From a virus (taxonomy: Duplodnaviria; Caudoviricetes), in IMG/VR virus record IMGVR_UViG_3300021425_003554: a DNA stretch of 64,000 bases. One strand, 5' to 3'. The position numbers and the translations under genes were made by a program. This document shows positions 1 through 64,000 of the stretch, piece by piece (within the stretch, counting starts at the first letter, position 1; every line of letters begins with the position of its first letter). The notes beneath the pieces are model-generated. The model was not told where the DNA came from. It ran no database searches and saw only the letters and a list, made by a program, of their open reading frames with translations.

Positions 1-119
1 TTGAAAAGTTTGATTCTGTTGATCAAATCGTGATCAAACAACTGGAAAGTGTAGATTCAAAAACGTACGATAAACAAATACTGATGGCCATATACAATAA
101 TTTAGATGTCAACAACTAA
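1..119 (+). CDS. 3' end of probable gp47/Mre11/SbcD-like recombination nuclease (partial)
   Basis: Frame from nt 3 reads EKFDSVDQIVIKQLESVDSKTYDKQILMAIYNNLDVNN* and lies just upstream of the Rad50/gp46 gene; the call rests on synteny and C-terminal resemblance only. Confidence 0.5.
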   Translation, partial: EKFDSVDQIVIKQLESVDSKTYDKQILMAIYNNLDVNN

Positions 120-267
120 AAAAATAACAAAGAAAAAACTTATGCAGATTTTAAAATCCGAACCTGAAGAAATTAATTTAATCAACGATTTCTTGTATCG
201 TAAACCCACGCAAAAGGAATGGATTGCTGGTTATTGGCGTTGGAGGAAAGAACAGGAAAAAAAATAG
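106..267 (+). CDS. small hypothetical protein (53 aa)
   Basis: MSTTKKITKKKLMQILKSEPEE...WRWRKEQEKK*; overlaps the upstream stop and abuts the gp46 ATG (TAGATG). Confidence 0.45.
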   Translation: MSTTKKITKKKLMQILKSEPEEINLINDFLYRKPTQKEWIAGYWRWRKEQEKK

Positions 268-2037
268 ATGCTGACTATTAAAACATTAACTGTAAAGAAT
301 TTTCTTTCTGTTGGTAATCAAGCACAGGCCATTAACTTCCAAGGTAAAAATCTTGTTTTAGTGATTGGTGAAAACATGGATCTTGGGGGCGACGATGCTG
401 GTGCAAGAAACGGAACAGGTAAAACAACTATAATCAATGCCATAAGTTACGCATTTTTTGGTGAAGCACTGACAAACATAAGAAAAGATAATCTAGTTAA
501 TAAGACCAACAACAAAGACATGGTGGTCGGTGTTGAATTTGAAAAGAATGGTATCAAATATAAAATTGAGAGGGGAAGAAAACCTCAAGTGCTTAGGTTC
601 TACGCCAACGACATAGAACAAGAATCAAACGAAGCACAAGGTGAAAACAGAGAAACGCAACATGAAATAAACAAATTGATCGGCATGACTCATGCTATGT
701 TTAAAAATATCATGGCATTAAACACATATTCACAACCCTTCTTGGCAACAAAACAAGCAGAACAAAGAGAAATTATTGAACAACTTTTGGGTATAACAAT
801 ACTTTCAGAGAAAGCAGACTTGCTTAAAGCACAAATGAAGGCAACTAAAGATGACGCAACAACAGAAAAATTTAAATTAGATTCGATTGTCAGTTCGAAT
901 GAAAAAATTAACGAATCAATTAAAAATTTAAAATTAAGAAACTCTGCGTGGGAAACTCAACAAAAAGACGATATTAAAAAATTTAAATTTGCCATTAGCG
1001 ATCTAGAAAAGGTAGATATTGAAAAAGAACTAGATTTACACAAACAAATACAAAAACACGAAGAAAATTCAAAAGCACTAAAAAGTTTGGAAAAAGAGAA
1101 AGCATACCACGAAGACAGTTTGACTAAAACAGTCAGACAAATTGGGTTGAAACAAAAAGATATTGAATATGCCAAAGAAGCCAAGTGTCCTACTTGTGAA
1201 CAAACTTTGCATGATGAAAAACATCAACAGTTGTTATCAAAACTGGAAAATGATCTTGACGAGTTACAAAAAGACGAAACAAAATTAACTAGTGATTTAG
1301 ATGCAATTAATAAAAACATTTCAGCAATTGGAGATATTGGTATTTTACCTGACACTTATTATGATACCATCGATGACGCCTATAATCATAAAGGATCACT
1401 GGCAGACTTGAAAAGACAACTAGAACAAACAGAAAACAAAGAAAATCCATATCAAGAACAAATCGAAGAACTGACTAAATCCGCATTACAAAAAGTTGAT
1501 TATACCAAAGTCAACGAACTAGAAGATTTATTAAAACATCAAGATTTTTTATACAAACTACTTACTGCAAAAGATTCGTTCATTCGAACACGAATTATCG
1601 AACAAAACTTAACATATTTAAATCAACGTCTGGCATGGTACTTGTCACAAGTTAAATTACCTCACACAGTGACCTTCCAATCAGATTTAACTGTGCAAAT
1701 TGAAGAACTGGGCAGAGAACTGGATTTTGATAATTTGAGTCGAGGTGAACGTAACAGATTGATACTTTCGTTGAGTTGGGCATTCAGAGATGTGTGGGAA
1801 AGTCTTTATCAACAGATCAACTTACTGTTCATTGACGAACTTATTGATGCAGGAATGGACACATCGGGTGTGGAATCTGCCATGGCAGTTTTGAAGGACA
1901 TGGCTCGTAAACAACAAAAAAATATATTCTTGATATCACACAAGGACGAGTTGGTGAGCAGAGTAAACTCTGTGTTAAAAGTGGTAAAAGAAAACGGTTT
2001 TACCAATTATGCCAACGATGTTGAAGTTATTATTTAG
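268..2037 (+). CDS. gp46: Rad50/SbcC-like recombination ATPase (T4 gp46-like)
   Basis: Walker A GARNGTGKTT, coiled coil with CPTC zinc hook, LSRGE signature, Walker B LLFIDE, H-loop ISHK. Confidence 0.95.
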   Translation: MLTIKTLTVKNFLSVGNQAQAINFQGKNLVLVIGENMDLGGDDAGARNGTGKTTIINAISYAFFGEALTNIRKDNLVNKTNNKDMVVGVEFEKNGIKYKIERGRKPQVLRFYANDIEQESNEAQGENRETQHEINKLIGMTHAMFKNIMALNTYSQPFLATKQAEQREIIEQLLGITILSEKADLLKAQMKATKDDATTEKFKLDSIVSSNEKINESIKNLKLRNSAWETQQKDDIKKFKFAISDLEKVDIEKELDLHKQIQKHEENSKALKSLEKEKAYHEDSLTKTVRQIGLKQKDIEYAKEAKCPTCEQTLHDEKHQQLLSKLENDLDELQKDETKLTSDLDAINKNISAIGDIGILPDTYYDTIDDAYNHKGSLADLKRQLEQTENKENPYQEQIEELTKSALQKVDYTKVNELEDLLKHQDFLYKLLTAKDSFIRTRIIEQNLTYLNQRLAWYLSQVKLPHTVTFQSDLTVQIEELGRELDFDNLSRGERNRLILSLSWAFRDVWESLYQQINLLFIDELIDAGMDTSGVESAMAVLKDMARKQQKNIFLISHKDELVSRVNSVLKVVKENGFTNYANDVEVII

Positions 2038-2038
2038 G

Positions 2039-2068
2039 TTGACTAAACCACAAATAGCGTCGTACAAT
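2039..2068 (+). promoter_or_regulatory. sigma70-like promoter
   Basis: TTGACT-N18-TACAAT upstream of an AAGGAG RBS and the 2111 ORF. Confidence 0.55.
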
Positions 2069-2110
2069 ACGAATATAGTTAATTAATTAACACAATACAA
2101 AGGAGAACAA

Positions 2111-2317
2111 ATGTCAGCAACACACGAGTCAATAATGACAGCAATTCAAACTTATTCCGAAGAGAATTCAAAATTCACGGAAAAAGGTGTTAAGGCATCA
2201 GCAACAAGAGCCAGAAAAGCACTTGCTGAACTTGGCAAATTAATTAAAGCAAGAAGAAAAGAAATTCAAGAAACTAAGAACGCAGAAAAAGCCGCATCGG
2301 CTCCTGCCGCTGAATAA
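2111..2317 (+). CDS. histone H1-like (Hc1-family) small basic DNA-binding protein
   Basis: 68 aa; KF.EKG.KASATRARKAL.EL.KL.K..RKEIQE pattern typical of short Hc1-like proteins; strong RBS. Confidence 0.75.
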   Translation: MSATHESIMTAIQTYSEENSKFTEKGVKASATRARKALAELGKLIKARRKEIQETKNAEKAASAPAAE

Positions 2318-2348
2318 TATTACTTCTTCTTTTTTGTTATAACAACAA

Positions 2349-2388
2349 AGAGCCCATGTATTTTAAAAGTACATGGGCTTTTTTTTAT
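2349..2388. terminator. intrinsic terminator between convergent genes
   Basis: AGCCCATGTA (2351-2360) / TACATGGGCT (2370-2379) stem followed by a T run. Confidence 0.8.
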
Positions 2389-2402
2389 TTCTGTATTTTT
2401 GA

Positions 2403-2921
2403 TTATTTTTTGATCCACTCGGCGTATAATCTATTACCACTGTCTTCCAAAATTTCTTTCAGTGTAAAGTTATACTTGTCGCACCATTCTACATTTTTAT
2501 CAATCGACCACGGATAAAATCTCACAGATTCAACCCCTTTCCATGGGTGATCTCCCGTGCCTGGATTCTGTCTCCAGTATATTCTATCACCGGTATTGGT
2601 TATTCTTGATAACTTGGCTATTTGAAATTCCACTTCTTGTTCTGTTCCAAAATTTAAACTTCCGAGAGCAAAATATACGTTAAACTTTTTATGTGGCTCA
2701 TAATCTTCCCAACTTATAACCTCATCTGCATTGTCGTTGGCAGGATCTATACCATATAATCTATCACCTAATTTTTCTTTGAATAAATTATAACCACAAC
2801 CTATATCTAATATCTGATCAGTTTTATTAATTTTATCCAATAACGCCCATCCTGAATATTTAAATTTTGAATAATTGGGTTTCCAATTATCACGAAAATA
2901 ACTTGTTTCCATTTCGTTCAT
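2403..2921 (-). CDS. class I SAM-dependent methyltransferase-like protein
   Basis: Motif I ILDIGCGYN, YGIDP; overlaps the upstream gene by 4 nt. Confidence 0.7.
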   Translation of the reverse strand: MNEMETSYFRDNWKPNYSKFKYSGWALLDKINKTDQILDIGCGYNLFKEKLGDRLYGIDPANDNADEVISWEDYEPHKKFNVYFALGSLNFGTEQEVEFQIAKLSRITNTGDRIYWRQNPGTGDHPWKGVESVRFYPWSIDKNVEWCDKYNFTLKEILEDSGNRLYAEWIKK

Positions 2922-3568
2922 ATCCTTTTTTTAATTTCCTTCTGTAAAAGATTATTTGTTTTGTCACTTTTTACACCCGTGATGACCAACATGGGTCTTG
3001 GCTTGTTGCTGGCGTTTGCTGTGGCGTGTGGTAAGTTTTGCCAATCGAACGTGTGTATATCACCGGATCTCCATCTGTCAAACTGCTGGTTACCATACAT
3101 CAGGAACTGACCGGGTTCCCAATCCTGCAACATCACCATTACACGTATAACATTATTTGGATCAGCATCTAAATCATATAATTTGTCTATGTGCATATTC
3201 AATACCTCACCAGTAAATTGTATGTGTAACTTAGATTTTACCGGTTCCAAACAAAAGAAATCGGTCATTCTTTGTAGCGTGGGGCATTTTGAAAAATCTT
3301 TTAAACCTCTGTATATGGTCATTTTGGGATCTGCACCTGCTTTTATTAAATCATTTTCTTCTGCTTGTACATCACCATCTGGTCTACCTGTGCCTTCCCT
3401 ACGATTGGCCCAATTCAATGGTTTGGCATCATCGATCACCGATTGTATTTCTGTTTGCCAACCGCCAGTGAATTTACCTAGATGTTGTACGCAGTCGGTA
3501 TCCCGGTGCCATTTGTTGAAGTGGTAGTTACTTCTTGTTTTCGCATCTTCCCAATTACTTGTAGACAT
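2918..3568 (-). CDS. 2OG-Fe(II) oxygenase (Asp/Asn beta-hydroxylase-like cupin)
   Basis: HxD (MHID), distal His (PHATAN) and Arg (KPRPMLVITG). Confidence 0.75.
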   Translation of the reverse strand: MSTSNWEDAKTRSNYHFNKWHRDTDCVQHLGKFTGGWQTEIQSVIDDAKPLNWANRREGTGRPDGDVQAEENDLIKAGADPKMTIYRGLKDFSKCPTLQRMTDFFCLEPVKSKLHIQFTGEVLNMHIDKLYDLDADPNNVIRVMVMLQDWEPGQFLMYGNQQFDRWRSGDIHTFDWQNLPHATANASNKPRPMLVITGVKSDKTNNLLQKEIKKRI

Positions 3569-4151
3569 ATACCTTGATATCCTTGTTCGCGTAGTTATGT
3601 GTATGTATGCTGTCCCTAGGGCCTGGTTCTTTTATTCCCAGCACCCGGCACAGGTCGAAGTTGTCCACGGGACAGGTTATCCTGTCTAGGTTTTGCTGTA
3701 TGAACTGTGCAATATCTGTGTTTTGATCCTGTATGTGCGTCCACATCCGGTCTAAGTTCTCAAAGTATTGATAGTTGGGATATGTGATCGTGAATTCTCC
3801 ACACAATTTCCACCAGTCATAACACTCTAGGTTGTTCCTTCGAACAATCACTATAGGATATCCCAACACCTTCAATTCATTAAGTTGGTGTGCGAACGTG
3901 TGCGATTTTATGATCCTCTTGCCTGTGCCTGAGAATGGCTTGTCCCAATTTTCTTTTGAATTTTCAAACTCCATGCCTGGATCCCAGTATGCTCCTGTGT
4001 GCATGAGTTGTCTGTGTCCGGGGGTGTCGGCATCGTGCCAGTAGGTTCTCTGATCAGAATAGTCTGTGTGATCTATGTCATCACTCCAGTAGATGTTCTT
4101 GACCACACTGCTCCACTTTGATCCCGGCGCCCCTGTGAACAATATGTACAT
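3555..4151 (-). CDS. P-loop sulfotransferase-like protein
   Basis: N-terminal ILFTGAPGSKWSS loop, IIKSH and IVIVRRN motifs resemble 5'- and 3'-PSB elements but are divergent. Confidence 0.5.
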   Translation of the reverse strand: MYILFTGAPGSKWSSVVKNIYWSDDIDHTDYSDQRTYWHDADTPGHRQLMHTGAYWDPGMEFENSKENWDKPFSGTGKRIIKSHTFAHQLNELKVLGYPIVIVRRNNLECYDWWKLCGEFTITYPNYQYFENLDRMWTHIQDQNTDIAQFIQQNLDRITCPVDNFDLCRVLGIKEPGPRDSIHTHNYANKDIKVYVYK

Positions 4152-4153
4152 TG

Positions 4154-5230
4154 TTATTTGGTTAGTTGTTCCTTATAGACTGTGTTATATCCCAACTGAT
4201 TTTTTCCAAAATCGGTCAATGTTTTCAATGCTGTTGGTGTTATAAATGATTTCAGTGTTTTCACAGCGGCATCACCGTCTGTGCCTGTTCTCCATTTGTA
4301 TTTTCCAACATTCTTTTCGATTGCCTTTATAGATTCTGGATCGTTGATCATCCTATTCAGTGCATCAACCAATTTATCTTTATTTGGATTACCTCTGTTT
4401 ACCCAAAATGCTTTTTGTAAGGCATCTCTCCAACTTTTCACAAGTTTGTATGCATCATAAAAGTCACCGCTTGGTTCAACACCGTGCATTGACTGAAACA
4501 ACTCTTCGAATGTTGGTTCAGAAAAATTAGGATCTTTGTCGTGTTTGCCGGTATCAACATTTAATAACCCATGATGGAACCAAGTGATAGCATCTCCAGA
4601 CTCTATCACAGGTGTCACGTGTTTTTTATATGCGGCTGGATTTTCTCTCGTTGCGTTTAGATCTCCTCTACGAAACGCAAGTCTCCTCTCAGATCCGCTC
4701 ATGCCTTTTACCCATACAATTTTTTCATTCCACGTTTGTATTACGTCACCGTTTGGTCCTGCCAATAACATCACAATGGCCATTATTTCCGGTGTCATTC
4801 CCGAACCCGAAGGAAATTTGATAGGACCATTTGATAGGTCTGCATTATCACGAGCACCCACAATAATGTTCAAGTTCATTTGTCCAATCGATTCCCAATC
4901 AAAATAATTGTAATCGACCGGTTCCATTAGATATGATATACCGTTACCTCCATGAGATACCAATATTGTTTTATCATCAAATCTTAATGTGTTTTGAAAT
5001 TCGTTTGGACCCAGTTGGTCTCTGGCACCTGGTTTGTAGATGAGATTGATCTTCTCACCCAAGTGTTTCTCCCATTCGGCCACAACTATCTGTGCCCACA
5101 CAGAAGTTCCACCCGACGGGTTCTGTGGCACGATTAAATTGTAATCTGCTTTTGCAATTTTTCCAAACATCACTCCCACCACAAGTATGCCAACTAGTAT
5201 GGCACTTTTTATCATTCTTTTTTTAAGCAT
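4154..5230 (-). CDS. tctC: tripartite tricarboxylate transporter substrate-binding protein (TctC/Bug family)
   Basis: Signal peptide (GKIAKA/DY), LIVPQNPSGGTSVWAQ equivalent to the Bug P..pGG..D motif, YKPGA; directly follows tctA. Confidence 0.75.
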   Translation of the reverse strand: MLKKRMIKSAILVGILVVGVMFGKIAKADYNLIVPQNPSGGTSVWAQIVVAEWEKHLGEKINLIYKPGARDQLGPNEFQNTLRFDDKTILVSHGGNGISYLMEPVDYNYFDWESIGQMNLNIIVGARDNADLSNGPIKFPSGSGMTPEIMAIVMLLAGPNGDVIQTWNEKIVWVKGMSGSERRLAFRRGDLNATRENPAAYKKHVTPVIESGDAITWFHHGLLNVDTGKHDKDPNFSEPTFEELFQSMHGVEPSGDFYDAYKLVKSWRDALQKAFWVNRGNPNKDKLVDALNRMINDPESIKAIEKNVGKYKWRTGTDGDAAVKTLKSFITPTALKTLTDFGKNQLGYNTVYKEQLTK

Positions 5231-6659
5231 AATCTATCCTGTTTTTTCTTGTTATTCCGACCCATGTTATCATTATAACACAGAGTATTATAAAAATAAA
5301 GACCGGTCTTTGAAAAATTTCATCGACCGAATGTAACGATATCAATTGGTATGACAAGTTGTAAATTCTATCACTTAAAAGATAACCGATCAACAACGCC
5401 GGTCTGCTTATTTTCATATATTTACAACCTAAGCCCAAGGCAGAAAAAATTACCAAAGTGGCAAGATCTTCCCAACCGCCGGTGTACTGCATGGTTGCCC
5501 AAATAATGATTGCTATTATGAAAGGAAAATAATAGATGTATGGTAATTTTGTTATATATCCTGCGAAATAAGCCAATCCATAACAGATAAAAGCAGTGAT
5601 GATCGTTCCTGCCAGGAAGCCAAATGTCATACTATCAAATAGTTGAGTATCATAGAACGTGTCTGGTGATCCCAGATCTATTCCTATGTACAGAAATAAT
5701 CCCATCAGGATGGCGGCAAAAGGTGCTCCCGGTATGCCAAACAACACAGTGGGAATAAAGGACGAGGCCTTCTGTGCATTGTTGGCTCCCTCGGCTCCTA
5801 TCACTCCTCTCACATTTCCATTTCCAAATTTTTCGTTTGGGTTTGAAGCAACCGTGGCACCATAACTCAACCAATCTGCCATTGCTCCACCCAGTCCGGG
5901 CAGTAGTCCTATGAACGAACCTATGGCTCCTCCGCGTATGCTATCTTTCCAGCAATGTAAAGTGTCTTTTATCCCTTGTAAAATTCCTGACCAACTGCCT
6001 TTCAATGCCGCGGCATCTACTGTCTGTTTTCTTTTACGCCAACCTTCCCATAATTCTGGTATGGCAAAAAGTCCTGCCACGAACGGCAATATCTGTACTC
6101 CATCCTCAAGGTATCTCCAGCCCATTGTGAAACGTGGCACATTGTTGGCATCCACTCCCACTAGGCCTATCACGACACCTAATATTATGGCTAGTATGCT
6201 TCTGATGTAATGCTTGGTTGATAAAAAACCCACCGTGACAAAAGCCAAAACCACCAACGCCCATAATTCCGGTATTCCCATGTACATCACAATGTTGGTA
6301 TAGTAAGGCAAAAATAAAAATGTGAGAGAACCAAATATCAATCCGTTTAGGGTGCTGGATGTGATTGCGGCACTCAGGGCTCGTGATGCTTCGCCGTTTC
6401 TTGCCATGGGGAATCCATCCACCATGGTTGCGGCCGCTGAATTGGCACCGGGTATGCCCAACAGCACACCGCTGAAAGAATCACCCGTTGTCGAGGATGC
6501 CACAACTGCCACACAGAATATCACGCCCAGGTAGGGATCGGATACAAAATAAGGCATCACACCAAACAGTGCTATCAATCCTGTGGTGGCTCCCGCGGCC
6601 GGTATTATGCCAATTATCAATCCAAAAAATATTCCGGCAAATAAAAATATCAGTTCCAT
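5223..6659 (-). CDS. tctA: tripartite tricarboxylate transporter large permease (TctA family)
   Basis: Multi-TM protein with GIIPAAG, LLGIPGANSAAATMVDGFPMARNGEA..AL, GLLPGLGG, AEGANNA...SFIP...FGIPG. Confidence 0.92.
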   Translation of the reverse strand: MELIFLFAGIFFGLIIGIIPAAGATTGLIALFGVMPYFVSDPYLGVIFCVAVVASSTTGDSFSGVLLGIPGANSAAATMVDGFPMARNGEASRALSAAITSSTLNGLIFGSLTFLFLPYYTNIVMYMGIPELWALVVLAFVTVGFLSTKHYIRSILAIILGVVIGLVGVDANNVPRFTMGWRYLEDGVQILPFVAGLFAIPELWEGWRKRKQTVDAAALKGSWSGILQGIKDTLHCWKDSIRGGAIGSFIGLLPGLGGAMADWLSYGATVASNPNEKFGNGNVRGVIGAEGANNAQKASSFIPTVLFGIPGAPFAAILMGLFLYIGIDLGSPDTFYDTQLFDSMTFGFLAGTIITAFICYGLAYFAGYITKLPYIYYFPFIIAIIIWATMQYTGGWEDLATLVIFSALGLGCKYMKISRPALLIGYLLSDRIYNLSYQLISLHSVDEIFQRPVFIFIILCVIMITWVGITRKNRIDYA

Positions 6660-6661
6660 TT

Positions 6662-7069
6662 CTATTTTTTTCTTATCATGCTTCCGTGTACTCTCACTCT
6701 GATGTGTCCGTTATAATAATCATCAGACTCCAACACCTTTCGAGCAAACTGTTCTCTGGCTTCCACGTAAGATAGTTCACCTTTGTTCTTGCAATAAAAT
6801 AATATCTCCCTGGTGAATTTATCGTTTCCTATTTTTTGTATGTCTTCCAGCAATGCATCACTGGAACCGTAATAATCTCTCCAATCGGAATCTACCTTGA
6901 ATCTTCTTTTATTTTTTCTGCCTTTTAACGGAGGTCTAGATCTTTTAAATTTTGCTAATTTTTTGCCAATATATTTCTTACCATTGGTTGTATTTGTTAT
7001 CTCGTACACAAATCCAACACAATCGTTTGGTAATTCATCGACCGGTTTTCCTTCAAACATCCACTGCAT
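6662..7069 (-). CDS. GIY-YIG-superfamily conserved T4-like phage protein
   Basis: GFVYEITNTTNGKKYIGKK, DWRDYYGSS, E.REQF; probable start MQWMFEG at 7069, just after a minus-strand TAAATA (7075-7080). Confidence 0.7.
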   Translation of the reverse strand: MQWMFEGKPVDELPNDCVGFVYEITNTTNGKKYIGKKLAKFKRSRPPLKGRKNKRRFKVDSDWRDYYGSSDALLEDIQKIGNDKFTREILFYCKNKGELSYVEAREQFARKVLESDDYYNGHIRVRVHGSMIRKK

Positions 7070-7124
7070 GATGGTATTTAAACTCAATACTGTTCACCGA
7101 ATTTTATTTGATTGTTATATAGTA

Positions 7125-7570
7125 GTGATAGGCAACAGTATCTATCCGACAGGCAAAATCAAAAAAATATTTAGGCAAACATAGCATCGCAACCAGTGAG
7201 CAAGGAAATGCGGCTAACAAGCGACAGGTGAATCCTTTGATGCAAACGGCAAAAAATGATGGGGCTCTTAGAAAAAGTTAAACCCCAGGTTTACCAAAAA
7301 CTATTATGCAAGGGTTTGGTAGGCTCGCGTTGTAATGAATGAGCAAATGGGTACAGCACAACCGCCCAACCACGGTAGCGATGTATAGTGACTGCGAACT
7401 CACCACAGGGTTCAAGTCGGTTCGGCTAGAAATAGCCGAATTGTGACTGCTCATCTACCACAGGGGACGCATAAATGCGTCGTTCCGCAAATGTAACTAC
7501 TGCGTAAAGCGTAAATTAAAAAAAAGAAACGAGCGTAAGCGAAGTTTCAGATGGCTGTAAGCCATCTTTG
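7125..7570 (+). ncRNA. candidate large structured ncRNA (ROOL-like, unverified)
   Basis: ~450 nt with no ORF covering it; at least 8 hairpins or stems including GNRA loops, a long-range CATCGC/GCGATG pair, an internal direct repeat, an extended -10-like TGTTATATA upstream and a terminal hairpin at 7549-7567. Confidence 0.65.
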
Positions 7571-7572
7571 TA

Positions 7573-8364
7573 ATGAAGTTAAGTAACAATATGCAACTAT
7601 TGTTCGATCACACCCTGGGAAAACAAGAACACACTGACCTAGTGCTGTGTCGTCCCATGGCAATCGTGGATGACACCGAAGAAGTTGAAGCACTGTGCGA
7701 GGGTTGGCTGGCATTGGATCACCCGATCAAAAAACAGGAAGTTTTTTATCAATCACGTAGCACACGCATAAACCTGGATGAATACAAACCTAGGTACAAA
7801 AAGCACGAATGGCAAGGACAACCCATAGAGATCAAAATAATCGATGCCAGCGAGATGGTGAAACTGTTGGGTCTGCCACACATCTATAAACAATACATGA
7901 CCAGAAAAAAATTTACGCAGGATTACGATCCTTTCCTACACTATAACAAACGGGATCAATTCATGCTGTTCTACATCGGTACAGCGGACAACATCGTGGG
8001 ATTCACCAAACAGAAAAGATATCGATATCAAGAGGACAACTACATTGCCCAATTGGGCGACGATCTGTTGGATCTCGCTGGGTTGGAATCCGTGATACAC
8101 GCCAACACTGTGCCCATATCATTGATCACCCTGGACATGGAAATACTCTGGGCCAGTGAACACAATGTTTCTTATTTTTACATGGGATCCGGGTACGAAG
8201 CCAGTTCCGTGTATAAATCGAACTATCGTGGATTCGAATGGTGGACGGGCACCGAATGGAGCAAGGACAAAAAACTATACAGGAGTCTATGCAAGAGAGA
8301 TTCTAGGATCGAGACTTTAAAGGATGTCGCCATGCTCCCGTCACTGATTCGAGATGACTCTTAG
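7573..8364 (+). CDS. ATE/Bpt-like aminoacyl-tRNA-protein transferase
   Basis: N-terminal EALCEGW...FYQSRSTRINL..YKP and C-terminal ILWASEHNVSYFYMGSGYE...YKSNYRGFEW match the layout of ATE_N/ATE_C; start may be MQLLF at 7591. Confidence 0.65.
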   Translation: MKLSNNMQLLFDHTLGKQEHTDLVLCRPMAIVDDTEEVEALCEGWLALDHPIKKQEVFYQSRSTRINLDEYKPRYKKHEWQGQPIEIKIIDASEMVKLLGLPHIYKQYMTRKKFTQDYDPFLHYNKRDQFMLFYIGTADNIVGFTKQKRYRYQEDNYIAQLGDDLLDLAGLESVIHANTVPISLITLDMEILWASEHNVSYFYMGSGYEASSVYKSNYRGFEWWTGTEWSKDKKLYRSLCKRDSRIETLKDVAMLPSLIRDDS

Positions 8365-8890
8365 ACCAATTTTTGTAGTACTCGGTCTGACGCAACTTGT
8401 CCTCAAACTTTTTTAACTTGGTCCTGCTCTGAACCAACAGTAAGATATATTTTCCGTTGTTGAGTTTGATATTTTTTACTTTTTCAACAATGTCGGGATG
8501 ATCTTCCATTATGACCAAATCTCGTTTTTTATAAATGCTGTTCAACTTGACTCCCAGTTGTTTGGTTTGTCTTACGGTCCAACGTTCGGGGTCGGCTATG
8601 ATTATCAGCACATCTTTTTTATCTGTGTCAAACTTGTCGATCAGATCGTGTATGTGTGAATCGGATTGGTCTGACAGCAATTCAACAAACTTGACCTTGC
8701 CTTTGAGGCGGGCCTGTCTGGCATACGGACAAGGAGGCAGATCTGCGAACACCGGGTGTGGCACCTCCACGAACTCCTTGATCCAACGTAGCACGTCTTT
8801 GCGTGGATCACTCTTGTTCTTGTTGTTCCTGATCTTGTTGTTCTTGTTCGACGTCGGGTTGATCTTGGGTGTCGTCCTCAGTTGATTCAT
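8303..8890 (-). CDS. DUF1415-family protein
   Basis: W...FVE.......LPPCPYAR.A and EDHPD motifs; start uncertain because of overlap with the upstream gene. Confidence 0.65.
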   Translation of the reverse strand: MNQLRTTPKINPTSNKNNKIRNNKNKSDPRKDVLRWIKEFVEVPHPVFADLPPCPYARQARLKGKVKFVELLSDQSDSHIHDLIDKFDTDKKDVLIIIADPERWTVRQTKQLGVKLNSIYKKRDLVIMEDHPDIVEKVKNIKLNNGKYILLLVQSRTKLKKFEDKLRQTEYYKNWSKSHLESVTGAWRHPLKSRS

Positions 8891-9182
8891 TTTTGAGCTC
8901 TCTTATTTTTTCCAGTGCTTCGTTTAGTAAACGTTCTTTGGTTTCCAGTTTGATTTGGAGATTGGATATCTCCTTGTTCTGTTCACCAATTTTGTGTCCT
9001 AGACTTTGCACGTCGCTGGTTGCGTGTTCCAGTTTAATCAACACCTGCTTGATTCGTGATTCTTTTTGTTTGAGAGAAGACTCTGCGATATCGCGGTCTT
9101 TACTTAGATCTTTTATTGTCTCTTTAAGTTCTCGAACTAGTTCGCGTTCCGACATATGTTTAATTATACTGTTCCCTTGCAT
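8808..9182 (-). CDS. coiled-coil hypothetical protein
   Basis: Heptad-rich with acidic Q/E tail; start possibly at MSERELV. Confidence 0.6.
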   Translation of the reverse strand: MQGNSIIKHMSERELVRELKETIKDLSKDRDIAESSLKQKESRIKQVLIKLEHATSDVQSLGHKIGEQNKEISNLQIKLETKERLLNEALEKIRELKNESTEDDTQDQPDVEQEQQDQEQQEQE

Positions 9183-9212
9183 CCATTATATTATACTATA
9201 TTTTTTTCAATT

Positions 9213-9449
9213 TTAAAAGAACGGTTGTCCGGTTTTTTTGGTAGTTTCCAAATTATCTTTGATGATATCACTGATTATTCCTCGCTCTTCGTTGCTCATG
9301 TGCAGTGCTTCTTGGTAAGTTACTCCACCTCGCATGAACCAACAGATCTTGAACAATTCCTGTTTTACAGTTTTACCTTCATTTTCCAAATCTTTGAGAT
9401 ATTTTATAATATCAGATTCCTCGAGTGACAGTAACTTTATACGAAAAAA
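9213..9449 (-). CDS. start-less ORF reached by probable -1 frameshift (gp51/gpGT-like tail assembly chaperone extension)
   Basis: 76 open codons RIKLLSLEES...ELFKICWFMRGGVTYQEALHMSNEERGII...GQPFF*; no ATG for the first 36 codons; begins at a T TTT TTC heptamer. Confidence 0.7.
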   Translation of the reverse strand, partial: FFRIKLLSLEESDIIKYLKDLENEGKTVKQELFKICWFMRGGVTYQEALHMSNEERGIISDIIKDNLETTKKTGQPFF

Positions 9450-10294
9450 TTTGAGTTATCAAATGTCAATGGTACTTCGTAAGATATAGGTGCACCTTTT
9501 TTGATTTGCTCTTCATCGGATTTCACTGTGAAAGGTTTCACCGCACCTTGTGATCTCATCTCAATCAGTGCATTTTCAATTTCCTTGATTTTTTTCGCAC
9601 CTGCATTTTCTACAAAACTTTTTATTTGTATGGGATCTGACACCGATTGGCCATCTGGTAACTTTATAGAGTTTATGTTATTGATTAATAGTGTTGAATT
9701 TAGTTCATTTAATTTTTTAAAACTTTCTGTGAACCTTTTTGTTTTTTCTTCTGCAGGCAATTCACTGGCATTGATCTGCGTGTATAATCTTTGTTGTTCG
9801 AATGTTTTTAATTGTGCATCGGTCATTTCCTTGTATGTCAAGGGTTTGATTTCAATCACAAGTCCATCCGATGTTGTGAAAGTGTCGTCGATCTTTTGTT
9901 GCTGAATCCTGTCCAACACATCCGGTAATCTGATCTCGTGCTTGATGGAGTCATTTGTTACCGGAGCAACACTCGTGACTTCCATTGTTTCCCCAAAACT
10001 TGCAATCCTGATTCCGACCAAAACTGTGTCAATGTCGTAATTTACAAGTCTCCATGGATCGAGTATTGTTGGTATACAACTTTTGATAACATCAACCGTT
10101 GCTTGTCCGTTCATCATGGCATCAGGTGTTCTAAATGCCAATTCGTCCATGGCTGTCATTGGCAATACAGGGTGTTCTCCTGTTGTGGTTTTAGCAACCA
10201 CATCGCTTTTGTAGTATTTTTCACCACTGGGCAACTTGATACTGATAGCCGGTTGCCTGTAGTACTTTTGTAATGGGTTCGAATTTTCTGTCAT
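9437..10294 (-). CDS. gp26: baseplate hub / tail assembly chaperone (T4 gp26-like)
   Basis: NPLQKYYRQPAISIKLPSG, LPMTAMDEL, D.D.VL..IRIASFGE; adjacent to the tape measure gene. Confidence 0.75.
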   Translation of the reverse strand: MTENSNPLQKYYRQPAISIKLPSGEKYYKSDVVAKTTTGEHPVLPMTAMDELAFRTPDAMMNGQATVDVIKSCIPTILDPWRLVNYDIDTVLVGIRIASFGETMEVTSVAPVTNDSIKHEIRLPDVLDRIQQQKIDDTFTTSDGLVIEIKPLTYKEMTDAQLKTFEQQRLYTQINASELPAEEKTKRFTESFKKLNELNSTLLINNINSIKLPDGQSVSDPIQIKSFVENAGAKKIKEIENALIEMRSQGAVKPFTVKSDEEQIKKGAPISYEVPLTFDNSNFFV

Positions 10295-10303
10295 TTTTTA
10301 TTC

Positions 10304-10342
10304 TATAAATATACACTATAACAACAAGTGTGTCTATATTTA
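10304..10342. promoter_or_regulatory. crossed divergent T4-type late promoters
   Basis: TATAAATA on + at 10304-10311 (for the tape measure) and TAAATA on - at about 10337-10342 (for the gp26-like gene). Confidence 0.65.
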
Positions 10343-10371
10343 TCTGGGCACATTATGGCGGTTTTTAAAGC

Positions 10372-12588
10372 ATGGCTGATGACATTTTAAACGAGATACA
10401 AGACCTTATTAACAAGGTAAAACAGGACAAATCTGGTAAAAATACCAATGTCACTGCATCATCTGTTACAGCATTGGCTAAAGCACTGGCCAAAGCGTCC
10501 TCGAGCACAGAACTAAGAAGATTAAACCAAGAGTATACCAATCTAATTAAATCGGCAAAACTTTCTGCAAAAGCAGAATCGGATTCAATAAAGATCTTAA
10601 ATGAATTAACAGATGCACAAGAAAAAACCATCAAGGCATCACAAGACCTTGACGAGAGATTCTTTCAATTGGCAAAATCCACAGGTGCAAGTACAATACA
10701 AGCACAACGATTTGCCGATCGAGCAAAAACTACCAGAGGTGTTTTAGGAAAACTCGGTGATGCCGCTTCAACCGGATCCGGTAAAATTTCAGACTTTACA
10801 GAAAGTTTTAAAGGATTAGGACCGATTGGCGGATTTATCGCAGACATCGGTGCTCGACTCGAATCAAACATTGACAATTACAGAACTCTTGCAAATACTG
10901 GAGCAACTTTTAACAAAAGTTTAATCGAGTTAAGAGAAACTGCCGCATCGGCTGGATTACCGATCAGCGACTTTGTTAATTTGATCAAATCAAATTCAGA
11001 AAATTTAGCATCACTCTACGGAAGCACAACTCTGGGAGCCAGAGGATTTGCTAGATTAAGCGAAGCATTCAGACAGACGTCAGTGGAACAATTGATGCCG
11101 TTGGGTCTCACTGTGGACGAGTTAAATGAAAATTTATTAACCTCAATAACTCTACAACGAAGATTAGGAATTTTTGATCAAAATGCCACAGAAGAAAATG
11201 TTAGAGCGGCAACAAATTTAACTTTGGAAATGGACAAATTGGCCAAGTTAACTGGACAACAACGTTCGGCCATGGCGAGACAACTAGAAGCACAGTTGTC
11301 AAATGCAAGGTTTAACGCCTTCCTGGGAAGACAAACAGAAGACACTCGACAAAGATTACAAGTATTCGCCGCCGGAATTTCAGAAATTAGTCCTTCATTT
11401 AAAACAGGATTAGAAGATTTGATCGCGAACGCCGGTGTACCTGTAACAGATGCGGCAAGAGATTTAGCAATGTCTATGCCGGGTATTGACAGCATAGTAA
11501 AACAATTGATTTCCGGTAGCATTGATATGGGAACTGCAATGACATTGATGCAATCGTCAGCGAAACAATCTCAAGAAATGTTTAGAGGTGTTGCTGAAAC
11601 AGGACAAGTTTCATTCATTGATAATTTATTTCCAGGCATTAACGCATTGGCAACAAAGGTTTTTGATTTATCAGCAGTGACCGATGAACAGAGAGCTCAA
11701 GCCGATGCCACAACAAAATCATTATCACAATTTCAAGATGCTTCGAAAAGATTATCATCATCATTCCAATCAATCGAAACCGGTTTCTTTGCCACAATCG
11801 GCGATGTATTAGGACCGGCCGGAACAGGATTGAATATGGGAATGAAATCGCTCGCCACAGGCATAAGTGAGTTGAGTAACGGAACCAAAGCACTTTTATA
11901 TGTGTCACATCAATTTGGCTCATGGCTCATGGACAAAGCCTCTCAAATTGTAACAACTTCATTGGGAGTTGCCGCTGGTATTAGAATGGCAGGTCCTATG
12001 GGAATTGGCATGGGCACTGTAGGCAGAGTGGCCGGACGTGCAGGTATTGCCGGGTTGGGAGCGGCCACGGCAATAGGTGGTGCTGGATTGGCAGGATCAG
12101 CCGAAACTCCTGGAGGCAAGGCATTGGGCATAGGAACAGCGGCACTGGGTGGTGCTGTAACTGGAGCACAAATTGGTATGCTGTTTGGTCCGGCGGGTGC
12201 GGCAATTGGTGGATTGTTGGGAGGATTGGCAGGTGCTGGATTGGGTGCTGTCGCGGCTTCTGGTAACAAAACCGGTGAAGGAAGATTAACTGGAACATTG
12301 GGAGAAACTGGTTATAGATTCGAACCAAAAACAACAAAATTAACTGTACACAAGGGAGAAACTGTGTTAAATCCACAGGAAGCAAAACAATATGCCACAG
12401 AGACCGATGGTAATAATATAATGAGAGCCGAATTGATGAAGTTTAATACCACTGCACAGGCAACTCTAGAAGTACAAAAAAACGTGGAAAAACAAATAAG
12501 TAGACTAGTAAGCATTAATGCAAACACAGAAAAAAATACAGAGAGGTCGAATAAAAAACTTGATCAATTGGGCAGTTCTCTAGTATAA
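10372..12588 (+). CDS. tail tape measure protein
   Basis: 738 aa alpha-helical A/Q/S-rich protein with a Gly/Ala-rich hydrophobic segment and C-terminal VHKGETVLNP; next to the chaperone gene. Confidence 0.75.
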   Translation: MADDILNEIQDLINKVKQDKSGKNTNVTASSVTALAKALAKASSSTELRRLNQEYTNLIKSAKLSAKAESDSIKILNELTDAQEKTIKASQDLDERFFQLAKSTGASTIQAQRFADRAKTTRGVLGKLGDAASTGSGKISDFTESFKGLGPIGGFIADIGARLESNIDNYRTLANTGATFNKSLIELRETAASAGLPISDFVNLIKSNSENLASLYGSTTLGARGFARLSEAFRQTSVEQLMPLGLTVDELNENLLTSITLQRRLGIFDQNATEENVRAATNLTLEMDKLAKLTGQQRSAMARQLEAQLSNARFNAFLGRQTEDTRQRLQVFAAGISEISPSFKTGLEDLIANAGVPVTDAARDLAMSMPGIDSIVKQLISGSIDMGTAMTLMQSSAKQSQEMFRGVAETGQVSFIDNLFPGINALATKVFDLSAVTDEQRAQADATTKSLSQFQDASKRLSSSFQSIETGFFATIGDVLGPAGTGLNMGMKSLATGISELSNGTKALLYVSHQFGSWLMDKASQIVTTSLGVAAGIRMAGPMGIGMGTVGRVAGRAGIAGLGAATAIGGAGLAGSAETPGGKALGIGTAALGGAVTGAQIGMLFGPAGAAIGGLLGGLAGAGLGAVAASGNKTGEGRLTGTLGETGYRFEPKTTKLTVHKGETVLNPQEAKQYATETDGNNIMRAELMKFNTTAQATLEVQKNVEKQISRLVSINANTEKNTERSNKKLDQLGSSLV

Positions 12589-12595
12589 TATTGAT

Positions 12596-14305
12596 ATGGC
12601 TTGGAAAAAATATTTTAAAGACGCAAACCTTTCACCAATAGCAGGTGATAGAAGTCCACAATTCGCAAAAAGAAATTATTCATCTTATCTGCCCGATGTT
12701 TACACTGGACACCCTAACAGAATTCAAAGATACTTTCAATACGATCAGATGGATACCGACTCTGAGATCAATGCGGCACTAGACATATTGGCAGAATTTT
12801 GTACACAGGACAACACCGAAAACGAAACACCGTTTGATTTAGTTTTCAAAGATGAAATAACACAGTCTGAAATTAAACTTTTAAAAAAAGCACTACAACA
12901 ATGGGTCAAAACAAATCAATTCACAAAAAGAATTTTCAAATTATTTAGGAACGTTTTAAAATACGGAGATTGTTTCTTTATCAGAGATCCAGAAACCAAT
13001 AAATTGTTATATATTGATCCAGCAAAAGTGGACAGGATCATTGTCAACGAGTCAGAAGGCAAACTGCCAGAACAATATATCATTAGAGATATCAATCCAA
13101 ACTTACAAAAATTATCTGCCACACAGATCACACCAAATCAATTGTATGGTGGTACCAACCAAGGAGCATTCAACCAAAACTTTACAACTGCCGGACAAGC
13201 CGCGGGTAATATGGCATCGGGCACAGGCGGTGCTTCGGGAGGAAGATTCTACAGAACAATGAATCAATATGCCATCAATGCCGAACACGTGGTACACTTG
13301 ACATTAAGTGATGGAATGGATAATCTATTCCCATTCGGACAATCAGTTCTAGAACAGGTATTCAAAGTTTACAAACAGAAAGAGTTATTAGAAGATGCAA
13401 TTATCATTTACAGAGTGCAAAGAGCACCAGAACGAAGAGTGTTCTACATCGATGTGGGCAATATGCCAACACACTTGGCCATGCAGTTTGTTGAAAGAGT
13501 TAAAAATGAAATCAATCAAAGAAGAATTCCATCAACATCGGGTGGTGCTAACTTTATAGATGCCACTTACAACCCAATGAGTATCAACGAAGATTACTTC
13601 TTCCCTCAAACAGCGGAAGGTCGAGGATCTAAAGTAGACACATTACCGGGCGGTACTAACCTGGGCGAGATCGACGATTTGAGATTCTTTACAAATAAAT
13701 TGTATAGAGGATTAAGAATACCAAGTTCATATTTGCCAACCGGAGCGGATGACGGTGCACAACAGTACAATGACGGCAGAGTGGGCACAGCATACATTCA
13801 AGAATTGAGATTCAACAAATACTGTGAAAGATTACAAAATTTAATCTCACCGGTGTTGGATGAAGAGTTTAAAATTTGGATCAACAACAAAGGTTATACA
13901 TTAGACGGTAGCACATTTGAAATCAAATTCAATCCACCACAAAACTTTGCTCAATACAGACAAACCGAGATGGATCAAAGCAGGGTAGGAACATTTACTC
14001 AGGTAGCAGAATTACCTTATATGTCAAAAAGATTTGCTCTCAAAAGATATCTAGGATTAACCGAAGAAGAAATGGCGCAAAATGCAACATTGTGGGCAGA
14101 AGAAAATAATGTGGCACAGAAAAAACAATCCAAGACAACACAGATGAGAACAGCAGGAATTTCACAAGCCGACGTTAGTGCGGATCTAGATAATCTAGAA
14201 GAACCAACAGCAGAACCAGGCACTGAACAACCAGGACAACAAACAACCACACCGGGAGCACCAACACCACCAGGACAAACTCCGGGTGGAGGAACACAGG
14301 TTTAA
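12596..14305 (+). CDS. gp20: portal protein (T4 gp20-like)
   Basis: LLEDAIIIYRVQRAPERRVFYIDVGNMP, EDYFFP, GSKVDTLPGG, LYRGLRIP.S. Confidence 0.97.
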   Translation: MAWKKYFKDANLSPIAGDRSPQFAKRNYSSYLPDVYTGHPNRIQRYFQYDQMDTDSEINAALDILAEFCTQDNTENETPFDLVFKDEITQSEIKLLKKALQQWVKTNQFTKRIFKLFRNVLKYGDCFFIRDPETNKLLYIDPAKVDRIIVNESEGKLPEQYIIRDINPNLQKLSATQITPNQLYGGTNQGAFNQNFTTAGQAAGNMASGTGGASGGRFYRTMNQYAINAEHVVHLTLSDGMDNLFPFGQSVLEQVFKVYKQKELLEDAIIIYRVQRAPERRVFYIDVGNMPTHLAMQFVERVKNEINQRRIPSTSGGANFIDATYNPMSINEDYFFPQTAEGRGSKVDTLPGGTNLGEIDDLRFFTNKLYRGLRIPSSYLPTGADDGAQQYNDGRVGTAYIQELRFNKYCERLQNLISPVLDEEFKIWINNKGYTLDGSTFEIKFNPPQNFAQYRQTEMDQSRVGTFTQVAELPYMSKRFALKRYLGLTEEEMAQNATLWAEENNVAQKKQSKTTQMRTAGISQADVSADLDNLEEPTAEPGTEQPGQQTTTPGAPTPPGQTPGGGTQV

Positions 14306-14318
14306 AATAAATATCGTT

Positions 14319-14561
14319 ATGAAATTGAATGAATTTTTTCAACATACAGAAAATGGCTTCGAGCAACAAAAAAATTATAATGCCGAAGACGATATTTCTA
14401 TTTTGGACACCGACGATACACGAAAGACTAGATTAACTCTAGGACAAATTAACAAAATGCGACTTGCTTCTGAACAACACGATGCAGAACAGAAGGAAGA
14501 AGCAGTTTTCGTTCAAAAAATGTATGGTCAACCACCTGCCGACGATAATATATCTTTGTAA
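14319..14561 (+). CDS. conserved hypothetical head-module protein
   Basis: MKLNEFF...DTRKTRLTLGQINKMR...MYG; TAAATA just upstream. Confidence 0.7.
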   Translation: MKLNEFFQHTENGFEQQKNYNAEDDISILDTDDTRKTRLTLGQINKMRLASEQHDAEQKEEAVFVQKMYGQPPADDNISL

Positions 14562-14583
14562 TAATATATAAAGTGTGTAACAT

Positions 14584-15213
14584 ATGAGCAATACAACAGC
14601 ATTTGTATTAGGCAACGGCGAATCCCGTAAAGGTATAAAAATTGCTGATTTACAAAAACACGGAAAGGTTTATGCCTGTAATGCCGTTTATAGGACCGAA
14701 ACTCCAGATTATCTCGTTGCTGTAGATCCCAAAATGATTTTAGAGATTTGCGAAACTGATTATCCCAAAAACAATTCGGTTTGGAGCAACTACAATCATC
14801 AGTATGACAAGGTTCCAACAGCAATTAATCATGTACAATGGTTCAAACCCAGCCTAGGATGGTCATCCGGCCCCACAGCATTGAAATTAGCCTGCGATCA
14901 TGGACACAAACAAATATACATATTGGGATTTGACTATCAAGGTCACTCGAGGGATCAAAGAAAAACCAGTTTTAAGTTCAACAATGTTTTCAAAGACACC
15001 CGTAATTACAAACAAAGCAAGGACGAAGCAACATTTTATGGCAACTGGATGAATCAAACTAAAAAAATTTTCATAGATTATCCAGACATCAAGTTCAAAC
15101 GTGTGGTGCCGGCAAACTGGTTTCGACCAAACGACTTAGAATTCAATCCCAATTTCAGTACAATTGATGTGTTGGACTTCCTGAAAATGTATGATCTGCA
15201 GATAAAATTGTAA
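14584..15213 (+). CDS. DUF115/MptE-like (MAF_flag10-type) Rossmann protein
   Basis: FVLGNGESR, YACNA, SSGPTAL, IYILGFDY. Confidence 0.55.
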   Translation: MSNTTAFVLGNGESRKGIKIADLQKHGKVYACNAVYRTETPDYLVAVDPKMILEICETDYPKNNSVWSNYNHQYDKVPTAINHVQWFKPSLGWSSGPTALKLACDHGHKQIYILGFDYQGHSRDQRKTSFKFNNVFKDTRNYKQSKDEATFYGNWMNQTKKIFIDYPDIKFKRVVPANWFRPNDLEFNPNFSTIDVLDFLKMYDLQIKL

Positions 15214-15346
15214 AAATCACGAAAAAGTCTTATTTTGAGATAAATATGGGCCTTTTTGAGCCTATTCTATAGCCGTTTTAGGTTCTTTTATGTAAATACA
15301 ACACTTATAAGTTAAACGAACGTATACATTTAAAGGAGCACGTGTA

Positions 15347-16210
15347 ATGTCAAATAAATTTGAACAATTATTAGAATTGCTGATCAACGAAGAAAATGAA
15401 AAAGCGGAAGCGTTATTTCATGAAATCGTTGTAGAAAAATCTAGAGATATCTACGAAGGATTAGCAGAAACTACTGAAGAAGAAACAGTAGAAGAAAACA
15501 AAGAAGAGTCTAAAGAAGAGTCTAAAGAAGAAGCAGTAGAAGAAGCAACTGAAGAATCTAAAGAAGAAGCAGTAGAAGAAGGCGAAGAAGTTGAACTTGC
15601 TGACGAATCTGAAGAAACTGAAGAAGAATCAATCGAAGAAGTAGGCGGAGATGCAACTGACGAGTTAATCAAAGATGTATCTGCTCCGGAAGCCGAAGAA
15701 GAAATGCCAGGTGATGAAGAAATGCCAGGTGATGACGCTGAAGCAGAAGGTGACACTGAAGAAAGAGTTGCAGACTTAGAAGATGCTTTAGACGAATTAA
15801 AAGCAGAATTTGAAAAAATGATGTCAGGCGATAACGGTGAAGAGTCAGAAGAAACTGAAGAAGAGTCAATAGACGCTCCAGTAGAGGCTGAAAAAACTCC
15901 TTTTGAATCAAAAGAAGCGGACAAGGAAACTGTAAAAGAATACAAAATTCCAAAATCTGCTGATAACACTGACAAAGCAGATGGCAAAAAATCACCAGTA
16001 AATGATGCAGGAACAAAGATGGGACACGGTGCTAAAAATATAGCACAGGGTTCTGCTGAAGAAAAAGGCAGAGCGGCTCCGACTGCAGAAAAAATCATCG
16101 GTGATGTTGCAAACACGCCAGGTAAAGAAAAAGCGGCAATGAAAGCGGCACCTAAGGCGGAAACTGCTGACAAGGCTGATAACAAGAAATCACCAGTTGC
16201 TTCTAAGTAA
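15347..16210 (+). CDS. acidic prohead core/scaffold protein
   Basis: Very E-rich low-complexity protein with EESKEEA repeats, directly upstream of the prohead protease. Confidence 0.7.
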   Translation: MSNKFEQLLELLINEENEKAEALFHEIVVEKSRDIYEGLAETTEEETVEENKEESKEESKEEAVEEATEESKEEAVEEGEEVELADESEETEEESIEEVGGDATDELIKDVSAPEAEEEMPGDEEMPGDDAEAEGDTEERVADLEDALDELKAEFEKMMSGDNGEESEETEEESIDAPVEAEKTPFESKEADKETVKEYKIPKSADNTDKADGKKSPVNDAGTKMGHGAKNIAQGSAEEKGRAAPTAEKIIGDVANTPGKEKAAMKAAPKAETADKADNKKSPVASK

Positions 16211-16236
16211 TTGTTGATTAATTTGGAGAAGATCTG

Positions 16237-16869
16237 ATGTCATCATTATACCTTAGAGAAAATCTAACGTTTGATCAAGCCAGAGTTCAGGTACTTCATG
16301 AAGGTAAGGACGGAAAAGACCTTTTCATGAAAGGAATCTGCATACAAGGCGGTATTAAAAATGCCAATCAAAGAGTTTATCCTGTGAATGAAATACAAAA
16401 AGCAGTGAAAACACTCAATGATCAAATCACGTCTGGATACTCTGTATTAGGTGAAGTGGATCATCCAGATGATTTAAAAATTAATTTGGACCGTGTGTCT
16501 CACATGATTACTGAGATGTGGATGGACGGACCAAATGGATACGGTAAAATGAAAATTTTACCAACACCAATGGGCCAACTTGTCCGAACAATGTTAGAAT
16601 CGGGTGTGAAATTAGGAGTATCGTCGAGAGGAAGTGGTAACATTTCTGAGTACGGCGGTGGAGAAGTTTCAGACTTTGAGATCATCACTGTGGATGTTGT
16701 GGCTCAACCTTCGGCACCAGGTGCTTATCCAACTGCCATATACGAACACCTTATGAACACAAAAGGTGGAAGCATGGCAATGGGTTTGGCGGCTGAAGTT
16801 AGAAACGACAAAAAAGCACAAAAAGCCCTTACAGAGGCATTAACCAACATAATAAGAGGACTAAAATAA
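16237..16869 (+). CDS. gp21: prohead protease (T4 gp21-like)
   Basis: GIC.Q...N.N.RVY, LGEVDHP, LGVSSRG.G, D.VA.PSAP.A. Confidence 0.95.
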   Translation: MSSLYLRENLTFDQARVQVLHEGKDGKDLFMKGICIQGGIKNANQRVYPVNEIQKAVKTLNDQITSGYSVLGEVDHPDDLKINLDRVSHMITEMWMDGPNGYGKMKILPTPMGQLVRTMLESGVKLGVSSRGSGNISEYGGGEVSDFEIITVDVVAQPSAPGAYPTAIYEHLMNTKGGSMAMGLAAEVRNDKKAQKALTEALTNIIRGLK

Positions 16870-17963
16870 TGTTCGACGCAATATCAAAACTAGTTGAATC
16901 AGGCGTTATTGGAGAAGATACAAAAAAATCTATCGAAGAAGCGTGGGATTCAAAAATAAAAGAAAACAGAGAACTAGTAACCGCTGAACTGAGAGAAGAA
17001 TTTGCTAAAAGATACGAGCACGACAAAAATAACATGGTCGAGGCTATTGATACGATGATGACTGAAAAGTTGTCTGAAGAGATCAGCAAATTTGTCGAAG
17101 ACAGAAAAGCACTAGCTCAAGAAAAGATCACTTACAAAGAATCAGTAGGTGCTCATTCTAAAAAATTAGAAGAGTTTGTATTAAGCAAACTTACTAATGA
17201 AGTTAAAGAACTACACGACGACAGAAAATCTGTTGGCGAAAACTTTGCAAAATTAGAGGAGTTCGTTGTAAACGCACTTGCTAAGGAGATCAAAGAATTT
17301 GCAGAAGACAAGAAATCTGTAGTTGAAACTAAAGTGAAATTAGTGAAAGAAGCAAAGGCTCAACTAGCCAAGTTAAAAGAATCTTTCATTAAGAAATCTG
17401 CTAAGGTTGTAGAAGATGCTGTAACTAAAAAGTTAGGTGAAGAAATTAGCCAACTTAAAGAAGACATCTCATCTGCAAGACAGGTTAACTTTGGTAAACA
17501 AATTTTCGAAGCATTTGCTTCAGAGTATCAGGCATCTTACTTAAATGAGAAGTCTGAAACATCAAAACTGTTAAAAGTTGTAGATGAAACTACTTTGAAA
17601 CTAAAAAATGCTGAGAAATCCATCGAAGAGGCAAAAACGGTGATTGAATCCAAAGAGAGAGAAATTTCTCAAGTTAAGGATTTGATGGAACGTAAGGCAA
17701 CGATGGCTGAGTTGCTCAAACCTTTGAGCAAAGACAAAGCGGAAGTAATGGGTCAGTTATTGGAATCAACCGAGACTGGCAAATTAAAGGCCGCTTATGA
17801 CAAGTATCTTCAAGCAGTGATGGAAGACGCTCCTGTGTCAAAAGCAAAGAAAATGCTTTCTGAGGCTTCTGGCGATAAAGCAGGTGCTCCAAGATCAGAG
17901 CGAGAAGATGCAGAACTAGGCAGTATTCGTGTATTAGCGGGTCTGTCGAAAATTAACAACTAA
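16869..17963 (+). CDS. gp22: prohead scaffold protein (T4 gp22-like)
   Basis: Long coiled coil between protease and MCP; IFEAFASE. Confidence 0.85.
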   Translation: MFDAISKLVESGVIGEDTKKSIEEAWDSKIKENRELVTAELREEFAKRYEHDKNNMVEAIDTMMTEKLSEEISKFVEDRKALAQEKITYKESVGAHSKKLEEFVLSKLTNEVKELHDDRKSVGENFAKLEEFVVNALAKEIKEFAEDKKSVVETKVKLVKEAKAQLAKLKESFIKKSAKVVEDAVTKKLGEEISQLKEDISSARQVNFGKQIFEAFASEYQASYLNEKSETSKLLKVVDETTLKLKNAEKSIEEAKTVIESKEREISQVKDLMERKATMAELLKPLSKDKAEVMGQLLESTETGKLKAAYDKYLQAVMEDAPVSKAKKMLSEASGDKAGAPRSEREDAELGSIRVLAGLSKINN

Positions 17964-17983
17964 ACTAAAAAGGAACGAGACAA

Positions 17984-19156
17984 ATGAGTGAATTATTTGA
18001 ATCAAAATGGAGCGAAACTAAATCAGCTCTAACTGAAGGTTTAGAAGGCAACAAGAAAAAGACTATGGACATCGTGTTAGAAAACACAAAAAGATATTTG
18101 TCTGAGTCTGCAACAGCAGGTGCTACATCGGCTGGTAACGTTGCTACTCTAAACAGAGTGATCCTTCCAGTAATCAGACGGGTTATGCCGACTGTTATCG
18201 CTAACGAAATCGTTGGTGTACAGCCGATGACTGGTCCGGTTGGACAGATCCACACACTAAGAATCAGATATGCTGACAGTTCTTCTGGAACAACTACAAC
18301 TACTCCAGGTGAAGAGGCATTATCTCCATTCAAGATTGCGGAAGCATATTCTGGAGACAACAGTTCAACTAAAGCGGCTTCAACAGCGGCGTTAGAAGGA
18401 AATGCTGGTAAAAGATTATCTATCCAAATCTTAAAACAAGCGGTTGAGGCTAAATCAAGAAAACTATCTGCAAGATGGACTTTTGAAGCGGCTCAAGACG
18501 CTCAGGCACAGCAAGGTATCGATGTAGAAGCAGAAATCATGGCGGCGTTAGCTCAAGAGATCACTGCTGAGATCGACCAAGAAATCATTGGATCATTAAA
18601 CACTTTGGCAGGTACTGCTTTAGCAACTTATGACCAAGCGGCTGTTTCTGGAACTGCAACTTTCGTTGGTGATGAACACGCGGCTTTGGCTGTTCAAATC
18701 AACAGAGTAGCAAACATCATTGCACAAAGAACAAGAAGAGGTGCAGGTAACTGGGCGGTGGTATCACCAACTGCGTTAACTGTTCTTCAATCTGCAACAA
18801 CTTCAGCGTTCGCAAGATCAACTGAAGGTACGTTCGAAGCACCAACAAACACTAAATTCGTTGGAACTTTAAACGGTGCGATGAGAGTATATGCAAATGC
18901 ATACGCTGGCGACAGTGCTGATGTATTAGTAGGTTACAAAGGTGCATCTGAGGCAGATGCGGCGGCGTTCTACTGTCCATACATTCCATTAATGTCATCA
19001 GGCGTTGTACTTGATCCAGCAACTTTTGAACCAGTAGTAGGTTTCTTAACAAGATATGGCTATGTTGAATTAAACAACACTGCATCATCTCTTGGTAATG
19101 CGGCTGACTACCTAGGTAAAATTGCTGTTACTTCAGGCAACTTAAAATTTGCATAA
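17984..19156 (+). CDS. gp23: major capsid protein (T4 gp23-like)
   Basis: LPVIRRVMP..IAN.IVGVQPMTGP.G, SRKL.A.WTFEAAQD, FYCPYIPL, TRYG. Confidence 0.97.
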   Translation: MSELFESKWSETKSALTEGLEGNKKKTMDIVLENTKRYLSESATAGATSAGNVATLNRVILPVIRRVMPTVIANEIVGVQPMTGPVGQIHTLRIRYADSSSGTTTTTPGEEALSPFKIAEAYSGDNSSTKAASTAALEGNAGKRLSIQILKQAVEAKSRKLSARWTFEAAQDAQAQQGIDVEAEIMAALAQEITAEIDQEIIGSLNTLAGTALATYDQAAVSGTATFVGDEHAALAVQINRVANIIAQRTRRGAGNWAVVSPTALTVLQSATTSAFARSTEGTFEAPTNTKFVGTLNGAMRVYANAYAGDSADVLVGYKGASEADAAAFYCPYIPLMSSGVVLDPATFEPVVGFLTRYGYVELNNTASSLGNAADYLGKIAVTSGNLKFA

Positions 19157-19177
19157 TCTTTAAGATTATCTATTTTG

Positions 19178-19207
19178 AAAAGGGCGGCTTCGGTCGCCCT
19201 TTTTTTA
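19178..19207 (+). terminator. intrinsic terminator after MCP
   Basis: AGGGCGGC-TTCG-GTCGCCCT followed by T7. Confidence 0.9.
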
Positions 19208-19357
19208 TGACTTAATTTTCATTTTCTGTGTGTTTAACGGAAAAAAAATACACTCCATACAAACACAAAACCAAATCTGGTAGTTTTATTCATAATTTTG
19301 TGTTCTAAATAATTGCAAGGTTCACCTAGGTGAATCTATAATCAAAGGAGGTCCAAT

Positions 19358-19591
19358 ATGGATTATCTAAAGACTATAAAGGATTGGGCAAAAGGAATTG
19401 CCGACGTGGGAGTGAGTTTGATCGCGTTGGGAATTGTTTTAGAAATCCTTTTCAACGGTCAAGGTATTCCGTTCTGGCCGAATGTTTCTGTAATAGGAAA
19501 CGTCCAGGGCGTACTGCAAGGCTTCTCTGATCAAGGATTGATTGGATTGGTGGCAGTTTGGATTTTATATCACATCTATAATAGAAAGTAA
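19358..19591 (+). CDS. small membrane protein (77 aa)
   Basis: Two hydrophobic segments, basic C-terminus, AAGGAGG RBS. Confidence 0.75.
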   Translation: MDYLKTIKDWAKGIADVGVSLIALGIVLEILFNGQGIPFWPNVSVIGNVQGVLQGFSDQGLIGLVAVWILYHIYNRK

Positions 19592-19685
19592 ACTATAGAA
19601 ATCATATAACAATCTAGTAATACGAAACCTCATTGTGTGGTGTGACTATACAACTACACCACACAACAAATACAGGAGTGGAAAA

Positions 19686-19793
19686 ATGAAAGAACTGTTA
19701 AAAGACAAAAAAACATGGATAGCAATAGCGATCATTGTTGTCATCGCATGGTCGGTTTGGTCTGGACAACCAACACCGGAAGTTACACAATAA
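19686..19793 (+). CDS. 35-aa single-TM peptide
   Basis: MKELLKDKKTWIAIAIIVVIAWSVWSGQPTPEVTQ*; CAGGAG RBS. Confidence 0.6.
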   Translation: MKELLKDKKTWIAIAIIVVIAWSVWSGQPTPEVTQ

Positions 19794-19802
19794 TCAAAAA
19801 AC

Positions 19803-19830
19803 AAGGGCGGTGGAGACATCGCCCTTTTTT
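19803..19830 (+). terminator. intrinsic terminator
   Basis: AAGGGCGGTG-GAGA-CATCGCCCTT followed by a T run. Confidence 0.85.
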
Positions 19831-19860
19831 ATAAGCATATTTTTAAATTTATAAATTCCA

Positions 19861-19966
19861 TAAATACAGTTAGTTCAAACGTGCTTTTACTCAAGTAGAA
19901 GACTTATGCGGATGACAACCGCGTAGCCAGGAGAACTGGCATTGGACTCCTATAAGGAGAAAAAAA
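19861..19966 (+). promoter_or_regulatory. late promoter plus multi-hairpin 5' leader
   Basis: TAAATA at 19861 followed by four hairpins, the last pairing CTCCT with the AGGAG RBS. Confidence 0.55.
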
Positions 19967-20395
19967 ATGGGAAGACCTATAAGAAAAGACAAGTTTGTAG
20001 CAAGTTTTGGTGGAGACACATCTGCTAAAATCGCCGTGACGGCCTACAGAACTTTTGGTGGAGCAAAAGTTGACTCCACAACAGCATACATCGTGAACCA
20101 AAGAGGATCTAAAAAATTTAAGATCCACATGGAAGACTCTTCAGAAGCAATCATGCTTTTGAAAGCAGTTGCTCCAGGCTCATTGGCCAACGACAATGCT
20201 ACAGGATACGGTGAATTCTGTGTTCAGATCACATTAGATGACTCAACAGTTGCTTACGTAGAAAAATTCTACAACAACACTGTTCACTATGTGACTACAG
20301 GCGGAGATACAGGATCTGTACCTTACTCGTTAGGAACTGATATTCAAGGTTCTATCGCGGCTGGTAAAGGTAACATCGATATCGTATCTGAGTAA
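19967..20395 (+). CDS. probable virion structural protein
   Basis: Late promoter, strong RBS, high-expression codon style, own terminator. Confidence 0.6.
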   Translation: MGRPIRKDKFVASFGGDTSAKIAVTAYRTFGGAKVDSTTAYIVNQRGSKKFKIHMEDSSEAIMLLKAVAPGSLANDNATGYGEFCVQITLDDSTVAYVEKFYNNTVHYVTTGGDTGSVPYSLGTDIQGSIAAGKGNIDIVSE

Positions 20396-20415
20396 TAACT
20401 TAGAACACGTGCTTG

Positions 20416-20455
20416 TTTGGGGGAGTTACACGCTCCCCCAAATTTCATATAAATA
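20416..20455 (+). terminator. hairpin terminator followed by TATAAATA late promoter
   Basis: TTTGGGGGAG/CTCCCCCAAA stem; TATAAATA at 20448-20455. Confidence 0.7.
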
Positions 20456-20462
20456 ATAGCAA

Positions 20463-21311
20463 ATGGCAAAGACTTTAAAAACATCAGAGAATTACACAAT
20501 CAAGGCAGGTGCAGGATATAATGCAGGATCCGGCACACACACAATAAGTTTAGATTCTAGATATGTTACAATCACAGGTGACCTCACAGTCGAAGGAACA
20601 AGTACCACTCTAGACACAACCACATTAAACATAGAAGATCCTATCATTAGATTGGCCAAGAATAATACCAACACAACAGACGTCGATTCGGGTATATTGA
20701 TCGAGAGAGGCGTTGATAATAATGCGGCATTCTATTGGAATGAAGGTGATGGTGTGTTCAAAGCAGTGACAACCACCTCTGATGGCACAGGAATATCAAT
20801 CACAGACACAGGATTAGCGAACATCAGAGTTGCAGAACCATTGAATAGTTCGGATGCGGCAACAAGAAATTATGTGGACAGTCAGTTAGTCAGTGGAGGA
20901 TTTTCAATAGGATTTAGGGGTGACGATTCTTCTGTGGTAAGTGTATTATCGGGAAATAGTGTATTGATAGCAGGTGATGCCAACATATCAACAGCGGCCA
21001 CTGAAGAAGACACAGTGAACGTGACTTTACACAACGATCTAACAAATATCACATCTATCACATCGGATTCATCTAATGGTAACTTGACTTTGATTGCCAA
21101 TGGAACAGGAGAAATTGTAATCAACGATGTACTAACGTTTTCAAATGCGGCATCCACTCCAACAGCAACCACGATCACCAAACTGTACAACAAGACAGCG
21201 GCAGGTGGAGGCACAGGATTATACTTTATTAACTCAAACATCAGTTCTGGAACAGAAGGAGAATTGATAAGTAAAAAGAAAGCAACGGCTTTGGCCATTG
21301 CGTTAGGATAA
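20463..21311 (+). CDS. fibre-like virion protein
   Basis: GDLTVEGTSTTLDTTTLNIEDP.I.L motif shared with other fibre genes; DAATRNYVD. Confidence 0.6.
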   Translation: MAKTLKTSENYTIKAGAGYNAGSGTHTISLDSRYVTITGDLTVEGTSTTLDTTTLNIEDPIIRLAKNNTNTTDVDSGILIERGVDNNAAFYWNEGDGVFKAVTTTSDGTGISITDTGLANIRVAEPLNSSDAATRNYVDSQLVSGGFSIGFRGDDSSVVSVLSGNSVLIAGDANISTAATEEDTVNVTLHNDLTNITSITSDSSNGNLTLIANGTGEIVINDVLTFSNAASTPTATTITKLYNKTAAGGGTGLYFINSNISSGTEGELISKKKATALAIALG

Positions 21312-21314
21312 AAT

Positions 21315-21629
21315 ATGGCGATTACAAATTTTCAAGTTACAGCAAACACTTCAAGTGCCGCTTTCACGGCCGCGGCCGACACTGCTGTGACAGTAATTTA
21401 TATCACTAACAAAACATCTTCTCAAGGAACAGTAAACATATACTTGGTTCCATCGGGCCAGTCAGTTTCAGAAAATTATAAATTATATAACAACCTCACT
21501 ATTAATAGTGAGGATACCTATATCATAGATACTGAAAAATTAATTTTAGAATCCGGAGACAGAATTTATATTGAAGCACCGGATTCTGCGGCACAATTCA
21601 ACGCAACAATCTCAACAATAGGTTTATAA
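21315..21629 (+). CDS. small beta-rich virion protein
   Basis: Coupled to the fibre gene; DTEKLILESGD. Confidence 0.55.
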   Translation: MAITNFQVTANTSSAAFTAAADTAVTVIYITNKTSSQGTVNIYLVPSGQSVSENYKLYNNLTINSEDTYIIDTEKLILESGDRIYIEAPDSAAQFNATISTIGL

Positions 21630-21633
21630 TCTC

Positions 21634-22047
21634 ATGGGTAGACACATTAAATATCCTGAAATCGAAGGAGTGGCACAATCTATTCAAATTCCAACAGGAA
21701 CAACGGCCGAACAACCAGTAAATCCAGAAGAAGGAATGATTCGTTACAACACCACTTTGAATATGTTAGAATTTTACAACGGTGTGACATTTGTCCAACT
21801 GCAAGGAGGATCGGGCGGAGCGTCTACCATCACACGAGATGCTTTTACAATGGATGGATCCACATTATCATATGGACCGTTGACATTCGAACCCAAAGCA
21901 GATCAAAACGTTTTGGTTTTCATAGAGGGTGTTTTCCAAAAAGACGACACCTATTCCATATCGGGAACAACAATCACTTTAAGTTCTACATTACCGGGAG
22001 ACGGTGGAAAAACACTTTCTGTTATACACGGATTTGATACAGTTTAA
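21634..22047 (+). CDS. small virion protein with GTTAE.P / F.gDGST modules
   Basis: IPTGTTAEQP...EGMIRYNT and FTMDGST...VFIEGVFQ modules recur in the fibre proteins. Confidence 0.6.
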   Translation: MGRHIKYPEIEGVAQSIQIPTGTTAEQPVNPEEGMIRYNTTLNMLEFYNGVTFVQLQGGSGGASTITRDAFTMDGSTLSYGPLTFEPKADQNVLVFIEGVFQKDDTYSISGTTITLSSTLPGDGGKTLSVIHGFDTV

Positions 22048-22958
22048 TCTATAGAAACAAAAGGTCGCCACGTACCTGGTGAACCTTGTTTGATACATAC
22101 CCAACCCAATACCGAACCACGTCCCGGCTGACTGTTCCACACAATATCTCCCTGTGCCCATGTGCCGGCATTTGGTATAGAATTTAGATATTGTTGAGTT
22201 TGTCCTTGATATCTTATATAGCCTGCAACGTCTAAATCTGCTTTTGGTTTTTTAATTTTTATCCCTACCTTGTTATCAGGACTGATGTACAATGTCGGAT
22301 CTCCACTGGAGCCTATCGCAAAAGGGTCACTGTTGACAGTGCCCACATAACCAGTGTCACCCTTTGCATCGATCGACACCTCTATGCCATTACTTGCAAC
22401 CCCAAAAGGTCCGATAGGTTCAATTACGTTGACTCCAACTTTGTTTTTAAAGATGGTCAATGTGTTGGCAACATTTAATTCATTTAATACACCCAGTTCG
22501 GTCAGTTTGGATTTTTTTACAGCATTTCCTAATCTGTCTGCCCACAAAACTTCTGTGCCATTTATCCTGACGCTGTTATCAACTTCAAGATCATTGCACT
22601 TGGCTTTATTATACAACAACTGTTTTACTTGTATGGTGCCGTTGACATGAAGATTTTTCTCGACCACCACTTTGTCTTTTTCAACAGTCAACATGGTGTT
22701 GGGTGCCGTGTCCTTGATTCCAGTTGATGAAAACTTGGAAATCTTTCCTCCAGATATTTTATCTCCTGATATTTCCCCGTTTTCAAAATTGTTGTTTCGT
22801 GACGACAATTTTTCCACCAGTTCATTTAGTTTTTTTTCTGCCCATTTCAATTTTTCAGAAATACTATAATTCTCACTTGCCAATCTAGTGTAATACGATT
22901 TTGTGGCTTTTTGAACTTTTTCTTCAACCAACTGTTTTATGCTGTCTTCAATGCTCAT
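22044..22958 (-). CDS. hypothetical late protein with fibre-like C-terminus
   Basis: Coiled-coil N-terminus, VGI...P...LDVAG, GTW.QGDIVWN; TATAAATA on - at 22968-22975. Confidence 0.6.
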   Translation of the reverse strand: MSIEDSIKQLVEEKVQKATKSYYTRLASENYSISEKLKWAEKKLNELVEKLSSRNNNFENGEISGDKISGGKISKFSSTGIKDTAPNTMLTVEKDKVVVEKNLHVNGTIQVKQLLYNKAKCNDLEVDNSVRINGTEVLWADRLGNAVKKSKLTELGVLNELNVANTLTIFKNKVGVNVIEPIGPFGVASNGIEVSIDAKGDTGYVGTVNSDPFAIGSSGDPTLYISPDNKVGIKIKKPKADLDVAGYIRYQGQTQQYLNSIPNAGTWAQGDIVWNSQPGRGSVLGWVCIKQGSPGTWRPFVSID

Positions 22959-23063
22959 ATATAGAGTTATTTATAGTAGCATATAACGTAGTGTACATGA
23001 ATTAAATTAACTATTGATTTAAAAACTATATTTAGAATAAATATACTCGTAGTAGGATAAAAA

Positions 23064-26000
23064 ATGGCAATACAACGAATACCTGGCAATATGTTAGAAT
23101 CTAACCTCGTTAGAGAAGGGGTAGATTTAGCATTTCAAACCAATTTACTATATTTAGATGTCAACAACAATCGATTAGGTGTTGGCACAGACTCACCGGG
23201 ATACACGCTTGACGTTAATGGACTAGCAAATTTTAGAAATAATGTTTCCATAAACGGTGATTTAACAGTTGTAGGTACCACGACCACAGTAGATTCACAA
23301 AATTTAGTTGTTGAAGATAATCTATTGGTTATAAATTCCAACAATTCCGCGGCAACCGATGCTGGTATAATGATCAACAGAGGTGGAGCAAGTGATCCGG
23401 CAGTTCTGTACTGGGATGAATCATTGGATGTTTTCCGAGTGGGAACAACCACATCGGATGGATCTACCAGACAAGATTTAACTGGAGTAACTCTAGCAAA
23501 AATACAGGCGGCCGATCCTGTGGGAGATGACGACCTAGTCACCAAAAGATATTTTACCGCAAATGCATCATCGATAGCAGATGGTCAGTCACTGGCTCTG
23601 GGAACACCCGGTGATTTCAACGATCTAAATTCCAACACAGTAGAAACATCATTCACTGATGGAGCATACACACAGATTGGCTCTGCCGACAGCGTCACTG
23701 AAGCGATCGCGGCTCTCAATGAAACAATGGAAAATATTCGTGAAGGCACCTATGTACAAACAGTAGACTTTACAGCAGATGTTACCACAGGATCAGCAGG
23801 TCTAGTGGTCACACTCACAATCACTCATGTGGGAGGCGGTGCAGATAGATACAACATTGATTGGGGAGACGGCAACGTGACCACAGCAACAACTGATTCT
23901 ACACCAAGTCATACCTATTCATCAAACGTGGGATCACCTTTTGATGTGACTGTGAGAGCATATGCCAGCGGTGCTGTGACAAACTCCGCGGGATCGTTTG
24001 CCACAAAAATAAGAACAGGATACATTATTATCTATACCGCGGCTCCGGCAACAAACTTTTTCATATATGCGGCATCGTCCGGTGGATCAGCGATCACTAA
24101 ATCAGATAGTGGATCAACTGTGTACCTAGAAAACACAACAACAAATACAACCAGTGCCACAGTCACTTATGAAGTCGATTGGGGAGATGGAAATTCAGAA
24201 ACTATCGCTTCAGACTCTGCGGCGGGCGGTGTTTCGGGATCAAGACTATCACACACTTATACAAACTCCGCGGCGGATGACGGAAGCACAGTGGCAGGTA
24301 CAGGAGCAGGTGATACTCGTTACAGAATAAGATTAACTCTATTGACACACTCAACAGCCGATCCGGCAGAGATACCAAAATCAACGGACAAGAATTTTGA
24401 CGTTTACTCAACACACACACCAAAAATTGACATAGCCGATTCCACACTGAGAGGTATCAACGAAGAATCCACTAGTGGTTTTCCGGTCACGTTCATCAAT
24501 GGCACAGACACCGATCCGGGATCACAATCTGTGTTTACTTCAAACATATACTCGTGGGATTTTGGTGAAGGTGCATCAGCAACCAATGTCAATGTTGGTT
24601 CTGGTGGTACGGGTGACACAGGACAGACCATCGCTAACACATTTAATTTGAGCTCCGGAGAGCAATCAGCAGGAACAACACAAACTTATGATGTACAATT
24701 AAGTTTGGCCACAGGACATTCAACAACACCTTTCCAATCAGCAATCACACAGATCGTTGTGGAACCAGATGTTAGAGCAAACATAGCCGCTACCGCGGTG
24801 ACTGTTTCAACTGGATCCGGAGACAATCAATACACATTGTACGACACAACAGATCTAGACGGCAATGTGAGATCGTTAACAAGATTTACAAATACATCAC
24901 AGAATGCTGATGATTATGATTATGATTATTTTGATGACTCAACAGACATAGTTAATATAACAGAGGACGGATCGTCGGCAGGAACCATCGCGGCCACAAT
25001 AGATAAAGATTTCACAGGAACAGGTGCTGGAGCGTTCACAACAAGATTCCGAGCACACGGCACCCCCGATACCATAGAACAGGACGACGAAGAAACTATA
25101 AATTGGACAATGAAATCAACACCGGCGGCTCCGGCGGACCTAACCACAAAATCAATCACGTTGGTTGATTCCGTACAGGGAACTTCACCAAAACTGTGTG
25201 CTGGGTTTGATGACAACACATCATCATTCACTTCACAATCGGCGGGTGATTCGTTGAACACAACCACTGCGAGAAGATACACAACCACGACCACAATTGA
25301 CACATCAGTGGCGAGCAATTTCTACAACGGGGCATCGGGCACACTGTCAGCGGCAATCAATGCTTCAGCAGATGGAAGCAAAGCATTCACAACGGCAGAA
25401 GGTGAGACCGGCACATTCACAAGTTTAGTTGTGACATCTAATGTGGACTATGACACTGTGGATAGCACATATCCTCAGAGATTGTTTCTGGTTGCTTCAG
25501 CAAAAATCACAAAAAATTTATCAGGTTACACAGTGGGTTCAAATGCTCAAAGATTGGAACACACAGCAACAGGAAATACCAACCTAGTTTATGTGGTTCG
25601 AGATGACATCACAGCAACCCCTACAACAACAATCGGTACAGTGGCAGAAGGTACAGCCGGTACGTACGAGTATATTTCTGGAATTCCTTATTATGATTCG
25701 GGTTCACCAACTTTAACGGTGACCGGTACCACAGTATCAAACTTCACAGGACAGGCATACGCAGACATTTCCGATCCACACGAAATTGATCCGGGCACTG
25801 TGTCCGAGGGTTCTGGTTCCATTATTTCTAATTTAAATTTCACATATGCCAATGTAGATGGATCAAGTACTATGTTGACAGGAGGCATACCGAATGTGGA
25901 CACAGGAGTAGCATCTCCTTACACATTGGGCACATTAACAGCACCATTAACAAGTTCATCAATGTTCTCTGTTTCTACTATCAAAGCAAGATCCGCCAAC

Positions 26001-26735
26001 TGTAACGGCGATGGCGCTTACTCAGAGGACTCAACAATGATACAAGTTTTCACAGCAACACCGGGAGGTCTAAACAAAGATCAGGGTGGTATCCTCGTCA
26101 GTGACTCTTTAGGAGCAACACACGACGACGATGCTGTGCGAATAAGCGGATTGGGTTCCGCTTCGGACACACCGTCCTTCTCAAATGCCGACTACTACAC
26201 AAATAATGCATGGACCGGTGCAGTGACCGTGGCAGGAACCCAAGAAGCGATAGTTCGACCAACAAGTACCAGTACTGGTACAATACAGCACGATACCACA
26301 AATTACAGTTCTGGGTACCTACCTGCGGGACCTGACAAGTCATCAGACACAGGTGCACAATACTACACGTTTGCTTTCAGACGAGCATCAATGGCCAACT
26401 TCAATGTGACACTGACAGGCACTGTTTCGGGTTTCTACATAGCGGCTCCGGGCACAGCGATCGATTCGGCATCAACACTGAATGGTTGGTTGGACGCATC
26501 GGTGGCGTATGGTGGTTCGGGAGTTCCGGGAGCGAACACAGGTGCAGGTGGTAACGGATCCAACGGATGTGCATTCACATCTGGAGATAGAATTTTAGAT
26601 GGTGTGAGTTATTCTTCACAATCATTTACTTTGACATTGGGTGCAGAAAATGGATCAAATGCAACAGGAAATAATATATTAGTAAGAATAAAATTAGAAT
26701 CAGGAGACAGTGTGACAGCACTGAGCATAAGTTAA
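23064..26735 (+). CDS. large virion fibre/adhesin with PKD-like repeats
   Basis: 1223 aa T/S/G-rich; repeated Y.IDWGDG/WDFG PKD-type motifs; MAI.RI.G N-terminal module. Confidence 0.7.
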   Translation: MAIQRIPGNMLESNLVREGVDLAFQTNLLYLDVNNNRLGVGTDSPGYTLDVNGLANFRNNVSINGDLTVVGTTTTVDSQNLVVEDNLLVINSNNSAATDAGIMINRGGASDPAVLYWDESLDVFRVGTTTSDGSTRQDLTGVTLAKIQAADPVGDDDLVTKRYFTANASSIADGQSLALGTPGDFNDLNSNTVETSFTDGAYTQIGSADSVTEAIAALNETMENIREGTYVQTVDFTADVTTGSAGLVVTLTITHVGGGADRYNIDWGDGNVTTATTDSTPSHTYSSNVGSPFDVTVRAYASGAVTNSAGSFATKIRTGYIIIYTAAPATNFFIYAASSGGSAITKSDSGSTVYLENTTTNTTSATVTYEVDWGDGNSETIASDSAAGGVSGSRLSHTYTNSAADDGSTVAGTGAGDTRYRIRLTLLTHSTADPAEIPKSTDKNFDVYSTHTPKIDIADSTLRGINEESTSGFPVTFINGTDTDPGSQSVFTSNIYSWDFGEGASATNVNVGSGGTGDTGQTIANTFNLSSGEQSAGTTQTYDVQLSLATGHSTTPFQSAITQIVVEPDVRANIAATAVTVSTGSGDNQYTLYDTTDLDGNVRSLTRFTNTSQNADDYDYDYFDDSTDIVNITEDGSSAGTIAATIDKDFTGTGAGAFTTRFRAHGTPDTIEQDDEETINWTMKSTPAAPADLTTKSITLVDSVQGTSPKLCAGFDDNTSSFTSQSAGDSLNTTTARRYTTTTTIDTSVASNFYNGASGTLSAAINASADGSKAFTTAEGETGTFTSLVVTSNVDYDTVDSTYPQRLFLVASAKITKNLSGYTVGSNAQRLEHTATGNTNLVYVVRDDITATPTTTIGTVAEGTAGTYEYISGIPYYDSGSPTLTVTGTTVSNFTGQAYADISDPHEIDPGTVSEGSGSIISNLNFTYANVDGSSTMLTGGIPNVDTGVASPYTLGTLTAPLTSSSMFSVSTIKARSANCNGDGAYSEDSTMIQVFTATPGGLNKDQGGILVSDSLGATHDDDAVRISGLGSASDTPSFSNADYYTNNAWTGAVTVAGTQEAIVRPTSTSTGTIQHDTTNYSSGYLPAGPDKSSDTGAQYYTFAFRRASMANFNVTLTGTVSGFYIAAPGTAIDSASTLNGWLDASVAYGGSGVPGANTGAGGNGSNGCAFTSGDRILDGVSYSSQSFTLTLGAENGSNATGNNILVRIKLESGDSVTALSIS

Positions 26736-26881
26736 TGGCAAAGATGCACAAAAATTTTGAGATGAGAACGGCAAGTTATAAAAAAACTTCTCAGTCAAAA
26801 AGAAAAAGAAGTGTTAAGTTCGGTTCAATGAACAAGCACAAAAAACGTAATTGGAAAATGTATAACGGACAAGGAAAATAA
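26735..26881 (+). CDS. small basic protein (48 aa)
   Basis: MAKMHKNFEM...KMYNGQGK*; TAATG coupling; ending resembles small K/R-rich T4-like phage proteins. Confidence 0.6.
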   Translation: MAKMHKNFEMRTASYKKTSQSKRKRSVKFGSMNKHKKRNWKMYNGQGK

Positions 26882-26886
26882 TAAAA

Positions 26887-27936
26887 ATGGCAATAACCGA
26901 CGCAAAAAAAGTTGATTATCTTTGGAAGAAGATTGGTTACGGTGTAACCAAAACAGATACCAATGCCAACAAAAAAGCACCAAACGAATCTATTGCTTCT
27001 CCTTTACTGTTAAGAGGTGATAAAACATGGAACCAGGCGTCATCGATACCGGGAGTTATGCCGGTGTCATCATCGGGAGTTGTCACAGTATATACAACGT
27101 CAGCACCAACAGAATGTGCAGTGGACAATACCACAGCAGAAGCCAACAGGACATGGAAAACAAATTTGACTGATTGGATCCCACCGGAATTTGGATCCAC
27201 ATATCAAGTAAAAGTTTACATCCATACATCCGGCGATGCGGGCAATGCCGCGGCATCGGGCACACAGGTGTTCGCCACAGGATCAGGCAACAACGACGAA
27301 TGGTTCTTTGACTATCAGTCAGGAGTGATACACTTTATTGGATCCAACCTACCCAACGGTGTAGATTTTACAGGAAAATCAGTCTACATTTCCGGCGGTA
27401 GGTACACAGGACAGATTGGTTTGCAAAACCTAAGTGTTGGAGGAAGTGCAGATACCGGTAATTTCACATTCACAGGATCAACCATAAATCAAGATACAAC
27501 CAATGCCGATTTTACTTTAGATACTTCGGGCACAGGTAACTTTGTTTTCAATTCCGAAAGTGCGATAGTTGTTCCCACAGGTACCACTGCCCAAAGACCA
27601 ACGGCACAAGAAGGTATCATAAGATTCAACAACGAAACCGGAAAGTACGAAGTTTCGGAAGATGGTAGCACATGGACCAACCTTAGAACATCCACAGAAG
27701 CCGCAAACATAACCAAAGATGTTTTCACTGGTGATGGTAGCACCACTCAATTCACTATGAGTGTCATACCAACCGATGAAAAAAATGTTATAGTTTATGT
27801 TGACGGAGTGATGCAAGAACCAAACACCAATTACACTATATCAGGAACTACTCTATCATTCACAGGTGGAGATTCAGTAATCGAAGCACCCCACAATGAT
27901 GCAAGGATTGTGATCATGCACGGGTTTGCTGACTAA
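26887..27936 (+). CDS. virion fibre-associated protein
   Basis: EWFFDYQSGV.HF, VPTGTTAQRP, FTGDGSTTQF...VYVDGVMQEP modules. Confidence 0.65.
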   Translation: MAITDAKKVDYLWKKIGYGVTKTDTNANKKAPNESIASPLLLRGDKTWNQASSIPGVMPVSSSGVVTVYTTSAPTECAVDNTTAEANRTWKTNLTDWIPPEFGSTYQVKVYIHTSGDAGNAAASGTQVFATGSGNNDEWFFDYQSGVIHFIGSNLPNGVDFTGKSVYISGGRYTGQIGLQNLSVGGSADTGNFTFTGSTINQDTTNADFTLDTSGTGNFVFNSESAIVVPTGTTAQRPTAQEGIIRFNNETGKYEVSEDGSTWTNLRTSTEAANITKDVFTGDGSTTQFTMSVIPTDEKNVIVYVDGVMQEPNTNYTISGTTLSFTGGDSVIEAPHNDARIVIMHGFAD

Positions 27937-28307
27937 TCTATCACTATTCCGCTGGGTGTATAAACAATATTGTATTTCTTAAAATCTCCTGTGACATAAC
28001 TAACGACTCCCAACTCGGGCACGATCTCCCAATTGAACTCCGGTTGTCTAATTATGAAGTCATAGGTGTCCTGCCCTGATTCAAGCCAAAGGCTCACACC
28101 ATGAAGATTATGATTAGAGTCAATCCTGAATTGTTTCTTCACTATCAACTTACACACATTGTTTAATTTTATCCTAAAATTGTTCATCTGTTGTACGAGG
28201 TCGGGTCTTTCGGCCATTATTTCTAAATTTCTGTTACGGCACACTTCGGGCCACTTGACCACGAGATGATATTTCAGATGTACTTGTTCTTTATTTTTTT
28301 CCGTCAT
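27933..28307 (-). CDS. hypothetical protein
   Basis: 124-aa ORF coupled to the 28291-28839 gene. Confidence 0.55.
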   Translation of the reverse strand: MTEKNKEQVHLKYHLVVKWPEVCRNRNLEIMAERPDLVQQMNNFRIKLNNVCKLIVKKQFRIDSNHNLHGVSLWLESGQDTYDFIIRQPEFNWEIVPELGVVSYVTGDFKKYNIVYTPSGIVID

Positions 28308-28839
28308 TGGCTATCTCGTCAAACTCTTTGTAATCTATAATAGACATATTTTCATACGAATCAAACAGGAATATCTTGTTGGGATTGGGTTTCCTCACAT
28401 ACACTATTTCCGCATGCGGATTATTGGCCAACACACTGATCAGATTTGCTCTCTCCTCCAGATCCTCTATGTCATAGGCAAACAGATAAATTTTTTTGTA
28501 TTCCAGCCAGACAGCCAACAAAAGTGATAACAACTGCTCGGAACACGAACTAACCGAATCCTTTTGTCCCTTTAAGAAGGGAAAAGTTGGCAACTCGTCC
28601 ACACGATCAAAAAACACATATTTTTTGTGCAATGATGCTGTGGTCAGTATTCTTGTGTCATTTAAAATTTTAGTGTTCAATAGGTCCTGAATCCTGCTGT
28701 CCATGGTCGTAACTGCGTATTGACACTTTGTTAATTTGTTTGTGGATCCGCTAGAAATAATAGCACTTAACGACGCAATTGACTCGTTTTTATAGTCAAA
28801 TGACCTATCTCCTATAACGGATACAACAGTGGAATTCAT
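28291..28839 (-). CDS. divergent DUF115/MptE-like protein
   Basis: VSVIGDRS...LLLAVWLEYKKIYLFAYD parallels the 14584 protein. Confidence 0.45.
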   Translation of the reverse strand: MNSTVVSVIGDRSFDYKNESIASLSAIISSGSTNKLTKCQYAVTTMDSRIQDLLNTKILNDTRILTTASLHKKYVFFDRVDELPTFPFLKGQKDSVSSCSEQLLSLLLAVWLEYKKIYLFAYDIEDLEERANLISVLANNPHAEIVYVRKPNPNKIFLFDSYENMSIIDYKEFDEIANDGKK

Positions 28840-28933
28840 ATTTGTATATTTTACTATTTAACTGGTTAAAAATCAAGATCTTTAATAAATACCTGCGTTA
28901 TAACACAAAAAAACCAAAGTTTGGAGAAATAAA

Positions 28934-31054
28934 ATGGCAATAGGAAGAATATCAGGACAAATGTTAAAAGCCAACCTTTTAAGGTCTGGCACAGATTTAG
29001 CATTTGAAACTAATCTATTAGTACTTGACGTTACCAACTCATTTGTGGGTGTGGGAACAGCAAGTCCATCAAGAAAATTACACATAAACGACACAGGTGC
29101 GTTAAGAATACCGTCTGGAACAACAGCGGAGAGAGGCACACCAGCCAACGGTGATATCAGATACAACACGGATACCACTCAATTGGAAGGTTATGCTAAC
29201 GGCACTTGGCAGAACATGACAGCAGGTGGAACAGCACTTGACAACGTTGTGGAAGACACAACACCTCAATTAGGTGGTAATTTGGATGTCAACAGTCAAA
29301 GCATTATCTCTGCTTCAGGCAGTAATGCAGACATCAACATCACACCGGATGGAACAGGTTCAGTTGTAATGTCCAAAGTGGACATCAACGCTGGAACAAT
29401 CGACGGTGTGGACATTGGAGCAAGTTCGGCGGCGACTGGTTTAACAGTTAGCGGCGCAACAGTTTCAATCACTGACACTGGTGGTGATGGTACTATGGAC
29501 GGTGTGATCATCGGTGGTACAACAGCGGCGGCAGGTACATTTACAACAATAGATACATCAGGAAACGTCACAGTTGGCGGTAACTTGACAGTATCAGGAA
29601 CAACTACCACTGTAGATTCAGAAACATTAGTAATTGAAGATCCGTTCTTGACATTGGCGAAAAACAATTCAGGTGGATCTGCCAACACATTTGACCAAGG
29701 TCTATTATTCAACAGGGGATCATTGGACAACGTTTCATTCGCATGGGATGAATCAGCAGATCAATTTGCGTTTGCTGTAACATCTGGTGAAGATGGAACA
29801 ACAGCAGGTAACATCACAATTGACAGTTATGCGAACGTGAGAGCAGGCGTGATCACTGCAACAGATGTAGAAACAGGTTCTATATCAGCGGCAGATGGCA
29901 CAGAAGCGGCAACGATTGCTAACTCAACAGGTATTATCACAATACCTAGTTCAGTGTTAACAACTACTGACATCAATGGTGGTTCAATCGATGGTGCAAC
30001 AATTGGTGCGGCTTCGGCTTCATCAGCGGTGTTCACAACAGCAGAAACATCAAGCACATTGAAAGTAAACGCAGACAGCACAAACTTCTCAGTTGGTGCA
30101 GGCGATGACTTCACAATACAGCACGATGGCACAAACACAACAATAGCGAACGCTACAGGTAATTTAGTAATTAACGGTGTAGCAAGTTCAGGAGTTGTGT
30201 TCAACGAGTTGGGTGCTGACGTTGACTTCAGAGTTGAAGGTGACACAGTATCACACTTGATATATGCTGACGCAGGTAACGACAGAATAGGTCTTGGCAC
30301 AAGCAGTCCTCAATACTTTGTGGATATGAGTCAAAACACAGATGCGATTGCATTACCAACAGGTACAACTGCTGAAAGACCATCAGCATCAACTGGTGTT
30401 TTAAGATTTAACACAAATTTTGGTGCTTATGAAGGTTCTATCGATGGTTCTACTTGGGTTCAATTTGCTGTGGCAGGCGACACGCCAGTATTCAGCAAAG
30501 CATCAACTACAGGTGATGGTTCAACACAAACATTCACAGGTTTCTTTGCAGAGGCTCCGGCTAACGCAAACAACGTGTTTGTTTACATTGACAACGTTTA
30601 TCAAGAACCTACAGAAAACTACACAGTATCAGGCACAAACATATCATTTACTTCTGCTCCTCACTCAGGTGCAAGAATATTTGCTATCACAGGTGCTGAC
30701 AATACTGCATTGGCTTCAGGTGGTGTTAAGAGATCTGAAACGGCTACGGTTAACTTTGAATCATCAGCAACTACAATCATGAGCTTCAACGCTGGTGATT
30801 ACAGATCGGCTGAATTGACTATCCAATTAACTGACGCTGGAAACAGTGAATACAGCATACAGAAAGCACACGTTGTACACAATGGCACAACTGCGTTTAT
30901 ATCAGTATACGGTATCACGAACACTAGTGGTTCAGTAGCAGACATGGCAACATTTACTGCAACACACGATGGTTCGAACACAGTGAATATTCAAGCAACT
31001 AGTACTGGTGGCGGAACTGGTGCTAAAGTTCAATATTCATTGATCGGCGTATAA
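28934..31054 (+). CDS. tail/virion fibre protein
   Basis: MAIGRISG module, GTTAERG/P repeats, GNLTVSGTTTTVDSETL.IED, TGDGSTQTF module. Confidence 0.75.
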   Translation: MAIGRISGQMLKANLLRSGTDLAFETNLLVLDVTNSFVGVGTASPSRKLHINDTGALRIPSGTTAERGTPANGDIRYNTDTTQLEGYANGTWQNMTAGGTALDNVVEDTTPQLGGNLDVNSQSIISASGSNADINITPDGTGSVVMSKVDINAGTIDGVDIGASSAATGLTVSGATVSITDTGGDGTMDGVIIGGTTAAAGTFTTIDTSGNVTVGGNLTVSGTTTTVDSETLVIEDPFLTLAKNNSGGSANTFDQGLLFNRGSLDNVSFAWDESADQFAFAVTSGEDGTTAGNITIDSYANVRAGVITATDVETGSISAADGTEAATIANSTGIITIPSSVLTTTDINGGSIDGATIGAASASSAVFTTAETSSTLKVNADSTNFSVGAGDDFTIQHDGTNTTIANATGNLVINGVASSGVVFNELGADVDFRVEGDTVSHLIYADAGNDRIGLGTSSPQYFVDMSQNTDAIALPTGTTAERPSASTGVLRFNTNFGAYEGSIDGSTWVQFAVAGDTPVFSKASTTGDGSTQTFTGFFAEAPANANNVFVYIDNVYQEPTENYTVSGTNISFTSAPHSGARIFAITGADNTALASGGVKRSETATVNFESSATTIMSFNAGDYRSAELTIQLTDAGNSEYSIQKAHVVHNGTTAFISVYGITNTSGSVADMATFTATHDGSNTVNIQATSTGGGTGAKVQYSLIGV

Positions 31055-31074
31055 TATAATAACTAAACATTAAA

Positions 31075-31118
31075 AAAATAACCCCCTGCGGTAAATAACA
31101 CTGTAGGGGGTTTTTTTA
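31075..31118. terminator. terminator hairpin with late promoter motif in its loop
   Basis: ACCCCCTGCGG-TAAATAACA-CTGTAGGGGGT flanked by A and T runs. Confidence 0.7.
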
Positions 31119-31164
31119 TTCCTTACATTAATAATAACAACAATCATGCGGGAGATATGGAACC

Positions 31165-32490
31165 ATGACAACAAGAAACTTTAGAGTAAACAATGGTCTT
31201 ACAGTGGGTGACATCGTGATCGATGCATCTGCAAATACCATTACAGGTCTAGCCACTGCGGCCCCAATAGCCGCCGGTGATGTGGCCAACAAGAAATATG
31301 TGGATGACTCATTAGCGGGTCTATCACAAAACAGTATTTCACAATTAGACAGTTCGGTAGCAGTAACTGACACAGGATCAGACGGCGCTATCACATTAAC
31401 TGCTGACAATAACTCAGTAGTAGTTGTGAACTCATCAGGTGCGACAGTAACTGGTACATTAACAGCAACAAGCACAGGTAGTTTTGCAACAGGCACAACT
31501 GTCGGTAACTTGACACTTGCTAATGGATCAATCACTGATTCATCAGGTGCTATTTCGTTCGATAATGAAAACCTAACAACAACGGGTTCAGTTAACGGTG
31601 CGGATGGTAACTTTACTGGTGCAGTAGGAGTTGACGGTAACTTTGACGTTGCAACAAACAAATTAACTGTGAACGCAACAAGCGGAAACACAGCAGTGGC
31701 AGGTACATTAAACGTAACTGGTGCGGCTTCATTCGCAGATGCAGTTACTATATCTGGTAACTTGACTGTACAAGGAACTGAAACAATCATCAATTCACAA
31801 AACTTAACAGTGGAAGATGCGATCATTTCAACAAACTCAAATATATCAGCGGCGGCCAACATGCCAAGATTCTCTGGATTACACTTACACAGAGGTACTG
31901 GTTCTACAGCAACTGAATTAGATCCTTACTTTGTATGGGATGAAGAGTATACTGTAACAGGTGGTTCAGGACTGGGCGGAACATTCACAGCAATGGCTTC
32001 TGTACACAACGAGGGTAGTGAGACTCCGAATTCGGACTTCACACTGGCTGACATCAGATGTAACATCATTGAAGCGACAGCAACAACGGCTCAATACGCC
32101 GACATCGCTGAAAGATTTGAAGCAGATGCAGAAATAGAAGCAGGCGCAGTAGTCATGTTGGGTGGTACAGCGGAAATCACAGAAACTAGTCAAGAATTAT
32201 CAGACAGAGTTTTTGGTGTTATTTCAACTCAACCAGCATACATGATGAACAATGCGGCAGGTAGCAACGCAACTCACCCATTTGTGGCAATGACAGGTAG
32301 AACTCCAGTGAGAGTTACAGGTCAAGTCAGCAAAGGTGACAGATTAGTAAGTTCATCTATCAAAGGTACTGCTAGAGCAGTAGTAGAAGGTGAAACAATC
32401 AACCCATTCCACGTGATTGGTAGAGCTTTGGAAGACAAGTTCACTAATGAAATTGGTTTGGTAAATTGTGTTGTTAGAACAAACAACTAA
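31165..32490 (+). CDS. fibre protein with C-terminal intramolecular-chaperone (Peptidase_G2-like) domain
   Basis: C-terminal ADIAERF..D....G.VV..GG..EI, GVIST.PAY.MN, GR.PV.V.G.V.KGD.LVSS. Confidence 0.7.
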   Translation: MTTRNFRVNNGLTVGDIVIDASANTITGLATAAPIAAGDVANKKYVDDSLAGLSQNSISQLDSSVAVTDTGSDGAITLTADNNSVVVVNSSGATVTGTLTATSTGSFATGTTVGNLTLANGSITDSSGAISFDNENLTTTGSVNGADGNFTGAVGVDGNFDVATNKLTVNATSGNTAVAGTLNVTGAASFADAVTISGNLTVQGTETIINSQNLTVEDAIISTNSNISAAANMPRFSGLHLHRGTGSTATELDPYFVWDEEYTVTGGSGLGGTFTAMASVHNEGSETPNSDFTLADIRCNIIEATATTAQYADIAERFEADAEIEAGAVVMLGGTAEITETSQELSDRVFGVISTQPAYMMNNAAGSNATHPFVAMTGRTPVRVTGQVSKGDRLVSSSIKGTARAVVEGETINPFHVIGRALEDKFTNEIGLVNCVVRTNN

Positions 32491-32518
32491 TAAGTAATAC
32501 TAATTCCTAAGTAGTTTA

Positions 32519-32544
32519 AAGGGCGGCCTTTGTGTCGCCCTTTT
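32519..32544 (+). terminator. intrinsic terminator
   Basis: AAGGGCGGC...GTCGCCCTTTT. Confidence 0.75.
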
Positions 32545-32644
32545 CATTTATAATAACTAAATACACGTACAGTTTGGCCCACTATGTAATAGGGCTCTCG
32601 AAACATATGTTTCGTGATATAAAATTATAAAAGGAGTACCTTGT

Positions 32645-34825
32645 ATGGCCATTGGTCGTATATCGGGGTCGGTACTGAAGTCAAACCTAACCAGGAATGG
32701 CGTCGACCTTGCGTTTGAAACAAACCTATTATATCTCGACGTCACAAACAGTCGCGTAGGTATCGGTACTTCAGAACCCACAACAGCATTACAGGTAGCA
32801 GGAACAATAACGTCGACGGGACTGACCGTTGACACAAACACCCTACACGTCGATTCAGCAAACAACAGGGTGGGAATCGGCACCACTTCTCCGGCATATC
32901 AATTTGAAATAGAGAACACAGGATCTAATGCATTATTAGTTCTTGACAGGACTGACGGTGCGGCCTGTTTCATAGAAGGCCAGGCCACTCGTTCGGCATT
33001 TGGATCAGTGGGTGCCACGCCTCTGGCGTTGGCCTATAACAGTGCGGCGGTGGTCACGATCGGTGCCAATGGTGCCATCACAGTAAACCCAGACGGGGAT
33101 GGATATACATTTCCAACCACAGATGGTTCTGCTAATCAAGTATTGGGTACTGACGGCAATGGCAATTTATCCTTTATAAATGTTTCTTTAGATAGTCTAG
33201 ACTCGGGTGGTATACTCATAGACGATAACAAAATCACAGGACAGAGATCCAACGAGAACATCGAAATTGAAGCATCTGGAACGGGTGTGATCGAAGTCAA
33301 TTCGTCTATCGTTCCAAAAACAACATTATCAGTCAGTTTGGGATCACCCACGAAAAAATTCCAAGATGCCTACTTTGGGGCAGGCACAGTTTATATTGGT
33401 GATCAATCGATCACTTCCACTTCCAATGGACTGGTCTTTTCTAATGTGACCACAAATAGCACCACAGACGACGATACCGCTATTGTATTTTCAAAATCAG
33501 GTATACGAAGTTCGGCCAAAACGATTGATGCCTTTGATTCATCTTCATCAAACTCTGCCTTATACTTTACTGTTTACAGAGACGAGATAAATGATCAAAC
33601 TCAAATTCAAAAAATATCACTGGCACACGACAGTACCTATGCATACCATTCAACTGCTGGTGTGGTTGTTTCCGGATCAGCGGCCGGTCCAACTTTTACA
33701 TCTAATCTAAATGGCGGTTCTGTACAATTAAAAGCCACGGGAAGTTCAGAAGCCAACAGTATCACGGGATACAAAATTTCGTTGGGGACAGATTCATCTT
33801 CAGGAACTAGCGGTCATACTGCTATAATTAATGTGGGATCGGTCGTAGAATCTTTTGCTTCTATGATAGATTCGTGGTCCAATTCTTCTTACAGAGCGGC
33901 CAAATACTTTATTTCTGCAAGAAATATTGCAAACGATATAACCAACAACATAGAAGCAGTTGTGTTGCACGATGGTTCGAGTGCATATCTAAATGTTTAC
34001 AATGTTGTTAGAAGCGGCGATAATAACGACGATCTTATATCATTGTCTACTGCCATAAACGGCGGTAATGTTGAATTATCAGCACAATCAAATGCTAATG
34101 ACATCTATGTCACTATGCATAGAATTTTATTAAGCAGTGATGAAACAGCAGAAGAATATGCTAACGTTAATATTATAGACGAACAAACAATATCTTCGGC
34201 AAGTACTATCATTGACACATTTAATACGACTAAAATTACAGGTGCCTTGTACTTTGTGACGGCCAGCAACGACACGTCGGGTTATTATGCGGCCGGTGAG
34301 GCCTATGTGGTGAGTGACGGAACAGATGCTTACGTGGCGGTTGGTCCAAATCTTTCTTCGAACGATGCTTTTTCAGTAGAATACTCGGCAACACTTTCCG
34401 GAAACACTGTAAATTTCAAAGCATCGGCATCCATAGACTCGGCCACAAAGATCACTGCCTATAGGATTGGATTGTTAGAGACACAGGCCACAGGTGACTT
34501 TTCTCAAACTGTGACGCTGGATACAGCACAAAACATTACAGGCAACAAGACATTTGATAGTGCGATAAGTTTATCAGTCACCAATGATCCAACAGGAGCC
34601 ACAAATAAAGCACACATATACGCCAAAGACGAGTCAAGCAGTGCAGAAGTATTTGTGCGTGACGAAGCAGGAAACGTGACCAAGATATCTCCACACAACG
34701 AAGCGGGCGAATGGGAATATTATTCTCGAAATACAAAAACTGGTAAAGTAGTACGTGTCAATATGGAAGAAATGATACGAGATCTAGAGCAGTTAACTGG
34801 TAAAACTTACATCAAAAACGAATAG
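32645..34825 (+). CDS. tail/virion fibre protein
   Basis: MAIGRISG module, VGIGT..P repeats, three repeated beta modules (A.Y........E..V.HDG..AY). Confidence 0.75.
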   Translation: MAIGRISGSVLKSNLTRNGVDLAFETNLLYLDVTNSRVGIGTSEPTTALQVAGTITSTGLTVDTNTLHVDSANNRVGIGTTSPAYQFEIENTGSNALLVLDRTDGAACFIEGQATRSAFGSVGATPLALAYNSAAVVTIGANGAITVNPDGDGYTFPTTDGSANQVLGTDGNGNLSFINVSLDSLDSGGILIDDNKITGQRSNENIEIEASGTGVIEVNSSIVPKTTLSVSLGSPTKKFQDAYFGAGTVYIGDQSITSTSNGLVFSNVTTNSTTDDDTAIVFSKSGIRSSAKTIDAFDSSSSNSALYFTVYRDEINDQTQIQKISLAHDSTYAYHSTAGVVVSGSAAGPTFTSNLNGGSVQLKATGSSEANSITGYKISLGTDSSSGTSGHTAIINVGSVVESFASMIDSWSNSSYRAAKYFISARNIANDITNNIEAVVLHDGSSAYLNVYNVVRSGDNNDDLISLSTAINGGNVELSAQSNANDIYVTMHRILLSSDETAEEYANVNIIDEQTISSASTIIDTFNTTKITGALYFVTASNDTSGYYAAGEAYVVSDGTDAYVAVGPNLSSNDAFSVEYSATLSGNTVNFKASASIDSATKITAYRIGLLETQATGDFSQTVTLDTAQNITGNKTFDSAISLSVTNDPTGATNKAHIYAKDESSSAEVFVRDEAGNVTKISPHNEAGEWEYYSRNTKTGKVVRVNMEEMIRDLEQLTGKTYIKNE

Positions 34826-34826
34826 A

Positions 34827-34857
34827 TTGACAGATTTCCTTTTTCGTGTTATAAATA
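34827..34857 (+). promoter_or_regulatory. sigma70 promoter overlapping a late promoter
   Basis: TTGACA (34827)-N17-TATAAAT, with TATAAATA at 34850-34857. Confidence 0.8.
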
Positions 34858-34905
34858 TAATTGACACGACAATACACACACAAACACAAACAAAGGAGAA
34901 ATGTT

Positions 34906-35292
34906 ATGTCAACTAAAACAAGAAACGGCTATGAAATCAGAGCCGACCTATTAGGACTAGCCAAAGATATTGCTCAGTTCAACTATTCAATTAAACTTAA
35001 CGAATTTGAAATGTCATCTAAAAAAGATGGTGATCAAGTTGTGACTGAGTTTAAATTCCCAACTATCAGTGCGGAAGACATCATTGAAAACGCAAAGAAA
35101 TTCAATGAGTTCGTAACTAATGGTTCGTCTGTGGCAGAAAACACCCAGATGTTGATGGAAGGCGTGAAGAAGTTCAACGAAAACGTTCAGAATGCGTGGA
35201 AACCTGAAAATATCCAATCTAATTGGAAAAAGTACCAAGAGGATGTACAAAAACTTTCTAGTGCTTTTTTTAACGGAGTGTCTAACAAATAA
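34906..35292 (+). CDS. conserved T4-like hypothetical protein
   Basis: MSTKTRNGYEIRADLL...FPT..AEDII..AK.F.EFV; AAGGAG RBS supports the 34906 start. Confidence 0.7.
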   Translation: MSTKTRNGYEIRADLLGLAKDIAQFNYSIKLNEFEMSSKKDGDQVVTEFKFPTISAEDIIENAKKFNEFVTNGSSVAENTQMLMEGVKKFNENVQNAWKPENIQSNWKKYQEDVQKLSSAFFNGVSNK

Positions 35293-35300
35293 TCAGTAAA

Positions 35301-35334
35301 ATACTGCTGGGTCCTGCCCAGCAGTATACTTTTC
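35301..35334 (+). terminator. intrinsic terminator
   Basis: ATACTGCTGGG/CCCAGCAGTAT 11-bp stem followed by a T-rich tail. Confidence 0.7.
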
Positions 35335-35339
35335 ATTTC

Positions 35340-35558
35340 ATGAAACAGTTTTTATTGATCGCGTTGTTTATAACCTTTGTAGGATGTACAGGAGTAAACG
35401 ACTGCCGAGTTTCTCCCACAGTTAGTATCGAACAAAAAAAAGAAGTATCTTCTGAACAATCAGATAAAGAAAAAACAAGTAATCAATCACCCACGGAACT
35501 AATAAAAGACAGTATTGAAAATGCTCAACCGGGCGGTCAATTGAAATGTTCTTTTTAG
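35340..35558 (+). CDS. small lipoprotein
   Basis: MKQFLLIALFITFVG-C lipobox-like signal. Confidence 0.6.
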   Translation: MKQFLLIALFITFVGCTGVNDCRVSPTVSIEQKKEVSSEQSDKEKTSNQSPTELIKDSIENAQPGGQLKCSF

Positions 35559-35986
35559 ACTCTTTTTCTATTTTCTAGATGTGCTTGTTCCACAAGCGAT
35601 TTATTTTGACCGTAATAAGGAACTGCGTGTCCCACATCACACATTAGTTGGTTGACTGATTTACCGTCACACCACACGTCGCCAAGTATTCGACCAAATT
35701 TACCTGTTTCAGAACTTTTGTAAGTTTTAATTGTAATTTTTTTTGCTTTTTTAATTTGTTCTTGTAAAAATTTTTTGGATTTTAAACCGTATTTCTTTTC
35801 TTCTTTGTCTCTGGTCCTTGATTCTGGAGTATCTATGCCAAATAGTCTAACTCTTTGAGCAAACAATATATCAAAACCCATGTCTAACACTACGTCAATA
35901 GTATCTCCGTCCACAACTTTTGTGACTCTTTTAACTCTGTAACTGAAATCTGTTGGATCTCCCAACTTTGGTGCTTTTGTTGGCAT
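35555..35986 (-). CDS. thermonuclease (SNase-like) family protein
   Basis: VVDGDTI, VRLFGIDTPE, GKFGRILG; probable start MPTK at 35986 (TAATG coupling). Confidence 0.9.
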   Translation of the reverse strand: MPTKAPKLGDPTDFSYRVKRVTKVVDGDTIDVVLDMGFDILFAQRVRLFGIDTPESRTRDKEEKKYGLKSKKFLQEQIKKAKKITIKTYKSSETGKFGRILGDVWCDGKSVNQLMCDVGHAVPYYGQNKSLVEQAHLENRKRV

Positions 35987-36129
35987 TATAAATTTCCTTC
36001 CCACTTGCCGTATCGAGTGCTTTTCTTTTTTTTCTTTTTCTTTTTCTTTTTATTAGAAGAACGATTATCCTCAAAACTCATGATATTTTGTACAGATCTA
36101 TCTAACATTTTTTTGATAAAATTAATCAT
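35986..36129 (-). CDS. 47-aa poly-lysine peptide
   Basis: MINFIKKM...SSNKKKKKKKKKKSTRYGKWEGNL*; minus-strand TAAATA upstream; coupled to SNase. Confidence 0.5.
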   Translation of the reverse strand: MINFIKKMLDRSVQNIMSFEDNRSSNKKKKKKKKKKSTRYGKWEGNL

Positions 36130-36146
36130 ACAATCTATTTATTGTT

Positions 36147-36575
36147 TTAAACAATAAGGTCTAAAATTGTTTGTAATTTACCTTTGATTGCTTTGTTGTT
36201 CAAGGTGTTTCTTAGACCCGCATGAAGATTCTTTGGCCAGTATTCAAAAGCACACCAGGCATAGGAGTTGTGTTCGTGATTAAGTTTTGGTAAAAACTCA
36301 TCTGCTATGGCTATCACGAATGTATTAAAGAAAAATTTCTGATCGTTCGAGGTGAATAATTCCAGGGGTATGACTTTTTTGAATTGAGGTAATGCTCCGA
36401 CTTCTTCCTCAATTTCTCTTTTTAACCCCTCAAAAACCATTTCATAAGATTTGGCTCTACCACCAACAAGTCCCCATTGTCCTTTGGTTTTACTATCGTT
36501 TCTTTGTAAAAATAAAAAACGTTTGGTGTTGACGGCATAAAATAATGCACCAGAACATACAATATTATCTTGCAT
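36147..36575 (-). CDS. NUDIX hydrolase
   Basis: WGLVGG......GLKREIEEEVG Nudix box; LN.EH..Y.W. Confidence 0.9.
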   Translation of the reverse strand: MQDNIVCSGALFYAVNTKRFLFLQRNDSKTKGQWGLVGGRAKSYEMVFEGLKREIEEEVGALPQFKKVIPLELFTSNDQKFFFNTFVIAIADEFLPKLNHEHNSYAWCAFEYWPKNLHAGLRNTLNNKAIKGKLQTILDLIV

Positions 36576-36583
36576 AATTTATA

Positions 36584-37963
36584 TTATAACACAATGGTCC
36601 ACTTGCCGCCAAGATAAATTCCTTCATAACTTTTTACCCAAGCAATACCATTGAATTTGTATTGTATGCCTGTGTTTAGATTGGTAACATATTCAACTGT
36701 GGAATCAAAAGCAGAAGCGTCCCATACAATAGACCATCTATCTGTGGCACTATCATATTGTATGATATCATTAACCGAGGCGTTGAGACCACCTTTCCAA
36801 TAATCGGTGCTGTCTCCGATCTCGTCTGTGATCAAATATCTTGTGCCATCTACCGGAGGATCTGTGGGATCAAAAGTTAATGGATTGATAATTTTGTTGA
36901 CCGATGGTATTGTGTTAGCAGGAATAGTATCTGTGTCGATATTAAAAATCAAGATGGTATCATCTAAAGACGATGTAGATATAGTACCACACACTTCATT
37001 ACCGTTTTCCTGAGTAAGTTTAATTTGTGTTATGCCATTTGTTATTTTTCCATATTGATTTAGCAAGACGTTCCAGTTAATTGCAGGACCAAATGTTGTA
37101 AAAGGATCTAACTCGTTTGCTCTTGCACCTGTATAAAATCCGTCGCCGCCCGATGATACGCTAGTACCTGTTGACCCAAGCAGACTCAATTGATTACCTC
37201 TCACCAATAGTTTAAAATTATTTGGGGTAATATAACTTTTTGTCAATAGTGTTCCGTCGATCAATCCTTTGTTGATTCCTCCGTTATCGTCATACATACT
37301 CATTATTATTTTTTGTACCACTCCTAATTTAGAAACTTTAACAGGAGGAGATAACCAAATTGGCATAGAAAATGTCATTTGTGCGACATCAATTTCTGAT
37401 TCCGTTCCAACTGGAATTGTTCTGGATGAAAAAGTAGTATTAACCAATTCCACATAACTCAAACTGGTCCAATCGATATAGTTGTCAGATTTTTGTATTT
37501 CAAAATCTGGATTGAACAGATATAAAATCTGTTCCATTATCTGTAATTTCATATCTGTGTTTGTGGTAAAAATATCAGCCGCTACATTCAGTCTAAAAGG
37601 CGAAGGCATCGCTTTATGAACAGTATATCCTTGGCCTAAAGTAGAGGTATAATTTCCATCTGCACCGATATCTCTTTCTTGTAGATGTTGTTTTTCGATA
37701 TGATAGGGATTCTGCATTCTTTCTCTGTCATATTCGAGTCCTGTGATGTACGCAGAAATTTTAGGTGCTGATACCAATGTGTTTTCCGAATTGTTTTTTA
37801 GAATATTTGCAACCTGTCTGGTGATGTCTCCATAAGACACAGGTACCTGTCTTAAAATTTGATTTCCGGCACCATCCTTGCCCATGTCAATTGAAAAATT
37901 ACTTAAAATTCTCACAAATTGAGTAAGAAATTTTCTTATCTGACCATCATAAAAATGTAACAT
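36584..37963 (-). CDS. gp15: tail terminator/completion protein (T4 gp15-like)
   Basis: FYDGQIRKF..QF, VPV.YG, YD.ER, EQIL..FNP. Confidence 0.8.
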   Translation of the reverse strand: MLHFYDGQIRKFLTQFVRILSNFSIDMGKDGAGNQILRQVPVSYGDITRQVANILKNNSENTLVSAPKISAYITGLEYDRERMQNPYHIEKQHLQERDIGADGNYTSTLGQGYTVHKAMPSPFRLNVAADIFTTNTDMKLQIMEQILYLFNPDFEIQKSDNYIDWTSLSYVELVNTTFSSRTIPVGTESEIDVAQMTFSMPIWLSPPVKVSKLGVVQKIIMSMYDDNGGINKGLIDGTLLTKSYITPNNFKLLVRGNQLSLLGSTGTSVSSGGDGFYTGARANELDPFTTFGPAINWNVLLNQYGKITNGITQIKLTQENGNEVCGTISTSSLDDTILIFNIDTDTIPANTIPSVNKIINPLTFDPTDPPVDGTRYLITDEIGDSTDYWKGGLNASVNDIIQYDSATDRWSIVWDASAFDSTVEYVTNLNTGIQYKFNGIAWVKSYEGIYLGGKWTIVL

Positions 37964-37964
37964 C

Positions 37965-39413
37965 TTAATTGTCCGCCTGTGGTGTCAAAGCACCGGTTAA
38001 ACTTTGATTTTGTTTGACTCTGTTGTTATAAAGCCTAACACTCCATAAACCACTGTAAGATATTTTTTCTTGTACACTGTTTATCACCGGAAGACTAATT
38101 TTAACTTTTGTTGTGCTTGTCGAATCTATGTAACTAGAAAGCATTGACGTATATGTTGCTGTGGCATAGGGAATTTCTAAACCTTCATATCTTAAAACAA
38201 TATAATTGGCATTAGATGAATCAGAATCCCAATCTATATTTGTATAAATTGCGGTGTCGTCTTTGAGTAAGTTGACAAAATCAGAACCAACTCCTCGATT
38301 GTATGTATAAGCAGTGTTGTTTGCAAAGGCAGTTTTAAATGTGTTCCTTGCATTATTATTTGTAGTTGTCATACGCACACTGTCTTCTACTTTCACCCAT
38401 CTTGTGCCATCGAATCTAAATAATCTGTTAGGCAAATAGTCCAAACGTAAACAATAATCACCTTTTGCTACATTTTCAACTGGAAATTTAATACCACTTG
38501 TCATTTCAAATCCATTAGGCGGAACACCGTCGCCATTATAATAAAATCCATAGTGTCCGGATGCTGGAGTATCAATAACTGCATTTGTTGTTTTGTTGAC
38601 ATTGTTAACATTAGAAGAGGAATTGACGCTATCTGTTCTTATATTACCTCGTTCGTCTATCGGTGCAACATAATATTGTTTGTAGTTAAAGCCGGCCTTC
38701 GGAGCATCTGCCTCGGCCTGGGCGACCACCGCTTCATTGATTTCTAATTCTTTCTGATATGTACTCATGTATTTTGAGAGTTTGTTATCAGTACCTTCAA
38801 CTTTCTTGTCAAGTATTTCTTTGTATTCTTGCGAATCAACAATGGTTTTCAATTTTAATCTCAATAGATGAGGCCACCAAGTTTGCGAAAATCCTTCAGC
38901 GGCTCTATTAACATCTTCAATGACGTAAAATCTTTTAAGTGCGATCGCTATTTGATCTGCATATGAGTTATTTTGAAGTGGGAAATCGTCCTTCATATGA
39001 GGTAATTCTATAACATCACCTGCCATTGGTTTTCTTCCAATTCGTTCCACAATATCGTTGAGATGCACAGTCATAAAAACAGTGTCGTTTTGTAGGAACA
39101 TTCCAAATTGTGATAAGTTAAAATCAACGTCTTGTACATTGTAAATGCCTCTCACTATATAAACGTCTTCTGAATATTTTCTATTTCTGTTTTCTAAAAA
39201 TAGTAAGTCTTCAATATTGGTTTCACTCAAAACATCGTACTGTTTTACATCTGCAGTCGCATCGTTTTCTGTGGGATTTTTTGTACCTAGATATTTGTGT
39301 AGATATATGTCGGTACCTCCAACCGTAAACATTTCACGTATATTTCGGTCAAAAAACTTGTAATCGTTGCCTTTTTCTGGCTTGTATATAGATAGTCTCG
39401 GCATATCATACAT
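37965..39413 (-). CDS. gp14: neck/head-closure protein (T4 gp14-like)
   Basis: LFLENRNRKY, LSQFG, KPMAGDVI.LP; divergent from gp13. Confidence 0.75.
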   Translation of the reverse strand: MYDMPRLSIYKPEKGNDYKFFDRNIREMFTVGGTDIYLHKYLGTKNPTENDATADVKQYDVLSETNIEDLLFLENRNRKYSEDVYIVRGIYNVQDVDFNLSQFGMFLQNDTVFMTVHLNDIVERIGRKPMAGDVIELPHMKDDFPLQNNSYADQIAIALKRFYVIEDVNRAAEGFSQTWWPHLLRLKLKTIVDSQEYKEILDKKVEGTDNKLSKYMSTYQKELEINEAVVAQAEADAPKAGFNYKQYYVAPIDERGNIRTDSVNSSSNVNNVNKTTNAVIDTPASGHYGFYYNGDGVPPNGFEMTSGIKFPVENVAKGDYCLRLDYLPNRLFRFDGTRWVKVEDSVRMTTTNNNARNTFKTAFANNTAYTYNRGVGSDFVNLLKDDTAIYTNIDWDSDSSNANYIVLRYEGLEIPYATATYTSMLSSYIDSTSTTKVKISLPVINSVQEKISYSGLWSVRLYNNRVKQNQSLTGALTPQADN

Positions 39414-39448
39414 ATTTATTGTTTATTGACTCTACGGTAAATACGTAT

Positions 39449-40210
39449 ATGTCAGAACTACAAAACGGTCAACAAGAAATATTTGATTATGTCAAAACCT
39501 TATTAGGTGATGGCATGATTGAGGTGGAATTAGACCCAAAACACTATGAAATAGCACTCGAAAGAGCCATAAACAGGTATAGACAACGATCGTCAAATGC
39601 TGTGGAAGAATCTTATGCTTTTTTGACACTAAAAAAAGATCAAAACAAATATGTATTACCAGACGAAATTATTAATGTGAGACAGATCATGAGACGTTCG
39701 GTTGGATCTAGAACCGAGGGCGGTCAAGGTGGTACATTGTTCGAACCATTCAACCTTGCATACACAAACACATATCTTCTAAAGGCAGGAGCGGCCGGGG
39801 GACTTGCGACTTACTATGCCTTTGCGAGTTATCAAGAGTTAGTAGGAAAAATGTTTGGCTCATTTATTCAACATCATTATGATGTGGCAACAAAAACATT
39901 AACAATTACTCAAAGACCTAGAAACAACGACGAAACTGTTGCTCTGCACACAGATAATTATAGACCAGATATTACACTATTCAAAGATATCTATTCTAAA
40001 CCATGGATTAGAGATTATACATTGGCAATATGCAAGACCATGCTCGGAGAAGCAAGAGGTAAATTTAATACTATCGCAGGTCCACAAGGCGGAACAACTT
40101 TAAACGGTGACGCACTTAAACAAGAAGGTGTTGCTGAAATGGAAAAATTAGATCAAGAAATAAACAATTATCAAGAAGGTGGCTCACCTTATAGTTTTGT
40201 CATAGGCTAA
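39449..40210 (+). CDS. gp13: neck/adaptor protein (T4 gp13-like)
   Basis: WIRDY..A..K..LGE.R.KF..I.GP.GG.TLNG; start MSELQ after TAAATA. Confidence 0.85.
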   Translation: MSELQNGQQEIFDYVKTLLGDGMIEVELDPKHYEIALERAINRYRQRSSNAVEESYAFLTLKKDQNKYVLPDEIINVRQIMRRSVGSRTEGGQGGTLFEPFNLAYTNTYLLKAGAAGGLATYYAFASYQELVGKMFGSFIQHHYDVATKTLTITQRPRNNDETVALHTDNYRPDITLFKDIYSKPWIRDYTLAICKTMLGEARGKFNTIAGPQGGTTLNGDALKQEGVAEMEKLDQEINNYQEGGSPYSFVIG

Positions 40211-40281
40211 TATTATCAGATAATTTCTTTGTATCAACAGTTAAATACATTCAAATATCAGGCAAAGAAAGGCACATAATT

Positions 40282-40461
40282 ATGGCAAAAAATAAAAACT
40301 TTTCAAAACTATCATCATTGTCGTTCAGACAACTCAAACAACTTACTATTGGATTTGAAATCTTGTTAAAAGCAGGACCAAACTGGAAAATCACTCGTCA
40401 TATGTTATCAGCAGTGACAGAAATAAAAAAAGAACTTGAAAAAAGAATAAAAAACTGTTAA
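40282..40461 (+). CDS. small basic hypothetical protein (59 aa)
   Basis: MAKNKNFSKL...ELEKRIKNC*; fills the gap before the dNMP kinase. Confidence 0.5.
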   Translation: MAKNKNFSKLSSLSFRQLKQLTIGFEILLKAGPNWKITRHMLSAVTEIKKELEKRIKNC

Positions 40462-40471
40462 TATAGTTTTT

Positions 40472-41110
40472 ATGTTAATTGGTTTAGTCGGCCTAATAGG
40501 TTCTGGTAAAGATACAGTGGCAAATAGAATGGTCACTCATCACAATTTTGTGAGAGATTCTTTTGCAAAATCATTAAAAGATGCTGTTTCTAACATATTC
40601 GGGTGGGATAGAAAAATGCTCGAAGGAGATACAAAAGAATCTCGAGCATGGAGGGAGAAACCCGATCACTTTTGGAGTGAGAAATTTAACAAAGAAACAA
40701 CACCTAGAGAAATTTTACAATATTTTGGTACTGAAGTATGTAGAGGACATATGTTAGATACTATATGGGTCGATAGTTGTATGGCCAGATACAAAGGAAA
40801 TGCCACTGTTATTTCTGATACTAGATTCATTAATGAAATAAGAACAATCAAAAAAAACGGCGGAAAAATAATTTTAGTAAAAAGGGGAAAACTACCTACC
40901 AAGGAAGAAATGAAGTCTAACGGTATACATCGATCTGAGTGGGACTGGATTGACGAATCTTTTGATCATGTTATTGATAATTCCGGAACCCTAGAAGAAT
41001 TAAATGATAATGTGGATAATTTAATTAATAGCATTAATCGAAGGCAGGGAAGATTCACTATTAAAGAAATAGTAGATGCCACTAATGATCTACTTCGAGA
41101 TCACCGATAG
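40472..41110 (+). CDS. gp1: deoxynucleoside monophosphate kinase (T4 gp1-like)
   Basis: IGLVGLIGSGKDTVA, SFA..LKD, TPR.ILQ.FGTE, ISD.RF.NE, H.SE. Confidence 0.92.
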   Translation: MLIGLVGLIGSGKDTVANRMVTHHNFVRDSFAKSLKDAVSNIFGWDRKMLEGDTKESRAWREKPDHFWSEKFNKETTPREILQYFGTEVCRGHMLDTIWVDSCMARYKGNATVISDTRFINEIRTIKKNGGKIILVKRGKLPTKEEMKSNGIHRSEWDWIDESFDHVIDNSGTLEELNDNVDNLINSINRRQGRFTIKEIVDATNDLLRDHR

Positions 41111-41432
41111 ACCATCCCAATTCTTGGGTACTCTTTAAACGCTGACAATTGGCACATATAGTCTTTAAATTGTACTCAGATACATTATTTAGGTTTCCGT
41201 CTACATGATACACATCAAGTTGCTCTTTAACTGATGCCTTAAATCCACATAACTCACACCTTCTTTTTTTAGTGTATCCTGCTAATTGCCACTTGGTAAA
41301 TTTATCAGTTGTTAAATTCTTTTTTTTACGTATACAACTATCACACTCAGATCTCCAATATATTTTAGTACCTTTTCTGTAGCCGTATGATCTGGGTTTG
41401 ATATTACAGGTTTTACAAAGTGGACGTTTCAT
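41082..41432 (-). CDS. HNH endonuclease-like zinc protein
   Basis: Three CxxC pairs plus YHVDGNLNN...NL..ICANC. Confidence 0.75.
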   Translation of the reverse strand: MKRPLCKTCNIKPRSYGYRKGTKIYWRSECDSCIRKKKNLTTDKFTKWQLAGYTKKRRCELCGFKASVKEQLDVYHVDGNLNNVSEYNLKTICANCQRLKSTQELGWSIGDLEVDH

Positions 41433-41541
41433 ATTGTATATTTACGTTCCCTATATAGGTACCTTTATTTCGTGTAGTTTTAAACGTTTTTAACTAAAAA
41501 CCAATAAATACATTCAGTTACACTTGCAAGGAGAACAAAAT

Positions 41542-44500
41542 ATGGCATTAACATCACCAGGAGTAGAAGTTTCAGTTATAAATGAAAGTTTTTACGTACC
41601 AGCAGATGCGGGTACAACTCCACTATTAATAGTAGCGACAGCACAAGACAAATTAAATGGAGCAGGAACTAGTACTGCGGTTGGAACACAAACTGCCAAC
41701 GCAAACACAGTTTACCTAGTATCGTCACAAAGAGAATTAACAGAAACATTTGGTGATCCAAAATTTTATAGTGATTCATCAGGAAATGCATTAAACGGTT
41801 ACGAAATAAATGAATACGGATTACAAGCCGCTTATTCATTTTTAGGAGTGGCCAACAGAGCATTTGTATTAAGAGCAAACGTAAATTTATCAGAACTTAT
41901 CGGTTCTGCAACAGCACCAACATCTAAACCAAACAACGGAACATATTGGTTCGACCTAACATCAAATGTCCCTGGTTTATTTGAGTGGAATAACACAAAC
42001 TCAACTTTTACAGCAATCTCTCCAATCTACATAACATCAGTTGATGATTTAGTTGGCGGAGTTTCAACAGGTGCACCAAAAACATCAATTGGTACAATCG
42101 GTTCTTATGCAATTAATACAACTCATGTAACTAACAAAACTTATTATAAAACATCCGGCAATGCTTGGGTGCAAATTGGATCTAGTGCTTGGAGCACAGC
42201 CATTGGTGCGAATGCATCATTTGTACAGTCTCCACACACATCTATTCCACAATGGAAAACAGCAGGTAACATTCCAACTGGTTCTGTTTGGTTTAAGACT
42301 ACCACTCCAAACTCTGGTGCTGACGTAAGTGTAAAACTTTACAACAGTGCATCAGATTCTTGGTCAGTAGTTGATGCTCCTCTTTATGCAAATAACCACG
42401 CGGCGATTTATGGACTTGATCCTATAAATGGCGGAACTGGCATTTCAGCAGGAACACTTTACACACAATACAATGTAGGCGAACAATCAACATTGGGTGC
42501 ATTTGATGTAACTCCAAAATTACAAGACTTCCAAATTTTTAGATACGAAGGTGGAGCAACAACAATTACTTCTAATAATACAACACCATCATTCACTAGC
42601 GGAAACACTTTTGCAATACAAGAATCAAGAAAAGCATCGGGTTCTCTAGCAGGCTGGGACGGTTCAACGGTGGTCAGTCTAGGTGGAACTAGTGCAGACG
42701 ATTTTGTTGCGGCGGTAAATGGTGCTGGATTAACTAACATTTCAGCAGAAAAACTTTCAACTGGTGCAATCAAAATGACACACGCACTTGGCGGCGAATT
42801 TAGAATGTGGCAAATAACAGGAACTGCTCTAGATGATGCAGGTTTTGGTGTTGCTAATGGACACGCATATGGAACATACACAGCAAATTCATCAACACTA
42901 GTTGATAATTTATACGATGCTCCGGCAGGTTACACTGAAGATTCAACACAACCAGCAATGGTGGTTGCTTCAAATTGGAAACGTTTATCATATGTTGCAT
43001 CAACATCGGCTCCGACAAACGAGCCAGCAGATGGTACATTATGGTACAACACAAACTTAGAAGCAGATATCATGGTTCACAACGGAACAACATGGGTTGG
43101 CTACTTGGACAGCACGTCTCCATATTACAATGCAGATGCGGCACAACAAACAGATCCAAATGGTCCGATCTTCTCAGCATCAGAACCAACTACACAATCA
43201 GATGCGACAGCATTAAAAATTGGTGATGTTTGGATTGATACTAGCGACTTAGAAAACTATCCAAGAATTTATAGATATCAATCAACAGCAGACGGAAATG
43301 CTTTTGTATTAATTGATAACACAGATCAAACTACTGGTGATGGTATAGTGTTTGCCGATGCCAGATCAAACACAGCGGCAACTAAATCAGACTCGTCATC
43401 AACAGGCGGTGCACCATCTGATAGTTCGATCAAAGATCTTTTAAGTGATAACTTCTTAGATCCAGATGCACCAAATCCATCATTATATCCTCAAGGTATC
43501 TTATTGTTTAACACAAGAAGATCTGGATACAATGTTAAAGAATACAAAAATAATCATATTACAACTGCAAAATATCCTGGATCAGGATCTTCGGGTAAAG
43601 GTAACATCAGATATAACAGCAACGAATCAGTTTCTGGTTATTTCAAAGACAGATGGGTTACTAAATCGACTAACAGTGCCAACGGTGCTGGAACATTTGG
43701 AAGAAAAGCAGTTAGAAAAGTAATTACTGAACAAATAAAATCAGAGATTAACACCAACCAAGCAATCAGAGAAGATCAAAGAGGATTCAATGTTATTGCT
43801 TGTCCGGGATATCCTGAAGTTATTTCAGAAATGATTAATCTAAATACTGACAGAAATAATACAGCATTTATCGTAGGTGATACTCCGATGAGATTAGCAG
43901 GAACATCAACTGCTATTTCAAATTGGGCTAACAACACAGCAGTAGCATCAGATAACGGTGAAGATGGTCTTGTATCAAGTTCGGATTATTTAGGAGTATT
44001 TTATCCTTCAGGAAGAACTACATCTAACAATGGATCATCAATCGTTGTACCACCATCTCATATGATTTTGAGAACATTGGCAAATAATGATAATGTTGCG
44101 TTTCCATGGTTTGCACCAGCAGGTACAAGACGTGGTATCATCGACAATGCAACAGCAGTAGGATACATTAACTCAGCATCGGGAGAATTTGAAACAATCT
44201 CGTTGACAGAATCTGTTAGAGATTCAATGTTTACTGCAAAAATTAATCCAATTACATTCTTTTCAGGAACAGGAATAGTAAACTTTGGTAATTTAACTAA
44301 AACATCTAGTTCGTCTGCTTTAGATAGAATTAACGTTTCTAGATTAACAGTTTATCTAAGATCACAACTTGATAAACTTGCCAAACCTTTCATTTTTGAA
44401 CCAAATGATGAATTGACTAGAAATGAAATTAAAGGATCGATCGAGTCTTTCTTATTAGAATTACTTGGACAAAGAGCACTATACGATTTCTTAGTAGTTT

Positions 44501-44646
44501 GTGACGAGACTAACAACACAGCAACTAGAATTGATAGAAATGAATTGTATGTGGATATTGCAATTGAACCAGTTAAATCGGTTGAATTTATTTACATACC
44601 TTTAAGAATCAAAAACACAGGGGAGATAGCAAACCTAGGTAACTAA
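41542..44646 (+). CDS. gp18: tail sheath protein (T4 gp18-like)
   Basis: MALTSPGVEV, WFAPAG..RG, INPI, DRINV.RL, IFEPND..TR, EFIYI. Confidence 0.95.
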   Translation: MALTSPGVEVSVINESFYVPADAGTTPLLIVATAQDKLNGAGTSTAVGTQTANANTVYLVSSQRELTETFGDPKFYSDSSGNALNGYEINEYGLQAAYSFLGVANRAFVLRANVNLSELIGSATAPTSKPNNGTYWFDLTSNVPGLFEWNNTNSTFTAISPIYITSVDDLVGGVSTGAPKTSIGTIGSYAINTTHVTNKTYYKTSGNAWVQIGSSAWSTAIGANASFVQSPHTSIPQWKTAGNIPTGSVWFKTTTPNSGADVSVKLYNSASDSWSVVDAPLYANNHAAIYGLDPINGGTGISAGTLYTQYNVGEQSTLGAFDVTPKLQDFQIFRYEGGATTITSNNTTPSFTSGNTFAIQESRKASGSLAGWDGSTVVSLGGTSADDFVAAVNGAGLTNISAEKLSTGAIKMTHALGGEFRMWQITGTALDDAGFGVANGHAYGTYTANSSTLVDNLYDAPAGYTEDSTQPAMVVASNWKRLSYVASTSAPTNEPADGTLWYNTNLEADIMVHNGTTWVGYLDSTSPYYNADAAQQTDPNGPIFSASEPTTQSDATALKIGDVWIDTSDLENYPRIYRYQSTADGNAFVLIDNTDQTTGDGIVFADARSNTAATKSDSSSTGGAPSDSSIKDLLSDNFLDPDAPNPSLYPQGILLFNTRRSGYNVKEYKNNHITTAKYPGSGSSGKGNIRYNSNESVSGYFKDRWVTKSTNSANGAGTFGRKAVRKVITEQIKSEINTNQAIREDQRGFNVIACPGYPEVISEMINLNTDRNNTAFIVGDTPMRLAGTSTAISNWANNTAVASDNGEDGLVSSSDYLGVFYPSGRTTSNNGSSIVVPPSHMILRTLANNDNVAFPWFAPAGTRRGIIDNATAVGYINSASGEFETISLTESVRDSMFTAKINPITFFSGTGIVNFGNLTKTSSSSALDRINVSRLTVYLRSQLDKLAKPFIFEPNDELTRNEIKGSIESFLLELLGQRALYDFLVVCDETNNTATRIDRNELYVDIAIEPVKSVEFIYIPLRIKNTGEIANLGN

Positions 44647-44669
44647 TCCTCGGTAAATAAAGGAGCAAT

Positions 44670-45296
44670 ATGGCAATTTCAACACTTTCAAAATTTACAG
44701 TACCATTATCAAACGACCAGAGTTCGTCAACTCAAGGTTTGTTGATGCCGAAACTTCAATATAGATTTAGAGTAATTCTCGAAAACTTTGGAGTTTCTAC
44801 ACCTAGATCAGAAATTACTAAACAAGTAATGGATGTTACAAGACCAAATTTAACATTTGAAAACACAACACTTGATGTATATAACTCAAAAGTATACATT
44901 GCTGGTAAACACACTTGGGAACCGATCACTCTTACAATGAGAGATGACGTTAATAACTCAGTGTCTAAACTAGTAGGTGAACAAATTCAGAAACAATTTG
45001 ATTTCTTTGAACAGGCTTCTGCCGCTTCAGGAATTGATTACAAATTCACAACTAGAATTGAAATGTTAGATGGTGGTAATGGAGCATCAACACCGGGTAT
45101 ATTAGAAACATTTGAGTTATATGGTTCATTTGTTGAATCAGTAAACTATAATAGTTTGGCTTATAATACTTCAGAACCGGCAACTATTACACTATCAATT
45201 AGATACGACAATGCAGTACAAACACCACAAGGTACTGGAATCGGAACAGCATTAACAAGAACTATCGGTACATTAACAACCGGTGGTGGAAGATAA
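44670..45296 (+). CDS. gp19: tail tube protein (T4 gp19-like)
   Basis: Follows the sheath; PKLQYRFRV, GKHTWEPITLT.RDD. Confidence 0.9.
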   Translation: MAISTLSKFTVPLSNDQSSSTQGLLMPKLQYRFRVILENFGVSTPRSEITKQVMDVTRPNLTFENTTLDVYNSKVYIAGKHTWEPITLTMRDDVNNSVSKLVGEQIQKQFDFFEQASAASGIDYKFTTRIEMLDGGNGASTPGILETFELYGSFVESVNYNSLAYNTSEPATITLSIRYDNAVQTPQGTGIGTALTRTIGTLTTGGGR

Positions 45297-45328
45297 TAGT
45301 TAACAATTTTCGCAATTATAAAGTAAAG

Positions 45329-45354
45329 AAAGCGCCTTTAACGGCGCTTTTTTT
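45329..45354 (+). terminator. intrinsic terminator after sheath-tube operon
   Basis: AAAGCGCC/GGCGCTTT stem followed by a T run. Confidence 0.85.
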
Positions 45355-45374
45355 ATGACCATAAATATACAAGT

Positions 45375-46772
45375 ATGCCTAGTATTAATAATTTTTTAGA
45401 AGGATTCTCAAATGGTCTTCCAGGAATGAAAGACTATCGCCACGCAACAAGATTATATCTTGATAATAACTTTAAATTAGCACCAAAACAAAAATTTTTA
45501 TTTCATGTTGTTTTTGATATAGACAATACTACTGTCGGGGGCCGACAATTTTCACAGGATGAAAAGTTTGCTCTCAATATGCTAGTTAAGACCTGTGAAT
45601 TGCCAAAATATGATATGAACCTAGAAGAAAAAATTCAATATAACAAAAAAGTTTATGTGGGTACTAGAATTGTTTACAGACCGGTCACTATAAATTTTCA
45701 CGATGACAATGCCGATACTGTTAATGCTTTTTGGAAAAGATACTACGAGTATAACATAGCAGATTCTCAAACAATACCGGTTGCGGGCCAATACACATAT
45801 ACCAAAGACGATTTTTACAAGACAAACAGAGTGGCAACACAGTACGGCATGGATAATGCTCAGCAGAGAGGAAAACCTTTGTTGAGAAGCATACAAATTT
45901 TTGCCATGCATCAAAAAAGATTTACTTCATTTTTATTAGTAAATCCTGTTATAGGATCTTTCAGTCATGATGATCTAGACAATGCAGACGGTGGCGGAAT
46001 AATGGCAAACTCTATGCAAGTGTTTTACGAAACTGTTTTGTATGGTGCAGGCACAGTTAAATCGCCGAACATGGCCACTGGGTTTGCTGATTTATATTAC
46101 GACCTTGAGCCATCTCCTTTAAGTGTGTTGGGAGGAGGCACAACTTCTATATTCGGAGAAGGCGGAATAGTCGACGGAATTGGTGGGGTTCTTGATAGTG
46201 TTCAAAATGGCGACGTGTTAGGAGCCATTATAAAAGCAAATAACACATATCAAAATGCTAAAAAAATAAAAGCCAAAGACGCTGTCAAAGAAGAACTCAA
46301 AGGAATAGTAAAAGAAACTGTGCAGGACGTTGCAAAAACTGCCGGAACAATTAACAATCCGATCGGAAACTTCAGTGTAGGAACAGCGGCGGTGGCGGCT
46401 ATCGGTACTGTTGCTTTGGCAAAAGGTAATACATCTACTACATCAAAAAATAGTGTTCAAACAGTTATTTCAAACCCTGTTATTGATACAACAAATTATC
46501 TGAGTTCAACGGAATCATTTAATCTATTACAAAACAACACGCAGGCACAGGATAAGGTTGCATCCTTTATCTATTATCAAAAAATAGGATCTGCTCAAAA
46601 TTTAACAATTGCTCAGAGTGATGTGATCTATAATGGGTTATCAGATGCACAAAAAAATGTATGGAGAAATAGAGCAATCAACGATATAACGAGACTGGTC
46701 ACTGAAGGATACATACAAATAAATAGGCAAACAAACGATATATCTGTGTCGGCTGAGAAAGTGAATTTATAA
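45375..46772 (+). CDS. tail-tube-like baseplate/tube initiator protein (gp54/gp48-like)
   Basis: LVK..ELP, QYN.K.Y...I.Y.PV.I.FHDD tube-fold motif. Confidence 0.65.
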   Translation: MPSINNFLEGFSNGLPGMKDYRHATRLYLDNNFKLAPKQKFLFHVVFDIDNTTVGGRQFSQDEKFALNMLVKTCELPKYDMNLEEKIQYNKKVYVGTRIVYRPVTINFHDDNADTVNAFWKRYYEYNIADSQTIPVAGQYTYTKDDFYKTNRVATQYGMDNAQQRGKPLLRSIQIFAMHQKRFTSFLLVNPVIGSFSHDDLDNADGGGIMANSMQVFYETVLYGAGTVKSPNMATGFADLYYDLEPSPLSVLGGGTTSIFGEGGIVDGIGGVLDSVQNGDVLGAIIKANNTYQNAKKIKAKDAVKEELKGIVKETVQDVAKTAGTINNPIGNFSVGTAAVAAIGTVALAKGNTSTTSKNSVQTVISNPVIDTTNYLSSTESFNLLQNNTQAQDKVASFIYYQKIGSAQNLTIAQSDVIYNGLSDAQKNVWRNRAINDITRLVTEGYIQINRQTNDISVSAEKVNL

Positions 46773-47149
46773 TGTCATCTGTATATACAAATCTACCTCA
46801 AAAAGAAAAAGATAGTTTAGAAAAATCAATCAACGAATTAAAAGATAATCAATATGCTGAAAATTTTGAATTTAATGTAAACGATTACGATGCTACTGTT
46901 GGTTTTTTTGTAAAAAGAAATTTTTCTAGAAAATCCGCAGAGGACCTTGCCTATGTAATTTTACAACAAGCCAAAATTGATTCTGTACCGGTAATGGAAA
47001 TATTAGATGTGTTAAATAATTCATCTGATTTGACGTTAAGCGATGTTGTTTCAAGAATATTAAACACCAACAGATACAAATCTAGTAGCGTTGGAGTAAG
47101 AAATACAAAAGTTTCTAGAGATGTAGTTGCAAGAAATATAGTTGCATAA
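46772..47149 (+). CDS. hypothetical late protein
   Basis: Translationally coupled on both sides (TAATG). Confidence 0.65.
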   Translation: MSSVYTNLPQKEKDSLEKSINELKDNQYAENFEFNVNDYDATVGFFVKRNFSRKSAEDLAYVILQQAKIDSVPVMEILDVLNNSSDLTLSDVVSRILNTNRYKSSSVGVRNTKVSRDVVARNIVA

Positions 47150-47592
47150 TGTCTTTACCAAAATTCGCAAGAGGAAAATTTATATTAAAGAATCCCAACA
47201 AATATGTTGGAACAAAAACACCAACATATAGATCAAGTTGGGAACACTCTTTTATGAGATTATGCGATGAACACCCTAATGTGTATCAATGGGCATCGGA
47301 GGCAATAAAAATTCCTTATAGACATCCTATAACAGGAAAATATACGATTTATGTTCCAGATTTCTTTATAGTTTATATAGATAAAAATGGCAAAAAACAC
47401 GCGGAAATAATCGAAGTAAAACCTATGAATCAGACCACTATGGAAAGAGCCGGTAAAAGTATGGGTCGTAAAACACAGGTAGTGATCAATCATGCCAAAT
47501 GGGAAGCGGCCAACGCCTATGCTCGACAACGTAAAATAACATTTAGAATTGTTTCAGAAGAACAATTATTCCATCAAGGTACACGTAAATAA
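47149..47592 (+). CDS. gp4: head completion nuclease (T4 gp4-like, TnsA-type)
   Basis: YRSSWE, W.SE...IPY, Y.PDF, EVKP, KW.AA. Confidence 0.9.
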   Translation: MSLPKFARGKFILKNPNKYVGTKTPTYRSSWEHSFMRLCDEHPNVYQWASEAIKIPYRHPITGKYTIYVPDFFIVYIDKNGKKHAEIIEVKPMNQTTMERAGKSMGRKTQVVINHAKWEAANAYARQRKITFRIVSEEQLFHQGTRK

Positions 47593-47597
47593 AACAA

Positions 47598-48122
47598 ATG
47601 ACAAAAAAATTAGAAGACATACTTAATTTACCAAATGTCAAAGAAGCATTTGCCAATGTTGATAAAAAAGAGCAGGCCAGACAGAACAAAGATAAAACAA
47701 GAGAAGTGGCAAGCAATGTTGATCCAAAAACTGCCGCGGCACTAAAAGCCACATACGCAGAATTTGACAAAATAGAAAAAGCATTGCCACAAGTCAAAGG
47801 ACTTGGAGAATTATCTGACTTGGAACTTGATAAGTTGGCAGTGGAAGCGGAAGAAAGTTATAAAAATTTAATGGATCTGGGAATGAACGTTGATTCTAGA
47901 TATTCGGGACGTATTTTTGAAGTTGCTTCGGGTATGTTAAGAAATGCCATTGATGCTAAAAACAATAAAATTGCCAATAAATTAAAAATGGTTGAATTAC
48001 AATTGAAAAAAATGAAGTTAGATAAAGACGGCGCGGACGACACCGGGGGTGCTGTTGAGTCAGAAGGTCATATTATTTCGGATCGTAACGAATTAATGAA
48101 AAAACTACTAAAAAAGGATTAA
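47598..48122 (+). CDS. probable terminase small subunit
   Basis: Helical; FEVA..ML..AIDAK; position between gp4 and gp17 resembles gp16. Confidence 0.55.
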   Translation: MTKKLEDILNLPNVKEAFANVDKKEQARQNKDKTREVASNVDPKTAAALKATYAEFDKIEKALPQVKGLGELSDLELDKLAVEAEESYKNLMDLGMNVDSRYSGRIFEVASGMLRNAIDAKNNKIANKLKMVELQLKKMKLDKDGADDTGGAVESEGHIISDRNELMKKLLKKD

Positions 48123-48217
48123 TACTGTTACATATACACACAGTTTTAATGCTTAAAACACAATGGAACAATGAAAAACAAGGGTATGAATAAACAAATA
48201 AGGCTAAATATAACACT

Positions 48218-48838
48218 ATGAGTGAATTCTTAACATATTTGACAGAATCAACCAAAGAGTATGATTACAAAATTAAGGTTGCGGGAGAACTAGACGACAA
48301 TTTTGCCGGCAAATTAGAGACTGCTTGTCAAAAATTTGAGGTTAAAAAACTTTCATCAGGCAAAAAAACACCTATCCAAGAAATGCCTCTTGATTTTCCT
48401 TCATTGAAAAACATAGAAGTCACAATTTACGAATTAAAAACAGCATATCCAGTTTCAGCACACGAATTGAGAGAATATCTAGCACATTATCTTAATCTAG
48501 CAAAAAATCAAATAGTGGTTAAGAAACCAGGTGAACCCACAGAAGAATATCAAGAAGAAATGAAGGAACCATCACCATTTGTAGCAAAATTACAAGACAT
48601 TGAATACGGAGATGCTCCAAAAGTAAAAACAGAAGAACATTATGGAGACAAATATAATATGTCTCTGTTAAAAGAATTATTAAAAAATAGAAAAGAAATT
48701 ACTCACGCAGAGGAAGACACAAAAAACAAGGACGAAAAAAAATTACAAGACAGAGAAGAAAAAGGAACTGCTTCTCCCTTGAAGCCAGCACACAAAGGTC
48801 CGGTTAAAGGTAACCCACACCCAGCAAAAGGAAAATAA
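48218..48838 (+). CDS. hypothetical probable head-associated protein
   Basis: Starts F..YLTES, an N-terminus typical of gp21-processed proteins; TAAATA upstream. Confidence 0.6.
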   Translation: MSEFLTYLTESTKEYDYKIKVAGELDDNFAGKLETACQKFEVKKLSSGKKTPIQEMPLDFPSLKNIEVTIYELKTAYPVSAHELREYLAHYLNLAKNQIVVKKPGEPTEEYQEEMKEPSPFVAKLQDIEYGDAPKVKTEEHYGDKYNMSLLKELLKNRKEITHAEEDTKNKDEKKLQDREEKGTASPLKPAHKGPVKGNPHPAKGK

Positions 48839-48840
48839 TT

Positions 48841-49500
48841 ATGGAAATGATCGACGTATTACAAAAATTAAAAGAAATTCAAGAATCGCAACCGGGTTTG
48901 GTTGATGATGCTGTTGCCAACGTTGAAAAAACAAATCCAAAAGTAGACGAAGGTGCATTAAAACAGGCGATGCATGGCGATGCTGAAAATATGTCTAGAG
49001 AAGAATTTGTTAAAAAATACGGACAGGGTTCAGGAGAATTTTGGGATAATATCAATGGAGTTGAAGAGTCTAAAAAAGAAACAGTGAAAGAAGCAATCCA
49101 AATGTCTGCGGACACACCGGAAGAAGCAAATGTATTGATGCAGATTTTAAAACTTGCTGGAGTACAACCAGTGACTCCAAACATGATCGGTGCTCAAGAA
49201 CCAGAGAAAGATCATATGTGTGGACCGGAATGTGCAGAACATGGATGTGGTTGTGAAAACGATAATGAAGAACCAACAGAAGAAAATTTTGCAAATGAAC
49301 CTAATGAAAAAGTACAAGACACAGACACTTTAGTGAATTTTCATTCAGGTGGATTGAACAGACAAAAGAAAACTTTTCCAAAAGTTGCGGGCGGAGATAA
49401 TCCAATGCAAAAAGCCACAGAAGATCTTGTTTCGTCGTTGAGAGAACAGTATAAAAATTTTAAAGAATCATATCAGAACGAAGCAAAAAAAGGTAAATAA
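48841..49500 (+). CDS. acidic probable internal head protein
   Basis: E-rich; contains the LMQILKLAGV motif. Confidence 0.6.
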   Translation: MEMIDVLQKLKEIQESQPGLVDDAVANVEKTNPKVDEGALKQAMHGDAENMSREEFVKKYGQGSGEFWDNINGVEESKKETVKEAIQMSADTPEEANVLMQILKLAGVQPVTPNMIGAQEPEKDHMCGPECAEHGCGCENDNEEPTEENFANEPNEKVQDTDTLVNFHSGGLNRQKKTFPKVAGGDNPMQKATEDLVSSLREQYKNFKESYQNEAKKGK

Positions 49501-49505
49501 CATAT

Positions 49506-49886
49506 ATGGCAACAGTTACTAGACTTTTTGAAAATAGAGTACAAACAACAGCGGGAACTATGTATTCTCCTAACTGTAATGCTTATCTTTTCTCAATCAA
49601 AGAAGGCGACGGAAGTGCTATTGACTTAAGAGCAGAAGATGATGCAGTTAATGAAGTAGTAGAACAAGTTGTTAAAGAATTCAATCCTTTGGCTTACTTC
49701 ATCACAAACGACGCTTCAGGAACTATGCATATAGTACTAGATAAAAATCAAAATACTGCTTCTGAATTACAAATTCAATTGAGAAGAATCGCTGGTTCTG
49801 TTGAAGACGGTTCAACAGTTGGTCCAAATGCTATCGATATTGCTGGCTCTACAGTTGTTGCGGCTTCTTCGATCACAGTAGCATAA
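49506..49886 (+). CDS. probable structural protein
   Basis: High-expression codon style; TAAATA upstream. Confidence 0.55.
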   Translation: MATVTRLFENRVQTTAGTMYSPNCNAYLFSIKEGDGSAIDLRAEDDAVNEVVEQVVKEFNPLAYFITNDASGTMHIVLDKNQNTASELQIQLRRIAGSVEDGSTVGPNAIDIAGSTVVAASSITVA

Positions 49887-49935
49887 TCATAATAAAAACA
49901 TTTATTATTAAGGTAAAAATGCCTTAAATACTGTT

Positions 49936-51528
49936 ATGGCATATGTATCATTAGATTCAGACCAAATAAAAAAAGCAAATAAGAAACACAAATACACCCA
50001 CGATCAAGTGTTGAAACTTGAAAAGTGTATGGATCCAAAAACAGGTCCTCTATATTTCATGAAAGAATTTATAAAAATACAACACCCTACCAAGGGATCA
50101 ATGCCTTTCAACCCTTATCCGTACCAGGAAAGATTGATCAACAGTTACAACGATCATAGATTTTCGATAGCAATGCTACCGCGGCAGACAGGAAAGACCA
50201 CCTGTGCGGCGGGTTACTTGATTTGGTATGCTATGTTTATACCAGATTCACAGATATTGATCGCGGCACACAAATATGCGGGTGCCTCAGACATCATGTC
50301 CAGGGTAAGATACGGTTATGAAATGTTGCCAAGTTGGATCAAAGCAGGAGTCACACAGTACAACAGGAACTCCATAGAATTTGATAACGGTTCCAAAATT
50401 ATGGCCACTACCACAACTGAGAACACAGGACGGGGTATGTCCTTGACAATGGTTTATTGTGATGAGTTTGCTTTCGTGCAACCACCCGAAAAGGCCAAAG
50501 AATTTTGGACATCACTGTCTCCGACTCTATCAACAGGAGGAAAATGTTTAATCACTTCAACGCCAAACTCCGACGAGGATCAGTTCGCTTTAATTTGGAA
50601 GGAAGCACTCAAAAGACATGACGAATTTGGTAACGACAATGTAGTAGGAACCAACGGATTTTATGCAATGAAGGCACACTGGTCTGAGCATCCTGACAGA
50701 GACGAATCATGGGCGGCGGCTGAAAAATCTAGAATAGGTGAGGAAAGATTTAGACGAGAACACGATTGTGAATTCTTGATTTACGACGAAACTTTGATCA
50801 ACAGTATCAAACTTGTAGAACTTGAAGGAAAAGATCCAATCTGGAACCAAGGACAGGTTAGATGGTATGCCAAACCAAAACCAAAACACACATACATGGT
50901 TGCACTGGATCCATCATTAGGTACCGGTGGGGATTTTTCTGCCATACAGGTATTTGAATTGCCAACATTTAAACAGGTTGCTGAATGGCATCATAATACC
51001 ACACCTGCCAATCAACAAATTAGAATACTACAAAGCATAACAAAATACATACACGACACAATAATAGAACAGGACTCTACTGCTACGCCTAGTATTTTTT
51101 ATTCCATGGAAAACAATACTTTGGGAGAAGCGGCGTTACAAAGAGTAATGGACATCGGCGAAGAAAATATCATGGGTCAATTCCTTTCGGAACCTATCAG
51201 AAAAGGACATCGTAGAAAATTCAGAAGAGGATTCAATACAACAGCCAAGCACAAGATAGATGCCTGTGCCAAATTTAAAGAACTAGTTGAAAATAATAAA
51301 ATGGAACTCAACTCTAAACCTTTAATATCAGAATTGAAAAATTTTGTGGCTTCCGGTGTATCATACAAGGGCAAACCCGGGGAACACGACGACTTGGTTT
51401 CGGCTTGTCTACTGACTACTAGGATGATGAAAGTGTTGGCAGACTTTGATCCTAAAATATTTGAGCAATGGACAAATAGAAGTTCGGAATGGACTGTTCC
51501 TATGCCAATTTTTGCAAATCTAAATTAG
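49936..51528 (+). CDS. gp17: terminase large subunit (T4 gp17-like)
   Basis: PRQTGKTT, YCDEFAF, STPN, LDPSLGTGGD.S, HDDLV. Confidence 0.97.
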   Translation: MAYVSLDSDQIKKANKKHKYTHDQVLKLEKCMDPKTGPLYFMKEFIKIQHPTKGSMPFNPYPYQERLINSYNDHRFSIAMLPRQTGKTTCAAGYLIWYAMFIPDSQILIAAHKYAGASDIMSRVRYGYEMLPSWIKAGVTQYNRNSIEFDNGSKIMATTTTENTGRGMSLTMVYCDEFAFVQPPEKAKEFWTSLSPTLSTGGKCLITSTPNSDEDQFALIWKEALKRHDEFGNDNVVGTNGFYAMKAHWSEHPDRDESWAAAEKSRIGEERFRREHDCEFLIYDETLINSIKLVELEGKDPIWNQGQVRWYAKPKPKHTYMVALDPSLGTGGDFSAIQVFELPTFKQVAEWHHNTTPANQQIRILQSITKYIHDTIIEQDSTATPSIFYSMENNTLGEAALQRVMDIGEENIMGQFLSEPIRKGHRRKFRRGFNTTAKHKIDACAKFKELVENNKMELNSKPLISELKNFVASGVSYKGKPGEHDDLVSACLLTTRMMKVLADFDPKIFEQWTNRSSEWTVPMPIFANLN

Positions 51529-51530
51529 CA

Positions 51531-52091
51531 ATGAAAAAAAATTTATATTATAAAGTTGGCAACGAAGGAAATGTAGACTTTAATAATAGATGGAACGATT
51601 TAGAAAAAATACTAGATTTAAAAAACACAGATACTGTATTAGATATTGGATGTGCTGAAGGATTAATATCTATTGAAGTTGCTAAAAAAGTTAAACACGT
51701 AGAAGCATTTGAATTAGAACTTCATAGAGTCAACGTGGCAAAAGAAAATGCTGAAAAAAACAAAGTAAAAAACATATTTTTTTCAGTTGCATCATTTTTG
51801 AATTTTAACTATCAAACATATAATAAAGTACTATGTTTAGGAGTGTATCACAAGATACGACAAGCCAATGCAAGAATTCCCGCATTAGAAAGAATGTTTC
51901 GTTCTTGCACAGATCAATTTTACATCAGAGTACCGGTATTAGACGGAACTGTGCCTATTGATAGGGGTATAGAGGAAAAAGAAATAATAGACACTGCGTT
52001 TAGATCTGGGTTTGATCTAGTTGTTAAGACCAAGCAAAGACCGAATCACGGTTCTATTTTTAAATTTGCAAAACGAATAAATACAGTATGA
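51531..52091 (+). CDS. class I SAM-dependent methyltransferase
   Basis: VLDIGCAEG, FE; start MKKNL at 51531. Confidence 0.8.
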   Translation: MKKNLYYKVGNEGNVDFNNRWNDLEKILDLKNTDTVLDIGCAEGLISIEVAKKVKHVEAFELELHRVNVAKENAEKNKVKNIFFSVASFLNFNYQTYNKVLCLGVYHKIRQANARIPALERMFRSCTDQFYIRVPVLDGTVPIDRGIEEKEIIDTAFRSGFDLVVKTKQRPNHGSIFKFAKRINTV

Positions 52092-54310
52092 TTTCATCAA
52101 AAACATCAAACGACCTATTCAATAAGATTAGAAGTAAATTTTCTAACATACAGCTCGGTAATGCTAACGGAGAAGTTACAGCAGATACCAACGAAGCAGT
52201 GTTTTTTGACTTTGAATTTTCCGAAGATTCTGATAATTTTGGTAGAGTTTCAGTAAGCATCGCAGATGGAGAAAACATGAAAGTGTTTTATAATAGAGAA
52301 CTTATTGACAAAATTGACGAAACACAAAGAGACGAATGGTATGCATTTTTAAAAGAGTTAAAAGACTTTGCTGTACAGCATCAAATAACGTTTGATGTGC
52401 GAGATATTACCAAAAGTAACCTCACAAAGCAAGATTATAAGAATATAGCAGACACGACTCAAACGGTAAATACAGACGGTATGTCAGAAGAACTAAACAG
52501 AATTACAAAATTAGCAGGAATAAGCGAAGGCTTAACAGGCACAAAAAAAAGCTCATTCGAAAATTTGGACAAAACAAGATTAATCATCCGACACTCAAAA
52601 ACAGTAGACGAGAACATACCCGGAGATAGAACAAGAAATATTAATAGTTTATACATTGAAAACGAAGACGGCGAAAGATTTAAGTATCCAATCATACATT
52701 TAGCAGGTGCCAGAGCAATGGCACGTCATGTAGCCAACGGCGGAAAACCACATGACGACTTTGGACAACACATAGTGGGTGTAAGCGAACAAATAGCACA
52801 ATTAAATTCATTTTCTAGATATACGGCAAACAAAGATCAATTGAACGATTCTGCAGGTGATATCATCGAAAAAGCAAAAATGAAATTAGAAACTATGAGA
52901 AAATATATTAAAGGATTAGCAAAACAAAAAAATTATGAATCAGTAAAAGAAACTTTTCAACCTGCAGAAATATCAGAGTTAGACGACGAAACCAAATCAG
53001 CATTAAGAGAAAAATTTACATTGAAACACATGGACGACAGAGTTGAATCTGCACTTCCATTAATTCACAGCATAATGAAAGAGTACGATGACGAGATAGC
53101 AGACCCGGAAATGGACAAACCACTATCAGACAAAGATGCTGAAATTCCTGCACCGGTTGATGCGGCACCGATGGTACAACAATATCTTGCTGATCCAGAA
53201 AATAAATTGGTATTAAGAAAAGATGATACTGCTGACGCTATGTTAAAAAGAACAAAATTTACAAATAAAAACACAATGTTAGGTTCTATCTTAAGTGACA
53301 TTGCATCTAGAATGTTAACTAAAACACCAGAACAAGATAGAGTGGCAAACTTTGCATCACACGTTGCTGATGAAATTTCTCAGGAAGGTGAACCATTTTT
53401 TAAACCATCAAAAGACTATATAAGAAATAAAAAAATTGCATTCCAATTGGCAAAAAGATATGTTGACGATTACAAAAAAATGCAAGGTGATCCAGAATAT
53501 CAAAATCAAGTCAGAATGGAACCAGCCGAATTTGGCAATCCAAAAAAAGATAGACAAGGTAAAGCAAAAGAAAATATTGAAGCACAGTTTGAATCATGGG
53601 CAGATAATATAACAGAACAAAAACCATATGTCAGTATGTACTCGGGAGATGACGGAAAAATGGTTTATGACGTTCTAGACAAGGACGGCGAATCTGCTTT
53701 TAAAAGTGCTGACTACGATTCTGCAAGAAAATATTTAAGTAGCAACTTTAATAAATTAGCAGGCAGAGCCGAAGAAGCAGTAAACGAAAATGACGAACCA
53801 ATGATCATAGACGGCAAAGAAGTTGATTCAGAAAGCATTGAATACGACATGCAAGATTACAGTGATGTTATTGCTCCGATCAATTCTGCTAAATTTATTG
53901 ATGGCACAGATTTAACTGATGATCAAATGGCAGACTTAGAATCATCTAGTGCTTATATCAACTGGGTAAGACAAGACTACGATGAAAGAGCGATGTCCAT
54001 GGCAGATGATGTCAACACTACGGAAGGCAACGAATTTGCTCTAGCAGTTCAAAAAGCCAAAGCGGCGGGCATGAAAGCAGGAGACAAGTTTAAAGTAGGC
54101 GACAAAGAGTACACGTTAAAAGATGCTGTTGAATTGGCAGGATTAAAACTAGAAGAATTTTTTAACGAAGAAGAATTAGCAGAAGCAAAACCAGATTTCC
54201 TAGATCTGGACAAAGATGGTAATAAATCTGAGCCCATGAAGAAAGCGGCCTCTGATGCCAAAAAAGAATCCTCTGAACTAGACTCTATCAAAAAACTCGC
54301 TGGTATTTAA
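52088..54310 (+). CDS. large acidic hypothetical (probable internal head polyprotein)
   Basis: Three LxxIxxLAG[IL]-type motifs and an EF-hand-like DLDKDGN loop. Confidence 0.6.
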   Translation: MISSKTSNDLFNKIRSKFSNIQLGNANGEVTADTNEAVFFDFEFSEDSDNFGRVSVSIADGENMKVFYNRELIDKIDETQRDEWYAFLKELKDFAVQHQITFDVRDITKSNLTKQDYKNIADTTQTVNTDGMSEELNRITKLAGISEGLTGTKKSSFENLDKTRLIIRHSKTVDENIPGDRTRNINSLYIENEDGERFKYPIIHLAGARAMARHVANGGKPHDDFGQHIVGVSEQIAQLNSFSRYTANKDQLNDSAGDIIEKAKMKLETMRKYIKGLAKQKNYESVKETFQPAEISELDDETKSALREKFTLKHMDDRVESALPLIHSIMKEYDDEIADPEMDKPLSDKDAEIPAPVDAAPMVQQYLADPENKLVLRKDDTADAMLKRTKFTNKNTMLGSILSDIASRMLTKTPEQDRVANFASHVADEISQEGEPFFKPSKDYIRNKKIAFQLAKRYVDDYKKMQGDPEYQNQVRMEPAEFGNPKKDRQGKAKENIEAQFESWADNITEQKPYVSMYSGDDGKMVYDVLDKDGESAFKSADYDSARKYLSSNFNKLAGRAEEAVNENDEPMIIDGKEVDSESIEYDMQDYSDVIAPINSAKFIDGTDLTDDQMADLESSSAYINWVRQDYDERAMSMADDVNTTEGNEFALAVQKAKAAGMKAGDKFKVGDKEYTLKDAVELAGLKLEEFFNEEELAEAKPDFLDLDKDGNKSEPMKKAASDAKKESSELDSIKKLAGI

Positions 54311-54393
54311 ACGATATAAATAGATGTAATGTCTGTCGAAACAGAAAAAATACTAGAAGGTGAATTCACTATGTAAACCTTGAGGCTCGTTCT

Positions 54394-55101
54394 GTGTCTA
54401 AACTTAAATTTTCAAATATCGTTGATAACGAACATTTTTGTATACACGTAGAAGATCTATTATCTGAAGAGAAACTGCAACACTTGGAAGAGTTGCATGA
54501 ACAACACAAAAACAAAATAAAAAAAAGTAATCATAATACAAATAAGTACAAAGTATCAGGAACTACTTGGGACTTCAATGCAGAAGCATATTCTTATAAT
54601 GACACAAATAATATTTTAAAAAAAGAAATACAAAACATTTGGTGGAATTTTTTACTTGAACATACTTTAGAAAAAAAATTAGAATTATTAAACACAATCA
54701 GATATGTAGAACAGAACGATCCTCAAGGTTTACATACCGATATTGATATCAATAAAGGTATAAGTTTTTTAATACCTTTAGATTCTGATATTAATAATAC
54801 TTTGTATACATTAATTTTTAAAAAAAATATATCCTACAATATTTTAAAAAATAATCCTTCAGCGATGAAGGATTATTTAAATAGTTTAAAAGACCGTACA
54901 CCTTCATTAGATAAGAAATATAATTTAAGACATATTACAAACAGAAATATAGAAAAAGCAGAGTTATTGTATGGATTTAGATATAAAAGAGGTGATGCTA
55001 TAATATTCAATAGACATTTATTACATACTTCAACTTTTTGGAAAAACAAAGATTACCAAAGAAAGGATTATTTCTTTGGACACGCAAATTTTTGCCAATA
55101 A
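54394..55101 (+). CDS. 2OG-Fe(II) oxygenase-like protein, possibly 5'-frameshifted
   Basis: GLHTD, GDA.IF...LLHTS; very AT-rich; GTG start without a clear RBS. Confidence 0.55.
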   Translation: MSKLKFSNIVDNEHFCIHVEDLLSEEKLQHLEELHEQHKNKIKKSNHNTNKYKVSGTTWDFNAEAYSYNDTNNILKKEIQNIWWNFLLEHTLEKKLELLNTIRYVEQNDPQGLHTDIDINKGISFLIPLDSDINNTLYTLIFKKNISYNILKNNPSAMKDYLNSLKDRTPSLDKKYNLRHITNRNIEKAELLYGFRYKRGDAIIFNRHLLHTSTFWKNKDYQRKDYFFGHANFCQ

Positions 55102-55119
55102 AATTACCAATTTATTTTC

Positions 55120-55148
55120 TTGACTTTTCATAAATAACTGCGTATATT
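55120..55148 (+). promoter_or_regulatory. sigma70 promoter with TAAATA in the spacer
   Basis: TTGACT-N17-TATATT upstream of the gp32 leader. Confidence 0.65.
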
Positions 55149-55220
55149 ATACGTTAAGTCTAATATACATTTAGGCAATATAAAAACAAACATAGGCAAA
55201 CAACAAAGGAGGCTTATATT

Positions 55221-56210
55221 ATGGCAACACTAGCAGAAATAAGAGCGAAACTAAAATCTCAAGAAGTTAATCGTTCTTCAACATCAACTGGCGGAGACAA
55301 CGCCATTTACCCACACTGGAACATACAAGAAGGACAAGAATCGGTAGTAAGATTTTTACCAGATAAAGATCCAAACAACACTTTCTTTTGGAGTGAGAGA
55401 GCAATGATCAAATTGCCTTTCGCGGGTATCAAAGGACAGGCAGATTCTAGACCTGTACAAGTACAGGTTCCGTGTATGGAAATGTACGGTAAAACTTGTC
55501 CGGTACTAACCGAAGTTAGACCATGGTTCAAAGACAAATCCATGGAAGACATGGGTAGAAAATACTGGAAAAAGAAAAGTTATATCTTCCAAGGTTTTGT
55601 AGTACAAAACCCATTGTCCGAAGATTCAACACCAGAAAATCCAATTAGAAGATTTATAATTGGACCACAAATCTTTAATATCATAAAATCAGCATTGATG
55701 GATCCAGAAATGGAAGAATTACCAACTGATTCTGTGAGAGGAGTGGACTTTAGAATAACTAAAACTTCTAAAGGTGGTTACGCTGATTACTCTACTTCTA
55801 AATGGTCAAGAAAAGAAAGAGCACTCGATGAAGCAGAAAGATCTGCAATTGAAAATTTCGGGTTGCATAATCTTAATGACTTTAGACCAAAAGAGCCAAC
55901 CGAAGCAGAAGTAAAAATAATTAAAGAATTATTTGAAAAATCTGTAGAAGGTGAGGCTTATGATCTGGAAAAATACGGACAATATTATAGACCTGCGGGA
56001 GTGGCATATACGGCTACATCAAATGGGTCTAGTCCAGTAACAGAAACTAAAACAGTAACAGAAAATGTTACTAGTACTGTTGAACCGGTTGAAAAACCAA
56101 TAAGTGAAGAATCTACAACACCGAGTGTATCTACAACACCATCAAATGGTGATAGTGCCAAACGAGCTGAAGACATTCTAAAACTTATTAGATCAAGACA
56201 AGCAAAGTAA
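55221..56210 (+). CDS. gp32: single-stranded DNA-binding protein (T4 gp32-like)
   Basis: GGDNAIYPHW, VRFLP, CPV, G.DF.I.K..KGGYADYS.S; AAGGAGG RBS. Confidence 0.93.
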   Translation: MATLAEIRAKLKSQEVNRSSTSTGGDNAIYPHWNIQEGQESVVRFLPDKDPNNTFFWSERAMIKLPFAGIKGQADSRPVQVQVPCMEMYGKTCPVLTEVRPWFKDKSMEDMGRKYWKKKSYIFQGFVVQNPLSEDSTPENPIRRFIIGPQIFNIIKSALMDPEMEELPTDSVRGVDFRITKTSKGGYADYSTSKWSRKERALDEAERSAIENFGLHNLNDFRPKEPTEAEVKIIKELFEKSVEGEAYDLEKYGQYYRPAGVAYTATSNGSSPVTETKTVTENVTSTVEPVEKPISEESTTPSVSTTPSNGDSAKRAEDILKLIRSRQAK

Positions 56211-56222
56211 ACATAAATTACC

Positions 56223-56263
56223 ATTGGCTTCAGTTCAGTTATCGTATTGACACTGGAGCCAAT
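56223..56263 (+). terminator. hairpin after gp32 overlapping a TTGACA -35 box
   Basis: ATTGGCTTCAGT/ACTGGAGCCAAT stem; TTGACA 56247-N17-TAATAT. Confidence 0.5.
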
Positions 56264-56281
56264 CGGTAGTAATATAATACT

Positions 56282-56386
56282 ATGGATATAAAAAGAAAAA
56301 TTAAAAAAGCAGTTGATTGGTTACTATATCAACAAATTCCTGCATGGATTGTTATAGTTGCTATCATTGTTTGGATAATATTATAG
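56282..56386 (+). CDS. 34-aa membrane peptide
   Basis: MDIKRKIKKAVDWLLYQQIPAWIVIVAIIVWIIL*. Confidence 0.5.
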   Translation: MDIKRKIKKAVDWLLYQQIPAWIVIVAIIVWIIL

Positions 56387-56393
56387 GACACAC

Positions 56394-57482
56394 ATGACAA
56401 AACCATTTGATATAACAAAATTTAGAAAAAGTATAACAAAATCAATTCAAGGACTGGGTCTAGGATTTAGTGATCCAACAGATTGGATCTCAACAGGTAA
56501 TTTTGCATTAAATTATCTTATATCCGGAGACTTCAATAAAGGTATACCGTTAGGAAAAGTGTCAGTATTGGCAGGTGAATCTGGAGCAGGTAAATCTTAT
56601 ATTGCATCTGGAAACATTATTAAAAATGCTCAGGAACAAGGTATCTTTGTTATACTGATTGATTCGGAGAATGCATTAGATGAGGCATGGCTTAAAGCAC
56701 TTGGTGTAGATACTTCCGAAGAAAAATTATTAAAATTATCTTTATCTATGATCGATGATGTGGCTAAAACTATATCAGAGTTCATGAAGGGATATAGAGA
56801 AGAACACGCAGACAATAAAGAAAATGCACCTAAGATTTTATTTGTAATTGATTCTTTAGGTATGTTATTAACACCAACAGATGTAAATCAGTTCGAAGCA
56901 GGTGAAATGAAAGGTGATCTTGGTAGAAAACCCAAGGCCCTCACAGCACTTGTTAGAAATACAGTTAATATGTTCGGAAGTTGGAATGTAGGACTGATTG
57001 CAACCAATCACACATATGCATCACAAGATATGTTTGATCCAGATGATAAGATATCAGGCGGACAAGGATTTATCTATGCGTCAAGTATTGTTGTTGCAAT
57101 GAAGAAATTAAAACTCAAAGAAGATGAAGATGGCAATAAGGTGTCTGATGTTAGAGGTATAAGAGCGGCTTGTAAAGTTATGAAAACAAGATATGCCAAG
57201 CCATTTGAATCTGTACAAGTCAAAATTCCATACGACACAGGAATGGATCCGTATTCTGGTTTAGTAGATCTATTTGAGAAAAAAGGTTTATTGAAACAAA
57301 CAGGAAATCGTTTGAAATACGTAGACTCCAACGGTAAGGAAATCATAGAGTTTAGAAAAAACTGGACTGGTGATAAATTAGATATAGTTATGAAAGATTT
57401 TCATAACATAATAGATAAAGAAACCGAAACCGAAAAGGGTCTAAAAAAAGATGGAAAATCAGATGACAGCAAATCAGATTGA
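56394..57482 (+). CDS. uvsX: RecA/UvsX recombinase
   Basis: STGN..LN..ISG, Walker A GESGAGKS, DSE.A, IDSLG, NHTY. Confidence 0.96.
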   Translation: MTKPFDITKFRKSITKSIQGLGLGFSDPTDWISTGNFALNYLISGDFNKGIPLGKVSVLAGESGAGKSYIASGNIIKNAQEQGIFVILIDSENALDEAWLKALGVDTSEEKLLKLSLSMIDDVAKTISEFMKGYREEHADNKENAPKILFVIDSLGMLLTPTDVNQFEAGEMKGDLGRKPKALTALVRNTVNMFGSWNVGLIATNHTYASQDMFDPDDKISGGQGFIYASSIVVAMKKLKLKEDEDGNKVSDVRGIRAACKVMKTRYAKPFESVQVKIPYDTGMDPYSGLVDLFEKKGLLKQTGNRLKYVDSNGKEIIEFRKNWTGDKLDIVMKDFHNIIDKETETEKGLKKDGKSDDSKSD

Positions 57483-57690
57483 AGAAATTTGGATAGCAAT
57501 TAGTAATTACTTGCCTGAAAGAGTTAAATTAGATTGTGCTATCGATTATGTCAAAACATTAGTTGATATGGATATAGATTCTAAAGTCATTAAAGCCGCA
57601 GGTGAATATGATGAAAAATTGCAACAAGCAATAGAAACTGTGCTCGACGAAGAAATCGACGAAGAAGACAACTATTTTGAGGAAGAATGA
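57451..57690 (+). CDS. small acidic hypothetical protein
   Basis: Overlaps the uvsX stop; coupled to uvsY. Confidence 0.6.
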   Translation: MENQMTANQIEEIWIAISNYLPERVKLDCAIDYVKTLVDMDIDSKVIKAAGEYDEKLQQAIETVLDEEIDEEDNYFEEE

Positions 57691-58145
57691 GTTGGTATTC
57701 AAAAATAAGTCAAGATATTAGTAAAATACCCGAATGCATACTGTACTTTAATAATGAATTAACTTTGGCAAAAAAAGAAATAGGTATATGGGGCAATCTT
57801 GAAAAAAATAGTGCCGCAATGCCGGGACAAGTTGAACACCGATTTAATCAATTGCAGGAAATCGAGGCTATTCTAGAATATCTTAATATCGAAAAAAGAA
57901 GATTACGATCAACTGTATTTAAAAAATTCTTAGAAAACTATCAAAGAGCATTATCATCTAGAGACGTAGAAAAGTATGTCGACGGAGAAGCAGATGTGGT
58001 CGACATGGAAAAAATTGTAAATGAATTTGCATTAATCAGAAACAAGTGGCTGGGTTTAGTTAAAGGTCTAGACCAAAAACAATGGCAACTTACTAACATT
58101 GTCAAACTTAGAGTCGCTGGTATGGAAGATGCATCAATCAAATAA
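57687..58145 (+). CDS. uvsY: recombination mediator UvsY
   Basis: YLN......Y..AL..RD.EKYVDGE..V, L.KGL..K.WQL.NIVKLR.AG. Confidence 0.88.
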   Translation: MSWYSKISQDISKIPECILYFNNELTLAKKEIGIWGNLEKNSAAMPGQVEHRFNQLQEIEAILEYLNIEKRRLRSTVFKKFLENYQRALSSRDVEKYVDGEADVVDMEKIVNEFALIRNKWLGLVKGLDQKQWQLTNIVKLRVAGMEDASIK

Positions 58146-58716
58146 AATTATATTAACCGATGTTGACGGTGTTCTTCTCGAATGGGAAAAACATTTTAGA
58201 CAATGGATGATGTCCAGGGGATTCACACTAAGAAAAGGTGCTGAAAAAAAGTATTCCATGATTGAAAGATATGGAATAAAAAAAGAACTAAAGGAATCAC
58301 TCATTGAAGAATTTAATCGATCTGCATGGATGTCAATACAAGAGCCCATGCCCGATTCACAAACTTGGGTAAAACTATTGCACGCCGAAGGTTGGACATT
58401 TATACCAATAACATCACAAACTACCGATATACCTGCACAAGAATTAAGGAAAAAAAGACTGAAAGAATTATTTGGCGGTACTGTGTTTGAAAATTTTATT
58501 ATATTAGACACAGGAGCTCACAAAGATGCGGCCTTGGCCGAATTTCATGGAACGAATTTATGGTGGATAGAAGATAAATGGTCTAACGCAAAAAAAGGAT
58601 TAGAATTTGGATTAAGACCGTTGATCTATAATCATACATATAATCAAAAATTTTATGACAAAAAGATCACTAGAGTAAATAATTGGAAACACATTTATCA
58701 AATTATCAATAAATGA
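58129..58716 (+). CDS. HAD-family 5'(3')-nucleotidase-like protein
   Basis: ILTDVDGVLL.W, ITS, WIED. Confidence 0.8.
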   Translation: MHQSNKIILTDVDGVLLEWEKHFRQWMMSRGFTLRKGAEKKYSMIERYGIKKELKESLIEEFNRSAWMSIQEPMPDSQTWVKLLHAEGWTFIPITSQTTDIPAQELRKKRLKELFGGTVFENFIILDTGAHKDAALAEFHGTNLWWIEDKWSNAKKGLEFGLRPLIYNHTYNQKFYDKKITRVNNWKHIYQIINK

Positions 58717-58734
58717 AAATAAACTCTAGTAATA

Positions 58735-60000
58735 ATGTTTGAAAAAGAAAAAAAATATTTCCCAATAAAAACAAAAACGGCTTGCCAACTCAAGTGGAAT
58801 TGGTCTACAATTATTTTGACCGAAGGAACGACCAGTAGTTGTCACAGATGTCTCAAAGTACCTTTGGACAAAGACAATTTTGATAATTTTCATAACTTGC
58901 CACACAAGATAAAAGAACGCGAAATTATGTTACAAGGTAAATGGCCCACAAAAGAAAACGGTGGTTCGGGACATTGCACATACTGTAAAGATATTGAGGA
59001 CTCCGGAGGGTTGAGTGATAGACAGCATCATTTAAACATACCTAACCAAGTTCCGGAAGAATTAGAAAATGATACCACACTTACCAAAATAACTCCAAAG
59101 GTTTTAGAAATTTTTCTAAATAAAACGTGTAATCTTAAATGCACTTATTGTAATACAAGAAACAGTACACAATGGAATATTGAATCAAAAAAATTTGGTC
59201 CACTTAAAGACACAAACGGAAATGAATTTTCTGGATATACTTTCAGTGAAAGTGTGCCCGAACATCGACAACTTTTTGAAAAATCCATGGATTGGATTAA
59301 AAGAAACGGTAGTAAATTAACTAGACTACATTTACTGGGTGGGGAAACTTTTTATCAATCAGAACTACAAGAAGTAATTGATACATTATCGTCACTGAAA
59401 AATCCAAACCTAGAACTTAATATTGTTTCTAATTTAATGGTTAAAGAAAATACTTACAAAAACTATATAGAGCAAATCAAAAAACTTTGCATAGATAGAA
59501 ACATTGGTAGATTTGATCTCACTGTCAGCATAGATGGTTGGGGCAAGGAAGCCGAGCTCGCTAGATTTGGTTTGAAGTTGGATCATTGGGAAAAACTATT
59601 CCAATATACGGTCAATCAAAAATGGATTTTTTTGAATACCAATCAAGTCATTACTGCTTTAACCATGCGTACTATTCCGGATTTAATTAATATAATACAA
59701 AAATATAGAAAAATAAGAACTATAAACCAAGAAATTACATTTGTTGATGGAAGAGAATGGATGCATCCTAAAATTTTTGGGAAAAAATTTTGGGAAAACG
59801 ATATCAAAAAAATATTAGATATCATGCCAGAAGATAATGAAAATAATAAAAATGCCAAAAAATATATGGCAGGTTGTTTAAACTCTTTACCAGATGAACA
59901 AAATAAAAAGTTAATACAAGAATTAAAATATTTTTTAGATCAATTAGATCGTAGAAGAAACACAAACTGGAAAGAAGTCTATCCTTATTTAGATATATAA
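58735..60000 (+). CDS. radical SAM protein with N-terminal Cys-rich (SPASM/twitch-like) region
   Basis: CNLKCTYC, LLGGETF, SIDG; N-terminal SCHRC and C..C cysteines. Confidence 0.85.
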   Translation: MFEKEKKYFPIKTKTACQLKWNWSTIILTEGTTSSCHRCLKVPLDKDNFDNFHNLPHKIKEREIMLQGKWPTKENGGSGHCTYCKDIEDSGGLSDRQHHLNIPNQVPEELENDTTLTKITPKVLEIFLNKTCNLKCTYCNTRNSTQWNIESKKFGPLKDTNGNEFSGYTFSESVPEHRQLFEKSMDWIKRNGSKLTRLHLLGGETFYQSELQEVIDTLSSLKNPNLELNIVSNLMVKENTYKNYIEQIKKLCIDRNIGRFDLTVSIDGWGKEAELARFGLKLDHWEKLFQYTVNQKWIFLNTNQVITALTMRTIPDLINIIQKYRKIRTINQEITFVDGREWMHPKIFGKKFWENDIKKILDIMPEDNENNKNAKKYMAGCLNSLPDEQNKKLIQELKYFLDQLDRRRNTNWKEVYPYLDI

Positions 60001-60004
60001 TAGT

Positions 60005-60685
60005 ATGAGTTTAAAAGTATATGTGGGTTGGGATTCTCGAGAAGATATAGCATATCAGGTATGTGAGCATTCCATTAAAAGAAGAGATTCTTTGGCAGAA
60101 GTAATTCCTCTTAAACAAAATGAGATGAGAGCACAAGGAATTTACACCAGAGAAAAAGATAAACTTGCCTCTACAGAATTTACATTTACAAGATTTTTTG
60201 TACCTTACTTAAACGACTACAAGGGTTGGGCAGTATTTTGTGACTGTGATTTTGTATGGCGTGTATCTACAAAAGAACTAGAACAATACTGCGATGATTC
60301 AAAAGCGGTAGTGTGCGTACAACACGATTACCAACCAAAAGAAACAACAAAAATGGATGGACAGTTACAAACAGTGTATCCTAGAAAAAATTGGAGTTCT
60401 ATGGTATTATGGAATTGTGGTCATCCAAAAAATAAAATACTAACCACAGATTTTTTAAACGAACAAACTCCAAAATTCTTACACAGATTTAGTTGGTTGG
60501 AAGATTCAGAAATAGGCTCTTTACCACATCATTACAATTGGTTAGTTGGTTGGTACAAAGAACCCGAAGACGGCAAACCAAAAATATTACATTACACAGA
60601 AGGCGGGCCATGGTTTGATGGTTATCGAGAATGTGAATATGCCGATGTATGGAAGAAAGAAGTTATAAATCTTTTTTCAAATTAA
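60005..60685 (+). CDS. glycosyltransferase (GT8-like)
   Basis: VGWDSRE, STEFTF.RF, F.DCD, YPRKNWSS, HYT.GGPW. Confidence 0.85.
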   Translation: MSLKVYVGWDSREDIAYQVCEHSIKRRDSLAEVIPLKQNEMRAQGIYTREKDKLASTEFTFTRFFVPYLNDYKGWAVFCDCDFVWRVSTKELEQYCDDSKAVVCVQHDYQPKETTKMDGQLQTVYPRKNWSSMVLWNCGHPKNKILTTDFLNEQTPKFLHRFSWLEDSEIGSLPHHYNWLVGWYKEPEDGKPKILHYTEGGPWFDGYRECEYADVWKKEVINLFSN

Positions 60686-61391
60686 AATCTTCAATAAATT
60701 TTTGTAGAGCAATCACATCATTTTCTAGATGTCGTGATTTCACTTTTTCCCAAACATATTGATCTCTGTTGGATATATTGAAATTTTTTCTTATTTGCTG
60801 TCCTGCATTGTCATCCAATATTTTTTTTGCTTTGAATTCAACTGTCGGCAAATAAAGACATCTGTTTAACTTACGTGCAACTTTTTGAGTGTAGGAATCG
60901 ACATGCCAATGCCAAAAATAAACAGGAGCAAGATACCCTAATGTGTTTGTCCAATTTTTATGAACAGCAAAATGTGCCGCTGGCAAAGGTTCGTCTCCCC
61001 ATAATTGTGTTTCATTACTTAATTGTTTTGTTCCTTTATTCCTGCCATCGTTTGGTACGACCATTAAAATTTTATCATCAAAATTATTAAATTGTTCTAT
61101 TATTAATTGATCCCAATCTTTAGTTTTAACTTGTACATCGTCTCCCATGAGCATCACAATGTCGTTGGTTGCTTTTTCACACATCAAATTCCAACTGTAA
61201 CACGTTGATTGGTTGGGACCTATCGTATAGTGTTTTTCATCAATGATATCACGATAATGCTCTAACTTTTCATCATCATCATTTAAATAAAAAAGAAATT
61301 CAGTTTCGTTTTTTTGATTAGCCGTTGCTGTATCAATTAAACGTTTGGCCAATTCGGGTCTTCCTCTAGAAGGACAACAAAACGAAATCAT
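60663..61391 (-). CDS. glycosyltransferase (GT2-like)
   Basis: PSRGRP, ..DD, MGDD DxD-like, WH.D. Confidence 0.75.
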   Translation of the reverse strand: MISFCCPSRGRPELAKRLIDTATANQKNETEFLFYLNDDDEKLEHYRDIIDEKHYTIGPNQSTCYSWNLMCEKATNDIVMLMGDDVQVKTKDWDQLIIEQFNNFDDKILMVVPNDGRNKGTKQLSNETQLWGDEPLPAAHFAVHKNWTNTLGYLAPVYFWHWHVDSYTQKVARKLNRCLYLPTVEFKAKKILDDNAGQQIRKNFNISNRDQYVWEKVKSRHLENDVIALQKFIEDFNLKKDL

Positions 61392-62392
61392 ATTAATTTA
61401 TTTTTCCAAGTATCGGGTGTGTGTTCATTAATAATTTCTAAAGGTAAATGATATTGAAATTTTTTTGTTCCTCTAGATCTGATATATTCTGCTGTTTTTT
61501 TAACAGACTGTCTCATATTTGTTGTTGTTTTATATCCTAGGAGTGTTCTAGCCTTGTCAGAAGAACACGTTGCTAATTTTACTTCTTTTGGTCTATCTTT
61601 ATGATGTATAGGATTTAGATTTACACCTGTTTCATTGGCACACGCTTCCGCCAATTGATTTATGGTAACAGGTTCTTCGTCGGGTCCTATGTTAACTACT
61701 TCACCTACTACATTATCATTAAATGCCAATGCATTTAAACAATACAAACAATCGTCGATATAACTAAAACATCTTTTCTGTTCGCCATCTCCGTATATGA
61801 TCGGCTGTTTGCCTTGCAACATCCTGTTCAACATTATACTCATTACATTTCTAAAAGGATCATCATATTTCTGTCGAGGTCCTACAATATTATGAGGCAC
61901 AGCAATAACATATTCCACACCGTGTGTTTCACATAGATTTTTTAAAACGTCTTCACCGGCTTTTTTTGCAATACCATATGGATCTTGTGGTCGACATTCG
62001 TAAGTTTCTTTATAAGGTAATTCGTCATGATGTCCATATCTTGCCATACTCGAGCAATATACAATCCTTTTGACATTATTTCTAATAGCCGCAGTAATTG
62101 TAGTTACAGAGGCTTCAAAAATATTTCTAGTAACTAAAACTGGAGAAAATACCGATAGACCTTCGTATGCCGTGGCCGCTGTATGATAGACAATATCGCA
62201 GTCTTTCATTGCTTTAGTCAAATTTTCTAAATCGCAACAATCTATTTGATGAAACTCCACATCTTGTGGTACATTATCAACATACCCACCAATCATGTTA
62301 TCATTACCAGCAACAGTGTGTCCGTTTGATAACATCAGGTCTGCTAAATGAGATCCAAGGAATCCTGCAACTCCAGTTATAAAAATTTTCAT
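61388..62392 (-). CDS. NAD-dependent epimerase/dehydratase
   Basis: ITGVAGFLGSH, SSMARYG, PYG.AK (YxxxK), HN.VGP. Confidence 0.93.
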   Translation of the reverse strand: MKIFITGVAGFLGSHLADLMLSNGHTVAGNDNMIGGYVDNVPQDVEFHQIDCCDLENLTKAMKDCDIVYHTAATAYEGLSVFSPVLVTRNIFEASVTTITAAIRNNVKRIVYCSSMARYGHHDELPYKETYECRPQDPYGIAKKAGEDVLKNLCETHGVEYVIAVPHNIVGPRQKYDDPFRNVMSIMLNRMLQGKQPIIYGDGEQKRCFSYIDDCLYCLNALAFNDNVVGEVVNIGPDEEPVTINQLAEACANETGVNLNPIHHKDRPKEVKLATCSSDKARTLLGYKTTTNMRQSVKKTAEYIRSRGTKKFQYHLPLEIINEHTPDTWKNKLI

Positions 62393-63027
62393 ATACGATT
62401 ATTTACAAATACCTTATCCGGCCAAATATTAATTAGTGTTCTAAATCCTAGATCTTCTAGATATTTTTCAATCTCAATATTACTCGATTGATATTTTTTA
62501 GAATTATTATTCAATTCTATCATTAAAAATTTACATTTTTTTAAAGTTTTTTCACCACCTTTTAAAACTTTCATTTCAAAGCCTTCCACATCAATTTTGA
62601 TCAAATCAACATTATCAAAATTAAAATCGTCAATTGTTTGTAGTTGTATATTACCATTTTCGATTATTCTTTTGGCTTGTGTAAAATCATCATTAGATAG
62701 AGATACCATGTCATTACTATCACCTAACGCAATCATTTTTGGATCAACATTTACATATGGAGCAACGTTTCTGGTCAAACAAGTAAAATGAGTTTTATCT
62801 GGTTCGAAAGCATGAACCCGCTGACTATATTTGGCTATTGCTATTGACCACGTTCCACACCATGCTCCGATGTCTAACACAGTTCTAAAAGTTTGATGTT
62901 GAGACTTGCACCATTCAATAAAACTATTCAAACATTTATTTTGTGTGAAAGGTTGTCCGTTTTTCCATTGCTCGATATGTATATCATTAGATGGTACCCA
63001 TAAATTATTAACTTTCTCTATCTTCAT
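62389..63027 (-). CDS. FkbM-family methyltransferase
   Basis: LDIGAWCG, AFEP, IKIDVEGFE..VL.G. Confidence 0.9.
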   Translation of the reverse strand: MKIEKVNNLWVPSNDIHIEQWKNGQPFTQNKCLNSFIEWCKSQHQTFRTVLDIGAWCGTWSIAIAKYSQRVHAFEPDKTHFTCLTRNVAPYVNVDPKMIALGDSNDMVSLSNDDFTQAKRIIENGNIQLQTIDDFNFDNVDLIKIDVEGFEMKVLKGGEKTLKKCKFLMIELNNNSKKYQSSNIEIEKYLEDLGFRTLINIWPDKVFVNNRI

Positions 63028-63839
63028 AATATTTTAAGATCCTGTAAAATCTTTACTGCAACACCATTGTCAAATTCTTCCGGAGTGAACTGTTGATAAC
63101 AAAGACTGTTGAACCAGTCCGTGGGGTCTTGCCAGTTGGGATTTTCGATATCTGCTAAATTCGTATTAGTAATTGGTGCCGCAAAACTACTAGGATGACA
63201 AAAAACCGGTATACCCATTGCTATTGCTTCAACGGCAACTGTGCTTACACTAGTCACAACTGCCCAAGCATTTTTAAGATCCTCGGACAATGGCACATCT
63301 GCTTCACTCGGACCACTGGTTCCTCTACCTCTAGGTTTTTCTCTCCATTTAAGCGGACGGTCTGTATACTGACTAAGTTCGTGCATAGTATTAACATGCC
63401 AATTATTTTCACCAAAACAATTTTGCATATTATAACTGCTCGGACATATCAGTATGTGCTCGCCTTTTTTTCTAATGTCATTTATCTTAACGTCAAATTT
63501 TTTAAAACGATCCGAAGGACAACCTTCAATCAAAGGAACGTGTATTCCGTTTTTTGAAATCCTCCACCAATGATTATCTGGTTTTAAATTCTTATTATTA
63601 AATCTTCCAAAGTATGGTGCATCTGTATACCACCAATCTTGTTTGCCATACATTTTTAGGTATTTGATCATGTCAAGATTATGATTTACCAATCCCCAAA
63701 ACATACACGGAGTATCAGGAGATTGCTCGACGCTGTTATCGGCCACAAATACCTTTGTTGGCCATGTTTTTTTAACACCGTTAAAGACTTCCCACGCCTT
63801 ACTCTTGGGATTACTAAACGGTGCGTAAATTGTTAACAT
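63024..63839 (-). CDS. glycosyltransferase-like / capsule-biosynthesis-like protein
   Basis: R.KP, L..A.AVVT..ST.AVEA...GIPVF GT-B C-terminal motif. Confidence 0.65.
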   Translation of the reverse strand: MLTIYAPFSNPKSKAWEVFNGVKKTWPTKVFVADNSVEQSPDTPCMFWGLVNHNLDMIKYLKMYGKQDWWYTDAPYFGRFNNKNLKPDNHWWRISKNGIHVPLIEGCPSDRFKKFDVKINDIRKKGEHILICPSSYNMQNCFGENNWHVNTMHELSQYTDRPLKWREKPRGRGTSGPSEADVPLSEDLKNAWAVVTSVSTVAVEAIAMGIPVFCHPSSFAAPITNTNLADIENPNWQDPTDWFNSLCYQQFTPEEFDNGVAVKILQDLKIL

Positions 63840-63910
63840 TAATTTAATCTTTTATTAAAAATATTATCTTGGACATTTGTATATTTTATAGTATAATTAA
63901 CAGAAATACA

Positions 63911-64000
63911 ATGATTTATAAAAATATTACCAGCATAAAGTATTTTGAAGAACGATTTCAAAAATACGACTCGGCAATAAGTTACTCGGTAAACTATCAC
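63911..64000 (+). CDS. 5' start of a divergent gene (partial)
   Basis: MIYKNITSIKYFEERF... open to the window end; TTGGAC-N17-TATAAT upstream (63869-63897). Confidence 0.45.
   Translation, partial: MIYKNITSIKYFEERFQKYDSAISYSVNYH

What the first reader, a model, noticed from the sequence alone, without database searches (positions are those of the whole stretch)
4154..6659. Phage-encoded tripartite tricarboxylate transporter (TctA+TctC) with no visible TctB
Seen: intact TctA (478 aa) and signal-peptide-bearing TctC (358 aa) overlap by 8 nt inside a tightly coupled six-gene minus-strand run that starts after a TAAATA late-type motif; no small 4-TM TctB is present. Established: TTT systems are ion-coupled importers of carboxylates and some sulfonates or aromatics, usually with three components. 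Inference: the phage may install its own solute uptake system during infection, borrowing host TctB or working without it. A complete secondary transporter plus binding protein is an unusual auxiliary gene set.
Basis: partly seen in the sequence, partly recalled or inferred. Interest (0 to 1): 0.75.

Follow-up and report, generated by a model that had tools for sequence, protein, structure and literature searches.

The report
Phage TctA/TctC-like importer lacking TctB
An uncultured aquatic giant T4-like phage carries a tricarboxylate-type membrane permease and a matching periplasmic binding protein but not the usual third subunit. The pair is kept under purifying selection in about a hundred distinct related phage contigs, so it is a real viral uptake module whose cargo is still unknown.

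Summary
ORF 5223-6659(-) is a full-length TctA permease (Pfam E 6.7e-92). ORF 4154-5230(-) overlaps it by 8 nt and is a signal-peptide-bearing binding protein. It misses the Pfam TctC model, but a family profile (Bug/TctC structures, E 8e-22) and its fold (pLDDT 94; top 17 PDB hits all TctC/Bug) place it in the TctC superfamily.

No TctB-like gene was found in the 64-kb window, near the pair in 155 related loci, or in five related viral records of 72-172 kb.

The locus is not chimeric. Independent assemblies repeat it between phage core genes. About 100 distinct pairs exist, dN/dS is 0.05-0.13, and metatranscriptome contigs cover both genes.

Viral TctAs form one clade. Its nearest sampled cellular relatives (33-35% identity) are TctA-TctB fusions preceded by the same long binding-protein type, so the phage lineage lacks the B part.

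The pair is the core of a conserved cassette with sulfotransferase-like, hydroxylase-like and methyltransferase-like genes. segE is a sporadic mobile insertion. The "late promoter" is unsupported.

Most likely this is a TctB-independent importer of an unknown small anion, made during infection of a Gram-negative host. Transport itself is untested.

The scan has flagged the same module in at least 21 other phage genomes. The literature I could search holds only a passing tctA mention (Roux 2014).

The parts
5223..6659 (-). tctA: 478-aa TTT-type permease without a fused or separate TctB part
   Evidence: Pfam PF01970 E 6.7e-92, full profile. The duplicated G-x3-G-x3-G-x2-P-G-x-G motif is perfect at residues 243-257 (TM7) and reads G9..G13..G17..P20-A-A-G23 in TM1 (motif from PMC5812351). 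dN/dS 0.05-0.11.
4154..5230 (-). Divergent TctC-superfamily periplasmic solute-binding protein, 358 aa, with a cleavable signal peptide
   Evidence: No Pfam hit. Family profile A1 hits Bug/TctC structures (2dvz 7.9e-22, BugD 2.7e-21). AF2 pLDDT 94. Top 17 Foldseek PDB hits are all TctC/Bug, and the top Swiss-Prot hits are UPF0065/Bug proteins. dN/dS 0.05-0.13.
5223..5230 (-). 8-nt overlap of the tctA stop with the SBP start (translational coupling)
   Evidence: The same -8 geometry occurs in 146 of 155 related loci.
3555..4151 (-). Sulfotransferase-like P-loop protein (198 aa), a conserved cassette member
   Evidence: No Pfam or PHROG hit. AF2 pLDDT 92. Best VIA matches are sulfotransferases (TPST1 Z 9.5, rmsd 3.7, 151 aligned), just above nucleotide kinases at Z <=7.7. 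Atlas leads point to Sulfotransfer_3 viral clusters. Linked to tctA/SBP in about 90 of 100 distinct loci.
2918..3568 (-). Asp/Arg-hydroxylase-like (cupin, 2OG-oxygenase-like) protein, 216 aa; a facultative cassette member
   Evidence: Atlas lead only: PF05118 on 25% of one neighbouring cluster. Present in about half of the distinct loci.
2403..2921 (-). Class I SAM-methyltransferase-like protein, 172 aa, a conserved cassette member
   Evidence: Weak Methyltransf_23 hit at E 0.021. Atlas leads to Methyltransf_11/23/25 clusters. Linked to the pair also in the 55-60% identity clade.
6662..7087 (-). segE-type GIY-YIG homing endonuclease (likely start ATG at 7069): a mobile insertion directly upstream of tctA, not part of the conserved cassette
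   Evidence: Pfam PF19835 E 2.6e-38. Present in only about 7 of 100 distinct loci.
2347..2383 (.). Palindromic 17-bp hairpin with T/A runs on both sides: terminator at the end of the run

Best explanation
This is a phage-encoded, two-component derivative of a tripartite tricarboxylate transporter (TTT).

Proposed mechanism:
1. During infection of a Gram-negative host, the phage makes a TctA permease that inserts into the inner membrane.
2. From the translationally coupled next gene it makes a Sec-exported TctC-like binding protein.
3. That protein captures a small organic anion in the periplasm and hands it to TctA for ion-gradient-driven import.

The small TctB subunit is not needed. The nearest sampled cellular relatives carry it as a C-terminal fusion on TctA, and the phage lineage lacks that part.

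The pair is the core of a conserved viral cassette that also holds a sulfotransferase-like, a hydroxylase-like and a methyltransferase-like gene. The imported compound probably serves or is processed by these enzymes.

Shown: gene identity, fold, viral ownership, conservation, purifying selection and the absence of a recognisable TctB.
Inferred: direction of transport, TctB independence, timing and the link to the enzymes. The ligand is unknown.
For: Identity of the parts:
- TctA is full length, with family motifs.
- The SBP is a TctC-superfamily member by profile and by fold. 17 of 67 family members weakly hit Pfam TctC.
- The SBP has a signal peptide.

Conservation and viral ownership:
- The 8-nt overlap is kept in 146 of 155 loci.
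- IMG/VR holds 170 SBP and 93 TctA stretches, giving about 100 distinct pairs.
- dN/dS is 0.05-0.13 even where dS exceeds 1.3.
- Viral TctAs form one clade with 100/100 support.

Cellular relatives:
- The nearest in a 301-genome Pseudomonadota sample are 33-35% identical and 653-679 aa long. The two examined have a 4-TM C-terminal extension.
- The one of these that hit Pfam TctB scored E 5.7e-6, 27 bits against a 29.1-bit cut-off.
- All seven are preceded by a long SBP 25-28% identical to the phage SBP.
- Another cellular relative of the SBP sits in an SBP-TctA-TctB operon.

No TctB:
- None in the window, none within 4 kb of the pair in 155 loci, and none in five viral records of 72-172 kb.

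Binding site: the pincer-loop motif is strictly kept in viral SBPs as P-Q-x-P-(S/G)-G-G-T-(S/T).

Expression: metatranscriptome contigs from 4 runs cover both genes at 95-99% identity, and one contig spans the junction.

Complex prediction for TctA with the mature SBP gave weak support:
- Score 0.54, best control 0.01. Runs agree in at least 87% of contacts, and partner pLDDT is at least 83.
- The mark was reached by 51 of 78 solved complexes and 2 of 108 mismatched pairs.
- A score of 0.60 or under was seen in only 5 of those 78, and in all 4 of the 180 mismatches that passed.
- No TctA structure is in the PDB, so the score is not recalled from a solved complex.
Against: - No transport, ligand or expression-timing data exist.
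- RNA-library contigs can contain DNA.
- TctB is poorly conserved, so a very divergent or distant tctB elsewhere in this roughly 300+ kb genome cannot be excluded. The window's own assembly is not held, and the related records are at most 47% complete.
- In TRAP transporters the analogous small subunit is essential (PMC5812351), so loss of TctB could in principle disable transport.
- The SBP lacks the family's conserved Asp in the pincer motif (S43), so the ligand may not be a classical carboxylate.
- The cellular sampling was limited to 301 Pseudomonadota and 251 Bacteroidota genomes.
Confidence: 0.6

Rival explanations
1. The phage pair is a true importer but depends on a TctB supplied by the host's own TTT system, forming a hybrid phage-host transporter.
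For: Cellular relatives have TctB, either separate or fused. TTT systems are common in the Pseudomonadota sampled: 75 of 301 genomes had matches, often several each.
Against: Viral TctA is at most 35% identical to any cellular TctA found. TctB is the least conserved subunit and is expected to co-evolve with its TctA (PMC5812351). The viral clade spans marine, estuarine, salt-marsh and freshwater samples, and MAG-binned copies carry labels from several phyla, so a universally compatible host TctB is unlikely. In the nearest relatives TctB is fused in cis, which would make it unavailable to a foreign TctA.
Confidence: 0.15
2. The pair does not serve nutrient import. It might act as an exporter or exchanger, as a periplasmic sensor, or as a membrane-remodelling or superinfection-exclusion device that merely reuses the TTT scaffold.
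For: The ligand is unknown. The SBP pincer motif is altered (D to S/T) and several Arg residues are invariant. TctB is absent. Related phages have a near-invariant 32-nt element in the tctA leader, which suggests specific regulation.
Against: Both proteins keep full-length family architecture and the binding-loop geometry under strong purifying selection. Binding-protein-dependent secondary transporters characterised so far work as importers (own knowledge; the review PMC5812351 treats them as uptake systems). Tight translational coupling of permease and SBP is the hallmark of an uptake system.
Confidence: 0.12
3. The locus is host DNA: a chimeric assembly, a recently captured passenger, or a decaying gene pair without function for the phage.
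For: Eight copies lie on contigs binned into bacterial MAGs. The flanks of L160 (YcaO, Fe-S/CCG protein) are not clearly viral.
Against: The same arrangement lies between gp46 and other phage genes in independent assemblies from different samples. GC content is no different from the neighbours. dN/dS is about 0.1. No cellular homologue above 35% identity was found in 552 genomes. The MAG copies come from several unrelated phyla, interleave with viral contigs in the tree, and carry the same viral cassette genes. L156 is flanked by PhoH.
Confidence: 0.03

Closest known systems
TctCBA of Salmonella enterica and the TTT family (TC 2.A.80), with Bug/TctC binding proteins such as BugD, BugE, Bug27, AdpC, MatC and TphC
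   Same: A TctA permease with the duplicated Gly/Pro motif. A two-lobed periplasmic binding protein of the same fold with a related pincer loop. Adjacent, co-oriented genes.
   Different: No TctB. Gene order is A-C instead of C-B-A. The SBP is about 30 residues longer and fails the Pfam TctC model, and its signature P-F-x-A-G-G-x-x-D reads P-Q-N-P-S-G-G-T-S. The pair is encoded by a phage.
Uncharacterised cellular subfamily in Pseudomonadota: long SBP (roughly 365-395 aa) followed by a 653-679-aa TctA with a fused TctB-like C-terminus (loci L166-L172)
   Same: These are the nearest sampled relatives of both phage proteins (TctA 33-35%, SBP 25-28% identity). They share the long SBP type that Pfam TctC misses, and they are sister to the viral clade in the tree.
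   Different: Gene order is C-A. A 4-TM TctB-like domain is fused to TctA. The genomic context is cellular, with PrpF downstream in 2 of 7.
SlcHFG-type TTT systems (sulfolactate importers) with tctB downstream of tctA, as described in PMC5812351
   Same: A non-canonical position of the B subunit after A, as in the cellular relatives of the phage pair. Sulfur-related neighbours (sulfotransferase-like here, APS-kinase-like in the distant viral clade) make a sulfonate-type cargo conceivable.
   Different: SlcHFG keeps TctB.
Orphan TctA homologues of archaea (no TctB, no TctC), discussed by Winnen 2003 as cited in PMC5812351
   Same: A precedent that TctA may be the core transporter and TctB an accessory.
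   Different: These lack a binding protein, whereas the phage keeps one. Their function is also untested.
Phage auxiliary uptake genes such as cyanophage pstS (own knowledge), and the 'tctA, domain hit only' AMG in SUP05 viral contigs (Roux 2014, PMC4164917)
   Same: Virus-encoded components of host nutrient uptake. tctA has been listed once as a viral AMG.
   Different: pstS supplies only a binding protein to a host ABC transporter. Here both permease and binding protein are viral. The 2014 report did not describe the SBP, the missing TctB or the cassette.

Membership tests
TctA permease family (Pfam PF01970) | Full-length match to the TctA model above the curated cut-off | tested here: met
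   308.8 bits against a 28.9-bit cut-off, covering profile positions 1-422 of 423.
TctA permease family (Pfam PF01970) | Duplicated motif G-Hy3-G-Hy3-G-Hy2-P-G-Hy-G in TM1 and TM7 (PMC5812351) | tested here: met
   The TM7 copy is exact (G243..G247..G251..P254-G255-L-G257). The TM1 copy has P20-A-A-G23 in place of P-G-x-G. These positions are invariant in viral alignment A2.
TctC / Bug solute-binding protein family (Pfam PF03401) | Match to the Pfam TctC model | tested here: not met
   No hit even at E<=10. Only 17 of 67 relatives hit it, all weakly (best 1.5e-7).
TctC / Bug solute-binding protein family (Pfam PF03401) | Homology to and fold of solved TctC/Bug proteins | tested here: met
   Family profile against PDB: 2dvz 7.9e-22, BugD 2.7e-21, MatC 2.4e-18. 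The AF2 model (pLDDT 94) has all of its top 17 Foldseek hits in TctC/Bug, TM by target 0.57-0.69.
TctC / Bug solute-binding protein family (Pfam PF03401) | Pincer-loop signature P-F-x-A-G-G-x-x-D in domain 1 | tested here: inconclusive
   The phage motif is P35-Q-N-P-S-G-G-T-S43. The Pro and one Gly are kept, and the Asp is replaced by Ser/Thr in all 97 viral copies. The review notes hydroxyl substitutions in some Bugs.
TctC / Bug solute-binding protein family (Pfam PF03401) | Export to the periplasm (signal peptide) | tested here: met
   Hydrophobic segment at residues 4-29 followed by A-K-A|D, with no Cys. This is read from the sequence; no dedicated predictor was run.
Tripartite tricarboxylate transporter system (TC 2.A.80) | Presence of the 4-TM TctB subunit, separate or fused | tested here: not met
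   No multi-TM ORF other than tctA in the 64 kb window. None beside the pair in 155 loci. PF07331 is absent from five related viral records. The phage TctA ends where the fused TctB part of cellular relatives begins. The rest of this genome could not be searched.
Tripartite tricarboxylate transporter system (TC 2.A.80) | Binding-protein-dependent, ion-gradient-driven uptake of a carboxylate | not testable with these tools
   Needs transport assays.
Sulfotransferase fold (for neighbour 3555-4151) | Fold similarity and a PAPS-binding 5'-PSB loop | tested here: inconclusive
   VIA Z 9.5-8.5 to four sulfotransferases, against 7.7 or less for nucleotide kinases. Foldseek found nothing below E 0.1. 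The loop G7-A-P-G-S-K-W-S14 is largely invariant: G7, P9, G10, S11, W13 and S14.

The most novel reading that the evidence does not exclude
The viral pair is a naturally TctB-independent binding-protein-dependent secondary transporter. It is also the entry step of a phage-encoded 'import and tailor' pathway. In that pathway an extracellular metabolite is taken up and then sulfated, hydroxylated and/or methylated by the three co-inherited enzymes, or the imported anion feeds their cofactor supply, to benefit phage replication in aquatic giant phages.
Probability: 0.25. Interest if true: 0.8.

Novelty: new variant of a known kind. Interest (0 to 1): 0.6.

Why it matters
Phages are known to carry single uptake components such as pstS. 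A complete permease plus binding protein, inherited as a unit across a large clade of uncultured aquatic giant phages, would mean these viruses change what an infected cell takes up from the water.

For transporter biology it offers a natural experiment on an open question. The function of TctB is unknown and its necessity is debated (PMC5812351). Here is a long-lived lineage, under strong purifying selection, that has only A and C, while its nearest sampled cellular relatives have B fused to A.

Expressing the phage pair, and truncating the cellular fusion, would test directly whether TctB is dispensable.

Tried and rejected
- Megablast of the locus against GenBank phages found nothing. tblastn of the SBP found nothing. 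tblastn of TctA gave only 29-35% hits, in unannotated faecal 'Bacteriophage sp.' fragments and in records that are bacterial or tiny. No cultured-phage relative was found, though the window's own record may be masked.
- PHROGs gave no family for TctA, the SBP or the three enzymes.
- The window's own assembly is not held, so tctB could not be sought in the rest of the genome.
- Small multi-TM ORFs 1-4 kb upstream of tctA in some related loci were rejected as TctB. By composition they look like antisense frames of real genes, apart from one 200-aa ORF that looks YhhQ-like.
- The genome-contig scan with the SBP alignment failed because no conserved stretch was long enough.
- A Bacteroidota sample of 251 genomes gave no match at E<=1e-40 apart from the MAG contig itself.
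- The TATAAATA late promoter is not enriched (5 found, 5.3 expected) and none lies before this run. Sigma-70-like hits in the region are only modestly above the shuffle mean (23 against 16.6, sd 4.0) and were not used.
- Foldseek on the 198-aa neighbour gave nothing below E 0.1, and its family profile found no PDB relative.
- No Rfam family matched in three related loci.
- Depth differences between genes in the RNA-run contigs were not used, because the tool warns they cannot rank genes. Stretches without cover mean nothing.
- The context of cellular relatives (PrpF in 2 of 7, otherwise varied) gave no usable ligand prediction.
Full report
WHAT IS THERE

The window is part of a T4-type myovirus. 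It encodes the following:
- a gp46/Rad50-like ATPase (268-2037)
- a T4 baseplate protein
- a tail sheath and a sheath stabiliser
- a T4-type large terminase
- gp32
- a UvsX/RecA protein

The best relatives of the UvsX are jumbo phages at 61-70% identity: Atu_ph07, Phosso, Vibrio phage 2.275.O, CBB and GAP32. Related contigs that carry the same transporter genes reach 172 kb at 47% estimated completeness, and 283-328 kb for the more distant clade. The phage is therefore probably a giant phage.

Inside this context lies ORF 5223-6659(-), a full-length TctA permease:
- Pfam PF01970 at 308.8 bits, covering profile positions 1-422 of 423.
- The duplicated Gly/Pro motif of the family is exact in the second half. 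The first half reads P-A-A-G in place of P-G-x-G (motif from PMC5812351).

ORF 4154-5230(-) starts 8 nt before the tctA stop. It has a signal peptide ending A-K-A|D and no lipobox.

IS THE SECOND GENE A TctC?

Pfam says nothing, even at E<=10. An exhaustive search of 1.84 billion representative proteins found 448 relatives. I built an alignment of 67 full-length ones (A1):
- 17 of the 67 weakly hit Pfam TctC.
- Its profile matches solved Bug/TctC proteins: 2dvz 7.9e-22, BugD 2.7e-21, MatC 2.4e-18, and also TBP, TphC, Bug27 and AdpC.

An AlphaFold2 model built on that alignment has pLDDT 94 and pTM 0.89:
- Its 17 best Foldseek hits in the PDB are all TctC/Bug proteins.
- Most of its best Swiss-Prot hits are UPF0065/Bug proteins.

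The protein is thus a divergent, somewhat longer member of the TctC superfamily.

The family's pincer-loop signature P-F-x-A-G-G-x-x-D reads P-Q-N-P-S-G-G-T-S here. That form, with Ser/Thr in place of Asp, is essentially fixed in all 97 distinct viral copies. Several invariant arginines are fixed too.

IS TctB REALLY MISSING?

- In the 64-kb window the only credible multi-TM ORF is tctA.
- In 155 related loci no ORF with three or more hydrophobic segments lies beside the pair. The few candidates 1-4 kb away look like antisense artefacts, apart from one YhhQ-like 200-aa protein.
- The Pfam TctB model finds nothing in five related viral records of 72-172 kb.
- The rest of this phage's genome is not held. 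A distant or unrecognisable tctB therefore cannot be excluded.

IS IT VIRAL, REAL AND USED?

- IMG/VR holds 170 stretches that encode a relative of the SBP and 93 that encode a relative of TctA. Together they give about 100 distinct pairs.
- Independent assemblies repeat the window's synteny with gp46 and other phage genes.
- The 8-nt overlap is kept in 146 of 155 loci.
- Base composition is unremarkable.
- Pairwise dN/dS is 0.05-0.13 for both genes, from near-identical pairs up to pairs with dS above 1.3.
- Near-identical DNA occurs in marine, seawater, estuary, salt-marsh and freshwater metagenomes from 20 studies.
- Contigs assembled from four metatranscriptome runs cover both genes at 95-99% identity, and one spans the junction. 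This is weak evidence of transcription, because RNA libraries can contain DNA.

WHERE DOES IT COME FROM?

The best 120 database relatives of TctA (56-98% identity) that I inspected sit in phage-like contexts.

Eight copies lie on contigs binned into MAGs labelled Legionellales, Polynucleobacter, Omnitrophota, Ignavibacteriaceae, Weeksellaceae and others. Several points argue that they are viral:
- Most of them carry the same neighbouring viral genes.
- L156 is flanked by PhoH.
- In a maximum-likelihood tree they interleave with viral contigs inside one clade supported 100/100.

Most are therefore probably mis-binned viral DNA. L160 is not resolved.

In samples of 301 Pseudomonadota and 251 Bacteroidota genomes, no cellular TctA exceeds 35% identity. 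The closest ones (33-35%) are sister to the viral clade, and they have three features:
- They are 653-679 aa long. The two I examined have a 4-TM C-terminal extension. In one of those two it matches Pfam TctB at E 5.7e-6 over positions 5-125 of 137, just under the curated cut-off.
- All seven are preceded on the same strand by a long SBP that is 25-28% identical to the phage SBP over its whole length.
- A further cellular relative of the SBP lies in an SBP-TctA-TctB operon.

The most economical reading is that a phage ancestor acquired the pair from this TTT subfamily, and that the B part was left behind or lost. The two-gene version has since been maintained for a very long time. This rests on limited sampling and an unrooted comparison.

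THE CASSETTE AROUND IT

It ends at a strong palindromic hairpin at 2347-2383. Its parts differ in status.

The segE-type GIY-YIG gene (6662-7087) is present in only about 7 of 100 distinct loci. It is a mobile insertion upstream of tctA.

The three genes after the SBP are co-inherited with the pair:
- The arrangement tctA-SBP-o198-(o216)-o172 accounts for about 64 of 100 distinct loci.
- Permuted orders occur in the rest, and also in the distant 55-60% identity clade.

What the three genes look like:
- o198 (3555-4151) folds confidently (pLDDT 92). Its best structural matches are sulfotransferases (TPST1 Z 9.5, rmsd 3.7, 151 aligned; three more at Z 8.5-8.9), just above nucleotide kinases at 7.7 or less. 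This agrees with the language-model leads, but it is not decisive.
- o172 is methyltransferase-like.
- o216 is Asp/Arg-hydroxylase-like by a lead only.
- Distant-clade loci add an APS-kinase-like gene.

The claimed late promoter is not supported. The hexamer TAAATA lies 5 nt before the likely segE start. Full TATAAATA is not enriched and is absent here.

HOW IT MOST LIKELY WORKS

The anatomy is that of a binding-protein-dependent secondary importer: a coupled permease and a secreted binding protein, both intact and constrained.

A complex prediction for TctA with the mature SBP gave weak support:
- Score 0.54, best control 0.01.
- The runs agree in at least 87% of contacts, and partner pLDDT is at least 83.
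- The mark was reached by 51 of 78 solved complexes and 2 of 108 mismatched pairs.
- A score of 0.60 or under was seen in only 5 of those 78, and in all 4 of the 180 mismatches that passed.
- No TctA structure exists in the PDB, so the score is not recalled from a solved complex.

Given the strong prior from gene arrangement, I take this as mild corroboration.

I put about 0.6 on a TctB-independent importer of an unidentified small anion. It would be made in a Gram-negative host, since the SBP has a cleavable signal peptide and no lipid anchor. Borrowing a host TctB gets about 0.15. It is disfavoured for three reasons:
- The viral TctA is very distant from any cellular one.
- TctB is the least conserved subunit.
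- The nearest relatives carry TctB in cis.

A role other than import gets about 0.12, and a host artefact about 0.03.

The cargo cannot be named. The altered pincer loop, the invariant arginines and the sulfur-related neighbours hint at something other than a plain di- or tricarboxylate. That is speculation.

WHAT IS KNOWN

The searchable literature mentions viral tctA once, as a 'protein domain hit only' AMG on SUP05 viral contigs with unknown role (PMC4164917). That mention is repeated in a review (PMC6359870). I found nothing on a viral TctC-like partner, on the missing TctB or on the cassette.

The TTT review states that TctB function is unknown, that TctAB fusions are rare, and that archaeal TctA occurs without B or C (PMC5812351).

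Within this scan the same module has been flagged in at least 21 other phage genomes, and two follow-ups reached similar conclusions. I did not rely on them.

VERDICT

It is a new variant of a known kind. It is of moderate to high interest for phage ecology, and it is a natural test of whether TctB is needed.

Noticed in passing
Related loci, e.g. L084:7942-8016, L047:6510-6584 (alignment A4); not in the window: In phages without segE, a near-invariant 32-nt element (TTGTTGTAACGCTCCCAnGGAAGTTCACAACA, then a CCCCAAA tract) lies 25-35 nt before the tctA ATG. Its 9-nt core occurs 88 times in 1.96 Mb of fetched loci, almost always at this spot. It forms an imperfect hairpin with one compensatory pair and has no Rfam match. 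It may be a tctA-specific leader RNA or an operator.
   Followed up: partly
window 6662-7087 (-): The segE-type GIY-YIG gene directly upstream of tctA is present in only about 7 of 100 distinct related loci. It is a mobile insertion that replaced or displaced the conserved tctA leader.
   Followed up: partly
L005 / G001 (IMGVR_UViG_3300040807_003453) compared with window 4154-6659: Relative to the window, tctA has dS 0.065 but the adjacent SBP gene has dS 0.81. A recombination breakpoint therefore lies at or near the gene junction, and the binding-protein allele has been swapped.
   Followed up: partly
L084:3798-4406 and L145:4467-5069: A 200-aa multi-TM ORF about 3.5 kb upstream of tctA in related phages looks by eye like a YhhQ-type queuosine-precursor transporter, a possible second phage-borne transporter. 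No family search was run.
   Followed up: no
L150 and L153 (distant clade, contigs up to 283-328 kb): The distant viral clade places an APS-kinase-like 151-aa gene, DUF6552, a SufB/D-like gene and a radical SAM gene near tctA-SBP. Together with the sulfotransferase-like gene, this gives a possible sulfur theme.
   Followed up: no
L166-L172 (Pseudomonadota genomes): This is a cellular TTT subfamily in which a long SBP that Pfam TctC misses precedes a 653-679-aa TctA. The two I examined carry a 4-TM C-terminal extension. One of those two matched Pfam TctB, just under the cut-off. TctAB fusions were described as rare in the 2018 review.
   Followed up: partly
window 10304, 20448, 22975(-), 54315: Four of the five TATAAATA octamers lie within about 80 nt upstream of ORF starts (10372, 20463, 22958, 54394), so a T4-type late promoter is probably used by this phage, although the count is not above chance. 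The fifth, at 34850, was not assigned to a gene.
   Followed up: no
RNA-run contig depth in one run was highest at 7201-7600. I did not examine it.
   Followed up: no

What the first reader, a model, noticed from the sequence alone, without database searches (positions are those of the whole stretch)
7125..7570. Candidate large ornate ncRNA (ROOL-like) in a T4-type phage
Seen in the sequence: this is the only long ORF-free stretch in an otherwise gene-dense window, and it is packed with stems: GATAG/CTATC (7127/7142), TGGGG/CCCCA around GCTCTTAGAAAAAG (7260/7283), TACCAAA/TTTGGTA (7292/7315), GCTC/GAGC (7323/7341), TGGG/CCCA around TACAGCACAACCG (7348/7365), long-range CATCGC/GCGATG (7185/7378), TTCGGCTA-GAAA-TAGCCGAA (7421-7440), GACGCA-TAAA-TGCGTC (7466-7481), a GC-GTAA-GC GNRA loop and a final AGATGGCT/AGCCATCT hairpin (7549-7567). 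An extended -10-like TGTTATATA lies just upstream. Established: ROOL and GOLLD are large phage-associated RNAs that form RNA-only cage assemblies, ROOL being known mainly from Firmicutes and rumen sequences. Inference from recollection only: the GGGCUCUnAGAAAAAG..ACCC and GGGUACAGC.CAAC..CCC elements resemble ROOL motifs. If so, this is a compact variant in a different phage lineage; if not, it may be a new class.
Basis: partly seen in the sequence, partly recalled or inferred. Interest (0 to 1): 0.88.

Follow-up and report, generated by a model that had tools for sequence, protein, structure and literature searches.

The report
New large structured RNA in marine phages
An uncultured marine giant T4-like phage carries a gene for a roughly 400-base, intricately folded RNA that matches no known RNA family; two short single-stranded "words" in it always mutate together to stay identical, which suggests it grips two copies of some outside partner.

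Summary
The stretch is real and not chance. Window 7172-7570 (+ strand) is a non-coding element conserved at 63-99% nucleotide identity in more than 150 viral contigs, better than the neighbouring proteins.

On 79 distinct homologues, a model of 16 helices, including a 9-bp long-range pairing, is 97.5% paired. It is 33-39% paired when the partners are slid. 39 pairs show compensatory changes. G·U pairs place the RNA on the + strand.

It matches none of 4227 Rfam families. ROOL and GOLLD give no hit even at E 10, so "ROOL-like" is not supported and "new class" is.

It is a free-standing gene. About 20 loci have it between opposite-strand genes. In most others a Bpt/ATE-fold aminoacyl-tRNA-protein transferase gene starts about 20 nt downstream.

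Two duplicated modules each carry a 5-7-nt single-stranded word (ACCACAG here). The two words are identical in 152 of 153 loci, yet the word changed at least 6 times. No complement exists inside the RNA.

Best reading, inferred: a trans-acting scaffold RNA with two identical specifier words for an external nucleic acid.

Function and transcription are unproven. A DNA control showed that the depth peak in RNA libraries is an artefact of strain pile-up. The scan noted this same stretch once before, in an overlapping window.

The parts
7172..7570 (+). Conserved extent of the structured RNA gene, about 400 nt
   Evidence: blastn and nhmmer homology in more than 150 loci starts near 7172 and ends near 7570. 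There is no conserved ORF. The structure is 97.5% canonical on the + strand and 88.2% on the - strand, with 630 G.U cells against 48 A.C cells.
7184..7243 (+). 5' domain: P1 (7184-7188/7239-7243) enclosing P2 (7203-7206/7233-7236) and a variable hairpin P3 (about 7213-7222)
   Evidence: P1 has 3 pairs and P2 has 2 pairs with changes on both sides.
7260..7287 (+). P4 (7260-7264/7283-7287) with inner hairpin P4a (7267-7269/7275-7277, loop AGAAA)
   Evidence: Three covarying pairs in P4. In P4a the pair switches U-A to G-C.
7288..7325 (+). P5, an 11-bp hairpin (7288-7298/7315-7325) whose loop supplies the 5' strand of the long-range pairing
   Evidence: 10 of 12 pairs have changes on both sides; 98.1% paired.
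7302..7390 (+). Long-range pairing (a pseudoknot, or possibly an intermolecular contact): 7302-7310 with 7382-7390
   Evidence: 9 bp, 99% paired, 4 pairs with changes on both sides, for example U-A to C-G in 37 sequences.
7325..7380 (+). Core: invariant joiner UCGCGUUG (7325-7332); P6 (7348-7352/7364-7368) with an invariant 11-nt loop ACAGCACAACC; P6a (7369-7370/7375-7376); P7 (7343-7344/7378-7379)
   Evidence: The 19-mer 7349-7367 is exact in more than 120 viral contigs. The closing pairs of P6, P6a and P7 covary.
7390..7410 (+). Module R1: GACUG-N5-UC-[word ACCACAG]-GG, single-stranded
   Evidence: The word at 7402-7408 is always the same as its twin in R2. It has no internal complement.
7418..7443 (+). 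P8, an 11-bp hairpin with a GNRA (GAAA) loop, between the two modules
   Evidence: 99% paired, 4 pairs with changes on both sides.
7445..7465 (+). Module R2: GACUG-N5-CU-[word ACCACAG]-GG, single-stranded
   Evidence: 7457-7459 matches 7402-7404 in 79 of 79 sequences across 5 states. Word positions w1-w6 are identical in 152 of 153 loci.
7466..7525 (+). P9 hairpin (7466-7481), then a variable linker rich in indels and an A-rich run
   Evidence: Poorly alignable region; P9 is about 90% paired.
7526..7567 (+). 3' domain: P10 (7526-7530/7544-7548) with inner GC-GUAA-GC, and P11 (7549-7555/7561-7567), followed by UUU(U) in many loci. P11 is a possible weak terminator or 3' end hairpin.
   Evidence: P10 has 3 and P11 has 2 pairs with changes on both sides. 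The consensus scan found no terminator. The U-run after P11 was read from the alignment.
7591..8364 (+). Gene for a 257-aa Bpt/ATE-fold aminoacyl-tRNA-protein transferase homologue ('p263'), usually the RNA's downstream neighbour
   Evidence: AF2 model with pLDDT 79. The top 30 Swiss-Prot structural matches are all bacterial Asp/Glu leucyltransferase (Bpt), TM 0.51-0.61 by query. PDB matches are ATE1, MprF and FemX. It is directly downstream in 108 loci.
6662..7087 (-). SegE-type GIY-YIG homing endonuclease gene, divergent upstream neighbour in this genome only
   Evidence: Pfam PF19835, E 2.6e-38. Upstream genes differ in other loci.

Best explanation
Window 7172-7570 (+) is the gene of a new family of large structured non-coding RNA. 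The family is found in uncultured marine and estuarine T4-like phages that are probably giant (about 350 kb).

Shown:
- It folds into about 11 covariation-supported helices plus a 9-bp long-range pairing.
- Joining strands and loops in the core are invariant.
- It occurs as a free-standing gene.
- It matches no Rfam family.

Inferred mechanism: the conserved fold is a scaffold that displays two duplicated single-stranded modules, R1 (7390-7410) and R2 (7445-7465). Each module carries the same 5-7-nt 'specifier' word, ACCACAG in this genome. The two words have changed together at least six times and have no complement inside the RNA. They therefore most likely base-pair in trans with two copies, or two identical sites, of an external nucleic acid.

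Where the Bpt-like aminoacyl-tRNA-protein transferase gene starts about 20 nt downstream, the RNA is probably co-transcribed with it and may work in the same pathway. The RNA does not depend on that gene.

The identity of the partner, and what happens to it (capture, sequestration, presentation to an enzyme or cleavage), is unknown.
For: Conservation:
- 80-93% nucleotide identity in loci whose adjacent protein is only 70-75% identical.
- An exact 19-mer occurs in more than 120 viral contigs.

Structure:
- 97.5% of 6246 cells are paired, against 33-39% when the partners are slid.
- 39 pairs have changes on both sides, against 9-14 when slid.
- 0 of 500 shuffles reach the observed covariation.
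- RNAalifold independently recovers 56 pairs, 27 of them compensated.

Strand: 630 G.U cells against 48 A.C cells.

Not coding. No Rfam match.

Free-standing:
- About 20 loci have only opposite-strand genes on both sides.
- A 196-kb relative carries the RNA but no transferase homologue.
- The transferase gene is divergent-upstream in L075, L138 and L078.

Words:
- The twin triplets are identical in 79 of 79 sequences across 5 states.
- At least 6 changes on a tree built without those columns, always matched in both modules.
- 152 of 153 loci have identical w1-w6, including a distant group with AGAUGAU.
- In one search, three very distant single loci read GGAAAA, GACAA and GGCAA in both modules.
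- No internal complement.
Against: - Transcription is not demonstrated. RNA libraries hold the sequence, but DNA metagenomes show the same 5-7-fold depth pile-up. The contigs give neither strand nor ends.
- No consensus promoter or terminator was found.
- No target was found within about 6 kb in cis.
- Simple pairing rules do not fit tRNA anticodon loops for all word variants (my own reasoning).
- The identity of the two words could instead reflect a shared protein partner, homotypic contacts or short-patch gene conversion.
Confidence: 0.45

Rival explanations
1. It is a cis-acting leader (riboswitch-like or T-box-like) that controls the downstream Bpt-like transferase gene. Binding of a ligand or an RNA to the R modules would shift pairing of CAUCU (7452-7456) with AGAUG (7549-7553), and so open or close hairpin P11 just before the start codon.
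For: - The gene starts 16-18 nt after the aligned end of the RNA in 108 loci, same strand.
- The alternative pairing is possible in 99.5% of cells.
- The protein has the fold of aminoacyl-tRNA users, as do genes controlled by T-boxes.
Against: - About 20 loci keep an intact, covarying RNA with no same-strand gene for more than 1.2 kb.
- A 196-kb relative has no transferase homologue.
- The gene is divergent-upstream in three loci and separated by 0.7-2.1 kb of other genes in six.
- The alternative pairing is invariant, so it is untested.
- There is no Rfam T-box match.
- Distant transferase homologues lack the RNA.
Confidence: 0.12
2. It is an RNA-only architectural particle, working like ROOL, GOLLD or OLE without being related to them. 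Copies would self-assemble. The 'pseudoknot' and/or the R1 and R2 words would be inter-chain bridges, and the identity of the two words would arise from same-base (N.N) contacts.
For: - Size, ornate fold, phage origin and invariant loops.
- In ROOL, a covariation-detected 'tertiary' pairing proved to be intermolecular, and OLE has a conserved A-A helix between chains (PMC12286853).
- Identity rather than complementarity is what homotypic pairs would require.
Against: - No homology to those families.
- The words are mixed sequence rather than A-runs or palindromes.
- A run of 6-7 same-base pairs of mixed sequence has no precedent that I know of.
- Nothing here tests oligomerisation.
Confidence: 0.12
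3. The two words are twin binding sites for a dimeric or two-domain RNA-binding protein of phage or host. The RNA would act as a decoy or sponge, or as part of an RNP, and the protein's specificity would drift with the words.
For: - Two similar modules about 55 nt apart suit a dimer.
- The conserved flanks GACUG and CU are shared by both modules.
- Position 6 of the word is A in every lineage seen.
Against: - Nine or more different words would need repeated re-tuning of a protein's base-specific contacts. That is easier to explain by base pairing.
- The transferase cannot be that protein where it is absent.
Confidence: 0.1
4. It is a DNA-level element such as a replication origin, a packaging site or a homing-endonuclease target, and the stems are incidental.
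For: - Very high DNA conservation.
- A SegE-type endonuclease gene sits beside it.
- Repeated AGGCAA boxes lie upstream.
Against: - Compensatory changes maintain pairing. 630 G.U cells against 48 A.C cells show selection on one strand of a single-stranded molecule.
- The long-range pairing covaries.
Confidence: 0.03

Closest known systems
ROOL RNA and GOLLD RNA (large ornate phage- or prophage-associated RNAs that form RNA-only nanocages; PMC12286853)
   Same: A large, intricately folded non-coding RNA carried by phages, with many covarying helices, a covarying long-range loop pairing and unknown function.
   Different: - No covariance-model match.
- About 400 nt against roughly 580 and 800 nt (the latter two figures are from memory).
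- No tRNA genes nearby.
- Found in marine T4-like phages.
- Sequence is far more conserved.
- Two identical co-evolving single-stranded words, which are not reported for those RNAs.
- Oligomerisation is untested.
T-box leader RNAs (Rfam RF00230)
   Same: A structured RNA with a short single-stranded specifier that varies between lineages. It often lies directly upstream of a gene whose product handles aminoacyl-tRNA. An alternative pairing with the last hairpin is possible.
   Different: - No model match.
- The word is 5-7 nt and present twice.
- Several word variants cannot pair with a normal anticodon loop (my own reasoning).
- No UGGN/NCCA element was found.
- The RNA stands alone in about 20 loci.
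Bacterial small RNAs with repeated identical seed motifs (for example the alphaproteobacterial 'cuckoo'/CcsR family and staphylococcal C-rich-loop sRNAs; from my own knowledge)
   Same: The same short single-stranded motif is displayed more than once on one RNA for pairing in trans.
   Different: Those RNAs are small (under 200 nt) and simple. Their motif is a fixed anti-Shine-Dalgarno sequence. Here the scaffold is about 400 nt with an invariant core, and the word itself changes between lineages.
freshwater-2 RNA (RF02980)
   Same: The only other Rfam-recognisable structured RNA element in this phage lineage. It is present in the window and in the 196-kb relative.
   Different: An unrelated 84-nt motif, 12 kb away.

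Membership tests
ROOL (Rfam RF03087) | Match to the family covariance model (sequence and structure together) | tested here: not met
   No hit at gathering score over the whole window. No hit at E up to 10 on 6900-7800 with permissive filters.
ROOL (Rfam RF03087) | Length near 580 nt and frequent adjacency to tRNA genes (from memory of the literature) | tested here: not met
   The conserved extent is about 400 nt. There are no tRNA genes in 64 kb or in a 196-kb relative.
ROOL / GOLLD | Homo-oligomeric RNA-only nanocage (PMC12286853) | not testable with these tools
   This needs in vitro transcription followed by mass photometry or cryo-EM.
GOLLD (Rfam) | Match to the family covariance model | tested here: not met
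   No hit.
T-box leader (RF00230) | Match to the covariance model; a specifier codon plus a UGGN bulge that pairs with the tRNA NCCA end | tested here: not met
   No hit. No internal or tRNA-compatible pairing logic holds for all word variants (and my own reasoning).
Group I / group II introns, RNase P RNA, tmRNA, 6S RNA | Match to the Rfam models, or ARAGORN for tmRNA | tested here: not met
   No hit.
Bpt/ATE aminoacyl-tRNA-protein transferases (for the neighbouring protein, not the RNA) | The family fold | tested here: met
   The top 30 Swiss-Prot structural matches are all Bpt, E 4e-9 to 3.5e-7, TM 0.51-0.61 by query, over the full length. Human ATE1 is the top PDB match.
Bpt/ATE aminoacyl-tRNA-protein transferases (for the neighbouring protein, not the RNA) | Pfam ATE_N/ATE_C sequence match | tested here: inconclusive
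   No Pfam or NCBIfam hit for the window's protein. A short relative, L110:5935-6366, scores 24.1 bits on ATE_C against a cut-off of 25.

The most novel reading that the evidence does not exclude
The RNA is a programmable two-handed adaptor. Its two identical words would capture two copies of a specific RNA, for example a tRNA or the anticodon-less tRNA-Leu-like RNA that the scan noted elsewhere in this genome. It would present them to the co-encoded Bpt-like transferase or to another enzyme. That would be RNA-specified, ribosome-independent handling of aminoacyl-tRNA, with the word acting as a lineage-specific address.
Probability: 0.1. Interest if true: 0.95.

Novelty: categorically new. Interest (0 to 1): 0.8.

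Why it matters
Large, highly structured RNAs of unknown function are rare, and each one found so far (RNase P, group I and II introns, OLE, ROOL, GOLLD) has revealed new RNA biology.

This one is abundant in nature. More than 150 viral contigs carry it, and it is shared by many co-occurring strains in marine, estuary and salt-marsh samples. Its covariation support is very strong.

It also offers a built-in experimental handle: two single-stranded words that evolve in lock-step. That pattern predicts a pairing partner which pull-down and word-swap experiments could identify.

Its frequent coupling to a phage Bpt/ATE-like transferase is worth noting. I found no published report of such an enzyme in phages. 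The coupling hints at an unexplored phage pathway that touches aminoacyl-tRNA or protein N-termini.

Tried and rejected
- **Rfam.** No family matched at gathering or at E 10.
- **GenBank phages.** No blastn match for the RNA and no tblastn match for the transferase, so there is no cultured relative in that collection.
- **Literature.** The 15-mers of the invariant loop occur in no paper. The supplements of the 10,006-csRNA survey are not held.
- **Expression from metatranscriptome depth.** Rejected after a control: DNA metagenomes show the same pile-up.
- **Internal partner for the words.** None found.
- **Cis target within about 6 kb.** None found. An apparent peak at +350 is only the V-W-Y codons of the transferase gene.
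- **Enrichment of the complement in the window.** 14 sites against 6.3 expected; 2 of the 14 are the RNA's own words (7402, 7457), and the rest looked uninformative.
- **tRNA anticodon-loop, D-loop and CCA-end pairing or mimicry.** Considered by reasoning and rejected. The AGY word variants would need a pyrimidine at tRNA position 37 or would lose CC.
- **Alternative pairing of R1 with the 3' strand of P10.** Not kept when P10 covaries.
- **Homing endonucleases as the genes inserted between the RNA and the transferase.** Not supported. The ORFs are unknown, aminotransferase-like or PhyH-like.
- **Distant transferase homologues (26-33% identity).** They have no such RNA nearby.
- **Cellular genomes.** There are 7 exact 19-mer hits against about 4 expected by chance. 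The 4 real ones lie in short contigs of MAGs with mutually inconsistent taxonomy, which is probably phage DNA binned by mistake.
- **Covariance model of the whole RNA.** Not built, because the length exceeds what the tool can calibrate.

Full report
**What is there.** Window 7088-7590 lies between a SegE-type GIY-YIG endonuclease gene on the minus strand (6662-7087; Pfam PF19835) and a plus-strand ORF that most likely starts at 7591. The window encodes a portal protein, a tail sheath and a gp46-like nuclease of the T4 kind. Its nearest named portals are those of PA5oct-like and Atu_ph07-like giant phages, at about 50% identity. CheckV figures for related records (27 kb = 7%, 196.6 kb = 55%) imply a genome of roughly 350 kb. 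The stretch is not the only long ORF-free gap. 19157-19966 is longer and contains the window's only Rfam hit, freshwater-2 RNA.

**Is it more than chance?** Searching viral contigs with the downstream protein returned 71 loci. In these the protein is 70-75% identical, yet the intergenic element is 80-93% identical at the DNA level from about 7172 to 7570.

It also occurs in four short contigs of metagenome-assembled genomes with mutually inconsistent taxonomy, which is most simply phage DNA binned by mistake.

I aligned 79 distinct full-length homologues, 63-99% identical (alignment A2). No ORF is conserved, and variability is similar in the three codon phases (0.120, 0.155, 0.142).

**Structure.** Mutual information and a helix search gave a model of 16 helices. 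On A2 it behaves as follows:
- 97.5% of 6246 cells are standard pairs, against 33-39% when every 3' partner is slid by 1-3 columns.
- 39 pairs have changes on both sides, against 9-14 when slid.
- The covariation score is 0.328, against 0.04-0.08 when slid.
- 0 of 500 shuffles reach the observed values.

RNAalifold, run independently, recovers P4, P5, P6, P6a, P8, P10 and P11, with 27 of 56 pairs compensated.

A 9-bp long-range pairing joins the P5 loop (7302-7310) to 7382-7390. It is 99% paired and four of its pairs are compensated.

Several unpaired segments are invariant: AAAAUGAUG, UCGCGUUG, the 11-nt P6 loop ACAGCACAACC, and GAAGUUUCAGAUG.

The structure tolerates G·U (630 cells) but not A·C (48 cells). 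It would be only 88.2% paired on the other strand. The folded molecule is therefore the plus strand.

Two others, GATAG/CTATC and the TGTTATATA box, lie outside the conserved element.

**What it is not.** No Rfam 15 family matches, either at gathering thresholds or at E up to 10 with permissive filters on 900 bases. That excludes recognisable ROOL, GOLLD, T-box, intron, RNase P, tmRNA and 6S RNAs. ARAGORN finds nothing. GenBank phages hold no relative. The invariant loop sequence appears in no held paper.

**Genomic context.**
- In 108 loci the RNA is followed by the 257-aa protein gene on the same strand, 16-18 nt after the aligned end of the RNA.
- In L075, L138 and L078 that gene is divergent, 74-75 nt upstream of the RNA.
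- In six loci 0.7-2.1 kb of other genes separate the RNA from the protein gene.
- In about 20 loci the RNA lies alone between opposite-strand genes, with no same-strand ORF for more than 1.2 kb. It remains fully structured there.
- A 196.6-kb relative has the RNA but no homologue of the protein and no tRNA gene.

The RNA is therefore a free-standing gene at a conserved position, between the recombination-nuclease region and the baseplate/portal block. It is not merely a leader.

**The neighbouring protein.** It has no Pfam, NCBIfam or PDB sequence match. Its AlphaFold model (pLDDT 79) matches bacterial Bpt Asp/Glu leucyltransferases over its full length: all 30 top Swiss-Prot hits, TM 0.51-0.61 by query, E down to 4e-9. 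Among solved structures it matches ATE1, MprF C-domains and FemX, which are all aminoacyl-tRNA-dependent transferases. A short relative scores 24.1 bits on Pfam ATE_C, just under the cut-off of 25. More distant homologues of this protein (26-33% identity) have no such RNA nearby.

**The odd feature.** Downstream of the long-range pairing the RNA contains two similar single-stranded modules:
- R1, 7390-7410: GACUG, five bases, UC, ACCACAG, GG.
- R2, 7445-7465: GACUG, five bases, CU, ACCACAG, GG.

They are separated by the GAAA-capped hairpin P8. The first three bases of the word take five states (ACC, ACU, AGU, AGC, GCC) and are identical in R1 and R2 in 79 of 79 sequences. Each column's best mutual-information partner is its twin.

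On a tree built without these columns the triplet changes at least six times, always in both modules. Across 153 loci located by pattern, positions 1-6 of the word agree in 152.

A distant group of variants carries AGAUGAU in both modules. Three very distant single loci carry GGAAAA, GACAA and GGCAA in both modules. The sixth base of the word is A in every lineage.

No segment of the RNA is complementary to the word. The five-base stretches just before the words stay different between R1 and R2, which argues against gene conversion.

Selection for identity is most simply explained by pairing with two copies of one external sequence. I looked for such a target within about 6 kb of the RNA and in the window and found none. 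By my own reasoning, simple pairing with tRNA anticodon loops, D-loops or CCA ends does not fit all the word variants.

**Expression.** Six metatranscriptome runs from six studies hold the sequence, and in one of them contig depth over 7155-7460 is about ten times that of the flanks. As a control I laid two DNA metagenomes on the same stretch. They show the same 5-7-fold pile-up. The peak therefore reflects many co-occurring strains that share the conserved sequence, not transcript abundance. All the data are contigs, without strand or ends. Transcription therefore rests on the covariation argument only. No consensus sigma-70 promoter or intrinsic terminator is detected, although P11 is followed by UUU(U) in many loci.

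**Verdict.**
- That this is a genuine, selected, single-stranded structured RNA of a new family: about 0.95.
- That it acts in trans through its two identical words on an external nucleic acid: about 0.45.

The rivals are a leader of the transferase gene, a self-assembling ROOL/GOLLD-like particle, a twin protein-binding site and a DNA-level element.

Its alternative, a new class, is.

**Unchecked scan notes.** They report an anticodon-less tRNA-Leu-like RNA and a permuted tmRNA elsewhere in this genome. I could not read those regions. They make a tRNA-related role worth testing but are not evidence.

Noticed in passing
window 7591-8364 (+): A phage-encoded homologue of bacterial Bpt/ATE aminoacyl-tRNA-protein transferases. 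It is recognisable only by fold: Bpt fills the top 30 Swiss-Prot structural hits, and ATE1, MprF and FemX appear in the PDB search. A family of more than 70 viral homologues was found. One literature search found no paper on such an enzyme in phages.
   Followed up: partly
window 7130-7135, 7151-7156, 7173-7178: Three direct copies of AGGCAA about 21 nt apart; the last is the first conserved bases of the RNA. Other loci also carry 2-3 (C/T)AGGCA(A/C)A boxes upstream (for example L025, L046, L156, L197). They may be a promoter or regulator site, or part of the 5' end.
   Followed up: no
window 19885-19969 (+); L202:18298-18384 (-): A freshwater-2 RNA (RF02980, 73 bits) sits at the end of the window's longest ORF-free gap. 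It is also present in the 196-kb relative. It is the only Rfam family found in either.
   Followed up: no
window 5223-6659 (-) and 6662-7087 (-): A TctA tricarboxylate-transporter subunit gene (Pfam E 7e-92), an unusual auxiliary gene for a phage, lies next to a SegE-type GIY-YIG homing endonuclease gene. Both sit between the gp46-like nuclease gene and the RNA. Relatives have other genes there.
   Followed up: no
L049:884-3001 (also L009, L019, L023, L162): In some relatives 0.7-2.1 kb of same-strand genes are inserted between the RNA and the transferase gene. In L049 they include weak aminotransferase-like and PhyH-dioxygenase-like ORFs. This may be a small operon downstream of the RNA.
   Followed up: partly
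window 7579-7585: TTAAGTA is conserved 6-12 nt upstream of the transferase start codon in most loci, and no Shine-Dalgarno-like sequence is present. It may be an unusual translation-initiation signal.
   Followed up: no
L193, L197, L198, L199 (genome contigs): Short contigs binned into MAGs labelled Neomarinimicrobiota, Pacearchaeota, Pseudobdellovibrionaceae and Betaproteobacteria carry the full RNA. In L193 and L197 the phage-type neighbour genes are also seen. These are likely mis-binned phage fragments.
   Followed up: partly
window 7155-7460, runs X14 and X4: In DNA metagenomes the conserved RNA region collects 5-7 times the k-mer depth of its flanks. Many related phage strains that share this sequence therefore co-occur in single estuary and salt-marsh samples.
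   Followed up: yes

Follow-up and report, generated by a model that had tools for sequence, protein, structure and literature searches.

Assembly chaperones in lambda and T4

Few recoding events in phages are as well conserved as the -1 frameshift of the tail assembly chaperone genes, with lambda gpG/gpGT and the conservation of the event in other phages reportedly treated by Levin in 1993 and by Xu, Hendrix and Duda in 2004, and with P2 E/E+E' as a further case. A stimulatory RNA structure downstream or a Shine-Dalgarno-like element upstream is common at such sites without being obligatory, as lambda G/GT does without one. The conservation of this frameshift in long-tailed phages has been reviewed, and T4 is the stated exception (PMC5009743). 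Two T4 proteins, gp26 and gp51, are listed as hub assembly chaperones, their roles having remained obscure for decades (PMC3004832). In the open-access literature we found no published report of a frameshift in a gene of the gp26/gp51 family, and the papers on the phages Atu_ph07 and PA5oct make no mention of one.

Both T4 proteins (gp26, 208 aa; gp51, 249 aa) belong to the Pfam family PF12322, scoring 215.6 and 177.5 bits, respectively, against its model. As the initial annotation of the locus described below had stated, they are encoded by separate genes, the T4 genome holding two PF12322 loci. T4 gene 26, which ends GAG TTC TTT GAG TTA CTA TAA, has neither a slippery site nor an extension.

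A gp26-like gene with an overlapping -1 frame

The window (i.e. the whole stretch of DNA that was analysed, 64,000 nt of the IMG/VR record IMGVR_UViG_3300021425_003554, 38% G+C) comes from an uncultured, giant marine phage, and the region under study gave no blastn match among 50,697 phage records. Its features are as follows (positions within the window):

9213-10294, minus strand: predicted trans-frame long form, 360 aa, the first 284 residues read in frame 0 and the remaining 76 in frame -1
9437-10294, minus strand: ORF of the gp26-like gene, zero frame, short form of 285 aa (PF12322 T4_baseplate, baseplate-hub assembly chaperone family)
9456-9461, minus strand: TGA TAA closing the -1 frame, four codons ahead of CGT, the first codon after the slip
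9446-9452, minus strand: overlapping in-phase heptamer A_AAT_TTT, at which a slip would give the same protein
9443-9449, minus strand: slippery heptamer T_TTT_TTC, in X_XXY_YYZ phase, made up of the third base of the Asn282 codon and the codons of Phe283 and Phe284
9437-9439, minus strand: zero-frame stop TAA that ends the short form, one codon past the heptamer
9213-9443, minus strand: -1 extension ORF, 76 codons and a stop (RIKLLSLEES...GQPFF*), predicted to supply the long form with a helical C-terminal domain
10372-12588, plus strand: gene of a 738-aa virion protein, probable tape measure, divergent from the gp26-like gene
12596-14305, plus strand: T4-type portal gene (phrog_213, 8.7e-116)

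The protein read in the zero frame matched PF12322 with 40.6 bits (3e-10; residues 17-246 on profile positions 4-189), above the curated whole-protein cut-off of 24.5 bits, as well as phrog_150 'baseplate hub' (7.7e-16), which bears out its description as gp26-like; its AlphaFold model has a pLDDT of 86. The 285-codon ORF closes with GAT AAC TCA AAT TTT TTC GTA TAA, and the in-phase heptamer that the initial annotation had placed at its end was found in the phase and at the position given. The same holds for the -1 frame, said to be closed by TGA TAA and then open for 76 codons with no ATG among the first 36: past the two stops it reads L K F F R I K L L ... and ends in TAA at 9215-9213, with its first ATG at codon 37 and TTG at codons 19 and 30. 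A slip product of about 360 aa beside the 285-aa one had been anticipated, and the predicted trans-frame product computes to 284 + 76 = 360 aa (junction ...DNSNFF/RIKLL..., the slash marking the junction here and below). The extension is helical in the predicted model (m43e65033fa4c) and, searched alone, found no match in Pfam, PHROG, NCBIfam or the PDB sequences. By itself the heptamer is unremarkable, and the window alone proves little since TTTTTTC is present in it 58 times; in-phase slippery heptamers also lie near the ends of many of its ORFs. What stands above chance is the 74-codon extension of the -1 frame past the stop and, chiefly, its conservation in relatives.

The gp26-like gene had further been said to adjoin the tape measure of a T4-type phage, and both statements stand in part. 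The adjacency is real (with divergent transcription), but the 738-aa neighbour is only probably a tape measure, an identification based on its length, its composition (a long helical part and a Gly/Ala-rich hydrophobic stretch close to the C-terminus) and the RaK2 record of its homologue, in which similarity to a tape measure is noted. No family match established this identity (there is a weak one to phrog_1047), and BLASTP found no similarity to T4 gp29. Homologues of 720-829 aa adjoin the PF12322 gene, which is divergent from them as in the window, in RaK2, XaC1, BF, PA5oct, 121Q and four loci with tandem PF12322 paralogs (L112-L115), the last four also conserving the order portal, tape-measure-like gene, PF12322 gene; in Atu_ph07, about 15 genes separate the annotated tape measure from the PF12322 gene. 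As for the phage itself, its closer relatives are the RaK2-like jumbo phages and not T4 proper. The PA5oct record carries a mass-spectrometry note on the neighbouring structural protein and none on the hub gene, which is no more than a hint that the product of the latter is absent from the virion.

Conservation across uncultured and cultured relatives

We compared the locus with 70 distinct uncultured IMG/VR loci and with 8 cultured RaK2-like jumbo phages (RaK2, 121Q, BF, XaC1, PA5oct, Atu_ph07, Phosso and Xoo-sp13) whose proteins are only 23-33% identical. The conservation of the heptamer in relatives, put forward by the initial annotation as a test, proved complete: all 78 keep an in-phase heptamer and a homologous -1 ORF. 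Every one of the IMG/VR loci (70/70) has T_TTT_TTC in phase, with a zero-frame stop 1-4 codons further on, and their -1 ORFs all measure exactly 76 codons, the extensions being 54-100% identical across them; all 8 cultured phages have T_TTT_TT[C/T] 1-11 codons ahead of the stop (exactly T_TTT_TTC in seven, T_TTT_TTT in the eighth), and the length of their homologous -1 ORFs ranges from 70 to 79 codons. The invariance of TTT-TTC is not a matter of codon bias, since phenylalanine elsewhere in these genes is encoded by TTT and TTC in a ratio of 305 : 276, and the codon before the heptamer in the cultured phages always ends in T, whichever residue it specifies (N, S, H, A or R). The overlapping A_AAT_TTT is conserved in the marine clade only (it is absent from the cultured jumbo phages), and among 62 distinct sequences the block CAAATTTTTTCG is at least 95% conserved.

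Single-frame long forms and tandem paralogs

The same domain architecture exists without any change of frame. In natural single-frame proteins, 319-351 aa long, a PF12322 N-terminal part is followed by the C-terminal domain of the extension (in frame in P0246, P0262, P0290 and others), and their junction D-x4-F-R-x-K-(I/L)-L is colinear with DNSNFF/RIKLL. At all four such loci (L112-L115, from uncultured T4-type phages) a short PF12322 paralog, a gene of its own, precedes the long gene. These loci resemble the window in having a portal gene, a tape-measure-like gene and then divergent PF12322 genes, and in the C-terminal domain carried by the long paralog; they differ in having two genes in place of one recoded gene, the heptamer of the short paralog having decayed. 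Three of the four short paralogs (L112-L114) nest within the marine frameshift clade (support 97/84 and 100/97) of a phylogenetic tree in which the T4 rows could not be placed. The number of PF12322 loci differs as well: the complete genomes of RaK2, PA5oct, Atu_ph07 and 121Q contain one each, as do two large uncultured contigs of the frameshift type, versus the two of T4.

Decoding of the gp26-like gene

Taken together, the retention by relatives of an in-phase site with an open -1 frame, the selection on that frame (detailed below), the colinear single-frame long forms and the PF12322 gene counts lead us to consider it highly probable that the gp26-like gene is decoded with a programmed -1 ribosomal frameshift, following the logic of lambda G/GT within the gp26/gp51 chaperone family. 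The relatives thereby support the proposal of the initial annotation that the gene is joined to the start-less ORF; the fusion protein remains unobserved, and the chaperone function is inferred. Under this reading, most ribosomes would decode Phe283 (UUU), Phe284 (UUC) and Val285 and terminate at UAA, releasing the 285-aa short form. A minority, carrying two tRNA-Phe on U_UUU_UUC, would slip back by one base, both tRNAs being able to re-pair with UUU UUU, and would continue with CGU and 75 more codons to yield the 360-aa long form, that is, the 284 N-terminal residues of the short form followed by the helical 76-residue C-terminal domain. We infer that the shift takes place on the ribosome rather than during transcription, and at a low rate. 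The rate may be low because no conserved stimulatory RNA structure was found 3' of the heptamer (RNAalifold on 12 marine-clade relatives, 0 pairs) and no Shine-Dalgarno-like element is visible 5' of it in the window sequence. Both forms may act as non-virion chaperones in the assembly of the baseplate hub and the tape measure, as is held for T4 gp26/gp51, with the short form in excess and the extension adding a second contact, as in lambda gpG/gpGT; these roles are inferred.

Alternatively, there would be no fusion, and the 76-codon ORF would be a small gene in its own right, whose translation depends on termination-reinitiation at or near the gp26-like stop (possibly from ATA). Half of the cultured phages (4/8) have an ATG overlapping the zero-frame stop (ATGA in Atu_ph07 and Phosso, TAATG in 121Q and BF), where the window has ATA, and gene callers and several GenBank records do give the second ORF as a separate gene of 58-75 aa. 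However, start codons of the -1 ORF are not conserved across the relatives: most marine loci are without ATG, GTG or TTG near the stop, many have no start before Met37, the TTG found at codon 4 or 5 in some loci is a mere variant of a Leu codon, and no conserved ribosome-binding site for the second ORF was found in relatives. Furthermore, the extension is conserved as a protein from the first codon past the slip site, the alignment being colinear from residue 1, and in BF, XaC1, RaK2 and Xoo-sp13 the homology begins at the heptamer, 6-11 codons ahead of the zero-frame stop. The residues between the heptamer and any start (R-x-x-L-L...) are conserved too. The pN/pS of extension codons 2-36 is 0.34 in the -1 frame as compared to 0.94 and 1.79 in the other frames, and that of codons 37-76 is close to it (0.30); judged by these ratios, purifying selection acts on the start-less half of the extension only in the -1 frame. 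Reinitiation would also leave unexplained the invariant in-phase heptamer, the conserved T in the third position of the preceding codon and the colinear single-frame long forms. We thus regard it as improbable as a replacement for frameshifting, although the two could coexist in some lineages.

The long form could also arise by transcriptional slippage, the polymerase altering the length of the T-run in some transcripts. Six T in a row make up the site (seven in Xoo-sp13), and this mechanism would likewise need a conserved run. Productive transcriptional slippage in bacteria, however, usually involves runs of about nine or more, longer than the one present here, and the run always lies in the exact X_XXY_YYZ phase of tandem tRNA slippage (the conserved Phe-Phe dictates this phase in part). 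Nor was an indel seen in the T-run of an independent DNA run or of an RNA-library contig, which is weak counter-evidence, given that only contigs were used and that these hide rare run-length variants. Slippage during transcription accordingly appears highly improbable to us.

It is very improbable that the arrangement is non-functional (a homopolymer assembly or sequencing error in a single-frame gene, or the decaying remnant of a long gene), for although homopolymers are error-prone and single-frame long forms are known in other lineages, 78 independent genomes, finished ones of cultured phages among them, show the identical frame break at this position, which is also unaltered in the independent DNA run, all 93 of the phage records matched by a single-frame long form (93/93) end their alignment at or before the junction, the extension is under purifying selection, and the zero-frame stop always follows close behind the heptamer.

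Comparison with lambda G/GT

The ribosomal frameshift proposed here resembles that of lambda G/GT in several respects: a -1 slip at an in-phase X_XXY_YYZ a few codons ahead of where an assembly-chaperone gene ends, a second ORF without a start, two products of different length with a common N-terminal part, the absence of any detected downstream stimulatory RNA element, and a position beside the (probable) tape measure. It differs in the heptamer itself (U_UUU_UUC as opposed to G_GGA_AAG in lambda), in the family (PF12322) and in the orientation of the gene, which is divergent from the tape-measure-like gene, whereas the lambda pair lies just upstream of its tape measure and is co-directional with it; moreover, the T4 relatives of the window gene act on the baseplate hub. 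In a lambda-type pair both forms bind the tape measure, the extension contacts the tube protein and the virion contains neither form; the tube protein of the window is encoded at 44670-45296. A relationship with the lambda-type G/GT families, of which the initial annotation had taken gp26/gp51 to be equivalents, was not detected by either sequence or fold: searches for a gpG-type relationship returned no PDB sequence match, and with the gp26-like model as query against the PDB, Foldseek had no hit at E <= 0.001 and VIA-align recovered a generic helical hairpin only (Z about 8). No link between the gp26-like or long-form models and a solved tail assembly chaperone was found in this way, which does not exclude a distant relationship. 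As far as these searches show, the likeness to lambda G/GT is one of logic, not of family.

Comparison with T4 gp26 and gp51

With T4 gp26/gp51 the window gene shares the family (PF12322), the existence of a short and a longer form, and a tail that begins at the junction. T4 gp51 consists of PF12322 over residues 1-201 (3.9e-52) followed by a 48-aa tail that starts exactly there (...VDVF/KLLVNPDEI, as compared to ...SNFF/RIKLLSLEESDI in the window). Unlike in the window, the two forms come from separate genes, the tail has 48 and not 76 residues, and the sequences are very divergent. The initial annotation had pointed to a comparison of the extension with gp51, and its outcome is encouraging in part. 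Using a profile of 9 Straboviridae gp51 orthologs (the only one that gave a usable signal), hhalign aligned the extension with the gp51 tail at Prob 73% (P 3.1e-5, 28 colinear columns) and the long form with gp51 end to end at Prob 76% (P 2.2e-5, 230 columns), the tail falling on the second half of the extension. These probabilities are moderate, and against the single T4 gp51 sequence the extension HMM reached only 3.4 bits, a score equalled by 10 of 1000 shuffles; BLASTP of the extension against T4 gp26 found no similarity. We consider a homology between the extension and the C-terminal tail of gp51 to be moderately supported, pending evidence other than profile alignments. In a related Atlas cluster, the Pfam family Gp51_C (PF28602) is found on 33% of the members, which serves as a lead only.

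T4 gene 26 offers one more comparison, as in-frame internal initiation yields from it a 95-aa C-terminal product, 26' (annotation, NC_000866). Here, as at the window locus, a gene of the PF12322 family has two related products, but they arise by alternative initiation and not by recoding, and they share the C-terminus and not the N-terminus.

Evolutionary implications

Other related phages, probably T4 among them (genes 26 and 51), devote a gene to each of the two forms, and this would account for the apparent lack in T4 of the tail-chaperone frameshift known from other long-tailed phages. This turns into a testable hypothesis the idea that a single chaperone has gp26 as its short and gp51 as its long form. 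To a broader reading we give an even chance: that PF12322 comprises the missing tail chaperones of T4-type and jumbo phages, and that an obligatory short/long pair for hub and tape-measure assembly is met in three interchangeable ways, namely by -1 frameshift (RaK2-like jumbo phages and their abundant marine/freshwater relatives), by paralogs in tandem or divergent arrangement (T4 gp26/gp51, L112-L115 type) and perhaps by internal initiation (T4 26/26'). Were this true, T4 would be no exception to the G/GT rule, recoding having been replaced by gene duplication, or the reverse.

The frameshift reading would, moreover, correct the annotation of one gene throughout the RaK2-like jumbo phages, of which several are studied for therapy or biocontrol, and likewise in hundreds of environmental phage contigs; at present 0/8 of the cultured-phage records annotate the gene as joined, the second ORF being either given as 'hypothetical protein' or missed. 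Furthermore, the family provides a natural series for the gain or loss of recoding, comprising frameshift, two genes and decayed heptamers, these last being represented by the short paralogs of L112-L115, in three of which the heptamer is destroyed, while in the fourth it is kept and the -1 frame closes after one codon.

A slippery heptamer and a start-less frame behind the gp26-like gene

The gp26-like gene of the window belongs to the family of T4 gp26, with its protein matching Pfam PF12322 (T4_baseplate; 40.6 bits, cut-off 24.5) and also PHROG 150 ('baseplate hub'). The initial annotation had proposed a -1 programmed frameshift at the end of this gene, and its description of the sequence (the ORF end, the in-phase heptamer, TGA TAA, 76 open codons without ATG for the first 36, and a product of ~360 aa) proved exact:

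9437-10294, minus strand: gp26-like ORF of 285 codons, ending ...GAT AAC TCA AAT TTT TTC GTA TAA
9461-9456, minus strand: TGA TAA closing the -1 frame
9452-9446, minus strand: overlapping heptamer A_AAT_TTT, likewise in phase in the marine clade (uncultured IMG/VR relatives); a slip there would give the identical product
9449-9443, minus strand: heptamer T_TTT_TTC in X_XXY_YYZ phase
9215-9213, minus strand: TAA ending the -1 ORF (76 codons past the slip)

The slip would yield a protein of 360 aa with the junction DNSNFF/RIKLL; in the -1 ORF the earliest ATG is codon 37, preceded by TTG at positions 19 and 30. Directly downstream of this ORF lies a 124-aa coiled-coil ORF (8808-9182, minus strand) with a Gln/Glu/Asp-rich tail and no convincing family match (PF24627 under its cut-off, phrog_13576 only 0.001).

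Judged from the window alone, the site hardly exceeds chance, and the argument depends on the relatives. At 38% G+C the window contains 58 occurrences of TTTTTTC, and many of its ORFs have in-phase slippery heptamers near their ends; a heptamer combined with a long -1 ORF (74 codons past the stop) is found in this gene only, with an antisense shadow ORF (8869-9216, plus strand) and an ORF whose -1 frame merely runs into the next gene set aside.

Conservation in cultured and uncultured relatives

A homologue of the 76-residue extension was found by tblastn directly behind the gp26-like gene in four distant cultured jumbo phages, and eight were compared (RaK2, 121Q, BF, XaC1, PA5oct, Atu_ph07, Phosso and Xoo-sp13), whose hosts range from Klebsiella to Sinorhizobium and whose proteins are 23-33% identical to that of the window. 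All eight possess an in-phase T_TTT_TTC (T_TTT_TTT in Xoo-sp13) situated 1-11 codons upstream of the stop, together with a homologous -1 ORF of 70-79 codons; the codon preceding Phe-Phe specifies N, S, H, A or R, yet its final base is always T. Relatives of the extension are present in 506 IMG/VR stretches, and each of the 70 distinct loci among the best 80 of these shows T_TTT_TTC, a zero-frame stop 1-4 codons on and a -1 ORF whose length is always 76 codons. Since Phe is elsewhere encoded in these genes by TTT (305) and TTC (276), the invariant TTT-TTC is not a matter of codon bias. The expectation that the heptamer would be conserved was thereby met (T_TTT_TT(C/T) in phase in 70/70 distinct IMG/VR loci and 8/8 cultured jumbo phages).

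The second ORF was likewise expected to lack a proper start, and in the relatives starts are variable or absent before Met37 while the protein is conserved from the first post-slip residue. Among the distinct IMG/VR loci the candidate starts differ (a TTG at position 4 or 5 merely reflects the codon that some loci use for a conserved Leu; ATG at codon 7 is confined to one subclade), and many loci have none before Met37. The protein alignment is colinear from residue 1 after the slip (R-x-x-L-L...), and codons 2-36 display a pN/pS of 0.34 in the -1 frame (the remaining frames give 0.94 and 1.79), similar to the 0.30 of codons 37-76. From this colinearity and pN/pS we infer, on sequence evidence, that the start-less half of the extension is translated in the -1 frame.

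Mechanism and alternative explanations

Tandem -1 slippage is the simplest interpretation: two tRNA-Phe would slip on U_UUU_UUC and CGU would then be read, while the zero-frame stop one codon further would end the major product. The region downstream of the site shows no conserved RNA structure; lambda G/GT likewise does without such a structure, shifting at a few percent (PMC5009743). In Atu_ph07, Phosso, BF and 121Q (4/8 cultured phages) the zero-frame stop shares bases with an ATG (ATGA or TAATG), so that translational coupling might there yield free ORF2 protein in addition to the fusion; this ATG accounts for neither the heptamer nor the conserved residues upstream of it. Transcriptional slippage on the six T is less likely than slippage of the ribosome, but cannot be excluded from sequence. 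The T-run is unchanged in RNA-library and independent DNA-run contigs, which speaks weakly against transcriptional slippage and also against an assembly error. The latter is further disfavoured by the identical frame break in 78 genomes, and by the alignments of a single-frame long form to 93 phage records, every one of which ends at or before the junction.

Long forms encoded in one frame

When the extension was used as a profile in an exhaustive search, the hits included, apart from numerous small called ORFs, proteins (319-351 aa) that end in this domain and are read in a single frame. The sequence at their junction, D-x4-F-R-x-K-(I/L)-L, aligns colinearly with DNSNFF/RIKLL. P0290, the only one scanned against Pfam, matches PF12322 (1.6e-09), and its predicted structure is a single body (pLDDT 89, pTM 0.83), the added domain consisting of helices 263-271, 276-305, 310-314 and 318-338. 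In the four loci examined (L112-L115, from uncultured T4-type phages) the long gene comes after a separate short PF12322 gene (276-296 aa); in precomputed annotations the long gene is assigned to PF12322 at L112, L113 and L115, with a weak match at L114. As short and long genes are separate in 4/4 loci, these lineages are inferred to make the two forms from two genes. Both genes adjoin a divergently transcribed gene (765-829 aa) and a T4-type portal gene, a synteny shared by the window. In two of these two-gene lineages, at L113:1-1709 and in the NCBI contig carrying the single-frame long form P0262, the T4-type portal gene contains an intein (PF14890 inside PF07230; 963 and 1015 aa).

Three of the four short paralogs have lost the heptamer (AAT TTT ATG, AAT TTC TTT, and none), and the fourth (L114:4102-4986) retains an in-phase AAT TTT TTC behind which the -1 frame stays open for just one codon (CAC TGA), which argues that the heptamer is, as far as these sequences tell, conserved only where the -1 extension comes after it. 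The L114 heptamer looks like what is left of an earlier frameshift site. In the maximum-likelihood tree, 3/4 short paralogs nest among the marine frameshift genes (support 97/84 and 100/97), the single-frame long forms mostly compose a separate, weakly supported group (26/29) with the L112 long form outside, and the T4 rows, which have very long branches, cannot be placed.

Relation to T4 gp26 and gp51

Six-frame searches detected two PF12322 loci in T4 (genes 26 and 51). The complete genomes of RaK2, PA5oct, Atu_ph07 and 121Q gave exactly one apiece, and a single locus was also detected per contig in two large uncultured contigs of the frameshift type (197 and 289 kb). T4 gene 26 ends GAG TTC TTT GAG TTA CTA TAA, with gene 25 immediately after, and has neither slippery site nor extension. 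Its paralog gp51 matches PF12322 over residues 1-201 (3.9e-52) and bears a 48-residue tail starting at the junction equivalent (...VDVF/KLLVNPDEI...). The proposed link between extension and gp51 was moderately supported in profile comparisons (hhalign, nine Straboviridae gp51 orthologs), where the tail aligns to extension positions 38-65 (Prob 73%, P 3.1e-5) and gp51 and the long form align along their full length, junction included (230 columns, Prob 76%, P 2.2e-5). The single T4 tail gave a weak response to the extension HMM (3.4 bits; 10/1000 shuffles equally good). One third of the members of an Atlas look-alike cluster carry the newer Pfam family Gp51_C, which we treat as a lead only. 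We consider it probable that gp51 corresponds to the long form. In phage RB16, genes 54-51-26 run in one direction, placing long and short form in tandem (vs divergent in T4).

Function, neighbours and likeness to lambda G/GT

A chaperone function is assigned to the gene products by inference: gp26 and gp51 of T4 are counted among the chaperones of hub assembly, gp51 being needed for assembly and not in the particle (PMC3004832), and the GenBank record of Acinetobacter phage Octan names gp51 'tape measure protein assembly chaperone'. The claim that the gene adjoins the tape measure stands in part, the conserved neighbour being a virion protein (720-830 aa) with tape-measure-like composition whose identity no family match establishes. 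Equivalence to lambda G/GT, also suggested initially, extends, on this evidence, to the coding logic and not to family membership, since neither sequence nor fold comparison linked the protein to lambda-type chaperones and the window gene is divergent from the tape-measure-like gene, not upstream of it. The standard review singles out T4 as the exception to the G-T frameshift (PMC5009743); we found no report of the present frameshift in open-access literature, and none of the eight jumbo-phage records annotates a joined CDS. The recoding logic is a known one, the protein family and phage group different.

Elsewhere in the window, plus-strand genes encode a 1040-aa sheath protein (41524-44646, PF17482), a tail tube protein (44670-45296, phrog_4542, 1.3e-54) and a second protein with a tube-like domain (45375-46772, 465 aa). 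Two further genes are adjacent:

5223-6659, minus strand: TctA-family tricarboxylate transporter subunit, 478 aa (PF01970, 6.7e-92)
6662-7087, minus strand: SegE-type GIY-YIG homing endonuclease (PF19835, 2.6e-38), with the transporter gene directly downstream

The TctA-family gene may represent an auxiliary metabolic gene, perhaps carried in with the mobile endonuclease.
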